A DNA stretch of 63,669 nt, filler included, from Pelomyxa schiedti (lineage: Eukaryota; Protista; Evosea), in the NCBI GenBank assembly GCA_020536535.1. It is 5 parts of 5 records of this genome, joined end to end, with 100 filler letters (N's around TTAATTAATTAA, not from the genome) between each part and the next. Parts side by side here need not be neighbours in the genome. Positions count along the whole stretch, not along the records: positions 19,036 to 40,504 come from JAHLWZ010001072.1; 4 more parts are not named here. One strand, 5' to 3'. The notes beneath the pieces are model-generated. The model ran no database searches. It was not told the DNA's origin and worked only from the letters and a program-made list of their open reading frames with translations. Of this stretch, positions 1 through 63,669 are shown piece by piece. Each line of letters opens with the position of its first letter. Within the stretch, counting starts at the first letter, position 1. The translations under genes were made by a program, and so were the position numbers.

Positions 1-552
1 TGTCTCTTGTCTTCCCACACGGACTGAGGAGTGCTATGATCTGTGAATCAGCAGCCAGCGAGTATTTTGGGTGGTAGAGTTGATCGATTTGAGTTGATGG
101 TGGTACGGCCGACCACCCGTTTGAAAGTTTTTTTCAAAGGCGGTTTGTAAGGTAACCAACGTTAACGTGGTTCATTTCGAGCGAAGTTCGTTGGGGTTGT
201 TGGATCTCACAAATAAAACATCAACTGGAAGATGGGAACACTCTCTGCTTCCTCCCGTACCCCCCTTTGCCTTTCTCCTGGGCATCTTTTTTCCAGTCCC
301 CAAGCCAGATGAGATCTCATCTGCGCCAATCAACCTCGAACCTTCCAAAAACATCCTTATCATCAAAAACACCAAAAAAACCCTCTCAACAACCACCGGT
401 TGCGATCACCGGAACGTCGTCGTAAGGTTTGTCGCATAGTTGTTGTGCTTGTGAAGAAGCATAACAACACAACCCACGCAACGCAACCCAACCAACAATA
501 ATAATAAAAAAAAAAAAAAAGCGAAGGGAAAAAGTTCAGCGGTGAGGCGAAA

Positions 553-1908
553 ATGGGACTGATTCCTACGTTGGGGGATTTGAGGCTAGCTGCCTTTGTG
601 AGACCTTTGGCTCTCATCACTTTCTTTGGAATGTTCATTTCTTTTGTTTGTGAGATAGTGTCATTGGCATCACACTACTGGCTTCTTGAAAACTACCAGG
701 TAGGTGTTATTAAACCCATGCAAACAAAAAACCCAGACAAACAAAAAACAAAAAACAAAAAACAAAAAACAAAAAACAAAAAACAAAAAACAAAAAACAA
801 AAAACAACTGTGTACCCTTTTATTTTCTTACATAACGTAGACTCTCAGTAATAACATCGTGGTTACAGTTGACGGCCACTTTGGACTATTAAAGTTATCC
901 TTTCCCTTTTTTTGTCACATCTTACATTCATTCAGGTTCACTGAGACGGTTCTGAATGTTACTCAGACCAGGAAAATCGAGTATGCGATGGTTGATATTG
1001 AAAATATTTCCAAGGCCGCATTCATTCTCGCTATCTTCGCCATGGTATTTACTACCACTTTTCCTGCATAGTTGTTGACTGTTGACCCAGTTTCTATCTT
1101 TTGTGGGATCGATTTTTAGTCTGTACGTTTCTTGGGGCAAGGGGCACCAAATAATGATCTGGATTACTGCTTGTGTCTGCTGCTTTATGGCCTTTATGCT
1201 AAGTCTTACATCTGTTCTGGTATGAATCATTATGCTGAAGTTTATTTACCCAACATAGACCTATGTGGGAGGGAAACCGGATGACACAGTGTCTTACACT
1301 CTTGCGTGGGGTTTTTACCTCCAACTCGCAATCAGCATGTTTCTGCTTTTACTGAGTGTTGTGATAATAACGCAGAAGCCGAAAGGGCTCCCGTATTTAC
1401 AGGGTTGGTATGTGCATCCATTTTCTGGCGACTAGCATTTATTGCACAAAAGGTCGAACTTTGTCATCGATAGGGACGAAGAAAAGGTACTCTTTTAGGA
1501 ACTTGACCAACTTTAATGTGACCCACACTAAGCCGGCAGCAACTTCTCATGCAGCAAGTGCCCCACCTCCAGCAGAAAAGCCGGTTGTCACAAGTGCGGC
1601 AACAAGCAGTTCCGCAACCACAACTGCAGCCGCAACTACAACCACTGTAAGCGTTCCCACTACGGCGCCAGGGGATACTCGCCCTAAATGCAAAGCTCTA
1701 TTTGATTGCACTCCGGATGAGGCCGGTGACCTAGCTTTCAAGGCTGGGGACATTATAACCATAGTCAAACCAGATGATGATGGTTTGTCTACCACTACAA
1801 ACTCCAAAATACTACTAATAGTCACTAATAGGTTGGACAACGGGTGAACTACATGGCGTTGTTGGATTATTCCCCTCAAATTATGTGACTTTTGAGGGAG
1901 TGAATTGA
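553..1908 (+). CDS. Claudin/PMP22-like four-TM membrane protein with C-terminal SH3 domain (multi-exon)
   Basis: Spliced reading gives four hydrophobic helices (ALITFFGMFISFVCEIVSLASHYW; AAFILAIFAMVF; IMIWITACVCCFMAFMLSLTSVL; YTLAWGFYLQLAISMFLLLLSVVII) and GHFGLL in loop 1. These are followed by a Thr/Ala/Pro linker and a clear SH3 (KCKALFDCTPDEAGDLAFKAGDII...GWTTGELHGVVGLFPSNYV). First intron 700-840 GT-AG; stop TGA 1906-1908. SH3 call is firm; claudin-like call is weaker. Confidence 0.7.
741..806. repeat. (ACAAAAA)9 minisatellite in intron 1 of the SH3 gene
   Basis: Nine perfect 7-bp units read directly from the sequence. Confidence 0.9.
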
Positions 1909-2092
1909 GCCCTCCTCGTCTTCGTCGTGTAATCTAATAAATAGAATAGAACGGTTTTGCAACTGTGTCTTTTTAGACCAAGTCTGGTGCTTTAGCATCT
2001 CAACCGGTTTCTTAATTTCACGAGAATGGCGGAAAAAATTGCCCCAAAAAGTGCAAAGGAAAAAACAAATCGCGGCAGCAACACGCACGTAC

Positions 2093-3956
2093 ATGCAGGA
2101 CTGCGACCGACGACGATCTCCGAAACGAAAGGCCCAACGACCCATAGATCCAGACTTACTGCATGACGTTGAATCTTACGCGGTTGACGACTCGATGTCT
2201 TCAACGACCGGAAGCGATGAGGAGATCTCTGCTTCTGCGTTTGTCGCACTAAAACCCGACGTGTCTATCGTGGTCGGCGATCCTGTGCGCGTTATCATAC
2301 TCCCTGTTGCCGCGAACGTATCCACAAAGAGCATCGACACCCTCAACTACGACGCTAACACCGACACCCCCAACGACGACGCGAACACCAACACCAACGC
2401 TGAAACCCCCGAGGCCGACGCAACTTGCGAGAGCGACGCGTCGCGTGCCTCTACCGACTCAATCTTGGATACGACATGTGATTCCTCGTGGTGGTGTGCA
2501 AACTCATTTGGGGAAGTGCCCTTGAAGAGGGGGTCGAAGAGACCGCGCCTCAATGGAAGACTTCACCTTGAAAGAAGCGTCCCGGCTGATACTGATATAC
2601 TTGTGAGCAATCAGACTAGCCTGGAGCCAAGTATTGCGGCAGTAGAACCATTGGAGCTGAAGGAGACAGAACAAGATGAAAAGCAAGCTGAGTATGATAC
2701 TGACAAGGTCGATTTCGATTCCTCGACCGAAGGAAGTACTTCTAGTAGTGACGGCGATGGGCTTGACGAAAATAACCCTGTGGTGAGTGAGCTGACTAAT
2801 GACGGTCTTGGGGAAGCTTCGGTGGAAGACCCCCTGAATACTAGCCAAATTATAGAAGGGGGTACAACCGAAAGTGCGGATGAGTCTACCCCTCAGTTCC
2901 AGGAAGGAAGTGAAAACGAAACAGAAGAAACTTGCTCACAAGTAGTACTGCGAGAGAGTGTTGTCGGCCTCTCTATTGGTGAGAAAGGAAGTGATCAGCA
3001 TACTGAAGGTGACTCTAGCGAGGCACCTCCCTCTCCAAATATAGTGGCCCACTCGGCTCCGGAGTCTATTCCTACACTTCTGGACGAGATTACTACCCCG
3101 GACATAGATTTTATTCCCCTTGTTGAATTTGATTCCAACCCACCGGAAACCTCTCAAGTAGTAACAACTGAAGAGGAAGCTCCCCCAGTTCCCGTCTTCG
3201 ATCCTTATCTTTTCATGAAGCACCTTCCTCCATACGACACCCTCGTACCACCAGCCGTCATTTTACCCGAAAAAGCTTCTTCCTGTTCTGGGACTCTGGT
3301 ACTTGATCTTGATGAAACTCTGGTTCACTGCGGTGTAGAGAAGATCGACAATCCTGATTTGACCTTTACAGTCTCCTGTTGTGGGCAAGACCTGGAGATG
3401 TATTGTAAAAAGAGACCCTTTGTCGATACATTCCTGGCTGAAGTATCAACACTATTTGAAGTAGTAGTGTTCACTGCAAGCCAATCCGACTATGCTTCCA
3501 AGCTTGTTGAAGCCCTAGATCCGAAAAAAGAGTTGATTGCGTGCGTTCTTTCCCGCTTGCCCTGCCTGTGTAACTCTTTTTTAGACACTGCATTCACCGT
3601 GATGGCTGCGTTTTTGTTGAAGGCAACTATCTAAAGGACCTGACTGTACTTGGCCGAGACCTCTCCAAGACCATAATCGTGGACAACTCTCCGCATGTTT
3701 TTGGTTACCAGGTAATTTTGGCACGCCACTTTTCCAGTTTTAAGGCTTTCTTGCTCCCGGTTCTCTTTGAACATCTTCATCTGCATTTACCAAGATGAAC
3801 AATGGAATTCCGATTGTGAGTTTTACCGACTCCAGCGAAGATAATGAACTGGAAAAACTATTACCCGTATTACACCAACTGGCTGTAACCGAGGACGTGA
3901 GGCCCTTCATACAAACCAACTACGAGACCGAGAAGAAAGTTCAAGCGGCTCTGTAA
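2093..3956 (+). CDS. CTD small phosphatase (FCP1/SCP HAD family, CTDSPL2-like) with long acidic disordered N-terminus
   Basis: [12 protein letters not shown] (DxDxT/V motif), [23 protein letters not shown]; after intron 3541-3583, [22 protein letters not shown] and NGIPI. Stop TAA 3954-3956. First in-frame ATG is 2093. Confidence 0.9.
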
Positions 3957-4378
3957 CTCTCACTTATGCACCTTTACAGCACACTGTGATTTAGGTCAAG
4001 GGAAAGAGAAATCAACTACCCCATACACAATCCAACCCCGAACACTTCCGCATGCGTACAGTGTTGTGTAACCACTGTTCCCACAAGAGAAACCCACCCC
4101 CTCTCATACCGCATTTGACTAATAATACTCACAATCATTTTCAGTTGTATACTACACAACGACCCAACTTCATTTTCTACCCTTTCACAAACACTGTCTA
4201 CCTCCCGTGAGAGTGCTTATCGACCTCACTTGTTAGGGGGCCTGCACTACCGGTACAATGTAGTTTAGTTTTAGTTGCTTACTCTGTCATTGATAGTCCT
4301 ATCACAAACCTTTCCGAACTGTATTGTACACATCCCAGTAATAAACAAAAGAAAAGATGGATTTTTAAAATCATGTTG

Positions 4379-7215
4379 TTATGAACTTGACTTTCGCCAC
4401 TGGGATTTTGTTTCTGCTGAAAATATTGACAGAGCACCCTGTGTTTGTGGTTATTTAAAATAGTAGAACATAGGGAGGGTAATAACACACCTTGGACTTG
4501 CTTGATGGTGTTGTGGATGTGGTAGTGTCTGGTTGTGGTTGAACCAGGTGGGCGTTGTCATTTTGTGGTGGTCTTTGTGACAGTAGCCGCATGTGAATGG
4601 CTTGCCGGACTTGGCTCTTGCTGATCTTCTTGACAGGGTTCTTGGCTGTGAAGTAGCGGGTGCCGCCCATGTCACCAAATGCAAACGGGTTCCCTCTCTA
4701 GGATTGGAGTTGGTGTTTTTAGCTATGAGAGGGTGATAATGCCGGAATACCTCTTCTTCCTCGTTCTGCGGTTGTTGGGCTCTTGGTGCGGGAATGGCTT
4801 GGTGAGATGGAACCGTGGCATTCTCATATGAAGCTACGAAGTTGGGATTCAGGGATATCATTGTTGGGGGAATCTTTTCCACAATTAGAATCATGGTTAA
4901 TGAGATAAACTAACCTTGTCCATAAGAGACCGAACACATGCATCCTGTCTCTCTTTCCTTGTCTGGAAGGGATTATCGGAAAGTGTGTCAAAGTTGGGTT
5001 CTCCAGATCCTGGAACAACCATACTGCAAGGAAAAAATCAATCGTTGTGGTGATGAAAAGAAATAAACCTGAAGAATCCGCCGGTGTGCGTTACTCCCAG
5101 AAAATCCTCGTATGGTGCAAATTTGACTTGAGTGACCGTGTTCTCTGGAAATTGTTGAGACCGAATTAGCAATGAAGTTAGGGAGAAACTTGGAAAATCT
5201 TGTGTCAAGTAAGGCTTGTCACAATGTTCAGACAAGCCATTTTGCCACACCTAAGAAAGGTGACCTACGAACAGATGATGTGCAGGTTTACACACCACAA
5301 CAGAATGGCCGATGGCGCAGGCAAGTAATCCCTTCTGACTTATGCTCAGTGATGTGGGACATGCTGATTTATCTTTGAAGAATGTATACTGATGGAGAGG
5401 TTTATCAGTTCGCAAGTCCCAAAGTTTCACGATTCTATCAGCACCAGCTGTCGCAAGATACCTGTACAGGAAATTAAAACGCAGTCCTTATCCAACACAT
5501 TACCTACATGCCACTTTGATCAACAGAAGCAGAAGTGACAGTTGATTGATGGCATTTCATCTCCATAACTGGCATTTTGCATGCAGGGGCCCACATGGAG
5601 ACACGGCCATAAGAAGAACCCACTATAACAACCGCATTTGTGGGATTTTGTGTTATGCACGTGGGTTGTGTATTTAAAGGAAGACAGGCAACCACATGTC
5701 CTGTGGAAGTATCTCGCCACACAATTTCGTAACCCTGTAAAGCATTTAACACAAAAAATAGGAAAAACAGCGAAACATACAGCCGATACAAGAAGCCAGT
5801 GGTAGGGAAGAAATTCTAGCTGTCGTGGTCTAAAGTGTTCTCTTAGGCAATGCAACTCTACTCCCCGTGAATCGTATATGAAAATATGTTTCTTTTGTGC
5901 AACGGCGAACATTGTTTCGTCATGCAAGAACCTAGTTTCAGAAATGAGAATTAAAAAAGGTATCAACCCGATTGTTGTTGGCTCACTTTACAGCTCTTAT
6001 TGTTTCATTTACATTTATCTCGGTAATTAGCGACTTGGTTGGCCATTTGAGAACACCCAGATGACCTTTACGACCTCCAAGCAACAAAAATCTGAGTGTT
6101 CAATCTGAGACAGAACTGTAACGAAAGAAATAACATACTGTCCGTTTCGTGTATAGTCCAACATGTAAGGTCCATATTTATCGAGATGGAGTTGATATAC
6201 CTAGGAGGAAGTTGAAAAGGGTGATTAAGAATCAGATATTAATAGAAGACGAAGAAGAAAAACCAACCTTCTGGGCAGACTGTAAGTCAAGCTCACTTCG
6301 TAAAGCAAATTGGGTGAGTGGCTCATCTTCCTCCTCGGGTTCTGGGTGAATAAACCCCGGTGTTTGTGGCAGAAGCAAATCAGCCGTTGCCAGTTTGTCA
6401 GCGCGGTCCATCACAATTTTGCGGAAGTTGTGCTCTGTCATCTGTCCAAGTGGTTAGACTCGGAATCCCAAAAAACAGCAGACCCAGCCGACTGGCACAC
6501 GCACACGCGCGCACACGCGCGCACACAGACAGACAGACATACCAGACGAGACACAGACAGACAGACATACCAGACGAGGCACAGTCCTTCCCACAATGTA
6601 CTTTGACTTTGCCTGCTGCCACCTGGTGGTGTACGCCACCGCCCCTCTTTTCTTGCCCGTGACCACGCTTGTGTTCTGCTTGGAAGCCGGCGGCGCCCCG
6701 CCCTCGCCCTCGCCACCACCACCACCACCACCACCCCGTTGCCTGTTGCCGCCCAGGCGCCCCCCGCCCCAACCCCCACCACCCCCGGTGGGCCCCCCGA
6801 TGACTTTCCTCCTCCCGTCGAACCCGATCACCTCCCTCGCCCCAGTCATGCTCGTAGTCGTCGTCGCCGCGCCGCCGCCGCCTCCTCCTCCTCGTCCTCC
6901 GCCCCCGGAGTGCAGCGGCCCCGTCACAGCGCCCCTGGCCCTGCCGAACACGTCGTCGCTCCCTCCCGCGCCCGTGCTGTAGGTGGGCGTTATTACCCCG
7001 GAGGCAGCGGCGGACGGCGGAGGATGCGCGGCGCCGTCGTTGGGTAAGGGCGCAGGGGGCGCGGCGGCGGCGGCGGTGGTTGTGAGCATGCTCAGGCGCC
7101 TGAGCACGGGGGGACGGATGGTGTTGGTGGCGGCCTTGGCGCCACCCCCCGCCCGTTGTTTTTTCTTCACTATGGCGGGGGTTTCGCTCGTGCCGTAGTC
7201 TGCCGTTTTGCGCAT
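4379..7215 (-). CDS. UTP7: U3 snoRNP/SSU processome WD40 protein Utp7 (WDR46/BING4 family), with Gly-rich N-terminal extension
   Basis: ADLLLPQTPGFI, LDLQSAQK/VYQLHLDKYGPYMLDYTRNG, FLHDETMFAVAQKKHIFIYDSRGVELHCL, LEFLPYHWLLVS, VKFAPYEDFLGVTHTGGF, EKIPPTMISLNP and terminal GALSIF. ATG 7215, stop TAA 4379-4381. Confidence 0.9.
6495..6578. repeat. CA/CGCA microsatellite plus exact 28-bp tandem duplication spanning the UTP7 intron-1 donor
   Basis: acacagacagacagacataccagacgag occurs at 6523-6550 and 6551-6578, next to gcacac/gcgc repeats. Confidence 0.9.
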
Positions 7216-7899
7216 CGTCGGTCCGCAATTTACAAGCGTAAAGCAACTGAAAAACTTTCGTTTCTGTGGTTGTTTTTAATTCAAGAGAAACTTGAATCCG
7301 GTGTGTAGTATGTGGGCTTGTGAATAAGTAGCAACAAACAGGAGTGGGAGATTTTCCACACTCCTTTTACCACAACCAGAACTGATCATTACCTACACTA
7401 TCTGGTTTCAGTCCCATACTTTTCTGTACAAAGCATTCAGAGCTTTAGTTGTACACAAAACGTAACCATTAGTGGTACAAGTAAAATAAAGAAAACAGTC
7501 AACCATCAAGAGTCATCATTGCAATGTCTTGTTGGAAACATCATTGTCTTTCTTCATCTTCTCATCATTCCACAAACACAAAGTGAGAGAACACTGAACT
7601 TTCCATGCATGTCACACAGTTGCAAATGTTCTGTGGCTGTTGTTGTATGCTTGGGTCTTCAGTGACCAATCTCTTTGCATTGATAGCACAATGAGAGGAA
7701 TTTGGGTTGGGTTTAAGGTTTTTTGGCCTGTTCACTTTTCTTCAGTGATCACAGGTCATTATTGCCTGGTGGGGTTGAACCTACGTCTCCAGACAGGCAC
7801 ACACAGAGAGACCACTTGTCAGGTGGTAGTGTTGATGTCAGGCAGTAGCAATGTGTAGCGGTGCAGCAGGCAATACAAAGAGGGGGAGGTGCCAGCCCA

Positions 7900-8060
7900 T
7901 TAGAGAGTCAAGGGAGGCCGAATTGCTGTAAGTGCAGTGAGCATAACGAGCATGGGGAACAAAGTTGTTTCCTGACAGCTGGTGGCACTGGTGCCATAGA
8001 AGACAGGAAGTGTGGAGAAAAAGGTCACACCACAAAGCAGAGGCATGGGAAAAGGAACAA
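7900..8060 (+). mobile_element. Possible decayed retroelement gag fragment (two degenerate CCHC zinc knuckles)
   Basis: NCCKCSEHNEHGEQSC and DRKCGEKGHTTKQR resemble CX2CX4HX4C knuckles with lost cysteines. No RT, integrase or LTR was recognised. Confidence 0.3.
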
Positions 8061-8615
8061 CACCACCATAAAGAATTCACTGCAAACAAAGAAAACAGCA
8101 CCGCCAACAGTTGCATGTGTGAAAATGATGACGACATAATAGCAACTGCACAAGTACGATGCCGATCTCCCAAAGTTGTAGTCACTGTGAAGGCAGTGGG
8201 GCAAACCCCAACCCCCAGGGAAAACAACTTTCGTCTAAGCTTTGCCCACACATGCAACACGTTATCAAAATCAAACATTTGGTGGCTGTAAAAACATCAA
8301 AAGTTCCTGAGACCTTTGAGCATTTGATTCACAGTCAGTGCTTGATGATCAGCAGAGGCAGTAGTGTCACTACATCTAGAGCTGTGCATCCCTCAGATCC
8401 CATCATTGCCAATAAGAAAATAAAAAAGAGCACATAAGACAACACTGACATTGTTTCAAGGCGACGTGCCACCAAGTATAACATTGTACAGGCATATGGC
8501 TCTTGCATTTCCTGCTACCCTCCACACTGAGTGGCCCCACCTTGCAGCAAAATGCAAGGCTCTGGTGGGCCAAATCAGCTGTGTGGTGCCGTGGCCCTGG
8601 CCAGTACCACTGCAG

Positions 8616-8912
8616 GATGTTGTTGTCATACCCAAGGTGTTCACTCACATAAGGAAGGAGAGGGCTGAGAGGTTCTCATTGATACATGACGAGCAGGTAA
8701 ACATGGATGACAAGTTTCTGAACATTGACAAGGCCTGTTAGTTCATCAACTAATGCATGGCACCTGTTGATAATTGCAGATAGCTGCAGGCCCGACATCT
8801 TCAGAAACTCGTCATCCATGTTTACCTGCTCGTCATGTATCAGCTGCAATGAGAACCTCTCAGCCCTCTCCTTCCTTACGTGAGTGAACACCTTGGGTAT
8901 GACAACAACATC
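8616..8912. repeat. Long inverted repeat (fold-back): arms 8616-8722 and 8800-8912
   Basis: The reverse complement of 8800-8912 matches 8616-8722 except for two substitutions and one 6-bp indel (gcagct). The spacer is itself partly self-complementary. Confidence 0.95.
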
Positions 8913-9016
8913 TCTGTTTTTTAATTACCAACAGGCACAGGGCCGATGGGGCTGAGAAAGGCTGTGTTGGCAAAGTGTGCCCATAGCGCAACTGGGAAAG
9001 TGTGGCTGCTACGCGA

Positions 9017-10008
9017 TGGTGGAAGCGCAGAGAACACGACGCTGTGGAGTTGTTTGTTGTGGGGACGGTCCCCCAGAGCCGGTGGATACGTGGACGGCTT
9101 GCTGGCTGCTTGGGGTCACTATGGTTGAGTAGCCACCGGACAATATTTTTGCGTCATTTGTGGTGTGTGTCTTGTTTTTTTTTTTTTTTTTTGCTTTTCC
9201 ACAATAATATGTGGCGTTGAACAACAATCTTACTCAAACTTAAGATCCCGCGAGATACCTTTCTAACTGAAAACTCTGATATGAATGTACTTCCGTCAAT
9301 CTCAATTTCCTTACACTGTATGCACCAGGATCTTTTCAAATTTTTATAATTTTAGAACAGCCCTATGAACGGAGAGGAAAATACTTTAACTTGGAAGCTT
9401 CCTCATTGAAAGCCTGGAATTGTGTCTTACTGAAGAGTGCAGAGACACCAGTCCATGAATTCTGTGTTCTGGAAGTAACACTGAAAAGAGAGGCAAATGA
9501 CAAAGGACAAGCTTAAAGAAAGGCGCACCCTCCAGCTGAGGGTAAAGGTACATATAAGCTAAAACCTTAAAAACTGAACAAAAACCACAGGACATTGAAC
9601 TCAGTGATGCCGGCTCTAGAGTTGTAATTGCTGCTGCCGATGAAGGAAATGCGGGAGCTCTACTTGATGCCTCAATAGCAACTCTGGAGTCTGCCCTCAA
9701 AGATGAGATTTCAAGGCTCAGTAAAAGCCTGCAATCCTCACAGGATGTGAGTTCATCCACCCACGGCCTTTCATTCTCTCCCATTGCTAACTCTTTTTAT
9801 TTATTCACAGGAATTTGTACAGTGTGCCACAATCGCGTCAAAGTGGTGTTTGGACACCAGTAAGACTTTTGCCATACCAACTGATGTGACTTTTGCACCC
9901 CTAGATTTTGGTGTTCTTGCCCATATTAACTGTTTAGCTCAAACAATGACACCGATCCATCGCGATTCCTCAGTTAATATGGAGTTCATTGAGATGCACA
10001 GCGATTGA
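9017..10008 (+). pseudogene. Hypothetical multi-exon gene remnant (lineage-specific family, coiled-coil C-terminus) with in-frame stops
   Basis: Exon-like pieces CGVVCCGDGPPEPVDTWTACWLLGVTMVE*PPDNIFASFV, KIPRDTFLT, EQPYERRGKYFNLEASSLKAWNCVLL, ALKDEISRLSKSLQSSQD/EFVQCATIASKWC, separated by GT-AG introns. No family can be named. Confidence 0.3.
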
Positions 10009-10029
10009 ATCGGCTTCATGGATCTGGGT

Positions 10030-10829
10030 GGTGATCCAGTCAAAAAGCTGTGAAAAATCACTGCCCAGGGTGGTGATAAGTGGTTGTCTCAGACAAACAC
10101 TGATTTGATCCCTTTGTAACTCACCAAGCGCTTCAAGATTGACTTCAGCAGTTCTTTTTCTCTTTGAGAAGCAGAATAGTAATACCTCCAAATGTTTTCC
10201 AACCATTCACCAAGCTTATGCCTAACTAGAAATTCACAACCATCTTTGAAGCAAATGGCTTGTCTTGGATGTTGATGTGTTTACTAGAGGCATTTGGAGC
10301 AGCACAGTCAGAACACAAAGGAACTGCTTGCATCCAGTCCACACAACAACAAGTTCTGATTGGCAGAGAAACAGTTTCATCAGCAATGACAAATTCAAGT
10401 GGTTTCCCATGCAAGAAATCCAAATAGTCATTGAAGTGAATCTCTTGGTCAATCTCAGCAAGTAAAGACTCATTAACAGTCTCATTCACCTTCATCATGG
10501 GAAAGCCCATGAAGCTCCCACAGGTTGCTCTTGGTAATGTGATCCACAAGAAAATGAAACACAGCAGGACAGGCAGCATAGGCTCCATTCCTGGGATCAC
10601 TCATTGCTGATACTTGTGCCCACTCACTGTGTACATGTACTTCCAACTTCGTTTTCCTATGAGTCTTGGTCCTTTGAAAACATGTGGCAGCAGTCCAGAA
10701 GGACTTCCCATCAACTTCAGTCATTCCACCCTTGGGTTCCCAGGTACAACCTTTTTCATTTAAGGCTTGAAAAGCTTGCCTTTTCTTGATCTCTGCTTGT
10801 CTCTCTCTACTGGCTTGCACTGTGGACAA
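10030..10829 (-). mobile_element. Degenerate hAT-like transposase remnant
   Basis: Motifs in hAT order across frameshifts: TKLEVHVHSE (TTF-type Zn-finger-like), FVIADET (first catalytic D), LCSDCAA (DGA-like second D), IWRYYYSASQREKEL (F..S.KR..L-like), LRQPLITTLG (P..TRW-like). No TIRs found. Confidence 0.5.
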
Positions 10830-11979
10830 CTCTTGAACTCAAGCATAACATCTTCACAAGGTGATGCCCGTGCTATCAGAGACTGAGTATGGTTGCCAGT
10901 GTCATCATAGGGCTTAGGTGTGCTTTGTTGTTGAGTGAGATTGTATTTAAAGGTCAAAATGTAAAAATTGTTGTTGTACCTTTTTCAAGGCTCAGTAGAG
11001 GTACCAGGCAAATTTGAGTTTCTCTTTTCTGTTCCTTTGAAAGATGAGATGATTATAATGTCATTGTCAAACTCAATGTTAATTTGGGAACTCAGGTATT
11101 CTGACTTGGGTTACCTGGGAGGTATCCAACAGAGGATCTAATTCATGGGAAGTTCATGAGAGGGAGTACTGCAATTTAAAACACCTACTGATAGCACCAG
11201 TCAGATTTTGTGCTTGTTTTTGTGCTTCCATTAGATTATTTGAGACAATTGTTGGTTTGTCTCGTAGTGGAACTGAGTTCCCTTGACTTTCTGGATTATC
11301 ACTCCCTCGTGACCTCCTAAAACATGCATTATGATGGTAGGACAGACTACATAACACCCACAGAGGTATTATGGCTCACTCAGTCAGGTGTTTGTCTACC
11401 ATGTGGACCTTTGTGCTTGTTGCTTGGAAGAGGTCAGTGACCCTGGGTGAAGGTTTTGAGAGAGGAAAAAAGCTTTGCCCCATGGGTGAAGAAAAAAGGG
11501 CGAAGGTGTCACTGTTTTCTGCTATAAAGCTTCGCACCAAAACCTCCACCCCATGATCCAGTTATGTGGGTATAATAGTGAAGATCTTTTACTTGGATCA
11601 AGACAAGAAAAAAAAATTGGTTGTTGGATGGGACAAATACCAACGAGAGCAACAACTGAGGTAGACACAGGGACCTAAAAAACCTAAACATTCACATGCT
11701 CTTCGTGTACCACACAGACATGTACCCTCTGGGTAGGTAGGGGGGAGGGAGAGGAGAGAAGGGTATATCCCCTACTCTCTCTTTCCCTTCTCTTCTTATG
11801 ATCTATAGTCTCCCCTGACTAGGAGGAGAGGAGGAGTGGGAAGAGAGAGGGAGTACTATACTCTTCTGATGTACTTGACAATGATGAAGATGTAAAAGGC
11901 TGTTATGATTTGCAGAGCACATGGTGCAAAAAAACATGGTCTAGTATAGTTACTGAAGAGATTTTGCCACATGTGTGAA

Positions 11980-13146
11980 CATATACCTGCCACAGGGGAA
12001 CATCCCTCACTATGTACCACAAAGGGGGTTTTGCTGCCACAATCTGGAAAGACCACAAGCTGGTTTATGTGCTCTCCAATGTGCACAATGAGATTCAACA
12101 GATGGTGGCTCAGAGTGTTCTTCCATGGTCTCTTTGGTATGGCTTTTTACTTTGTTTTGTCTTTGGTCCTGTTAATTTATTTTAATTTAATTGTTTATTT
12201 CGTTTTCTTTAGTCTTGTTTTAAAATAACACAATTGTGTTCTATTTCCTCATGGCAACTAAGGGCCAAATCCATGCTGACTTCTTTTTTTTTTTTTTCTT
12301 CTTCTGCAGCTCACATATGTTCAGGTGGTGGACCTGCTGACAATCTATTACAAAGGTACATTCCCTCTCCTTTTTCTTATCACCACTCAACAACAACAGG
12401 ACAATGGATGCCACTGACTAATGGAGTACAATACCAGGCTTTTTCTCTTGCACGTGTACACTCTGCCACGTTCCCAACTGAGGTAGGTCCCCTTGTCTTT
12501 CCTCTTTCCACAGAATTGGTCAATACTGTTGAGCTGTGTGTGTTTGCTTTTTCTTGGTATGTGCAATTCAAAGGAGTATGCATTGAGAGCTCATATAGAT
12601 TGAAAATTATGACTTGTTCACCTCTCAGTAATATTGATTATGGATATCCTAGCACAAGCAGTACTCTTGTTAATGCACAACATGGCAACTGTAGGTATTT
12701 TTACTTCTTCATAGCTTGCTTCTCACTCAAGCCAGTAGGAATTTGAGAATAACCTAATTCCTTTGTAATTTCCTGCTTGGTGAACTTATGCAAAGCTGGT
12801 CGTCTTGCTTTGATGTATTGCTGGCATGTTCACATTTCCCCAATTAGTATGTGTGTTACACTCACATCTTTCTACTAATGGATTTGTAGTATGTTCTTGT
12901 ACACACACTCAGTTCAGAAGGCCCTATGGAATGTGGTGGGGCAGGGGGGCTACAGCACCTACATTCAAAATGCAATTCCAAAACACCATCAACTGTGTTC
13001 AATGCAGTACCAAGGATGTCAACCTACCCCCATCCTCAGTGCTTAAATCAGTGTGTACAACTGAGAAGACCTTCAGTGGCAAGAGATAACACTGTCAGAC
13101 CAGCAGGTGAAGTATTGGCTACATGGTTTGGCACACTAGGGGTTAA
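11980..13146 (+). mobile_element. Degenerate piggyBac-like element (transposase fragments and putative right end)
   Basis: RGTSLTMYHKGGFAATIWKDHKLVYVLSNVH (W.D.+.V..LS..H motif, Trp at 12045), RWWLRVFFH (12100-12126), GG-DLADNLLQRY-like (about 12324-12360), a Cys-rich tail CVQCSTKDVNL..PQCL (about 12995-13055) and a terminal AGGGG-TTAA at 13138-13146. Left end not found. Confidence 0.65.
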
Positions 13147-13249
13147 AAGCCTATGCTGGAGGAGAGAATGGGGATTGTTGTGCAATACAGGTATTGGTCT
13201 GATGCATTTTTGATGGAAGTGCATCTGGGTGTTGAAGGAATTTGGTTGG

Positions 13250-13620
13250 TGCCATTTGAGTTTTGGGATGTGTACTACTAGTAGATACTCTTCCACTGGA
13301 AAGAAATTTGCATGCCATTCTCCAGTCCAGGAGACCTTGGTCTTGGGTTTAGTAGTTGCTTGAAGCCATGCACTTGTAAAAGTAGTTTGGGTGGTGTTAT
13401 TTGATTTCTGGGTCATAAACTTGTCATAGGTATGGAAAAAGTGACATGTGGCCAGTGAATAATATGCATCCATCTCCCTAGCTATGCTTCCTCTGATGCC
13501 GCAGAAGAACTTTTGGCCATCAGACTTGACGAGAACCGGTGTCTGATTCTGTATTGGGACTTGATGAACTGGAAGAATTTGGGTGCGAAATAAGGTAGAG
13601 TCGATAGAACTGAACACCAA
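13250..13620 (-). mobile_element. Merlin/ISXO2(IS1595)-like transposase remnant
   Basis: IDSTLF (IDES.F-like), GQKFFCGIRGS (GQWVFGGIERG-like), DAYYSL...FFH and TTQTTFTSAW (HTQTIE..W-like) occur in Merlin order. About 30 aa appear to be missing between motifs 2 and 3. Confidence 0.45.
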
Positions 13621-13924
13621 GCACAGCTTCCAAGGTGGGATCTAGCAACCAGTACCAATGATGAAGTGGTTCCACAATAGAATATCTTCTTTCATTTCAT
13701 TAAACATTTTCATGAACTAAGAGGAAGAAGAAGGAGACTCAGAAAAAGAAAAGAAAAATAATACCTTCAATGAAACCGGGAATGGAAATTTGCCCATTTT
13801 GTGACCAATCAACACTTGCAAATTCCATGGCAAGCACATTTCTCTTCTTTGTGCTTAGGTTCGCGTTCACAAAAAACCTGTTTGTGGGTACCTTCCTGAA
13901 ACTTCTTAGTGATTTGTTGGCAGT

Positions 13925-14344
13925 TCACCACCAATCGACTATCAACTCAAGAGGTGGTGCAGTAGCTACACCAGCTGCTCGCTTCCCCTTCTGGAAGATG
14001 GTTGAGAACGCCTGTAAGTTCCACAGAGGACTCCCTGAGGAGCAGAGCAAGTAGTGCTTCACTGGCAACTCGGGGCCCAGGTAAAACACACTGAAAGGAT
14101 GAGTGGGATTTTTTTCAAATGGTTGAATTACTTGCAAGAAGCCCTGTCCATCTCTCAAGTCCACAAAAGTCACACTCTTCTGTGTGCGGATGTGGTGAAC
14201 CCAGCCAAACACCCTCACTCTTTTTCCTTGCATCTTTCCACATTCTAGGATGTCAGCTCTGACGGCTGCAGGTTCAACAAGATCCTCAAACCTCATCTGT
14301 GCCATATCTCCCCAGTTCAACATGGTATGCGCTGTGTACATCAA
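13925..14344 (-). pseudogene. Asparaginyl-tRNA synthetase N-terminal OB-fold fragment, frameshifted and truncated
   Basis: GKRVRVFGWVHHIRTQKSVTFVDLRDGQGFLQ / intron 14091-14131 / CVLPG..RESSVELTGVL..LPEG. A +1 G at 13985-13988 shifts the frame before KRA..APPLELIVDWW, then TGA. No catalytic domain follows. Confidence 0.75.
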
Positions 14345-15102
14345 GGTCAGTACAAGAAGGGTTACAACGGGGATATAAACTTTAATGAGTTGAAAAGAGG
14401 GGAGGGTGCTGCCGTTGGGTTAGTCCATTTGAGGCTGGGTGCACGCCAACACCACATTGGACGTCCAACTGTTCCGCTGAAACAACCCCACCTTTGCCGC
14501 ACAATTCGACCAGTGACGCAGTGACAGTGGACACAACAGTGTCCCGAAAACGAGAGCGAATTCTTTCTTCGTAATGTAATTGCCAAGCAAGAGAGCAGCC
14601 CCATAGAAAATTTCTGGGGGGAGAAAAGTTGGTATTACGAAAACAGGGGTGCAGGAACAAACTGGGGCGACGCTGACATCCAAAAGGTTGTACTGCGACG
14701 GAGCCACCAGTTGCGGCGGGGCATGATTTGCACGGACGTCACAAGGGGGCATACTCGCCGCCTGCACTGTCCGAACCGACCACCCCCGAGGGTGGCGGTG
14801 GGACCCATCAGGTCGCAGTCGGTTATACACAGAGATAACCGACACAACAGCGGGGGGTGTGTTTTATGCCATATACACCTTGGACGTCCGGAAACCTGAC
14901 ACCCCGTCAGTGATGCACTCCCGATACCCGATACCCGATCCCAGCAGATCTTGGGTTTTTCTGCTTGTGTGTACTTTTTTTTTGGAAGAGTGATACGCAG
15001 GGCACTGCTGCCTGTGGTTGTCAGGTTGATGTACAAAAGGGGGTATTATAAGAGGAGGAACAAAATTGGGAAGTGCCAAGTTCGATTCTTCTAACAACAT
15101 CT

Positions 15103-15211
15103 GCGGGAAGACCTATCAGGTGTCGGTGACATCGCCGCGCTGCCGAGAGGGTCTCCCGCCGACGCGGCGGGAAGACCTATCAGGTGTCGGCAGCATCCCG
15201 CGCTGCCGAGA
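15103..15211. repeat. Two GC-rich direct repeats (about 45 bp, 64-bp period) in a CpG-rich intergenic island
   Basis: gcgggaagacctatcaggtgtcgg is exact at 15103 and 15167; each copy is followed by ..catc(g)ccgcgctgccgaga. Confidence 0.85.
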
Positions 15212-15779
15212 CCCGTTGCGAGATCCCGGCTCTCGGCGGCGCTATTTTCTTCCCGCGCCGTCTGCGACGCTCTCGCAGCCTGCGGCGCTCTTCTCGTCAA
15301 TTTTTTTCTGAGGTCTAATGTCTGTCGAACTTCTTTGTACTGAACGTCGGGTGGAAGACCATAAACCAGCTACCAAGGTAGCCAAGGCCGGCTAGTGTCC
15401 ATCACTTAATCCTTTTTTTTCTGCTGTTGATCACAAGAAGCAAAGGAAACATAAGAGAGCCCCTTGTAAATGCACAAAACACAACTACATTTTGATGAGC
15501 CGCAATTGTGTCAACACGTCATTGGTGGGTGCAGAAATGCTCGGCTGGCAGAGACTTACAGAAGTGGGGGAAGAGAACAGGCTCATGTCGTCACTCTCCT
15601 CCTGTGCGCCAAGGGAGTCAGCCTGATTCCACCAGCCATGTGTAAACACAGATCACGATGATACTGAGGTAGTGTGAGGAACTGAGGCATTCATAGCTAC
15701 ACGTTGAAAAGAATAACTGACTGTTCTCGGCAGCTGGTGGGATAGAACTTACCAGGTTCTGCGGGCGTCGCGGCTTACA

Positions 15780-18173
15780 TGGGAGTTTGTCCTCAGGCCG
15801 CTTGTGTTTCCCGTTGGTGGCGTGTGGCGCGTAGGCGACTGCGTCCGCGCGATGGCGCTGGCCGAGGCCCTTTTTCCGCTGGTGCCGCGCGCCTGCAACG
15901 CAGTTATGGGTGTCGGCGCCGTCGAGGAGGTTTGCCGCGAGGGGCCCGGCGTGGGAAGAACCACGAGGAAGGTGGTGGTGCCCACGTCGCGGTACTTTGG
16001 GCTGAGGTGCGCGGGTCTTGCAGGGAGCAAGAGGTGCGCGGAATGGATTGTGGGACACGCTGTCAGCAGGAGGAACAACACAAAGGAGTGCCTCACTGTG
16101 CTCAAAGGGCTATGTGCTGGTATGTGTATGTGTTGTGTGCTGATGATGCTATGCATTTTTCCAATGATTGAGGTGCTCACATGCTGCTACTCAGGAGGAC
16201 ACTTGGAGGTGGCACAAGAACTTGTTGATGGGAAGAGCTCTTGCTTCAGGTCACTGAGGTGGACACCAAATGCTCCAGACATGTTGTATTACATAAGGGA
16301 ACTGAGTGCAAACTGCAAGAGCCTGTTGTTTGAGGCATGTGAGGGTGGAAGCCTGGAAACTGTCAAGTGGGTGATGTCAAAGTTTCGAGTGGGCACTGAG
16401 GACTGGGAGCTCATCAGACCATTTCAATGTGCTGTGAGGCGGGGCCATGTTGACACTGTGAAATGGTTGGCATCCACCACTGGCGTCGTGGCTGCTTGCC
16501 AGAGGAGTTGTACTGTAAAGAACCTTCAGAAGACCGACTTCATTTTAAGTTCAAATGTGGAGGTTGTGAGGATGTGCACCACATGGTTCCCTGGAAAAAG
16601 GAAAGATGTATTGACCCGTGAAATCCTTTGTTCCTTCATGGAGTCAGCTTCACAAAAGAATGACACTGATTTTCAGGCAGGGTGTGAGTGGATCATGCCA
16701 AAACTTCTTGTTGAACAGGCTGGACACCTGTTGTTGCATTTAACGAGCCCAAGGGGTGTCAAGTGGCTTATGAGCAAAGACCCAGGTCTTACTCCCAGCA
16801 TGTGTACCTTCAAGATTGCTGACAAAGAACTTCTGAGATGGATGACTACAAAGTTCCCAGTCACCCCGCATTTCTTCATTTGTTCATGTGGAAATGAGAA
16901 CGATAGTGTTGAAATGATGCAGACTGTCCTAGGAATGACCACAAAATCACTTACACTCAATCATCTCCGAGAGGGCCTCGGCCAGGCACTTTCTGTCAAC
17001 AACATATCCATTGCTGAGTGGTTGGATAGCACATTCCATTTGGTGTCTTCTATGAAGTCAGGGAAGACAACCTCACTGTTTGTGCAAATCTGCAAAGGCC
17101 AGAATTGTTCTCGTGGCCTTCAATGGTTTCTTACTCATGTACAAGTGCAACATATCAGTGAAAATTTTGTGCATAGAGCTGTTGCCCTCAACCTCCATCA
17201 ATTTCATGAGCTGTCTGTGTTGTTGAATACCTTTCCAGTGGCTTTCAAAGAATTTGAAATACACTTGATCAAGTGTGCAACAGAAAGCTGGAGCCTCATG
17301 CAGACCATTGATATCGTTTCACGTTGTGCATTCCTCACAGAGCACATTTGTCAGGGCCTCTTAGACAGCAAAAGTGTGCAATCAGGTAAAGTGGTAAAGT
17401 GGCTCATCCAAGAATTACATCTGACTGAAGAACATGTCACACAGTGTGCAAACTACTTGCTGAACATCCTCATTCAAAACCACAAAACCGGAGCTGATGC
17501 GTGTGTTCCCAGAAATGACATGCACATTTGCCCAGGACCACTTCACACAGTTTGTGTTGGATTCACCACTTCACATCGCTGTCTCAATGCAAACCCTGGG
17601 ACTCACAATGGGGGAAGTGACAATGGAGATGGAAATGGAGAGGCGGTACCGCGATCTGATAAGCGAACACAAAATCCACACGATGTTGATTATTGGGCGT
17701 TTCAGAACAGAGAATGAGGGAACCACGAAGAAACCAGGAACCAAAAAGATCGACGAAGGAGGAGTGCGAGAGGCAGAACGACAGCAGGGAACAGCTGCAC
17801 CATACGTGGTAACTGGGGTATGTATGTTACGCTCACACACACAACTCTCACAATGTTTCTCTCTTTCAATCAGGAGCTTGCTTGTAAAGTAATGAAGACA
17901 GTTCACCTGAGGCACACTGTTATGTACGTGGATCCAAGTATAATGCGCAGTACACTGGAGGATGCAAGAAGGGCACTGGAAGGCCTTTTCCAAATTGCCT
18001 ACCCGGCAGCCAGTTCACAGGCCACTTTGACCACCGTCACCAAGTTCTGCACATTGTGCTGGGCAGTCGCTGGCGCTCTCCAGGCAATTTATTTTCAGTA
18101 CAAAGAACCACTTGAAGAATTTGTCAAGCTACAAGAAGCCGTTGTTGCCTCGTGCACCACTACAACCACTTGA
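15780..18173 (+). CDS. Ankyrin-repeat-like hypothetical protein of an expanded family; apparent frameshift near 17490
   Basis: 637-codon ORF with ankyrin-like units (CAG/GHLEVAQELV, ACEGGSLETVKWVM, AVRRGHVDTVKWLA, ALSVNNISIAEWL). Intron about 16120-16194. Coding-like sequence continues in another frame (ELMRVFPEM...) and in a last exon ending TGA 18171-18173. Start is uncertain. Confidence 0.55.
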
Positions 18174-18816
18174 CAGTGATCAATCCCATTCCCCCACCAC
18201 TCTCCATCAGTGAAATAATCCCCTTATTGAAAAGAATCCACTTTGCAATCAAGTCTTTTCTAGTTGTCACCAGTTTGTCTGTCCATAGCGTGACACACAA
18301 TTCAGTTTCAGCACCCTTTTCACAACAATCGGGTTCAACAACCCAACCGTTGTTTGGTTTTTTTGTTTTCTGATGATCAAAACGTGGCATGCAGGGCATG
18401 CAAGTCAGGTTTTTCTCGTTTTATTCTACTCCATACAAAGTCTCTTATTCCTGTGTCAATGGTGGAGGGAAGATACGGCGTGCAACAAGTCAACTCGCTC
18501 ACGTGACGTGCAGTGTTCAGAACACCACACAGGGGTTGTCTGATTCGGATTCCCACAATTGTGTTTACTTGACGATACTATACACGCATAGGATCTTGAT
18601 TTATTATTATTATAACTAGGTCTCAACAACACCAGGGAGTGCACAGTCACTCACTAAATTGCTCCATACGAGGCTGCAGTATCTTTTGTTCCTTTTCATT
18701 GTGATCAATTGGACTTCAGAATTGTTAGTAAACCCTGTATACAACGCGTTGTCCGTCCCATTCGTTTTTCCCTTCAAGGCAATCATTCTGCGAAACTGAT
18801 GATCTCTCCCTCGAGG

Positions 18817-18935
18817 ATGAGTCAGTTGGGGGAAGGATGGGTGATGGACAGCAACCACATCAACTTCGAGGAGCAGGTTGTGGCGTTGCTCACAGCGTCG
18901 CACCCTCGTTGCGGGAGGGACAGCGCGGCCGGGCT
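18817..18935 (+). CDS. 5' end of a hypothetical gene truncated by the linker
   Basis: MSQLGEGWVMDSNHINFEEQVVALLTASHPRCGRDSAAG is open into the gap and GC content rises as at other gene starts. Confidence 0.3.
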
Positions 18936-19035
18936 NNNNNNNNNNNNNNNNNNNNNNNNNNNNNNNNNNNNNNNNNNNNTTAATTAATTAANNNNNNNNN
19001 NNNNNNNNNNNNNNNNNNNNNNNNNNNNNNNNNNN
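18936..19035. other. Artificial contig linker N44-TTAATTAATTAA-N44
   Basis: Palindromic 12-mer with stops in all six frames at 18980-18991, centred in exactly 100 positions. Confidence 0.97.
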
Positions 19036-19075
19036 TTGTTTTCTGGAGTTACAAGCAAATTGTGAATTGGCAAGT

Positions 19076-22000
19076 TTAGTACTTGCTGGGCTTCTTATCA
19101 ATCACAGGCTGTTGGGTGAATTGCGTCACGGACTTGGCCTGGATGAACTGGGCTATTGAGGATTTGGGTGTTGCTGCCTTGCCTTTGACTTCAACCATCT
19201 TGCGTTTCCTGAGTCCAGCCATGGCAGCTGCATTTTGGCTGTTGTGTGTGAGGTACGGTTAGCAGGAGATGGTAGTAGGACAAGGGGGGAATTACCTGGC
19301 ACTTGAGCGGTCGCTGGCTTCAGTGACGTGGTGCAGGCTGCTTGTTTTCTGAAGCTCCTCCTCAAGTGTCCGCATTTCCCTGGCAACGGCCGCTGCTGCC
19401 TTGGCCGCATTCTTGGCCACCACGCGAGGAGGGGGTGGAGGAGGCGGCGGGGGCGGGGGGATTCCGGGCTTCCCCCCGGAAGGAGGTGGCGGAGGAGCCA
19501 TGAAGCGAGAGGGCGGGGGAGGCGGAGGCGGTGGTGGTGGGACGAGAGCTTGCTGGCGAATAGAAGGCGGCTCGGGCTTGGGTGGGGCAGTCAGTTCTTC
19601 GAGGGTCAGCCTTGCTTCTTTGGTGTGGGGGTGATCTGTTTCTTGTGTGAGAACAAGGGGGGAAGGAACCTTTGTCATAAGTGGGAGCGAATATTAACCT
19701 TTGCCAAAGAGCTGGGTGCGGATTTCAATGGCACGTTTGAGGTCTACCATGCCTTGCTCTTTTTTGTCCGTGACAAACATAAGAGCACCAACTCGAATTA
19801 ATATACTGCTCACTTGGAAGCTATTCTCTCCAAAAGTGTCAGAGAGAATTGAAAGTGCCCTGGGAAAAGGTGAGGCAAATCTTGGGGAGGCATTGTAATC
19901 ACCTCCTGCCACAGTCTTCAGCATTTGCATATCGCTCTTGGAGTGCGAAAAGTGTTAGCACGTTCTCCAAGGATTGTGCCACTGAGGAGTGATTTGGTCC
20001 AAGAGAAATTTCTCGAATTTCCAGTGCCATCTTTGTTTGGGTCAGACTCGAGATAGGGGGGGTTTTGGCAAGTATACGGTGAAACATTCTTCTGCGTCAT
20101 TGTACTGGTCCTGTTCCATGAATACACAACCCAACTTATTAAGTACCCATGCGACGTCTGGATGGTAGTACCCAAAAGTCTTTTCTTTAATCTTCAGTGC
20201 TCTCTGGTATTTTGATAAGAACGGTAAACAAAGAATAAGAAAAAGAAATATACCTTAAGATATTCTTCGGCCTTATCAAGATTTTTAGCTAACAAATCGC
20301 GTTCATAGTGATATAAAGCACCGATTGTGTAAGCCACATCAGCAGTCATATTATGATCAGGTCCTACTTGTGACTCACCTGTTCAATAGACTGGTGAAAT
20401 AAGGTGACTGAAACCTACACTCATACATATTCGTAAGGCACGCTCGAGAACCGGGTGAGCACTGGGACCTCTGCAAAGGGGTTAAAACACGTGTCAATTA
20501 ATGTTTACGTACTGGCAAAGGTCAACATAGAGGCTTCCCAAGCTGTTTAAGGTTGTAGCTACTTCAAGGTCATCTGGACCTTTCTCCTTCTCATAAATCA
20601 CAAGAAGATCCTTTAGCATGGACTCAGCTTTATCGCTCCTGTAGATGATTAGAAAGGACCAGAGAACTCAGTGCAGAGAAAAGAAGGAAACCTGTTAGTT
20701 ACGTGGTACAGTTGCGCCAGATATCGCTTCACTTTAGCAACTTCAAGAGGCATGGATGTTGCATTGTACAGCTCAACGGCCTTATTATACATAGCTTCTG
20801 CTCCCTTTATCTTAGACATCTCATCAAAGCATCGTCCAATCCTGGAAAAAAATGTTAAATTTAATTCAGGAATTGTAAGTGGTACTTGTAGCAGAAATCA
20901 GCAGGGATGATATCAGGGGGGAACAAACTCTTGGAGACGTTATCAACGAAGGAAGCGCATATGTCGAAGCCGGAAACATTGGTCTCACAGAGACGAACCC
21001 AATGGAACTGTATGTTATAAGAAACCCTAAGTTTTTAATCGGAATATTACCAAATCGAATTTGGTGGCAGGAGAATAAAGCCTTTCCAGGACAATCGGGT
21101 CAGTTAAAAGAGAAATCAATTTAGGCCACTCTTCGGCCATCTCTATTTGATATGGAAGTTCTTCCAACTGTTTCGAATTAACAGAAAAATAGAATGTACT
21201 TATTAAGTATGAGTATTTGTACCTTTCTGTCAGTGAGGCCTTGGATCGTGGAGAAGAACGTTACAAGCTTGTTATGGAATTGAGTTTTAATTGCCTTGTC
21301 CCAAAGGAAGACAGATTTTGCAGCCTTGGCAATATCCTCATTTGCAAAACTTAGCACACCTCGTGAAGAGATGAAGAGCTCTTCAATGACAACAAAGAGT
21401 GGTGACCTGTAAAGGTAATCACTCAAAAATCCATGCCCCTTTGAAAGAAAACCATTCTTCAGCTGTTATCCCACTCTGCTCAAGCAAATTCGAAACTTCA
21501 TTTTCCAAGTCCAGGCCTCGTCGGGATGCACCAATATAAGACATGAAAATTTTCACTATCCCTTTTTTTGCTGGATCATAGTCAGCTTCAAGTCTGTTGA
21601 GGAGTAGTTCATAGAGCTTGGATGTGTTCTTTGCTGCTAGACACTGTTTGATGCGATTATCTAGTGATTCATGGTCCCCAAACACTGCTATATCATCCAG
21701 AAGTGTTTGTAAGAACCTGAAAATTTAAGATACAGCCAGTAGAAAATTTCTGAGATTCAAACCTGGGATTGGCTGTTTGACCTGCAGAGGCGATCGTAAA
21801 TTCTTGTGGGTCGGATAATTTTTTAGCTCGTTGGCTCAAATACATTCTGACAAATGATTTGCGTTCTGCCTCTTCCAAAAGAGCAAGTTCAAGCGTTGGG
21901 CAGTTGCGCTTCTATAGAGCGAAGAATCTGATTAGATAAAGCTATTATTGAAAGCTACTCTACTTTGAGGGTGTGAACTATTCTCTGTACGGGTGCAGTG

Positions 22001-24868
22001 GTAACAATGACGGTCATGAATGAGGGGAAAGTTCTTTTAAATGGTTTGCAGGGAAAAACTATGTGCAAACTTACTGTGGGAACCACAACAATTCTTGTGC
22101 ATTCTCCCTCTCATCCAATTTGTTCAGTCCATCAATGACCACAACCTCTCTCCCAGTTAGTTTGAGAATGGAATTTAACTCGAACACACAATATGGCGGT
22201 TGTTGACATTAGCCACGGAAAGATTCGATAGCCAAGTCACAAACGCTAGTGGAGCTGCTGTTTGGTCTGTTGGAAGTTCTACAGGTGCCGCAAGTTGTTC
22301 TGAGATCTAATCTGTGTAAGGCAATGCTAGTAGAAGAAAAGAGACCAGTCGCATAAGTCGGCCAAGCAGGAAAGCATAGTTAGTGGATGCTGGGGAGCAG
22401 CCGATGTAATGTAATGCAATAACATCCTCTGGGTGGTGCTCCTAGAAAAAGTGTGAGGCATTACGGATAAACAACTGAAAAAAGTACCTTATGTCTCATA
22501 ACCCAGTTAGCAATTAAAGCAGACTTGCCACTTCCACCCTATGATAGATTGAGCTCAAAAAAATTTTCCCTCAGAAAAACCTCTCCGACAATAACCATCG
22601 GCAATGCTTGCTCGCTTGAAACGAATTTATCAAGCTCCATGAAGTTGTTTTCATTGGGTAAATAAACCCGAGTAAGGTTGCGCGAAGTCAACTTGTGTCG
22701 AAGGTCTTCCCGCTCTTCATCACTTAGAGAAATACCCTAGTTAAATGGTGAGAAGTGATCAAAATGAGTAGTGAGGAACCTCGGGATATTTCTTGTTGAC
22801 ATACTGCTTAAGATCTTCATACATGAAGTCGGCCATCTGATCATGCCGAAGGTAATCCTTAACAGGATTCCCGGACTTGTGAATATCTGTCTTAAGGGCA
22901 GCTAGTTTCCTGCTTGCTGTGGGACCTTCAGCAACATAGATGTGCCTGTGTTCTTTCGGCACTTCCTCAATGAAGTATGGGTCCCTTAGGTAGAACCAAC
23001 CAGGTTTAGTGGATCCATCATATTTGTGTCCGAGAAGCTGAAGTGAGACGTGAGCAAACTCTGAGATAATGATATTATAAAGAGCAACCATTCGCATTTC
23101 CAGTTCCGTTACACTACGATCTCGGAATTCATTAATCCAAGGGAACTCACGAGCAGCAAGATCAAATGATCGGCTGAGGAGATCATTATTACTTGTGTCT
23201 CCTTCATTTGAAATAGCCCAGCCATATCGCTCACCATAAAGACCAAGGAAGACGTTTGACTTCTCAACTTCCCTAAGGCACATTAGCAGCATGGTTGCTT
23301 GCTCACTTTGCGCTCCTGTCACACCCCTGGGACAAAGGTCAGCAATTGAAAGAAAAAGAGAAGAAGTACCATCGGAGATCCACATAGCTGACAGCCACAT
23401 CCAAAGACATGCATAGCTTACGAATCTTGGGAATTACATATTTAACCTTGATGAAGTTAGACGAAGAAAAGAAAAGAAAGTACACACAATCTTTTCTCTC
23501 TCTTCTTTCATATCCCTGAAGGGGCTGGAAATGAATATCCTTATTTCCCTCTCAAACTCCTCTTGCTTGGCCGGCCTTGGCTTTTCTGTTTGCACAATTT
23601 CTTGAATTGCAGCCTGCAAATGTAGGTGAATGAGGAAAAACGTTACATGAGCCCAACTTTATCTTCTATGCTGGGTTCTTCCATGATTTTCATGTCAGTC
23701 AGCTGGGCAAGTTGTGTTCGTAAATCAATTTCAGTTTGTTGGATGTTCACAATAGAACGTCTAACATTCTGAAGTTGCCCACGCAGTATTGATATCTTTT
23801 AAAGATTGGTATTAAAACCAAAAAAAAAAAAGTGTGAAGAACCTTTTGCTCCACAGACTGGGAAAGATGGCCAGCGCCAGAATCTTTGGAAAATGAATGA
23901 AGTTTTTGGGAACAAAATTGCTTACCATAAAATCTGAATTCCATGGGAAACCCATAATGCCGACCGTTGTCATTTGTTGCATGGATTGGTACAGTACCTG
24001 GTGCCGCACTATCCGGAATTAACGGATTAGTTTTTACAATATGTGTTAAGTAATACGTACACGCAAGGTGGAATGCTCACAATCACAGAGGTGCTACTGT
24101 GGAACTCATACTCCGTTGCAGTAACAGCTCCAACTTTCAATTTGAAACCAGGGCCTGGCCTAAAGTTGAGTCCAAAAACGGCGAGTCTGAAGTCACCGGT
24201 GTTGGGCCCTGTGATCGTTGTGGGACTCAGCAAAAGGATATGGCCAATAAAATAGAATGAAGAAGCAACCTGAAGTAGGCAAAACCATGGTTATTGTAGG
24301 TACTGGAACTGGGCCCGTTAATGTTGGAACCACAGATGCAGGTGCTGCAGATGACACCGAAGATGTAGTTGCCACACTAACAACAGATAAGGCATCATCC
24401 TCTGTGGGAGTCACAGGTGGTGGGGGTGCCTTGGGCTTTGGAGGCATTTTTTTGGCCCCTCTGGTTTTATCCTGAACCCAGGTTTCAAGTACCGCTTGCA
24501 TTGCGGGATTTTTCTTTAAGATAGCTTGGATCTTAAAAGAGTTGCTCTTCAAGTCCTCAGGGCGAACCACAATATGTGTCACCTACGTCAAAATAGGCAT
24601 GGTTTGCATGCAGCACTCATGAGGAAATACGGCCAAAATAGGGGGGAAAAAAAAGCACCCAAAATAATAATAATCATAATAATAATGTGCCAACTCAACA
24701 AAGTCGCGAAAGCGGTTAGAATTGTACCATTTTCGAAGGCATTGACAAAACTTCTCCACCATAGTCACGTATTGTTTGGGTTAGTGCCTTCTTTGAGGGT
24801 GCAGGCAGATCCAAGAGAAAGAAAATATGGTCACTCAGGGCGTACTTCTCCGTAGGCGTACCAGCCAT
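19076..24868 (-). CDS. BRCT - IPT/TIG - DUF4062 - STAND/NACHT-like NTPase - TPR repeats - polyproline - WH2-like protein (NPHP3/TTC41-like core)
   Basis: BRCT: TIRDYGGEVLSMPSKM/VTHIVV..KIQAI..AVLETWVQD. IPT/TIG: LSPTTITGPNTGDFRLAVFGLNF. DUF4062: EIRIFISSPFRDMKEERE..CLREVEKSNVFLGLYGERYGW. Walker A split by an intron: VIVGE/GGSGKSALIANW. TPR: LEIREISLGPNHSSVAQSLEN, DLKRAIEIRTQLFGK. Then poly-Pro runs and EELQKTSSLHHVTEASDRSSA. ATG 24868, stop TAA 19076-19078. Confidence 0.85.
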
Positions 24869-25804
24869 TTTACTTGTCGCAAAGGTTTTTCGTTATTTGC
24901 TTGGTTTTTTTCGCAATTCGTTGTTTTTTCCTGTTTTTTTTATTGGCCTCTTAAAAGGCGCTGGTTAACCGAAAAAAACCGGCGAGATCTCGGTTCAGTC
25001 TTCCCACTGTAGTGTTCATGGTAACGGGGGACCAACTTAGTTCCAAGCGAGGGGCAATACGAGCTGTACTCCTGTACGCACTGGGCGAGAATAGTTCAAG
25101 ACTTGGTGGGATTAGACTTTGAAAGAAGTACACGACACGCGGGAAAGAAAAGGGTACAAGCTACCAAAAAAGAAGGTTTTTTTTAGTTAATGGAGTGCCT
25201 TACCCCAAATTGTGGGATGTCACAAGGTGGGGGTGTCCACATTTCGGCATTGCGTCGTGTGTTGTGTGGCACAATGACGATATTGTGGGGGCGATTTTGA
25301 TGTGCAGGTGACTACTGTACGTGTTTTGGGTTTGAGAAACTGCGCATGAGAACGCGCAGTTGTCGGTTGGTCTGGGGTTTTTTAGGCCTTGCCGGCGAAT
25401 CTGTGTGCAAGGTAGCCAAGCACAGCCAAGACGGCGACGATGAAAGCAAAAACGAAGAGGAGAATGGCAATGATGTCTCCAGCGCCCATTTATGTGTAGG
25501 TTTGCTTTATTGAGAGTTTTTTCTGTAGTGTGTGAGAAAGAGTGTGGCGTGTAGTAATAAGTGGTGTTTGTTTAGGGGGAGTTAAAGGGGGAAAAAAAAT
25601 TATCCAACCTGTGCTGCGCCGCGCAGGTGTTGCTTGATGGTTTTTTTTTTGTTGTTTGTTTTGTTCTTTCGCCGGGAAACAACAAAGGAAAAGTCGCCCC
25701 AAAAATATGACGAGAATCAAAAGTACCCCCATTCAATTGCAAATCTTGGGGAGGTTACCAGATTGATTGACGATTCATCACTGATCGGACTTTGGGGTTG
25801 GGTG

Positions 25805-26983
25805 ATGACAACTGCGATAGCCACCGACGTTGGGCGTTTATTAGGGGGACGCGGCATATCCCGCTGGTTTCTCGCCCCCGCTCGGGCACACTTATGGGAC
25901 TCGCGCCGTCGACCAAGCGGTCGCCGTTGTGCCAGCGATGTCGTAGCTACGAAAAACGAACCGGCACAAACGAGGACAAGTGAAAAATCAAAAGAACAGC
26001 AACAAAGAGGGCATAATGATGATCATGGACAGGCAGTGATGCTGCCAGGAGCCAAGACTGTGATTGATTACTACAGCTGGGCGTATGTGTGGCCCCGCGC
26101 GGTTCGCTTTTGGAACAGAGACTTGTGTGTGGCTACAATTCTCTGGTTCTGGCACAAGCGGCTCCAAAGGCACATCCACCACCTTCTCGCTCACCCACTT
26201 TTGTGAACAGTGGGAGTGTGCTTGCTGAGTTGTTTTGTGAATCATCCTTGTCGCCCTGGTGCCTGTTCCTTTTCTTAGTCTGGGTGTTTGGAAGAAACCT
26301 ATGTAGAACCTCCCACAACATGACTCTTAACACTGAACTCAGGGAGGTGAGACAAGAGATTCCAGTTGGCAGTAAGGTACTTCAGGCCTCAAATGTTTAT
26401 GGGTCATACACCCAGAATATGGCGAAACACATTGGCCCTCTTGGGACATTTGATGTCATTGACGTAATGCCCATCCAAGTGGAGCAAGCGAAGAAAAAAC
26501 TTCAAGGGCTTCCTCAGGTACATTTATTCTTTAAAATATCGAGTTTAACTTGAACATTAGGCTTCTGCCCGCCTTGCGGATGCAGCCAACCCTGGTGGCA
26601 ATCCTCCCTATGATGCCTGCATAAGCTACTTCTTGTTGCATGAAGTAACCAGTAAGCAAAAGCGTGAGATTGTCAATGCACTTCTCAACCATGTGAAAAA
26701 AGATGGCGGCAAGGTTTGTCCACTTTGCCGAGGTGTGCTTTAAGTCTATTATTAGGTTGTATTCATTGACTATCATCGTATGGCAATGCTGCACCCACTG
26801 AGGCCTGTGATGCACCTCGTGTGGGCACTGTTGGAGCCGTTTGCACGTAATCTCACCCGCTTTAATGTCTGGGATTATGCTGAGAAGCCATACTCCTTCA
26901 CATGGACAAAGAAGACCATGTTTTGGGGTTTGTATCAAAAGACTGTGGCCACAGCAATAGTCCCCAAATATGATGAGCCCTGA
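25805..26983 (+). CDS. rquA: Rhodoquinone biosynthesis protein RquA (SAM-dependent, methyltransferase-like) with Arg-rich N-terminal extension
   Basis: Spliced protein follows RquA end to end: DYYSWAYVWPRAVRFWNRDLCVATILWFWHKRLQ, KVLQASNVYG (RquA-type atypical motif I), IDVMPIQVEQAKKKL, LADAANPGG..YDACISYFLLHEV, GGKVVFIDYH..HPLRPVMHLVWALLEPFA, FTWTKKTMFWGLYQKTVA. Three introns; stop TGA 26981-26983. Confidence 0.93.
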
Positions 26984-27258
26984 TACAACGGTTTTGACGT
27001 TTGGAAAAACAAAAACCAAAACTTTCACACTGTCATTGATTACTACCGGGGTTTGCTAATGCATGTGTACCATCTCGTTCCTTCCCAACAAAGCAAGACT
27101 TGTAGTGCAGTGAAGTGTTGAGACAACCTAGAGCAGTGAGAGCCAAAAAGAAAAACAACAAAGTGAACTTCAGCACAACAAACCTCCTATCATTCAAACA
27201 GTGGTGTTTTCGCGGCGTTTGGGCAAAATCCCCACAAAGAAGAAACCCACACATACAA

Positions 27259-27678
27259 ATGCAACCAATTCCAGAGGAAGCGGACCCATCCAACGACCCC
27301 GCGGTGCAGAAGATACTCAGGAAGAAGGAGAAAGGCAAGCCGCTGACTGTGCAGGAGGCCGGGAAGCTGGGGGGCAAGGGGTACAAGGCCGTCGCGAGGG
27401 CCGCGCAGCTGGGCGGCGAGGAGGACGCGGTGGAGGACATCCTGAGGAAGAAGGAGGCCGGGGAGCCCCTCACGCCCCACGAGAGGGGGAAGCTGGGCGG
27501 GGCGGCGTACAAGGCGGCCGAGAGGGCCGAGGCCACCGGCGGGGAGAAGGAGACCATCGAGGAGATCCAGGAGAAGAGGGACGCCGGCGAGAAGCTCACG
27601 GCCCGCGAGAGGGGGAAGCTCGGGGGGGCAAAGGTGCAGGAGGCATTTAGGCGTGCCAGGGAGGAGTCGGGCGAGTGA
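27259..27678 (+). CDS. Small hydrophilic stress-type protein with three 42-aa repeats containing E.GKLGG (KGG/LEA_5-like)
   Basis: Intronless, very GC-rich 139-aa ORF with repeats ILRKKEKGKPLTVQEAGKLGG / ILRKKEAGEPLTPHERGKLGG / IQEKRDAGEKLTARERGKLGG. Confidence 0.7.
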   Translation: MQPIPEEADPSNDPAVQKILRKKEKGKPLTVQEAGKLGGKGYKAVARAAQLGGEEDAVEDILRKKEAGEPLTPHERGKLGGAAYKAAERAEATGGEKETIEEIQEKRDAGEKLTARERGKLGGAKVQEAFRRAREESGE

Positions 27679-28104
27679 GGAATGGAATTGTGGGCCCGCT
27701 GCGCGAGGAGCGCGAATGGAATGTGACTGGGGGTTCTTTGGTTGATACAACTGAAGTCGGGGGAGAAAAAATTTATCTTGTTCTGAGTTGAACTCCAACA
27801 AAGCTTTTTTTGGTGAAGGTGGACCCCTGATCCATTTCTTCCCCTGTAACTTGAACATTTTTGGATATGATCCGGGGTGCGGTTCACAAAAAAGCAACGA
27901 TCAACGATCAGAAGACCAAAAACACCAGGCACAAACCAAATAGGACCCGGCATATTTTTTCCCAGCGTTGAATGAACCCTCAAAGTTTCAAAGTGAGTGA
28001 AGAAGCGAAATAACAATTAAATAACAAAAAAAAAAAAAAAAACCAAGCAGCACACACCCCCCTTCTTCCCAAAAACCAAACACAAATACCAAAGGAAAGG
28101 GACA

Positions 28105-31100
28105 ATGAACGAGGGGGATGAGACTGTGACCAGCCAGGCTGGCCTCTTGGCACCGATGGCGAGCACGTCTCCTGCTCCCATAAGTAATGCTGGCACCAAT
28201 AGCGTCACTTTTTCGTCTTCAATGTCTAGCGGTGCTAGCGGCATTTCTTTGACAGGAAACGCCAACAAAGTTCTCGATTCCTTGATGGTTTGTACTCGAT
28301 TCCTACAATATAAGAACATACCCTATATAAGTATAACTTTTTTTCTTTTCGTACCCTGGTGCTTATGGAGCTCTCTTTACAGTTTTTTTCCTTTCAAATG
28401 GTAAGGCGCAAGCTGCCACTGCAAAGGACAGTTCCAACTATATTATATGTTGTGCAAGTATTACAGCTGTTTTCACTGGCACTGCACCCATATATTTTCG
28501 CATGTGAAGCGAATGACAATCAATCTGTGGCATCACTCTCCAGTCACCAATACGGCGTTTTGAAAGCGCTCGGCCTTGGTGTGGATGATGAGGATGCTAA
28601 GAGGAGCTACTTGGCATACTTTTGCTCACGTCCCCCAGACAGCACCCTGGGGAAAGTGGCCTGGTACGGCTTGGTGGGTTTCAACTGGCTGAGGGGGTCT
28701 CTTGAATACAATGTCTCGGTGTACATTATTATGGTTGTTATTGCTGCTGTATACAATTCCTTGTTTTTGATGCAATTTATGATGATATTTCGTGGGGCAA
28801 TAGGTTGACCACATCTTTTGCCCCTCCTTCTCATGAAATCCACAGGTAGACATTGGGCATATGGTGCCCAAAAGTTCATCCTTCTTCTTGGGCCCACTTT
28901 AGCTCTTATGCTATGGCGTGCGTATGCTAATGCCTTTGCGAGGGTGGGTGCCTTTTCCTCGGCACTTAGCACAGCAATCTCCATTATTGGAATAGTATGT
29001 TTTCTGCTAATAATCTGGGACTATTCGCATGCTGTTTTATTGTACCCCATTCTTCGTTGTGGGTGCTGTTAAATAAAAACTAGTGTGTTTGATTTTCGAC
29101 CGTCATGGGGATTCATGGCAAGCAGCACTGGGCGTTTACGCTTTGTGTGGGGAATATGCAAATTTATGTTGACACTCAGTGAAGAGTTTTTACTGAACTA
29201 TGGAGGAGTTCTAACAACTGTGCACTGCATCTTTGTTTGGTTGTGTTCTACTTTTCTATTACTTCTAGAGATATACTGCCAGGTTTGTTTGATGTAAGCA
29301 AGTAATGACCTCTCAACTGCCAAAAAGGTCTACTTTTCCAGGGTGATAAATTACATTGAAGCAGCAATACTATCTACCTTAACGTGGTTCTCATTGTGCA
29401 TGGTGGCTGGCTCCTTCCTCCACACACTCGACTCTAAACTCATATTACTGGGAGTAGCACTTGGGTGTGCACTACCTGCCTGTGGCTTTGGGGTGGCATT
29501 ATCTGTTCTCTGGCAAAGAAGAATGAACGCAAAGTTGAATCACTGGTTCAGACGGAAGAACGACCGAGAAAGTAATACGGAGTCTGAGTTTCTAGTATTA
29601 CCGTAAGGTAAATACGTAGCTATGTAAACTAACTGGATGCTAGGAACCCTTTCCAGTACAGTGTCGTTACAAAGTTTGTGTACTCACAACGGACTTCAGA
29701 AAAAATTTCACGTGCGGAAGTAATTTTTCAGGAGGGACTCAAGTACTTGAATGCCATACCCCCCTTTTTTTTGATAGTTTTCCAGAGTGTACCCGAAATC
29801 TGTCTGCCTTCTCTTACAATATGCCATTTTCTTAGCAGAAGTAAAACAAGATATGCATGGGATGATGTTCCAGGTTTGTTTTTTTTTCCCTTCTGTTAAA
29901 CTAAATTACCCAATAGCTTAGACGAGCAAGAGAATTAAACACATGGCTTGACAATCAGTATCTTGTGTACTGCATGTCAAAGAGTGTTGAAGGGCGAGAC
30001 TCCGTCAAGGAAGAACGAGGGATACATCTGATGGTTGCCAAACACCACCACGTGTATGCAAATTACGGGAAGCCATGGTCTCATTTTGGTGTAGGTGCGG
30101 AAAAAGGAAAATAACTGAATTTTGGACAACCTTGAAGAGGAACCAGTCATCCATTAATGCACAGACGAGAGATTTGCTCTTGCAAATTGTAGCAGATCTA
30201 GATATGCACGAAAAAGCGGCCATATCATTATTCCAAAATTTATTGTACGGCCATCCCCGTCATGCACTTTTAGTAAGAGTCCCAGATCGGATGATGGGAA
30301 AGACCCAGAAACCTTGAGACAGTACGCACAATTTCTTATTGATATTTGTGATGACCACGAGCAAGCTGAACAACTTTATTCTGTACATCATAGTTTCTTG
30401 TTTATGAGCTTTCTCAATTTCTATAGTTAGCAGATCAATTTGATTCTACTGCTACAAGACCGGCAAAGCACCATAAGTAACAACTTTTAGCTTAATGTGC
30501 CCTGATCTAAAACTAGGGAAGTGAAAGTATTGCGTCTCGCTCCACCACCTCCCCCAATTCCGAAGGTAGTGGTGTCTGATCAGCTTGACAACGAGTCATC
30601 AGCTATTGGCAGTGAGTGTCAGGGAAGGAATGAGTCTATTGCATCGTCAAGTGTCAAATCAGCTCAATTTTCCAAAGCAAGAAGTAAAATTCTACAATAT
30701 CGAAACAGTATTGAGACTGCCAAGTGAGGTCCCGAATCAAGCTATTTATCTAACTTTATTAGACCTTACACTACAAAGAGCTTATACGCTTATTCTATAC
30801 TGTCTCAATTTGTTATTGTAGCATCCATATTCGTCCTTTTTATCCTGTACTCCAAAAATTTTTCCATGATAAAGACTTCCTTTACGGACATGGAAAAATC
30901 TGGTACAATAGTTTCACCCTTCTTTTTTAGGGGACTCACAACAATAGGAGATGCACTGTGTAACTTACATCACGGTTTCGCAGTTGTTCGTGAGCAACAA
31001 TCCCAGGTTTTTTGGTTGCAATCTGTGGAACCCTTGGAAGTGATCATTTCAAATGGTACAAGCAACTGGGAAACGTCTTTCAGACATGTCACAGAAAAAG

Positions 31101-34100
31101 ACAAATGGCCAACTGAAGTTACAGCTTACTTCCCAGAGTACACCTGTTGTCACAAATGTTTCCATTAAATCAGATGAAGATATTACGTGGACCAAATATC
31201 ACTGGAATGCCAAAATGGTTACTATAAAAATGAATCCGCACCACTGTATGAATTAGTTCTAGACTCTTTCTACTTATTGGACCTTCTCCGAGTTCAAAGT
31301 ATCTCTAAATTTTTTTTCTGTTGTGAACCGCACTCACAATAAACAAAGATATTACCTCCCAGTTCTTGTGCAATAGTCACGAATTGAGATTCCTTCTCGA
31401 CAATGTGCTACAGCATATCACACCCACTTTCCGGGTTTTTTTTGATTACTTTAATGCTCATGCACTATCCATATCTGACAGAACAGCTGTTTCATCTCTA
31501 GTCAGTGTGTACCTACTTTGGGTTTCCACTGGTAGCTGAGTTGTTCTTTTAGTCACTTGTCTATGTGTTACAATTTGTGCCTTCCTCTGGTTTGTCGTAT
31601 TGCTCCGTGGTTTCTTTTTGATTTCCAATGAACGGAATTCTGCCTTAAGTCTATTTGCCGATGTGCCAAAAGTACTGCTTGCTTATGGAATAAAGTCGTA
31701 CAATACTAATTCCCTTCATAGTCAACATTGACTAACATTGTCACAAAACTATCCTCGGAAGAAGAAAGGTACATACCCTTATTCTTTGATATCCCTAAAT
31801 TTCATGTTAGACTGCAAATTGAGAGCAAACAGATTGCCAAAACTACTCAACGAATACCCACACTACTTAAGTTGGGAATCGTATTAACTACCTCTGTTGG
31901 GGTAACATTGGCAATGTGCCTCTGCTTATTTTCTCTGGGTATAGCCTCATTATCAAACAAGGGCGCGCTGACAGGTAATTGGGGAACTTGAGCTTGGGAG
32001 CTAAAAAAAAAAAAAAAAAAGGTCTTGGCGAGACTGGTGATGACATTGTATCTGATGCGTACAATGTACAAATGTTAGTAGGGACTTTATCTCTGTTAAA
32101 TACCGAACTGGTTGTACAAGATGAAACAACTTGGGAAAGTGGCCAAGTATGGGGAAGCTCATTACGCTGAACACTTATTCTTCCCAGCTTCTTACTGGCA
32201 TTTCGTTTGCCTTAAATGCTACCGAGACCAGCCTCTCTCACCTGAGAAACTCCAAAAAGTAAAGTTTCGAAAATTAAAACTTCATTAACAATAATTTCAG
32301 CGAGGAAATGTATAAACTCCTTCACGACCAGCCCTGTCCTGATACAACAGATTTTGAGTGCACTGGGCTGGACAGTCTTCTGACCAAATTTCTTGTGTCT
32401 ACTTCAACTTTCGCTCAACTTCAAAACCATTCCATGCACGATCCCTATTATCTGTTGTCCTGCCAAATATATATGATTTTGGACCCATGGTAAATTGAAT
32501 AGTATTTTCGTTAGTATTAATCACAACTTGACCAAGGTTGCACCAGCTGACTCATGTCGCGGCAGATGTGCCTATGTCATCTGGTAACATGATTACCTAT
32601 GCCAGATTGTTGGCCCTTTTGAGTATTCCCATCGCTATTCTCGGCTATATCTTCTCCATTCCTTTCATTAATTCAGTGAAGCGTGAGCTCACAAGGTAGT
32701 CCTTTCAAGTATATTAAATGGGTCTAATTGGCTTTAGGACCCTGCGGCTTCTCCTTATGGTTCCAGCAGACGTTTTGATGTCCATATCATCCATCCACGA
32801 TTTCCTAGAGAGTGGTTGCACAAATATCACTGCGTCACTTAAGGTTGCCTTCCTTTCTTCGCTCATCTCTAATCTTTACCAGACTAGTACCAGAGACCAG
32901 GAAAGACGCACTCAATCACTTTTAGAAGGCTCAAAAGATGCTGTCCTTGTTACAGATGCTAAGTATGGTAACGTGGTATTCCCATTGACTGATTATGCTT
33001 CAGTGGCGTAATAAGTATTTTCAATCCGGCAGCAGAAGCACTTTTTGGCTACCGTGCTGATGAAGTATCTTTTCATTGGGCTTATTTTACGCTAATCGAT
33101 TCAGGTTTTGGGGAAAGATATTTCCATGATGTTTTCTGAAGAAGATGCCCAACAGCACATGCAAGCTGTTGAGGTTTTCATTTTCACCTTAATTTTTTTC
33201 TTACATGAACCCAGGAATGGGCTGATCTGGCAGTTCGCCGCCATGCAAAAAAAAATAAAAAAAGAAATCTCAGAAAGAGGCATTCCAATAAAGTCACAGA
33301 CATATGTGAAACCTCATTTACCACCAGTTCTGTTTTAGAAAATAATAAAGAATTGTCAATGACCCACAAAGGTGATAGAAAATTTCCCAGTTTCATTCCC
33401 TGATTAACACTAAGTTAGACGGTACATCGATAACAGTGTTGTTGTCCACCTCTGCTTCAAGTTTGAGTGCCAACGATATCGTTTTTGCTAGTTTTATAAA
33501 GGTGCATATACCAAAAACTTTTATCTCCTACTCATTTCAAAAGGATATAAGACAACTTAAAAACCAACAAGCTGAACTGGAGAAGCAAAAACGGCGGGCA
33601 GATGAACTTTTACTAAACGTACTTCCAGCTCCTGTCGTGGAAGATTTAAAGCAGTTATCTGGCTCTGGGAAAGTTGTTGCGCAATTTTATAAAGAAGTCA
33701 CTATACTATTTGCGGATATTGTAAATTTCACGCCTATGGCTAGCTCCATGGATCCCCATGAACTTGTAACTTATATGGTCCCCCATCATTTTTGACATTA
33801 TTCCTAAGGTGAATTTGCTTAATGATCTCTTTAGCCAGTGGGACCAGCTCTGCGTCAAATATGGCATTGAGAAGAGTATGTGCACCCAGAGATTTTGCAC
33901 ACATACTCACTTTTATTCATAGTCAAGACTATTGGGGACGCATTTATGGCCTGTAGTGGCTTACCAATTCCATGTGAAGATCATGCATCACGCATGGTTA
34001 CCATCCCAAGAACTCAAAACAAAAGAAGCTAATTAACCATAGATTGAGTTTGCACTAGCCGTTCTTAGGTCCACTGCGGCCTTCAACAAGCAAAGAGGAC

Positions 34101-34566
34101 CATCCTCTAGTCCTTTGTCTGTAAGAATAGGTGTAAATACAGGCAGCGTTGTTGCCGGAGTTATTGGTACCATCAAGTTCCAATACGACTTGTAAGTGGA
34201 ATTTCACAAACGGCCAAACAAACCAAGAAAAATAGGTGGGGAGACTCCGTGAATTTGGCGGCTCGTTTAGAGTCTACTGGGATTCCCAACAGAATCCAAG
34301 TGGGTCCCAGGACCCATGAAATCCTCTGTGATTCTTTCACGGTTCTTTTCTTTTACCCCCAAGCACTCAAGGTCTAATATTCAAAAAAACAAAAGTGGGA
34401 AAGCAGAGGAAAGCTTAAAATGAAAGGCAAAGGAGAGGTTCCGGCCTATGTGTTGTGTCATGATCCCTCACAAATCGGTTCTTGTGGGGAATTGATTCTA
34501 GACAGCAACCTCACATCCGCAGCATCAATTCACGTGACTGAGAACCCCATTGATGGCATTGAGTAA
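28105..34566 (+). CDS. Large multi-pass membrane PAS-domain class III adenylate cyclase (many short introns)
   Basis: N-terminal TM cluster, helical middle region and further TMs. PAS: [39 protein letters not shown]. Cyclase: [70 protein letters not shown]. Lys in KTIGD and Asp in QYDLW are the ATP-specifying residues. Confidence 0.88.
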
Positions 34567-34788
34567 CAAGATCATCATCACCACACCACATCTCCTACTC
34601 CCTACCACCAAATCCACCCATCCCACAAGGTGTAAACTTCCGTATGCCATGCACTAAATAAATCGAGTGTTTACAAAAAACACATTGCGTGTAGCCAAGA
34701 ACCTTTGTTCTCAACATCAAAAAAATTAAAACCAGCTCGCTTGCGAAACACGAAAGCACAAACAACCAAAAAAAAAAAAAAACCGACA

Positions 34789-37700
34789 ATGACGACGTCT
34801 CAAGGGGCAGCCGTTATCTACCAAGTTGCGTATTATCTCCCAACCGCAACATGCAGACACACCTGACCTGTCTCTGAAATTGTGTTTGCTAACACTTATC
34901 TCTATCTCTACGTTTGTATATGCTATGCACTACAGGTTTTCGTGAGGCAGTATGGACCAACTGGCACGTTTGATGATGTCATTGTCGACATGGACAGGAT
35001 ACGCGACGTTGCTGGGGATGGGGCGTACATTCACATTCTGCCGTGCCACCCAACCGGCCTTTTGTTCAGAAAAGGGTCGCTGGGGAGTCCTTATTCTATA
35101 AGGTCATACAAACAACTGGACCCTGCCATTGTTGGGGCAACAGTGAGGGCTAACACTAACACTGGCAGTACATTGCCTGCTTCAAGTGCTAGTTCTACTG
35201 TTTCTACTTCGGCTTCCGCTGCTGCCGTGACACCGGAAGTGAGTGGCTCTGTTTCTAGTGCGAAATGCACTACTTCTGCTGATGGCGTTGGGAAGTTCAG
35301 AGAGCTAGTTGAATGTGCCCATTCAAAGGGTCTGAAAATCATGATGGATGTGGTTTTCGCTCATACATCGAGAGATAGTGACGTTGTAGTGCATCACCCA
35401 GAATGGTTTTACCTGTCTGGGGGGATTCCTGCTCCACGTGTAGCAGAGTGGAGTGATGTTGCTTCTTTTGACTGGGAAGCTGGGGGAGAAGCTCTACGCG
35501 CTTATCTTATCGATGTCCTTATGGTCTGCTCCTTCTCCCATATTAAGTAATTTTACCTAACCAGTGCATGGGTTCTTGGAAATACTCTAGTATTGGGCAG
35601 ACATGGGGGTTGACGGATTTAGGTGTGACGTGGCGCCTGATATTCCCTTAGATTTTTGGGAGAGAGCTAGGAAGACAGTAGCAACAAAGACGCCAAACAT
35701 GGTTCTCTTTTTACTAGGTTGAATAGAGTCTAACCACCATAGCTGTGGCTCGGGGAAACATGGACTTTAGCTGGAGTCGAAAAGAAAAGAAGGAGAGATT
35801 GTCCTATGTATCCAGCAGATAGTGAGATGTGCAGGGCTTTTGATCTCCTGTATGATTACGATTTATACCAGCTCTGGCGTGCTTGTGTGGCAGGTGAAGC
35901 TCCGGTATGGCGATATTTTGAGGGAATACGGTTGCAATCAGCAACGCTGCCACCAGGGAAACATAAAATCCGGTTTGTTGAAACACATGACAAAGATCGC
36001 ATGGCTTCATTGGTAAAATCCAAAGACAAACTTCTTGCATGGACTGCATTTGCAGCCTTTCTACCCGGCCCCTTTTTAGTGTATGCTGGGCAAGAAAGTG
36101 CTGCCATAAAAAAGTTTGTGATGGCCAAGTTACGTTTGCATTTTTAACTTAACGCTTCCCAAAAAGACCATCACTTTTTGACAGAGACCCAGTTGTGTGG
36201 GGACAGTATTCTCTTCAACCCTTTATAAAGTCTTTGACAAACCTCAAACGCTCCTCTGCTCAAAGTGGTCTATTCACGATAGTTTCTGAAAGTGATCCAG
36301 TGATTGCCGTTTGGTCAAACTTGAGAATTGGAGGAACTTCCATTGTTGGTGTCTTCAACATTGACAACAGTCCTGCTGGTAAAAAAATCCATTTACCAGA
36401 TTGCATTCCGAATGGAAAACACCGCCAACTCCTATGCATGCCCAAGTCTTCCCCTGAGATAGTTCTAGTCACTAATGGAACAATGAACACTCCGCAATCT
36501 GCGGTTGTTTTTGAATGCCACATGGACTCACACCCATATTGGTTTCCTTCGCCTTACTTTGAGACAATTTCCAGGAGAAGCTGTTTGCGATCTCAACCAG
36601 AAGTACCACCACCAAGTACCTTTCTCTCAAACGAATCTCAAATTGCTCTGCCAATGAAAACCGGAGGGAATTCAGTACAACCAGGAAACTTTTGGTGGGA
36701 AAAAACTGTTATTTATGAAATCTACCCCAAGTCTTTTTGTGAGCACCATGAAGTTGCGTCATCTTCCCATGTTGGCTGTGGAAATATAAATGGTGGGACC
36801 TGGTAAGAATAGCCATTCTAAACTTACAACTCATAGGGATACGACACAAACTGAGTACATTGCATTCCCTTGGAATTGAAACTCTGTGGCTCTGTCCGGT
36901 CTTTGCATCTCCCTACTTAGATGGTGGTTATGACGTAAGTGACTACAAGAGCATCAATCCCCTTTTCGGGACCCTTGAAGATATGGAGAATCTGATTGCA
37001 GAACTTCACCAGTTAATTTACTTCCCAAACACTTATCTGTTGACCCTAATTCCCGTAGAAAAAAAATGAGACTGATCTTGGATTTGGTGTTGAATCATAC
37101 TTCTACAGAACACCAATGGTTCAAGGATAGTAGACTGAAGAGGAACGGACATGATGACTGGTACATTTGGAAAAAAGGTTTACCCAACAGGTACCCCTCG
37201 ATAACCCTATTTGGGATAACAAAAAATAACAAACAGGCCACCAAACAACTGGGTATCGGTTGCAGGCGGGCCTGCTTGGACATTTGACAAAGAACGGGGA
37301 GAGTGGTACATGCATACCTTTGCTACCTTTCAACCCGATCTGAACTATAGACATCCTGCCGTAGATTTCCTTTTTTCATATTATTCCCATTCATCTGTTA
37401 AGGTAAAAGAGGCTATAATAGAGCAAGTCTCGTTTTGGATTAAAAAAGGAGTTGATGGATTCCGCCTAGGTACTCACTCTTTTGCCCCCTTCTGACTGAC
37501 TTTTTTGCCCTAGATGCCTTGAAGCACATCTTTAAAGTACTATTCCTTTTTCCCACTTCAAAGAAGTAGTCTCACTCTCTTCTTAAGGATGCCTTTCTAC
37601 AAGATGAGCCAATTAACCCCGAGAATCCTCCAAATGGTCAACCGTTCTTATACAAGCACCTAAATCACCTTCACACTACGAATTTGCCAGAAGTAGAAGC

Positions 37701-39025
37701 TACAACCTTTCCATGGAACTGCTAACTCCTGTACAGGTGCATGAATTCCTTCAAACTTTGCGTCAACATGTTGGGGAAGAAATATGCTTAATGGGTGAAT
37801 GTTGGCAAGACTGGGACAGTGTGATTCCGTATTTCGGGCAGGCCACTCAAAGGGAGTGTCACCTCATGCTCCACTTTGGTCTGATTGGGATGAACAATAT
37901 CTCTGGGCAAAAGTTAATCCAACTAGTAGAAACCTCAGAGAAATACAAAGGTTTGTGTAAAAAACTGGGTTTCCTTGCATTGATGAAAATCAAAGATGTG
38001 ACACCAGTATGGGCAATTGGGAGTCATGATGTTGACCGTGCCTGGTCCAGATTTGGCCCCCAGAAGGCATCCCTGGCAACTTTGGTACTACTCACTCTGA
38101 GAGGAGTCCCCATCATTTACTATGGAGATGAGATTGGCCTCAAAAATTACCAACCCCCAACAAACTCCTCATCACCCGCGCTTCCTGATGCCCGCTATGC
38201 CTTCAGAACTCCAATGCAATTTGATACAAGCCCAAATTCTGGCTTCACCAAAGCACCGCGTCCGTGGATTCCACTCGGCCCTGATTGGAAAACCAGCAAT
38301 GTAGAGTCTCAAACTGGGAGAATGGACTCTACCCTAGAACTACATCGGGCTCTCATACAGCTTCGCAACACTCACCCCTGTTTACACATGGGACAGTGCA
38401 AGATTCTACCAACAGGTTATTCAGCTACTAACATCTTTCCCTTCGATACTGAAATGTACCAAACGAAAAAAAACTCACAGGAAAGGGAGGAAAAACAGTT
38501 GCATATTCTCGAATTCACGGAACAGACAAAATCACCGTTATCATCAATTCCAGTGCCTCGCCAACAACAGTGCCCCTCGCTCCTCTTCTATTCCCACAAT
38601 CACACTCCTCGGCATCCGCAACAACAACAGAACACGTCCCACAAGTGCATGTGCTGTTGTCATCCCGATGCGTACACCCCAAACCCATAACTCTGAACTC
38701 GCCATCCATCTCCCTGGGCCCATGGGAAGGCATCGTCCTCACCGCCGATTCCGCTGACGTTTCTAATGATTCTGCAGCACCCCAAACAGCAGTCACTACT
38801 AACAACACAAAAACCAAGCCCATAATCCACTCCAACACAGCTCCTCCGCCAACTAAGTCACACTCAACAACAACAGCTTCAACAACCACAACAACGTCAT
38901 CAAAGAAAGCAACTGCTAAAGAGGATAATGTACATGGTGAACCACCAAGTAGTGAGGGAGTGCCAAAACCTAGTGGTTTCACTATTGAGGAGCCACACAA
39001 GAGGAAGCACAAGAAAAAAACTTGA
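34789..39025 (+). CDS. Tandem double GH13 protein: alpha-amylase-like domain fused to oligo-1,6-glucosidase/alpha-glucosidase-like domain
   Basis: Domain 1: RKGSLGSPYSIRSY, GVDGFRCDVA, WLGE, FVETHD. Domain 2: WWEKTVIYEIYPKSF, WLCPVFASPYLDGGYDVSDY, DLVLNHTSTEHQWF, GVDGFRL/DA, MGECW, GSHD, LRGVPIIYYGDEIG, FRTPMQF. ORF 36195-36806 runs in frame from domain 1 into domain 2. Confidence 0.9.
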
Positions 39026-39061
39026 ACAAATGTGTTTGTTGTTCTTGCAAAAAAACTATTT

Positions 39062-39996
39062 TTACGAATCACCATCGCTGGATTCATCTTCACTGTTTTC
39101 GTCATTTCCTGGTCTTTTCTTCAGTGTTTTAACCAGAATTCCTGTGGGTAATGAGCAACCAGTGAATAGAATGTAAAATTAACTAGAACGTTCTAGTCTC
39201 TTCTCTAGCACAGATGTTGGAAAGGAGTCTGGGGAGGAAGAATGAACAAATTCAAATCCTTCGAACCTGGCATTAAACAGTTGTTAATAGGGCATTATTA
39301 TTATCATGAAATCTAAGGCTACCGGTCCACCACAGCACCGGACTTGAAGACAATTATACAGGGAAGAGTGTGAAGAGCTAATTTTGTTGTCAGAAAAGGT
39401 GCCTGAACGGCGTTTACCGCCAAACTGCATGGTTTATAAGGTTCGGAAGATACCAGACAAAACACACAATTTTGTTCCCGAATATTTTGTTGCTAGTTTC
39501 TGGTTGAAGAGGTCAGTCTTGGATGTGATTGTGAAAGGGTAATGTATTCAACCTTAAGGTGGGCATCCAATATTTTGCATCTATGAAAGTCTTCATGAAA
39601 GAAATGGGTTACGACACGTTCTAGTGTAGTCGAGACTGTAAAAGAAAATAAATCAACGCTAGGCACTCAACAAACATAGTGCAATTTAAAGGCTCTAGGT
39701 TGCCGATTAAGTGAGGAAAAATTGAGAGCAAAATGCACTAGGGAAAAAAAAGTCTACCATACGTTTGAGGAACTCCTTTTCATTGACGATAGAAAGTTCC
39801 CCGTAGGCGTATTCTCTGATCTGTTGGCTGTTTTTTTTTTTGTTTGTTTGTGTTTGTTTGGTTTCGTCAGGTACATTGCCAGGACCACCCATCGTATGTA
39901 AACACACTTAATGGTCAGTTCTCTCACTCTCTTCTCCTTGTAGGCACCCCAATCAAAGTCATCGTCAACAAAGTCGTCGTCACCCGCAGCACTCAT
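39062..39996 (-). CDS. Phosducin-like protein (PhLP3/TXNDC9 type, thioredoxin fold)
   Basis: Spliced: YKEKRVREL..YGELSIVNEKEFLK, RVVTHFFHEDFHRCKILDAHLK, VNAVQAPFLTTKLALHTLPCIIVFKSGAVVDR/FEGFE, LEKRL, acidic tail. Stop TAA 39062-39064. Confidence 0.85.
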
Positions 39997-40504
39997 CAAA
40001 AGAATCAATAACTCGATTTTATCCGAAGTGAGCCAGGTTGCTACACAAAAAATAGCCATAGACTATGCACTAGCGGCGGCGTTCAAACACGCGCAGGCTG
40101 AGAAGCCAAGGAGCCCGGGATAGCGCGACCAGTTCTACGGCCTGGAGCCCCTCGGCCGCGTGCTCCCAACACCGACATGTCCGCCTCACCTAGCAAGGAA
40201 ATCACAACGACGCGCCTGCACGTTCGGGGCGCTCACGCGGACCAGCTGTGCACGGGGAGGGGTGGCAGCTGGGAACCTTCCTGTTCACGTTCGAGGGCGA
40301 ACCGCAGACCCTGAAGCTGCTGTGCACAGTGGGTCGGGCAGCGGAATCCACCTCGGCGGCTGCGGGGCCCACCTGGGCACGGACCTCGTGGCGTTCTGCA
40401 AGGCCCGCACGTGCTCGCCGCAGGTGCACACCAAGATTGCCGAGGGATATGGCGAAGGTGTCGAGTTGTCGGACAAGATCCTGCCGGGGGGGGGGGGGGG
40501 GGGG

Positions 40505-40604
40505 NNNNNNNNNNNNNNNNNNNNNNNNNNNNNNNNNNNNNNNNNNNNTTAATTAATTAANNNNNNNNNNNNNNNNNNNNNNNNNNNNNNNNNNNNNNNN
40601 NNNN
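40505..40604. other. Artificial contig linker N44-TTAATTAATTAA-N44
   Basis: 12-mer at 40549-40560; preceded by a poly-G run. Confidence 0.97.
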
Positions 40605-42815
40605 GTATACGAAGATACACACCAAGAATGGAGAGGCATGACTGAACAACAATGAACACGAGGTCCCCCGCTGTTTCCGGCAATGCTGTTCCACACGACG
40701 TAAAGAGCGGAGATTCGGGAGAGTGTGTGGAAGAGTTAACGGAGTAAAGAGCGGCATTCCTCCTGCTGAGACAGTGTGCAATCGCTGACTCGCCGGCTTC
40801 AGAGCATAGCCTCCTTACCTCTTTTGTCTGTTGTTAGTGCCGCTCCCTCAAATTATGCAATAGGTATTCTCGTTGGAATTTATCAACAATCAACAATATC
40901 GCCGTTGATCATCTCTGCCACCAGCATTCCAAAGCCCCATAAATCCCCTGTTGTATGGTGTAATAAAAGGAAGAAGTGGACACAGGCCACACCCTCGATC
41001 GCGTAGTTGTTTGTGAACATCTGCGGTGCCAGGTGTACCATGGTTCCAGGAACAATGGTTTGTGGACAACTCTTCAGGGATTTCTGGTTCATTCCGCGGG
41101 ATACGCCTGTCAAAGATCAGAAAGAAACAGCCTTGCGATAACATACCAAAGTCACAAATTTTGGGGGTTCCATGCACATCAAAAAGAATGTTGTTGCTGC
41201 TCAAGTCATGGTGCATGATGTTTTGCCTGTTTGGTTTTATGTTTGTTTTACTGGGTGTACATCACACACCTGTGGAGGCTGTCCATTCCATTGGCAACAC
41301 CCAGTGAGATAGAGACCAATTGTTTGAAGTCAAGTCGTTGTTTCTTCAAAAGCTGTCTCAGACTGCAACACATGAGCTCGGAAACAATCAACAGTTTATC
41401 AGATATTGTTGTGCAGGTTCCAAGACACTTCACAATGTTTGGATTCCTCACAATCTGTGTTTGTTTTGGCAGTGGCACATAAAATGGTGGAAACTTTCAA
41501 AGGAAATACACACATTTTTTTTGCTCCTCAAGTTTGTTTGTGCATTCACAAATCATCACTGTACATAAGATTAAAAAAACGCGCTCCAAGCACTTCATAC
41601 TGGTTCTTAGTTGTTCAAACTCTTTGCACTGAATTTGGAAATCTGTCAGAAAGTGAAACAAAGGGAAGAAAAGGAAAAATACACACTACACTCAGTTTTC
41701 TTTTGAAGAGTTTCAAAAGTATGTGTTAATTTCAACAGGGCCTCCTGTTTTTCTTTGTACTCTTGAGCAACTTTGCCCTCAAGGTCTTGGACCTCTCCTT
41801 CCAAGATTCTTGCCTGTTTACAAATGAATGTTGTTTAGGAACACAAGAAGTTAAGACCCACCTTCAATTGAACATCACCATATCCAATGCTGCAACAGAG
41901 ACCTCTTCCACCACCACATTTTGTTTCTTGGAAAATGTTCTCTTTGAAAGTCCCAACAAGTGAGATTGTATTGGTTGAAGAAGGCCCACCACACAGGAAT
42001 GTGGCCATGCCCTCCCCACAAAAGCCATTCACTCTGAATTTTCCAGTGAATTCATTGCCATTTGGCCACCTCTTTGTTCCTGACACAATCTCACCCTTCT
42101 CCCAAACACCTGCGATTGAAGTACCATCACGTGCCCACGTTTTTGTGCCTGCCCCATGCTCCTTATCACCCACCCAATCTCCCTCGTATCTCGTCCCATC
42201 ATCCCAAATCCTGACACCTCTCCCATGGAACATGTCGTCTTTCCACCCACCAACATAACTCCCTCCACCCAATTTGGTATCACCAAGCAGAATCCTCCCA
42301 TAACCGCTCCTCTTGCCGTGATCAAACTGACCATGGTAGATGTCACCAGTGACAGGCGAGTGCCATGTGCCACACCCATGCCACTGGCCCCTGTCCCACT
42401 CCCCCTCATACACCGTATCCACACTTCTCGTTGTTTTGCCACTATGTTGGTGAGCAGTTGTTCCCATGGCATCTGCCACTCTCCTTTGCACACCCCAACC
42501 TTGCATCTGGTGAGCATCTGCTGTGTCATTCCATTCTCCATCCAATACATCGACGCCATTTTGGCTGTAGAATGTGCCCCTATTGAAGCGGGCGCCCCTC
42601 CACAGCCCCTCGCGGCAGCTGCCATCGGCGCCGCGGTACACGCCCCACCCGTCGTACTTGCCGTTGTGCCACTCGCCCTCGTAGGTATTGCCGCCAGGCC
42701 ACCTCATGAACCCTCTTCCGTGACTCACACCATCCTTCGTCTCACCATTGTAGCCTACAACGTCGTTTGCTGGCGTTGGTGGTGTTGGTGAACCACCGAA
42801 GAACCACGACCACAT
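40605..42815 (-). pseudogene. MORN repeats - coiled coil - partial TKL-like kinase (copy A), degenerate and truncated by the linker
   Basis: MORN (YEGEWHNGKYDGWG etc.), then NPNIVKCLG, HHDLSSNNILF..KICDF/G, HLAPQMF, DLWGFG. No Gly-loop/VAVK exon is seen, and in-frame TGA-TAA follows GDIVDC. Confidence 0.7.
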
Positions 42816-43289
42816 CTGTGGTCGTGGATGTGTTTGATTTGATTTCTGTGATGAAGAAAATCAGGATTGAACGCAAACTATGGTTCGCTGGATTTCACGG
42901 TGCCTGATTGTGTCAGGGTCCATGCCTCATGTGGCATGGACTGACTCCAGGGACCCCACGTGTGTGAGTGGTGTCCCTGACGGGGAGTGACGAACACGTT
43001 CGTAGCGAGTGTCATCACTTTCACAAAGGTTAGGTTAAAATGTTTTTTCTTCTCAAAAACTCATAAACACACAGAGGGAATGGAGCTCAAGGTCAGCCAG
43101 CAGCTCATGAACTTTGACACCGAGATAGCCGTGGATGATGATGACCACGATGGGAACGGCGGCAGAGGGAACGGCGGCAACGATGCTGTCTTCATCGTTG
43201 CTCAAACTTCGTAAGGAAGAGAAAACAAAAAAAAGGAGTTTTTGGCTTGGTTCTTTGCTCTTGTGGGATCAACAAGGGAAGTGATGCAC

Positions 43290-46269
43290 CTACGAAAAAA
43301 TTGATGCTAGTTTCTGCGCGAGTTCTGCCCTGGCTCTCCTGTCTGCTTCGGCTTGTGTAAAGACTTCAGGCCCCACACAAGCCCGGAGATGGAGGTTAGG
43401 TTCGGGTACTTGTGAAATACCCTCAAGTTGGACTGCAGGGATGAGGGAAGAGAGCCACTGTGAGATGCAATCATTCACTTGGTCATCTGTCACGTGCTCT
43501 GTGCCTGTGCTTGAATGTGATGCAACAACTGTGCTGCAACAAAACAACAACTTCACAATAACTGTGAATGGTGCCCGGTTCCTCTCTGACGTTTCACTGT
43601 CAATTAAATCAAAGGTTGGTGCTCGGGGGGGAACAAACACACCAAGGATGGAGAAGCACAGCTGTGCAATATTACACATGAAGTCCGCTGCTGTCTGTGG
43701 TGGTGGGGCATAAGGGTAGTGTGTGAGGTGCCTCACAGCTTCAAGGGAAGCCTTCCTTATGCTGAGGCAGTGTGCCACTGTTGTTTCCCCGATTTCCGCA
43801 CAAAGCCTGCTTACCTCTGAAGAGGTGAGTCAGCCAATTTGAAAACAAATTATTAGAAGAATGCCATTATTATCGGGAGGTAGAAGTACTCTCTTCTGCT
43901 TCTGAAGGAAAGTGCGTTGTTGAATGGGGGTGATTGTGTTAGAAACAATGCCACCATTTAACATCTCGGCCAGAAGAACACCAAAGCTCCACATGTCCCC
44001 TGTAGTTTTCTTTGTTAGTTTTCTTTAATGCCAGACATTTCAACCTTCAATTGAATAATGCGCTGTGAACATTTGTGGGGCCATGTAAGCCGGGGTTCCA
44101 GGAACCCTGGGCATCTCTTCTTTTGATCTTATTTGGCCTGTATTCTGGGACACACCTTGTTTTTGTTGGTGAATAGAATGGCTAGAAAAGAGAATAATAA
44201 TTGCCGCACCAAAGTCACAAATCTTAGGAATTCCATTGGAATCAAAAAGGATGTTGTTGCTGCTCAAGTCCCGGTGCATGTATTTTTGCCTGTTTTATTT
44301 TTTTTATCCAATACATTCCACTGTAGTGGCAGGTAAAAACCTGTGGAGGCTATCCATTCCCTTGGCAACATTGAGAGCAATGGCAGTGGCTTCATTGAAG
44401 CTCAGTCGTCTCTTTTTTGGTATTATGAGTTGTTGTGTGAATGAGGGTGAACAATTTCAACAACATGAGTCAGAAGTTTCCTGAGACTGCAGCACAACAG
44501 CTCAGACACAATTTGCAGGTGTCCAGAGCGTGTGGTGCAGGTTCCAATGCATTTCAAAATGTTGGGATGCCTCAGTCCACTCACAATCTGTGCAGTGTAG
44601 TTTTAGCTGGTGAAATACAGTGGTGGGAAGACAAACCTCTGCCTCAAGCATAAATCTGGAAATGTTGAACTCTGATGCAATCTCATCATGCATTGTTTTC
44701 ACAGCAACTTCTCGTCCTGAGGGAATGTGGACGCACTTTTCCACCATTCCATAGGACCCACGGCCAACAGAGGAAATACTTCTCAGTTCGGACTCTCTGA
44801 TTGTCAGAACTGGTGTGAGTGTCACCTTGATTTCTGTGGGTTTCTGTAAATTGATGTGTGTCCATCACCAGGAGGATGTGTGAACCTGGAAGAACATCAT
44901 CAGGGAGATGTGTCAAGGGAGTCCCCAGGGGTGAAAGTTTTTCATCCTTTACAGTTGAGGAGAAAGAGAGAACCTGCTGGCTTTCATCTAGTCCAAACCG
45001 CTTGTCGATCTCCATCTTCACAACCTTTTTTTGGACAGATAGAAGTACAAGAAAACGGGTGTGTAACCTTATCCAACGGGCACAAGGTACAAATTGGCTC
45101 CGGAAATTTGATGATGTGGCTGTCCAGTGTAATGACAACTTTCTTCATCACACAGTTGCACTTCCGATGATCTGGTATAAGTTTCATCCAAACCCCTCGT
45201 TGAACGTGGGCCAGGGTGTGTTCAAAGCCTTGATGTTTTTTAAAACTGTGTTTTCAACCAAAACAAAAGAGAAGCCACACTTTTAGTTTGTTGCCCAAGT
45301 TTCTGTTCTAGTTCGTTTATTTTGGCTTTCATTTTGGCCACCTTCAAAACTATTTGTTAAAAGAAGGAAGAGATTACTGGAACTCACCTCTGTTATCTGC
45401 GGTGAAGCACCACCCGGGGTATAGGAGATGCCCCCAATGCCGTGTTCTTTGAAAACACCATTTTCCAGGGTGCCTTTGAACAGGCGTGTCTCACTCTCTA
45501 AAACCAGAGTTCCTTCCCCGGCACAATCTTCTGTGAACGTTCCAGTGAACATGTCACCATTTGGCCATATCTTTATGCCCACCTTTGGCACCCCCATTTC
45601 CCACTCACCGGTGAAGAAAGTACCATCACGTGTCCGCGTTTTCATGCCACTTCCGTGCTCCCTCCCGCAGGACCAATCACCCTCGTATTTCGGGCCACCG
45701 TGCCACACCAGCACACCCTTCCCATGGAACATGTCGTCCTTCCAGCCCCCGGCGTAGCTCCCTCCGCCATGGCCGTTTTCATCATCACCAAACAGCATCC
45801 TACCATAGCCGCTCTTCTTGCCGTGGTCCCAATGGCCGTGGTAGATGTCACCCGAGCCATCCGGCGACTTCCACGTGCCAGTCCCGTGCCACTCGTGCCT
45901 GTGCCACTCCCCCTCATACACAGTGACCCCTTGGCCGCCGCCGCCGCCGGCGCTGTTTTTCCGCCGCTGCACGCCCCACCCCTGCAGCCTGCCTGCTTCC
46001 CACTCGCCCTCCCACTCGCCGCCGTCCCCGTCGTGGAACGTCCCCCTCTTGGCGCTGTTGCCCCTCCACAGGCCCTCGTACCACGACCCGCCGGGCCAGC
46101 GGCACACTCCCCACCCGTCCCTCATGTTGTCCCTCCACTCGCCGTCGTACATGCGGCCGTTGGGCCACTTTGTTGTGCCTCTGCCGTCGCGTTTGTTGTT
46201 TACGAGCCTGCCTGTGTATGTGCATGTGCCGCCATCGTCTTCGCCCTCTACCTCCGAAACGGCACTCAT
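43290..46269 (-). CDS. MORN repeats - coiled coil - ubiquitin-like - TKL-like kinase (copy B)
   Basis: MORN ORF 45283-46269; Ubl-like VVKMEIDKRFGLDESQQVLSF; kinase VGRGSYGMVEK..VAVK, HRDLSSNNILF, ICDF/G, GTPAYMAPQMF, DMWSFG; C-lobe insert and RNRAPFTVI; stop at 43290. Confidence 0.8.
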
Positions 46270-46372
46270 TCAGTGTGGTGACACCGTGTCGTTGGCCAAC
46301 GAACAACAAAAACGAATTACAGTAAATTTATTAAATAAATTTACGGTGTACATAACCGGAACACTGTACTTA

Positions 46373-49300
46373 TTATGACCTGCAGTTTGACACTTGGTCT
46401 GGTGTCAAACTGTGGGCACCGGCTTCCGGCGATGATAATGACGAAAGCGCAACAGCGGTGGTGGTGCAGCAGCTCTGCAGTGTCTCCACAATCGCTGTGA
46501 ATGACTGGCGGTTGCTCTCTGTGTGATTTGGGTGTTGGTTGTTTCAGGGAGGGCAACAGCTACAAACAGAACAGAACACATCATACCGCAAATCGAGAGG
46601 CATGACTGAACAACAGATAACAGGAGTTCTGGTGCAGTTCCAAGAGCTGAAATCACGGAAGCCGCATCGATACCGTCAACGGCAAACAGGGGAGAGTCCG
46701 CGGTGAGAAGAAAGTTACCCACTGTTTGCAGTAATGCCTCCCTCCTGTTCAGGCAACACATGACTGTGTATTCGGACGTTTCGCGGCAGAGCCTGTCCAC
46801 CTCTGTTGGTTCCAAATTAAACAAATTGCTGGTGGTGTTAAAAATTTCAACCTTCAGCATTGTCCGATGAAAGTTGCCTCTTTTGTTCATTCAGGAACGT
46901 TTCCGGGTCTGAAGGCAAAGTAAAAGTCACATTAACATCATTTCCGGAAATCATTTCAGTTGTCACAATCCCAAAGCTCCACACATCTCCTATTTTCCGG
47001 GTGTGTCAGATGTACAATAATAACTTCCACTAAAATTATATTTGATAAATATAATTTTAAATTATATTTTTTTAAACCTGGTTGAGAAAAATGTTTTGGG
47101 GACATCTGAGGAGACATGTAAGCTGGATCACCGGGGCATTCATTTTGTATCCCCTCCTGCTGCTGGATACATTTGGTGGCTGAGACTGCAAAGTTTTAGA
47201 GTCAAATTCAACCTCACGGTTTTAATGTGAAAAAAAAGGGATCACACACTGAAATCACAGATTTTTGGAGTTCCGTTTTGATCCAAAAGGATGTTGCTGC
47301 TGTTCAAATCCCTGTGCATGTAATTTTGCCTGTCCAAGAAAGGCTTTTAGAACCTTTTCTTTTGTTTGAAAAAGCAAAAATACTTGTGAAGGAACGCCAT
47401 TCCTTTGGCAACAGCAAGCCCAATCCCAACAACTTCTTGGAAGTTCAGTTGTTTCTGGTTTTTTTTTTTGTAAGTGAGGAGAGAGGCCCACAGGACCAAC
47501 TTTATGAAGGAGCTGTTTTAGAGTGCAACACATGAGCTCTGATACAAGGAGTAGCTTCCCAGATGTTGTTGTGCACATCCCAAGGCACTTCACAATATTG
47601 GGATGTGTCATCTCACTCATGATCTGTGTGGTTTGGTCATCAAACAAGAAACTTCACACCTAACCTCTGCTTCAAGCCTGAGACGTTCAGCATTGTTGTC
47701 TGACATCATTAAATCATGAAGTGACTTCACTGCAACGCCCTTTGATGTTGGAATGTGTTCGGCTCTGAACACAGCTCCATAAGTCCCATGCCCAAGCTCA
47801 GCACTTGAGATTCTCAGGTCTGTTTCTTTTATGTTTAGCACCGTCCGTTGTGATGGTTGTGCAGGGGAAGAAGCAGGAGAGGTTGTGGGTGCAAGGGATG
47901 ACAGCCACCGCGAGATGCTCTCCTTCACTTGGTCCTGTGTCACATTCCCGGGAGGCACCCCTGATGATGAGGAGGCTGAGAGTGCAATAGCGGCTGATAT
48001 GCAGCAGCAATGCAGAATCTGCACAATCACTGTAAATGGAGCCCGGTTCCTCTCTGTGATTATGTTGGGTTTGTAGTTTCGTGGAAACAAACCACAAATT
48101 GAGAGGCAGGAATGAACGACAAGATACAGCAGGTCAGGTGCTGTGCCAAGGGCCCCAATCTCAAAGTCCGCAAATAGATAGGGGGAATCCTCTGAGTGAA
48201 CGAGGTTGTCTACTCTCCGGAGGGATGCATCCCTCCTGCCCAAGCAACATATCACAGCAGATTCATTTTTCCGGCAAAGATTGTTCACTTCTGTTGATTG
48301 ATTGGTTGGCAAGTAGTGAATTGATGGGCGGGGAACAAACCTTGAACGTCCAGTGGTGGAAGCGAGTTTTTTTGTACATCCAGGAATGCCATTTGTTGTG
48401 CAAGAGGCAAAGTGTGGAAAGCCGAGTCAACAAACTCGCCGTTTATCATTTCAGTGGTGAGAATCCCAAAGCTCCACACATCCCCTTGAAATTTTTTTTT
48501 GAGAGGATGAAAATGTCAGGTTGGAAACGAAACCCTTCAAGGAGTAATGGTCAGTGAACATCTGAGGTGACATGTACACCGGTGTACCAGGCGTCCTGGT
48601 TTTTATTGACACTTGAAGGCCTTGACATTTTATTGCACGTGACACACCTTTTTGGCTTCATTTATTATTGAGGTGGTGGGAAGTAAGAAGGTAATGCACA
48701 CCAAAGTCACATATTTTTGGAGTTCCATTTGCATCCAAAAGAATGTTGTTGCTGCTCAAATCCCGGTGCATGTATTTTTGCCTGTTGTCCAGGAGTTTTG
48801 TTTTGGTTGTCAGTTAGATCAATCCACCATATCATTCAGCTCTCAGATTCATCGTACCTGTGCAAGGCATCCATTCCCTTGGCAATGCCAAGTGCAATAA
48901 CCACAGCTTCTTGGAACTTCAGATTTTTCTGGTTTTTTGCTGGTCAGGGTTTGCTCTCACAAGAGAATCAGAATGAAAAACCTGGCGAAGCAGCTGCCTG
49001 AGACTGCAACACATGAGCTCAGACACAATCATTAGTTTCCCTGCTGAACTGTTGCATGTCCCAATGCACTTGACAATGTTGGGATGCCTCAATCCACTCA
49101 CAATCTATGTATTGTTCACATTTTTAAGGAACCAATGCAACCATCTCTGAGAATGACAAACCAACCTCTGCTTCAAGCCTGAAATCGTCAACACTGTATT
49201 CATTTGTGATTGCATCATGAAGTGTCTTCACAGCGACGTCAGTTGATGACGGGATGTGTTTGCTTTTGAACACAGTCCCATATGATCCACTCCCCAATGA

Positions 49301-51126
49301 TGAGGATGACACTTTAAGGTCTGCTTCTTGGATGTCCAATATTGGAGTGAGTCTCACCTTCACTTGTACTTTGTACTCTTCACTTTCTGGCAAAGAATGT
49401 TATTGTGCCGGTTGTAATGCGAGTGGACGAACCTTGGTCTGAGAGCAATTGAGACAATGTTGAGGTGCTTGAGCAAGGAACTTCTGCTTGTTCATGTGCA
49501 CCCACAGCAGAGACAGAGACAATTTGGTGGTTTTCATCAATTCCAAACCTCTTTTCAATTTCCATCTTCACAATCTTTTTTGCAAGTTCTTTCTTCAGTT
49601 TTTCATTTACTGTGTTGGGTTACTTTGCCAAACGGGCACAAGCAGCAAAATTGTTCATGAAAAGTGATGTCATGCCTTTCTAGCGTAACTGAAACATCTT
49701 TCATTACACACTCTTTGCTGGGTTCTGATTGTTGTAGAGCTGGCAAAATAGATTTGATCCATGACCCGTGTTGTATGTGTTGTAGAACATGACTAAAGCC
49801 TGTTGCCATTGTCAAAGTTAATACATTCCATTCTTACGAATAATAATTCTTACATTCTTGTTGTTTCTTGAACTCTTCAGTCTGAGCACTCAGAACTGTT
49901 TGAAAGAAGGGGGAATGAGATGATGCATTTGTATGGACATGAAAATAGTACACACGTTGCGTTTGTTCAAGAAGTTGTGGATATGTCATGTTCAGGTCAC
50001 TCTCTAATTCATTCACTTTGCCCTGCAATTTTTCATCTCGCTCCTCAACTTCCTTGAGTCGTTTTTCTAGCTCGCTGTTGGCAGTCTCCAAAGTATTGAG
50101 GTGTTCGAGTGCCCAACTGTCACTGCCACCACAGCCAAGGCAATGAGTTCCACCTCCATCTCCAGTTTCTTTGAAAACGCCTTTTTGCAAAGTCCCAATA
50201 GCATTGTTTGTGACCCGGCCGTCGAAAATCCTGAACATGGCAACCCCATCCCCAACACCATCCTCCGCAAATTTACCAAGGAACTCATCACCGTTTGGCC
50301 AGGTTATTTTGCCGCACTTGAGAACTCCCATATCCCAAACACCCTCAGTCACAGTTCCATCACGTTCCCACTTTTTTCCGGAACCGTGCATTTTCCCAAA
50401 CCCCCAATCTCCGTCGTATCTCGTCCCATCATCCCAAATCCTGACACCCTTGCCATGGTACACGTCGTCCTTCCACTCCCCAACGTACATGCCTCCCCCT
50501 TGCCCAACCCCCAGCATCATGCTCCCATAACCGCTCCTCACGCCGTGGTCAAACTCGCCGTCATACACATTGTTTCCAGGGGACCTCCACGTCCCCCTGC
50601 CGTGCCACTGGTGCCTGTCCCACTCGCCCTCATACACAGTCTCCATCCTCGTCGTCGTCGTGGCCGCAGCAGTGACGGCGCCGGCGCCGGGGCGGTCCCC
50701 CACAGTGGGGGTGGCTGCCGGCCTCCTCTCGACGCCCCACCCCTGCATCAGGTGCGACTTGGACCCCTCCTGGGCCCAGTCGCCGTCCCTGAGGGTGCCG
50801 TCGGGGCCGAGGCAGCGGCCGCGGGCCCACTGGCCGCCGCGGAACAGGCCCTCGAAGGTCTCGCCGTCGGGGCCGTGCCACTGGCCCCACCCGTCCTTCT
50901 TCCCCTGGTGCCACTCGCACTCGCAGACTTCGTTGTACAGCTTCTTTGTGCCCCGGCCGTGTGGGGCGCCGCCTCGCCAGTCGCCGTCGTACTGCTGCCC
51001 TGTTTCTACCCACCAGAACACCCCGTGGCCGTCGGGCAAGCCGTCAACGATACGGCCCGTATACAGCCCGGTGTCGCGACAACAGTAGTCAGCCACGTCC
51101 TCTATCGTGTGCGGTGCCAACGGCAT
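46373..51126 (-). CDS. MORN repeats - coiled coil - ubiquitin-like - two tandem TKL-like kinase domains (copy E)
   Basis: MORN ORF 49834-51132; Ubl-like KMEIEKRFGIDENHQIV; kinase 1 LGSGSYG/VAVK/HRDLSSNN/YMSPQMF/DVWSFG. ORF 47617-48312 links the kinase-1 C-lobe in frame to kinase 2 (LGHGTYG/VAVK/HRDLNSSN/YMSPQM/DVWSFG). Stop TAA 46373-46375. A further 5' exon is possible. Confidence 0.8.
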
Positions 51127-51432
51127 CGCCACCTGTTTGTTCGCGTGAAAAAAAAAAAACGATGAGATGGGCGAATCAAAATGCCTGTTGAATAGTCGAG
51201 AGCACGCGGCGGACCGCGTTTGCAGACATACGAATTTCTGTTGTGACGAAAGAGAAAGAAACTACAGTTCCGGTCTGTTGATTATGTGCTGTTGATTGTG
51301 CAACAAAGTCTTGGACGGGTATGCACAATGAATGGGAGCCGGTTGGTCTCTGTACGGTGATTGAGTCAGAGTGATTGGTTGTGGTGGTTTTGTTCTATTG
51401 ACATTATTCGATTTTTTCTCCCATCAGGTGCC

Positions 51433-53926
51433 ATGGCAGCAAAAGGTGGTGTGGTGATGGTGATTGACAACACCACTTCGGCTGGTGGGGGTGTGTACAC
51501 TGGACGTCTTGTAAACGGCACACGCGACGGCAGCGGAACGTGCAAGTGGATGAATGGGAGTGAGACGTATGATGGTAATTGGAAGGATGGCATGATGCAT
51601 GGCCGAGGTCTTCACACAGGGGCAAGTGGCAACACCTACGTCGGTGAGTGGTACCAGGGCATGGCGGACGGGTGGGGTCTCCGTCGGTGTGCCAGTGGCG
51701 GGTGGTATGAGGGGTTGTACAGGGATGCCGAACTGAAAAGGGGGACTTGGCACGACAGCAACGGTGAGGACGTGTTGGACGGCGAGTGGGTGTGGAAGGA
51801 AAGGATAAACCAGTATGAGATGCAGGGCTGGGGTGCGCAAAGAAGGACAATAACAATACAGGGAGCCACTGCAATTAGAGCTGTGTATGAGGGTGAGTGG
51901 TGCAGGAACCAGTGGCACGGTGTGGGAACGTGGAGGTCGCCTCATGGCTCGGGTGACATCTACCATGGCAAGTTTGAAAACGGCAAGAGGAGTGGGGCAG
52001 GGAGCATCCTGTTTGGAGATGGAGGGAGCTACGTTGGGGGGTGGAAGGATGACGTGTTCCATGGCTGGGGTGTGAGGCTGTGGGCAAACGGTGACAGGTA
52101 TGAAGGCCAGTGGGCGTGTGGCAAGGAGAACGGCGAAGGAACGAAGACGTGGTCCAAGGATGGATCATCATTCACTGGGTTGTGGGAGAGTGGTGTCTCT
52201 ACAAAGGGGACAAGGAAGTGGCCAAACGGTGACAAGTTTGAAGGCACCTTCGCAAGATGTGGTGATGGGAGTGGAGTGGCGTGCCGTGGTGAGGGGGTTG
52301 CAACACTGTCATCATCGGCATCATCCATTCTGAAGGGCACCCTCAACAACAACCTTTTTCAAAGTGGGAACTCAGACGTGCAACATCAGATGGGATCATC
52401 ACTCTCACAGTGTGAACACCATCTCCAGATAGAGGTGTGTTGTTTTCCCCTTGTCTCTTCCTTCTCTTGTGGTTGTTTGTGCTCACAAACAAAATCCAGA
52501 AACTGAAAAATGAACTCTCCAAAGAAAAAAGAGATTTCAAGGCAAAACTGGAAGAAGAAATGAGAGCAGCCAAAAAGGAGTGGCAGGTGTGTCAGTATTT
52601 CCTCAATTTTCGCGTCTTATTTTCAACAGAAAGTCACAGAGAGAAACAACCAACAGCATACCGAGCAACTCGACGAGATGAACAAAAAGCTCCAACAATT
52701 GCAAGACAACCTTCAAAAGAAACAAGAAGAGGAGGAAACAAGAGCAACAATGGTGGGGAAGGCACACCTTGAACTGAAAGAAGCTTTCACATTGACGACA
52801 CTCTTCCAATCCCAGTTGCAAAAGTTATCACCCAAGATTGCATTGCTCGAGGAATCACTTGCAAAACTGAACCAGAGACTCGAAGGAACCACAGAGAGAA
52901 ACCAGGCACTGGCATCAACGCTGAAAGAACTCACTGATCTGAAGGACACACTGGCAAAGAAATTCGACGAGTCTGATGATGCATGCAAGAAGCTCCTTGG
53001 GCAGACACTGACGGTGGGGAACAGTGAAGCTGAGATTCAGGAGTGTGCCAGGAACATCTCAACGTTGACGAGAAAGATATTGGATATCAAGTCCTCCACA
53101 ACATCAACATCAGGACTGGAGAACAGCCTCACTGTTCCACCACAAGAAGGTAAAAACACACTGGAGTATGACTCTCATTTGACAAATAAAAACACAGAGA
53201 ACGATAGAATTCTGATGATGAAACCTCTCCCTGCAGTGGACTTTTCCGAGCAACCACAGTTTCAACTCGAACATACATTCACACCCCCGTTCCAGTTGCT
53301 GATTGCTCTCTCAGACACTCTTGCACAGCTCCAAAGGTGCCAGTTTGAGGAATGCACAAAGCTTGCTGACAAACACACAGTGCTGTCAAAGGAGCTGTCT
53401 GAGCAGGTTTCAATTGGAGGCACACTCCAAAAGGCCATAGAGGAGACACAGAGGGAATGTTCAGAGCTTCAGAGTGAATTCAAGGGCAAGTGGAAGCTTC
53501 AGCGAGGGCTGGAGGGTGACGAGACGTTCATTGGGATGCCTGGTGTGTGGTCAATGCTCTCTCAGTTGCTCCCTCAGGCTCAACAGGCCATGTTTGACTT
53601 GATGGTTTCGAGACACAGTCTGGAAGCTGGGGCAAGCCGCTCTGTTGCCACACTTCCTGGATGCACAGGCACCGTGACCATAGCACCAACCTCAGTTGCA
53701 TTGAACAACAACAGCCGTAACAGCAGCACTGCTTGCATGGAATGTGATGAGAGGCCACCAAACGTTCAGTTTCAACCTTGTGGTCACGTTGTCCTATGCT
53801 CTCAGGTACTGTGTGGTTTCTTTTATTCTCCCAACTGACTACAAAACACAACAAAAAAAGTGTGCCGCATTCATGAAGAAATGCCCTGATTGTCGTGCCT
53901 TCATCAAGTACAAAATCAATTTGTAG
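51433..53926 (+). CDS. MORN repeats - long coiled coil - C-terminal RING-HC (C3HC4_3/IAP-type) putative E3 ligase (copy F)
   Basis: MORN ORF 51361-52506; heptad-rich ORF 52678-53838; CMECDERPPNVQFQPCGHVVLCSQ/CAAFMKKCPDCRAFI; stop 53924-53926. Confidence 0.85.
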
Positions 53927-54071
53927 AAAGTGGAATCGTCGCCAACCCATACCTCAGGATTTTTAAATAAACCTCATTTTTTGGGGTGGGCACATCACGC
54001 CAGCTCGCCCTCGTATCGGCTCCAGCTTGCGTGTCGTGATCACGTTGCTTTGAAATTAGAAAAAGAGAAAG

Positions 54072-54938
54072 TCATAAAAGGCCTGTTGGTGGTGGTTGTG
54101 AGGGAGAGGAGGCAGAAGGGGGTGTGGAGGATGTTATTGCGGGAGCAAGTGACGACAGCCACTGCGTGATGGTGTGGTTCACTTGGTCCCGTGTAATCAC
54201 ACTCGCAAGAGTTTCTTCACTTGGTGTGGAGGAGGAAAGTGCAATGGAAGCTGATGTGCAGCAACAATGCAGTATCTGCCCGATGACTGTGAATGGAGCC
54301 CGGTTCTTCTCTGTTGAATGATGAATCAGTGGTTTTTTTTTTGAAGGTTTAGCACGCGGACGTACCACAAATTGAGAGGCATGATTGAACAACGAGAAAC
54401 AGGAGGTCCGCTGCTGTAGCGATGTTCCCAGTGGGTCCGCAACTTGGTGTAAATAAGGAAGAGTCAGGTGAGTGAACAAGGGTGTTCACCGTGCGGAGGC
54501 ATGCAGCTCTCCTGCCAAGGCACTCAACAACAGAGGATTCAGTGGCTTCCCGGCAAAGCCGGTTCACTTCTGTGTGGTGATTATTGATTTTTTTGCGGAA
54601 AAAGCATTCATTCAAACCTTCAACATCTGGTGGTGGCAGTGATCCCTTTTGTTGCTCCAGGAAAGTTATTTGCTGCGCAAGAGGCAGAGTAGGGAAAGCA
54701 GAATTGAGGATATCACCGTGAATCATTTCAGTGGTCAGGATCCCAAAGCTCCACACATCTCCTGTTTGTATGTATGAGTGGTGTGCCTCTGGAAATTCAA
54801 GTAAAGGTGGAAAAAGTACTTGGTGGAGGAATGAAGAAAGAAGAAAGAGAAGACACCTTTTGAAGTGTAATGCCCTGTGAACATCTGAGGTGACATGTAA
54901 ACTGGTGCCCCTGGTCCTACTGTTGCTGATGCTGCCCG
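54072..54938 (-). CDS. 3' part of another atypical TKL-like kinase gene (copy G), truncated by the linker
   Basis: GAPVYMSPQMF/DVWSFGILTTEMIHG, the same C-lobe insert (EVNRLCRE..CLGRRAA..LLFLVVQSCLSICG) and KNRAPFTVI; stop at 54072. Confidence 0.75.
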
Positions 54939-55038
54939 NNNNNNNNNNNNNNNNNNNNNNNNNNNNNNNNNNNNNNNNNNNNTTAATTAATTAANNNNNN
55001 NNNNNNNNNNNNNNNNNNNNNNNNNNNNNNNNNNNNNN
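54939..55038. other. Artificial contig linker N44-TTAATTAATTAA-N44
   Basis: 12-mer at 54983-54994. Confidence 0.97.
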
Positions 55039-55400
55039 CCTGGTGCTTCCCAACTGGTGGCTGCAACAGCAACGAAGTGCGCCGGGAGTGAAAATTCCAC
55101 TCGAGTGCGTAGTTCTCCTCCTTCTTCCCTTTTGCCTCCTGCTCATTAGAATGCAGAGAGAACGAACAGGCGCTCATAACACCCCACAGTAAGCAATCTC
55201 ATCATAAACCATTTTCCACACCACAACCTCACAGTACAAACAGATGTATTTGGTACGATACTGGACATTGCAGGTGTTACTGCACCCTCAAGGCAGCTGT
55301 CAGACTGCCCGGTGTGCACCCACAGCGTCATTTCACACAGGATTCCCACAAACAGAACGTGTTCACAGGCCAACATCCCCGACCAGTTTTGTGTTTGCTG
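55039..55400 (+). CDS. 3' fragment of a DUF229/alkaline-phosphatase(sulfatase)-like protein
   Basis: LVLPNWW.. / ENEQALITPH / DVFGTILDIAG..IPTNRTCSQANIPDQFCVC matches the DUF229-type C-terminus (L.TP.D+..T and RTC..A.IP..C.C). Confidence 0.5.
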
Positions 55401-56504
55401 GTGAGGCAAGCTCCCTTCCCCTTCCCATAGAAGATCTTCCATTTTCTGAGTATTCGAACTTACTTTTTTCCCCTAGTCATGAACCAACCCAACGTCGGTT
55501 GGTCGTGGGACGGGAAAACGCGACTGTGTTGTTGTGTGCTTTTTACAGAGCAAGAGGATTGTGGCGAGGTGAGCTAAATATTTGGATAGAAAATCTAAGC
55601 CCGTTTGTCACCTGTCATTACGTCAGCCCTTTGACACCATTCCTCTGCGTCCATTCCTTATAAACCCCTTTTTTCCTAAGATTTATGTGGCGTATTAACG
55701 TCTGTGCCACAAGGATTTACAATCAACTTTGTCACCAACTTGGAATTTTCTATCAGAATTCACCCTTTTTGATCCCAGTAAGTCATCACTGGTGATTGTA
55801 ATCATCCGACACATCATATACCGACTTGTTGACAATCCACACACAACAACACCCTGCCAACATCAGGATGAGTGAAAGATGTTGTTTTGGAATACTGGCA
55901 TGGTTGCCGAGGTGGCTGGTTGACCACCAGCATGGAGGGGAACTAAGCAAAGACACCTCTAAGCCTGTGGCCACTCATCACCATCATCATCATTGTCAGT
56001 CACCACTCTTCTCCATGTGCAGCTTGGCAGCAGGGGTGAAGTTGGGCACAACAGTGTCATCAAGGCATAAGCATTCTGTATTGCAACATTGAGGGCACTT
56101 TCCCTCTCATGCAAGCTTTTGCTTATTCTCTGTAATACCTATTATATAGTTTGCAATGTTGGCCCCTCTTGTTCACCTCCTTGATTTGCTGCTGTTGTCT
56201 CTGCTTCTTTTGCTGCTCCAGGTTCCATAGCAGGTGTATCCCCATGCTGCAGTGCCGGAGTGGCAAGTTGGTAAGTTAAAAATAAAGAGTGTACACAGGC
56301 ACTGCAGCATGGGGATGCACCTGCTATTGAACCTGTAGAGCAAAGACAGCAAATCAAGGAGGTGAACAAGAGGGAACAATTGCAAACTTTCAAACAGGTA
56401 TTGCAGAGAATGTGTAAAAGCCTGTATGAGAGGGAAGGTGCCCTCAATGTTGCAATACAGCACACAAATGAGGTTAGTCAAATCTATACCCTTCTTCTAT
56501 AATG

Positions 56505-56610
56505 CAGAAAAAGAAAGAGGAAAGAGGGAAAGAAAGAGGAAAGAAAGAGGAAAGAGAAAAGAGAAAAGGAAGGGCACAGAGCAGAGGCAAAGGGGAAGAG
56601 AAAAGAGAAA
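56505..56610. repeat. Purine-rich (GA/AAAG) low-complexity tract
   Basis: aaaagaaagaggaaagagggaaagaaagaggaaag... read directly. Confidence 0.8.
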
Positions 56611-56879
56611 AGGGTGTTGTGTGATGGTGTTGTTTGTGCACAAAGATGAGGAAGTCAGCAAATTATGATCTCACCACTGAATCAGAATTGGAATCTCAGC
56701 TGCATATTGCCAAGTGTTGCGCTTTACTTTATCACTGGCTGTAGGATCTCGGGGAATCTTGGCTATTCATGACACCCAATCACTCACATTTCCACAGAAG
56801 AGACAAACTATTTCAAATCGGTGATCGGGAATTTCCGGGCTAGGCCAAAGGCAAAGGTGAACTCACCACCGCCCGCGGG

Positions 56880-58764
56880 ATGCAAGGGCGAGGGCGAGGC
56901 CGCGGCGCCGAGCGTGGCCGGGGGCACGGGCGAGTGGGGCATAGCGAGATGATGGAGGCAGTGGAGGGGCCTGGGCAGGAGCAGGGGGACAGTGCCGCGG
57001 CGGCGGCGACGACGACGACGCAGTCAGGGGCATCGGTGGAGGAAATCTTGGCGGGCACAGGCGCTGGAGCTGCTGGTGCTTCCTGAGACAGCGCGGCTTT
57101 TGATTGGGGCGTTGGATATCGATAAGCCACAGGATATTATGCGAAGGATCCAAGGGTATGGTTGTTGCCGATGATTTCCCTCCCATAATACTAAATACAT
57201 ATCATGTATCCAAATATTGTTGCATTGTGCAACTGAGTAAAATGTATCTAACTCTAGGTAGGGACGATCTGCATGAAATTAATGGCCACCTGTATGCTAT
57301 TTTCTATAATATAGAACACTAAGAAGCTTGCACTAAAACTGCATACCCTAGATCTTCCAGAGAGCCATACTTCACCAATTCCTGTGCTGAAAGTGCTTGT
57401 AGCTTCAACTCCTTCCAAGATGTGCACTCGCCTTCACTTTCTGGATATCGAACAGGCACTACACTGCCCTGCTGTTGGATGACCTGGAGCTGAAGAAGCG
57501 GCAGCAGCAACACCTGTGCGATATGATGGACTGATTCAGGAGGAAATCAAACCTGCACTGGCCAGAGTCAGGACCAATCTCAACAACCAGAAGGCCGCAA
57601 TCACATTCTATATCCCGAAAGTGAAGGAGGTATGTATATACCTTCCTTCAACTCAAAACCAACTCCACACAGGCACTGGACAGCAAAGAAGGTGAGTGCA
57701 CATCTTGGAAGGAGTTGAAGCTACAAGCACATTCAGCACAGGAATCGGCAAAGTATGGCTCTCTGGAAGATCTCAACAGAGCAATGAGAGAGTTGGACGA
57801 AATGGAAGACACAGCAAGAACCAACGATGTCGCACTTAACAATCTGAAGACCCAGCTTCAGGTTGGTTTTGGTGTTATTTCTGCACTCAGTTAAACATTC
57901 TTTATTATAATATTACATCCCAAACAAAAACAAGCCAAAAAACCACTCCATCTACTCTCTGTGTTGCCATTTTTGAGTTGATGTTGTCAGTTATGTGACC
58001 GCACTATTGTCGTCCTCTGACTTTGGGCTTGTTTCCTTTTTTTTTAACTTACACACAGGGACTGCTGAGTGGAGATATGGGCAGGCTCACAGCTATACGT
58101 GATCCTCATAATCGTCCTAATGATGCGGTTATTGTTATTGATGAAGATGATGGTCCCACAATGCACACAATCAAACTTCACCGCACAGAAAGTGGAGCTC
58201 TCCCGGCCAATCAAGGTATCCAATCCTTTTGTACTCTCCAATTGTAACTTACTCTTCTTGCAACTTAAGGATCAGCACATGATTTCCGCCGCAGATACAG
58301 AAGAGTATGTAAGTCTATGCCGGCGATGGGCCGCTTGTCAGGACTGGTGCAAAGAATTGCGCAAGCAAGTTGATAACTGGAAAAAGCTGGAATCCATCTC
58401 ATTTTCTTACTCTCTTGAGGAGGCGACGCAGCACGGGGCATCGCCATCAACGACGTCACCATTCACTCCTCCTGCCACTTTCCCAATCCCCAGCACTGAG
58501 CAGGATCAACCTCAGCGAACAGCACCACCGGGTACAACTGCCTGCACCACTCCACAGCCACAGCCACAACCGCGACCACGCCGGCAACTAGAACTACACC
58601 AGCCCCCAGAACAGCAATCCCCAGAACCACAGGAACCCCCGCATGTGGCAGCAAGCAGTGGGGGCCCCACCAACAAGCACCACCACCTGCCCCGCCCACA
58701 CATACTCCCCCGACCCCCCGCAGGCAGAACGGAGGTGGGTCATACACAACAACACCATAACTAA
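56880..58764 (+). CDS. Hypothetical multi-exon coiled-coil protein with Pro/Gln-rich tail
   Basis: GC-rich first exon; GT-AG-bounded exons DGLIQEEIKPALARVRTNLNNQKAAITFYIPKVKE, EDLNRAMRELDEMED..LKTQLQ, GLLSGDMG.., DQHMISAADTEEY..; stop TAA at 58764. Exon chain and start are uncertain. Confidence 0.4.
57350..57773. repeat. Inverted repeat: 86-bp arms 57350-57435 and 57688-57773
   Basis: The reverse complement of arm 1 matches arm 2 with five substitutions; arm 2 lies in a coding exon. Confidence 0.95.
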
Positions 58765-59629
58765 CAGCAAGGAGAGCTTGTTGTAATGGTGGTGCTGTGG
58801 CCATCCCATTCTGTTCATAGACTGTAAACCTAATAAGAAATAATTCTTGTTTGTTATCCATACTTTTCGAAAAAAAAGTGGGAGGCTAACAACTGGTCTC
58901 CTGATTATTAAAAAAGGAGAACTTGTTGTCTGGTGTTGCCACTTCCCTCAATCTTGTGTAATTTGGAACCTATTCAAATAAGTTACCTTTTTAATAGGTA
59001 TTATTATTCTTATTTTGTTGTTGGCAAACGATTGATTTGTGCAAATGCATCTGAAGATTTTCCATTATTGTCAGCCAGAGCCTTCCTGCTCGTGAATGTG
59101 GTGGGTCTAAATAGAATTAACAAACTCATAATAAAACCGGAAGGCAAAGTCCTTTAAGTTCCCCCACTTTTTAGTTTATGTTCTTGGGCATCTTTTTTAT
59201 TTTCTGAATCGTGTTAGAACAATGTACTGGGGGAGTCTGTACTTATAATTGTGGCCGGCCACTGTACCCTTTGCCTCGGTAGAAAACTCAGTAGCTACTC
59301 ATACACTCTATTCTAACTTGTGCTATGGAATAGCAGCACCTGATTATAATCACAGCAACTGTGGCAGCAGTAGTGCCGAGTTAACAAGTTAAAACGATAA
59401 TGTGGGGAAACTAAGTCGCCAATTTACTACGCACTAAGCGGCAACAAGCACGCGATGGCACAACACCATAATGGGACCCATTCTCAGAGACGAACAGCAC
59501 GCTGGTGGCTCGTAGACCTGGTGGACACCTCACTGTACAGTATCTCCACGATGTCTATAGACACTGCACCTCCGCTACATGGCTGAATAAAATAATCAAC
59601 AGACTGGTTTCGCCCTCACTCTTCTAAGA

Positions 59630-61469
59630 AAACAAACTGGCAGGAACAACGGCCATCAACGCCACTTCTACAGTGCGCAAGGTACCTCAACCACATTACA
59701 GTACAGCTGATCCCCAACGATACCATACCAACACACACACACCACAACAGCGGGGCTCCTCGTTCAGCTATTGTGATGAAGTGAACGGAGGAAGGTGTGA
59801 CGTCAGGTGGATGTGTTGTGTGTGCCACGCACCTGCGCACGTGCCCGTGGTCCACGAGTGCTGTGGCTCATGGCTGTGCTCTGCTTGCTCAGAATCGGTG
59901 TGTATTGTGGACAACATTGTCTCCATGTAATTACTTTTTTTTTTTTTCGATATCAACAGGTTGTGACATGTCCAGTGTGTGAGGAGAGGATAAGTGACGG
60001 AAAATTGAAACCTGTAACAGCGAAGACGATTATGTTGAAGCTCGCTGCGATTCAGGTTCGGTGCCCAACGTGCAACCAAGGCACCGAAAGGTATTCTCTC
60101 GATTTTCACGTTTCACACTGCCCATCAGGTTGGTGTGTTATCTTTTTTCTGTTGTGTTTAAGCTACCCAACTTTATCCAACTTAATATTGCTGTTAAGAC
60201 TGCCCGAAGAGATGTGGACAAAAAGTTGCACCCTATCAACAAGAAGAACATGAAAGAACAGAGTGCATGGCCATGTGCGAAGTTTGTGATGCATGTCAAC
60301 AATCCGTTCAAAGGAGATTTTTGAGGGATCATTCACACAAGAAGTTTGATTGCCCCTCAGGTTGATTTTACTTTCCAACAAAAATAACACACTCCAAAGA
60401 CTGCCCGAATGGGTGTGGTGATAAAGTGACACCAAGACAACTGGAGGAACACAAATCAACCGCATGCCAAAAGGCTGTTGTGAAATGCACTGCAGGCCGC
60501 TTTTGCACATGGTCAGGCTACAGGTGTTACCAGGATGAGCATGCTCAATCATGTGCTTTCATTAAAACGAGCCCTGTTCTCACCTCCCTTTTGGAAGAAA
60601 ACAAAACAATGCTAGAGATGATTGGAAGACGGGAAGGTTTTTCTTTCACACAACCTTTGGCACCTAACACTGAAAAAGCACAACTGAAGGACGCTGATGC
60701 GAACTACACCTCACTGAAGGACCAGCTGGTACTCGCAAACTCAAAGTGTATGGCACTGCAAGACCAACTGACACGCGCAAACTCAAAGTGTTTATCCCTT
60801 CAAGAGCAAGTTGATGCTTTAACAAGTATGACAATGTTTAAATCCTCACTTACCTCCATCTTCTTGAGGTCGATTGGGCTTGACACCGGCACTTGCCCCC
60901 ACATTACCTCCTAAATCAGGTTTTTCCACCCCTTGACATCCATTCCTGTTAAGTTTCAGCCAGTAACTCCCTGCTGCCTTCATGACGCCCGGCTGGGTGA
61001 ATCCCGCAGCAGTGGTGTGAGGATTGAACCATGCTTCACCATTGGGGCCACTGGCAAATGTTACCTATTCCGCAATGCACTGGCAGACACATCAGTGTCC
61101 AGCGGGGTGCACTACTGGGAAGTAACAAAGCTGGAAGAAAATGACTGCTACGCAGCAGTGGGCGTTGTGGATGGAACACTGCCCAGTGGAAGCCGAATTG
61201 GAACCACAGCAAACAGCTGGGGCATCAGGATATACCATGCGTGTGGGGCTCCAGAGTACTCAGGGGCATGGCATGCCAACACGCGCAAGGACTTCAATGT
61301 GGACTGGCCCAAGGGCTGCGTGATCGGCCTGCTTCTCGATGCGGACTCAGGGACACTGACAGTTTACAAGGACGGAGTGATGATTGGTGTGCCATTCACC
61401 AACGTGAGGGGTTCCCACCTCACTCTCCCGCATTCTCTGTGTGCCACAAGCACCCATCACTCCACGTGA
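59630..61469 (+). CDS. RING - TRAF-type zinc fingers - coiled coil - SPRY/B30.2 protein
   Basis: RING CCVCHAPAHVPVVHECCGSWLCSAC/VTCPVC; zf-TRAF units VRCPTC..HVSHCP, CPKRCGQ..HERTEC, CPNGCGD..HKSTAC, VKCTAGRFCTWSG..HAQSC; heptads; SPRY SGVHYWEV..VGVV..SWG..VIGLLLDADSGTLTVYKDG. Start and last exon are approximate. Confidence 0.8.
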
Positions 61470-61628
61470 ACTTCGCAGCCACGAGACCACAGGACTCCTA
61501 GTAGGCACCGAAATCAACAGTGTGGAAAACATTTCGGCTTCCTTTTTACATCCACCCAAGCTGGCAGGGATAACAGGGGGTCAGGAATCGTCGTCGTCAC
61601 CCAAGGTACCACCGGTTGTTGTTGTTGT

Positions 61629-61728
61629 NNNNNNNNNNNNNNNNNNNNNNNNNNNNNNNNNNNNNNNNNNNNNNNNNNNNNNNNNNNNNNNNNNNNNNNN
61701 NNNNNNNNNNNNNNNNNNNNNNNNNNNN
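61629..61728. other. 100-N scaffold gap without linker
   Basis: Plain run of 100 N between two near-identical sequences. Confidence 0.95.
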
Positions 61729-62296
61729 CTCCTAAATCAGGTTTTTCCACCCCTTGACATCCATTCCTGTTAAGTTTCAGCCAGTAACTCCCTGCTGCCT
61801 TCATGACGCCCGGCTGGGTGAATCCCGCAGCAGTGGTGTGAGGATTGAAGCATGCTTCACCATTGGAGCCACTGGCAAATGTGACCTATTCCGCAATGCA
61901 CTGGCAGACACATCAGTGTCCAGCGGGGTGCACTACTGGGAAGTAACAAAGCTGGAAGAAAATGACTGCTACGCAGCAGTCGGCGTTGTGGATGGAACAC
62001 TGCCCAGTGGAAGCCGAATTGGAACCACACCAAACAGCTGGGGCATCAGGATATACCATGCGTGTGGGGCTCCAGAGTACTCAGGGGCATGGCATGCCAA
62101 CACGTGCAAGGACTTCAATGTGGACTGGCCCACGTGACCTTCGCAGCCACGAGACCACAGGACTCCTAGTAGATGCCGAAATCAACAGTGTGGAAAACAT
62201 TTCGGCTTCCTTTTTACATCCACCCAAGCTGGCAGGGATAACAGGGGGTCAGGAATCGTCGTCGTCACCCAAGGTACCACCGGTTGTTGTTGTTGT
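61729..62296 (+). repeat. Near-identical second copy of 60908-61628 (SPRY exon) with a 153-bp internal deletion
   Basis: Same start (ctcctaaatcag) and end (gttgttgt); about nine substitutions; lacks the equivalent of 61311-61463. Confidence 0.92.
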
Positions 62297-62396
62297 NNNN
62301 NNNNNNNNNNNNNNNNNNNNNNNNNNNNNNNNNNNNNNNNTTAATTAATTAANNNNNNNNNNNNNNNNNNNNNNNNNNNNNNNNNNNNNNNNNNNN
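62297..62396. other. Artificial contig linker N44-TTAATTAATTAA-N44
   Basis: 12-mer at 62341-62352. Confidence 0.97.
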
Positions 62397-63059
62397 AAGC
62401 TCTGACCAGTCGGTTGATGTTTGGTGATTGGGTGTATGTTGCAAGACTGTTAACACTCCTGCTCTTTCTGATAGGAAATGAGTCGTCCTCCTGTATCTAT
62501 ATTTGTAAGTAATTTTGCCAGCTTACAGAATCAGCAAATATATCTGTCCAACACAAATATTTATAGTAAAAGCAAGTAAATTCGAGGAAACCAAACGAAA
62601 GCGAGATGAGGGAAAAAAAACATCAGTATCCAAAAGTAAATGTTGGACTGAGTGAATCAAACAAAGATTCTCAAAGATTGACACAAATGATCCATCACCA
62701 CCAACCAGGTAGTAGTTCATATTCGCGAGTGTCATCGACGGGGGCGACGTGATCCCACTTGGCCCCGTGAAGCTGCTGCTGCTGCTGCTGCTGGGCGCAC
62801 ACACATTGTGCTGGGTCTCCAGTAGCAGTGGCGACGCCTGCGGCCGCGTGCTGCTGCGCTCCGAGGACGAGGCCGCGTCGCCGCCGACGGGCGAGCGAGA
62901 GCGCGTCGCGGGCGACAGCGACGCGACGCTGGGGGACGACGCCGACGGCACGACCGCGCTGCCGACGCCGCCGACGCACGAGGAGCCCGTGCCACGGGAG
63001 AAGGCCCCGCCCAGGGGCGCGGACGTGGTCGCGCCAGAGACGGTGCGTGGCTGGTGCAT
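62397..63059 (-). CDS. 5' part of a hypothetical Ser-rich protein, truncated by the linker
   Basis: ATG 63059, GC-rich Ser/Gly low-complexity first exon, then AT-rich intron-like sequence; no domain recognised. Confidence 0.35.
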
Positions 63060-63499
63060 TTCTTTCTTTGCTCTCGCAACAACACAAAGCTCTCAAGGAA
63101 TGTGGCAATTGTGGGAGGATGAGGCAGGCTGGCTGCTGAGGCTGTCTGCCCGGGGGGTTTGTCGTTGGCGGCGGAGATTGTCGTTGAAGACAGAACCAAC
63201 TCGGCTTGGTGTGATTTCAATTTTCGTTGTTGTGTCTATTTGTTAATTACGTTATGAGGAAGTGCCGCGACTTCCGATAATCCGGATTTATGATATTGAA
63301 ATGAGACTTTCACTCAATTTTGGTCTGTGGTCACATCATATCACCAGCAGGAAATCCGCATGCCATCCCACGGAGGCTGTATGTATTCCCTCAAGCAATG
63401 ATCCGTGCACTGATCCTCTCAGCTTGCCTAAGGTTCCAAAAATGATCCACTGAGACCCAAGATCTCGATCAAAATCAACCAATCCAATTCGATCAACCA

Positions 63500-63669
63500 A
63501 TGAGCAAGCCCACGCCGACGGTGTCCGCGGCCATAGCCGTCCCGACGTCGTCGTCGTCGGGGCTCAGGAGCAGCGGGGGCTACGTCCCCACGCTGTCGAC
63601 GGTCGCGTGCGAGGACGTGCACCTCTACACCCTCTCGGCGTCGCCGCCGACGCTCTCCGAGGTGCCCTA
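63500..63669 (+). CDS. 5' end of a hypothetical protein running off the window
   Basis: ATG after an A-rich leader; GC3-rich open frame MSKPTPTVSAAIAVPTSSSSGLRSSGGYVPTLSTVACEDVHLYTLSASPPTLSEVP. Confidence 0.4.
   Translation, partial: MSKPTPTVSAAIAVPTSSSSGLRSSGGYVPTLSTVACEDVHLYTLSASPPTLSEVP

What the first reader, a model, noticed from the sequence alone, without database searches (positions are those of the whole stretch)
25805..26983. Intron-containing rquA with a putative organelle-targeting presequence
Seen: full-length RquA-like protein, three spliceosomal introns, and about 80 extra N-terminal residues whose first half is Arg/Ser/Ala-rich and nearly acid-free (GRLLGGRGISRWFLAPARAHLWDSRRRPSGRRCAS). 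Known: RquA converts ubiquinone to rhodoquinone, enabling fumarate reduction; it is bacterial in origin and has reached several anaerobic protists by lateral transfer, typically targeted to mitochondrion-related organelles. Inference: this organism runs RQ-dependent anaerobic electron transport in an MRO and needs a ubiquinone source, either its own or from prey/symbionts. The introns exclude bacterial contamination.
Basis: partly seen in the sequence, partly recalled or inferred. Interest (0 to 1): 0.74.

Follow-up and report, generated by a model that had tools for sequence, protein, structure and literature searches.

The report
Published Pelomyxa schiedti rquA gene

Summary
On the + strand, 25805-26983 encodes a 306-residue RquA in four exons.

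- **Family:** all four exon pieces hit the NCBIfam RquA equivalog NF038261 in colinear order.
- **Introns 2 and 3:** 43 and 42 nt, GT-AG. Spliced contigs in three runs, two of them recorded as single-cell RNA, show them removed.
- **Intron 1:** 26170-26342, 173 nt, with a GC-AG boundary. RNA contigs do not cover it. It is supported by homologue alignment and by the best HMM score among the in-frame alternatives.
- **Identity:** the spliced translation reads identical to Pelo_16019, "rhodoquinone methyltransferase (RquA)", in Table S2 of Záhonová et al. 2022 (PMC8887013). That table already lists mitochondrial predictions and a cleavage site at 42-43.
- **Phylogeny:** it groups with Mastigella eilhardi and Mastigamoeba balamuthi RquA at 100/99 support.
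- **RquA hallmarks:** the degenerate motif I and both SAM-binding aspartates are present.

Rhodoquinone-dependent fumarate reduction in the organelle, and ubiquinone taken from prey, are published hypotheses for these amoebae. Neither has been shown experimentally in Pelomyxa. Verdict: real, correctly interpreted, already known.

The parts
25805..26169 (+). rquA exon 1 (start ATG 25805; residues 1-121 plus two bases of codon 122)
   Evidence: The ORF and the spliced translation read identical to published Pelo_16019. Residues 88-126 of the exon-1 reading frame hit RquA profile positions 7-45.
25805..25930 (+). Predicted N-terminal targeting presequence, residues 1-42
   Evidence: It holds 9 Arg/Lys and 2 Asp/Glu, and RRC|AS fits a processing-peptidase site with Arg at -2 and -3. 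The published table gives mit 0.8, mit 0.86 and cleavage at 42-43. Its amphipathic moment is not above shuffles of the same composition.
25931..26065 (+). Hydrophilic linker, residues 43-87, between the presequence and the RquA core
   Evidence: It has no counterpart in Mastigella or in the bacterial homologues in the alignment. It lies outside the NF038261 match.
26170..26342 (+). Intron 1, 173 nt, GC..AG, phase 2
   Evidence: The donor GCACAT parallels intron 2's GTACAT. The junction matches homologues. This model has the best HMM score among the in-frame models. It is the published gene model. No RNA contig covers it.
26343..26517 (+). rquA exon 2, holding motif I VLQASNVYG (26377-26403) and Asp162 (26461-26463)
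   Evidence: It hits RquA profile positions 41-98 at 54.3 bits. Motif I columns are invariant in 12 homologues.
26518..26560 (+). Intron 2, 43 nt, GT..AG, phase 0
   Evidence: Contigs in runs X3, X4 and X5 skip it.
26561..26713 (+). rquA exon 3, holding Asp187 (26579-26581) and FLLHE
   Evidence: It hits RquA profile positions 102-149 at 38.1 bits.
26714..26755 (+). Intron 3, 42 nt, GT..AG, phase 0
   Evidence: RNA-run contigs X3 and X4 skip it.
26756..26983 (+). rquA exon 4 with stop TGA at 26981-26983
   Evidence: It hits RquA profile positions 151-217 at 75.9 bits. It is 69% identical to Mastigella eilhardi RquA over this exon.

Best explanation
This is the nuclear rquA gene of the anaerobic archamoeba Pelomyxa schiedti, published as gene model Pelo_16019. 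It is transcribed and spliced, with three short introns, one of them GC-AG. The 306-residue product has three parts: an Arg-rich presequence of about 42 residues, a hydrophilic linker of about 45 residues, and a complete RquA core. By homology the core is the Mn2+-dependent enzyme that uses S-adenosylmethionine as an amino donor to convert ubiquinone to rhodoquinone. The likely mechanism (inferred) runs as follows. The presequence takes the protein into the hydrogenosome-like mitochondrion-related organelle, where it is cut near residue 42. There it makes rhodoquinone. ETF dehydrogenase reduces the rhodoquinone, since complex I is absent, and complex II re-oxidises it while acting as a fumarate reductase that produces succinate. 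Shown here: the gene structure, splicing of introns 2 and 3, family membership, and the archamoebal clade. Inferred: import, catalysis, the electron path and the source of ubiquinone.
For: - **Identity:** the spliced translation reads identical to the published Pelo_16019 RquA sequence.
- **Family:** all exons hit the NF038261 RquA equivalog colinearly. The whole protein scores 269.9 bits against an HMM of 41 non-archamoebal RquA. Its closest relatives score 229-300 bits on NF038261 and no more than 39 bits on the UbiE, MenG or other methyltransferase models listed.
- **Phylogeny:** Pelomyxa + Mastigella 100/92, plus Mastigamoeba 100/99.
- **Splicing:** contigs in three runs (X3 and X4 recorded as RNA, X5 of unrecorded kind) show introns 2 and 3 removed.
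- **Catalytic residues:** motif I VLQASNVYG, Asp162 and Asp187 sit in invariant or near-invariant columns. The two Asp are 25 residues apart, as are R. rubrum D118 and D143, whose double mutation abolishes rhodoquinone synthesis (PMC9814641).
- **Presequence:** net charge +7 with an RRC|AS site, and published predictors call it mitochondrial.
- **Context in the literature:** Pygsuia RquA was localised to its organelle, and all full-length eukaryotic RquA have predicted targeting signals (PMC5953543). P. schiedti has complex II, ETF and ETF dehydrogenase but no complex I (PMC8887013).
Against: - No RNA contig covers exon 1, intron 1 or the start codon.
- An in-frame ATG lies 56 codons upstream at 25637.
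- The amphipathic moment of the presequence is no higher than in shuffles of the same composition: 1121 of 2000 shuffles reach it.
- One of the published predictors called the protein cytosolic.
- I found no statement that RquA was among the proteins localised in yeast, nor any rhodoquinone measurement in Pelomyxa.
- The whole spliced protein could not be handed to the NCBIfam scan by reference, so the 202-bit figure is a rough sum of the exon pieces.
Confidence: 0.88

Rival explanations
1. The protein is a genuine RquA, but the N-terminal extension is not an import signal. The enzyme would then act outside the organelle, or be membrane-associated elsewhere, or translation would start at another codon.
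For: The amphipathic moment is not above shuffles. One published predictor says cytosolic. There is an upstream in-frame ATG at 25637, and the 5' end has no RNA cover. The authors warn that archamoebal targeting signals behave unreliably in yeast.
Against: Most published predictors call it mitochondrial, with a cleavage site at 42-43. Mastigella and Mastigamoeba RquA also carry Arg/Ala-rich leaders with a similar SRxxFA core. Pygsuia RquA was localised to its organelle. The partner enzymes complex II and ETF dehydrogenase are predicted to be in the organelle. The 56 codons upstream of 25805 hit no family and start in a T-rich tract.
Confidence: 0.08
2. It is a UbiE/COQ5-like or other class I methyltransferase that merely resembles RquA and makes no rhodoquinone.
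For: RquA descends from UbiE-like methyltransferases (PMC5953543). The nearest solved structures are UbiG/Coq3-type O-methyltransferases. Catalysis was not tested here.
Against: At E of 0.1 or better the exon pieces hit NF038261, plus one marginal NodS match (E 0.09), and no UbiE or MenG model. The RquA-specific motif I VLQ..VYG replaces the GxGxG loop. The protein sits inside a 100/99 clade with named RquA of Mastigamoeba and Mastigella. Its relatives score 229-300 bits on the RquA model and no more than 39 bits on the UbiE, MenG or other methyltransferase models listed. The PDB matches are weak, at E 1e-5.
Confidence: 0.02
3. It is a bacterial contaminant or an assembly artefact in a single-cell genome.
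For: The data come from amplified single cells that contain prey and symbionts.
Against: There are three introns, and contigs in three runs show two of them spliced out. The nearest relatives are other Archamoebae, not bacteria. The flanking genes on the same 21-kb piece look eukaryotic and are split, namely the alpha-amylase-family gene and a guanylate cyclase piece. A 14.5-kb DNA contig spans the locus.
Confidence: 0.01

Closest known systems
Pelomyxa schiedti Pelo_16019, 'rhodoquinone methyltransferase (RquA)' (Záhonová et al. 2022, BMC Biol 20:56, Additional file 1 Table S2)
   Same: It is the same gene. All 306 residues of my spliced translation read identical to the published sequence.
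   Different: Nothing differs in the protein. This report adds the genomic exon and intron coordinates, the GC-AG nature of intron 1, and independent support for introns 2 and 3 from public run contigs.
Mastigella eilhardi RquA (EukProt EP01105, P0002) and Mastigamoeba balamuthi RQUA (AKA62177.1, P0014)
   Same: They are 65% and 46% identical over the full length. They share motif I, both Asp residues, the C-terminal HPLR/LEPFA/LYQK blocks, and Arg/Ala-rich leaders with an SRxxFA core. The three form one clade at 100/99 support.
   Different: Pelomyxa has about 17 extra residues at the very N-terminus and a hydrophilic linker of about 45 residues that Mastigella lacks. Intron positions could not be compared because the M. 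balamuthi locus was not retrievable.
Rhodospirillum rubrum RquA (biochemically characterised; PMC9814641)
   Same: It belongs to the same family model (NF038261). It shares the disrupted motif I and two Asp residues 25 apart, corresponding to D118 and D143.
   Different: The bacterial protein has no introns and no targeting leader, and its first ~40 residues are dispensable. The R. rubrum sequence itself was not in hand, so the residue correspondence rests on spacing and column conservation.
UbiE/Coq5 and UbiG/Coq3 quinone methyltransferases
   Same: They share the class I SAM-dependent fold. The RquA profile matches UbiG structures 4kdr, 4kdc and 5dpm over profile positions 92-198 at E 1e-5.
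   Different: The similarity is only weak. In RquA motif I is VLQ..VYG rather than GxGxG. RquA transfers an amino group from SAM instead of a methyl group (PMC9814641).

Membership tests
RquA (rhodoquinone biosynthesis, NCBIfam NF038261 equivalog) | Score on the family model above the curated cut-off of 175 bits, with the whole model covered | tested here: met
   The four exon pieces cover profile positions 7-217 of 218 colinearly, at 33.8, 54.3, 38.1 and 75.9 bits, a rough sum of 202. The whole spliced protein scores 269.9 bits on a local HMM of 41 non-archamoebal RquA. The spliced protein could not be given to the NCBIfam scan by reference.
RquA (rhodoquinone biosynthesis, NCBIfam NF038261 equivalog) | Altered SAM-binding motif I (VLQ-x-A-x-VYG in place of the GxGxG loop), as described by Lonjers 2012 and Stairs 2018 | tested here: met
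   VLQASNVYG at residues 134-142. V, L, Q, Y and G are invariant columns in 12 homologues.
RquA (rhodoquinone biosynthesis, NCBIfam NF038261 equivalog) | The two aspartates needed for activity (R. rubrum D118 and D143) | tested here: met
   Asp162 and Asp187 lie 25 residues apart, in an invariant and a >=90% conserved column. The requirement comes from PMC9814641. The R. rubrum sequence was not aligned directly.
RquA (rhodoquinone biosynthesis, NCBIfam NF038261 equivalog) | Phylogenetic placement with named RquA rather than with UbiE/Coq5 | tested here: met
   It forms a clade with Mastigella and Mastigamoeba RquA at 100/99. Its relatives score 229-300 bits on the RquA model and no more than 39 bits on the UbiE, MenG or other methyltransferase models listed. 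No UbiE outgroup was included in the tree.
RquA (rhodoquinone biosynthesis, NCBIfam NF038261 equivalog) | Converts ubiquinone to rhodoquinone with SAM as amino donor and Mn2+ as cofactor | not testable with these tools
   This needs an enzyme assay or LC-MS.
Eukaryotic, organelle-targeted RquA (Stairs et al. 2018) | Spliceosomal introns in a nuclear gene | tested here: met
   Spliced contigs in three runs confirm two GT-AG introns. One GC-AG intron is supported by homology and HMM score.
Eukaryotic, organelle-targeted RquA (Stairs et al. 2018) | N-terminal mitochondrial targeting signal and localisation in the organelle | tested here: inconclusive
   Composition (net +7 in 42 residues) and the RRC|AS site fit a targeting signal. 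The amphipathic moment is not above shuffles. Dedicated predictors were not on hand. The published predictions are mostly mitochondrial. I found no localisation experiment for this protein.

The most novel reading that the evidence does not exclude
The three archamoebal rquA genes (Pelomyxa, Mastigella, Mastigamoeba) descend from one acquisition that already carried its targeting leader before Pelomyxidae and Mastigamoebidae split. The gene was later lost in Entamoeba, Endolimax and Rhizomastix, and Pelomyxa gained extra introns, including a GC-AG one. This would turn the 'patchy distribution' noted in 2023 into a pattern of vertical descent plus loss. I did not find this stated in the papers I read.
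Probability: 0.65. Interest if true: 0.2.

Novelty: already known. Interest (0 to 1): 0.1.

Why it matters
RquA is the single enzyme that lets organisms switch from ubiquinone to rhodoquinone and use fumarate as an electron sink without oxygen. Its scattered presence in protists is a textbook case of lateral gene transfer driving adaptation to anoxia. For Pelomyxa schiedti all of this was reported in 2022. The scan's finding therefore confirms that a reader can recognise such a gene from raw sequence, but it adds no new biology. The small additions here are the exact exon and intron map, the GC-AG intron, splice support from public run contigs, and a well-supported archamoebal RquA clade.

Tried and rejected
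- **Word search:** a search with the exon 2 region (ORF 26089-26550, residues 84-143) found no candidate sharing three 5-residue words. This blank reflects the query's design and says nothing about whether relatives exist.
- **Pfam:** the exon pieces gave nothing significant. RquA is recognised by NCBIfam only.
- **Alternative intron 1 models:** three canonical in-frame GT-AG alternatives were built (26127-26278, 26146-26342, 26203-26342). All were rejected, because each scores 14-25 bits lower and adds or deletes residues relative to homologues.
- **Spurious top hit:** P0001, the top hit of the big search, is a 1782-aa ORF of 29 near-identical tandem repeats on a 1.1-Mb ENA contig. Its score is a sum of weak repeat matches, so it is not a relative.
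- **M. balamuthi locus:** the exact-product look-up found nothing, so intron positions could not be compared.
- **Other features on the piece:** the antisense ORFs over the gene and the 56 upstream in-frame codons hit no Pfam family. No Rfam family matches on the piece.
- structure prediction was not run, because the spliced protein has no reference and the fold question is settled by homology. The published sequence was compared with my translation by eye and by three junction peptides, not by a typed full-length string.

Full report
**What is there**

The + strand between 25805 and 26983 carries a four-exon coding sequence. Translating the frames shows exons 1, 3 and 4 in one frame and exon 2 in another. 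Each exon piece, scanned on its own, hits the NCBIfam equivalog NF038261, "rhodoquinone biosynthesis methyltransferase RquA". Apart from one marginal NodS match (E 0.09), nothing else appears at E of 0.1 or better. The hits are colinear: profile positions 7-45, 41-98, 102-149 and 151-217 of 218. The scores are 33.8, 54.3, 38.1 and 75.9 bits against a whole-protein cut-off of 175. Pfam gives nothing significant. The antisense ORFs and the upstream in-frame codons hit no Pfam family. No Rfam family matches on the piece.

**Introns**

Public runs hold this DNA. X1 and X2 are DNA-like assemblies of "organism A". X3 and X4 are single-cell RNA-seq of a "protist metagenome" from the same study. X5 comes from a second study.

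Laying their contigs on 25600-27100 shows a 14.5-kb DNA contig running colinear through the gene. Contigs in X3, X4 and X5 skip 43 nt (26518-26560, GT..AG). Contigs in X3 and X4 also skip 42 nt (26714-26755, GT..AG). The gene is therefore transcribed, and these two introns are removed.

For intron 1 the only boundary that keeps the RquA profile gapless is 26170-26342. It is 173 nt long, phase 2, with a GC donor (GCACAT, compare GTACAT in intron 2). Two results support it:

- **Homologue alignment.** Pelomyxa reads ...CVATILWFWHKRLQREVRQEIPVGSKVLQASNVYGSY. Mastigella reads ...CVATILWFYHKRLQREVKKELPAGAKVLQASNVYGSY, and Mastigamoeba has the same LQREV junction.
- **HMM score.** An HMM built from 41 non-archamoebal RquA gives the GC-AG model 269.9 bits. 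The three in-frame GT-AG alternatives score 255.6, 248.6 and 245.3 bits.

The source paper reports that 1.59% of P. schiedti introns are GC-AG.

**Identity of the organism and the gene**

A literature search for rquA in eukaryotes led to Záhonová et al. 2022, a single-cell genomics study of Pelomyxa schiedti (BMC Biol 20:56, PMC8887013). Its Additional file 1, Table S2, lists "rhodoquinone methyltransferase (RquA), Pelo_16019" with the full protein sequence.

My spliced translation is 306 aa. It reads identical to the published sequence from MTTAIATDVG... to ...IVPKYDEP, including all three exon junctions. The window piece is therefore P. schiedti nuclear DNA, and the finding is this published gene.

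The same table row gives the targeting predictions: mit 0.8, mit 0.86, mit with cleavage at 42-43, cyt, mit, mit, and an overall "+". The paper's text states that RquA was detected and that rhodoquinone would let complex II act as a fumarate reductase. A 2023 comparative paper repeats this. It adds that rhodoquinol is probably regenerated through ETF and ETF dehydrogenase because complex I is absent. It also notes that RquA is patchy among Archamoebae: Mastigella eilhardi, P. schiedti and M. balamuthi only (PMC10711303).

**Relatives**

The word-index search with exon 2 found nothing, so I ran the exhaustive search with exon 4. It returned 102 hits at E of 0.001 or better.

- The first hit, P0001, is a 1782-aa ORF of 29 tandem repeats. 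Its score is a sum of weak repeat matches, so it is an artefact.
- The best real hit, P0002, is Mastigella eilhardi RquA from EukProt.
- P0014 is Mastigamoeba balamuthi RQUA (AKA62177.1), and P0018 is Copromyxa protea RQUA.
- Full-length identities to the Pelomyxa protein are 65% (P0002), 46% (P0014), 39% (P0018), and 34-42% for five unnamed homologues aligned with them.

A maximum-likelihood tree of 44 full-length sequences was built with LG+C20+F+G4 on 238 columns. It places Pelomyxa with Mastigella (100/92) and both with Mastigamoeba (100/99). This mirrors the species relationships, so the gene was present before these lineages split. The rest of the backbone is poorly resolved, as Stairs et al. 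2018 also found.

Named relatives pass the NF038261 cut-off with 229-300 bits. They reach no more than 39 bits on the UbiE, MenG or other methyltransferase models listed. No RquA structure is in the PDB copy. The nearest solved chains are UbiG/Coq3-type O-methyltransferases at E 1e-5.

**Functional residues**

- **Motif I.** VLQASNVYG lies at residues 134-142 (26377-26403). It is the RquA-type replacement of the GxGxG loop, and V, L, Q, Y and G are invariant in 12 homologues.
- **The two aspartates.** Asp162 (26461-26463) and Asp187 (26579-26581) sit in an invariant and a >=90% conserved column. They are 25 residues apart, as are R. rubrum D118 and D143. The D118A/D143A double mutant makes no rhodoquinone (PMC9814641).
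- **Chemistry.** The same paper shows that RquA alone converts UQ to RQ, using SAM as the amino donor and Mn2+ as cofactor. This is the chemistry I infer for the Pelomyxa protein.

**N-terminal extension**

Eighty-seven residues precede the first residue matched to the family model.

- **Residues 1-42.** They hold 9 Arg/Lys and 2 Asp/Glu and end in RRC|AS, with Arg at -2 and -3 of the published predicted cleavage site.
- **Residues 43-87.** They form a hydrophilic linker with mixed charges that Mastigella lacks.
- **Size of the truly extra part.** Bacterial homologues have about 25-40 unconserved N-terminal residues of their own, and the first 40 residues of R. rubrum RquA are dispensable. The extra part is therefore about 45-60 residues.
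- **Amphipathicity.** My hydrophobic-moment test does not exceed shuffles: 1121 of 2000 shuffles reach the observed value. The signal is compositional.
- **Shared core.** A short core, SRWFLAPARA in Pelomyxa, SRPYFALPRA in Mastigella and SRVAFAPLCAA in Mastigamoeba, lines up in the leaders. This hints that the leader is older than the split, but the similarity is low-complexity and weak.
- **Start codon.** An in-frame ATG at 25637 lies 56 codons upstream in a T-rich tract. The published model does not use it, and I could not test it.

**What is shown and what is inferred**

Shown:
- The gene, its exon map, and splicing of introns 2 and 3.
- Family membership and conservation of the catalytic residues.
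- The archamoebal clade and the identity to Pelo_16019.

Inferred, both here and in the literature:
- Import into the organelle.
- UQ to RQ conversion in vivo.
- The electron path from ETF dehydrogenase through rhodoquinone to complex II and fumarate.
- The source of ubiquinone.

Stairs et al. proposed that rquA-bearing protists without COQ genes take ubiquinone from bacterial prey. Whether P. schiedti has COQ genes cannot be told from this window.

**Verdict**

Novelty: already known. Interest: low.

Noticed in passing
window 27115-27678 (+): Just downstream of rquA lies a GC-rich ORF with 2.1 copies of a 126-nt (42-aa) repeat, each holding a ...GEPLTxxERGKLGG... motif. Pfam finds nothing significant. 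The protein atlas gives only weak leads (0.80-0.81) to LEA_5 and KGG 'general stress protein B' clusters. It may be a small hydrophilic stress protein. This is unproven.
   Followed up: partly
window 26550: The DNA contig of run X1 reads G where the window reads T, inside intron 2. It is probably a polymorphism between cells or assemblies.
   Followed up: no
window 25637-25804 (+): An in-frame ATG lies 56 codons upstream of the annotated start, at the start of a T-rich tract. The published model does not use it, no RNA contig covers it, and it hits no Pfam family.
   Followed up: partly
window 34882-38690 (+): Several ORFs in different frames hit the alpha-amylase catalytic domain and the glycogen-debranching glucanotransferase domain: 34882-35550, 35806-36147 and 37713-38690. 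Together they look like one multi-exon glycoside-hydrolase-13-type gene.
   Followed up: no
window 33436-33795 (+): An ORF piece hits HNOBA and the start of the adenylate/guanylate cyclase catalytic domain. It is probably one exon of a larger cyclase gene.
   Followed up: no
window 22759-23400 (-): A 213-aa ORF has a DUF4062 domain at E 2e-7.
   Followed up: no
P0001 (ENA contig of 1.1 Mb, not in the window): The top hit of the exhaustive search is a 1782-aa ORF made of 29 near-identical repeats of about 61 aa (...LRAWDYSVYSYSG...FFWELVLFW...). Its high score is a sum of weak matches to the Trp/Tyr-rich end of RquA, so it is a false relative.
   Followed up: yes
rquA residues 19-28 (window 25859-25888) against P0002 and P0014: The leaders of the three archamoebal RquA share a short core, SRWFLAPARA, SRPYFALPRA and SRVAFAPLCAA. 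This suggests the presequence predates their divergence. The similarity is low-complexity, and significance was not tested.
   Followed up: partly
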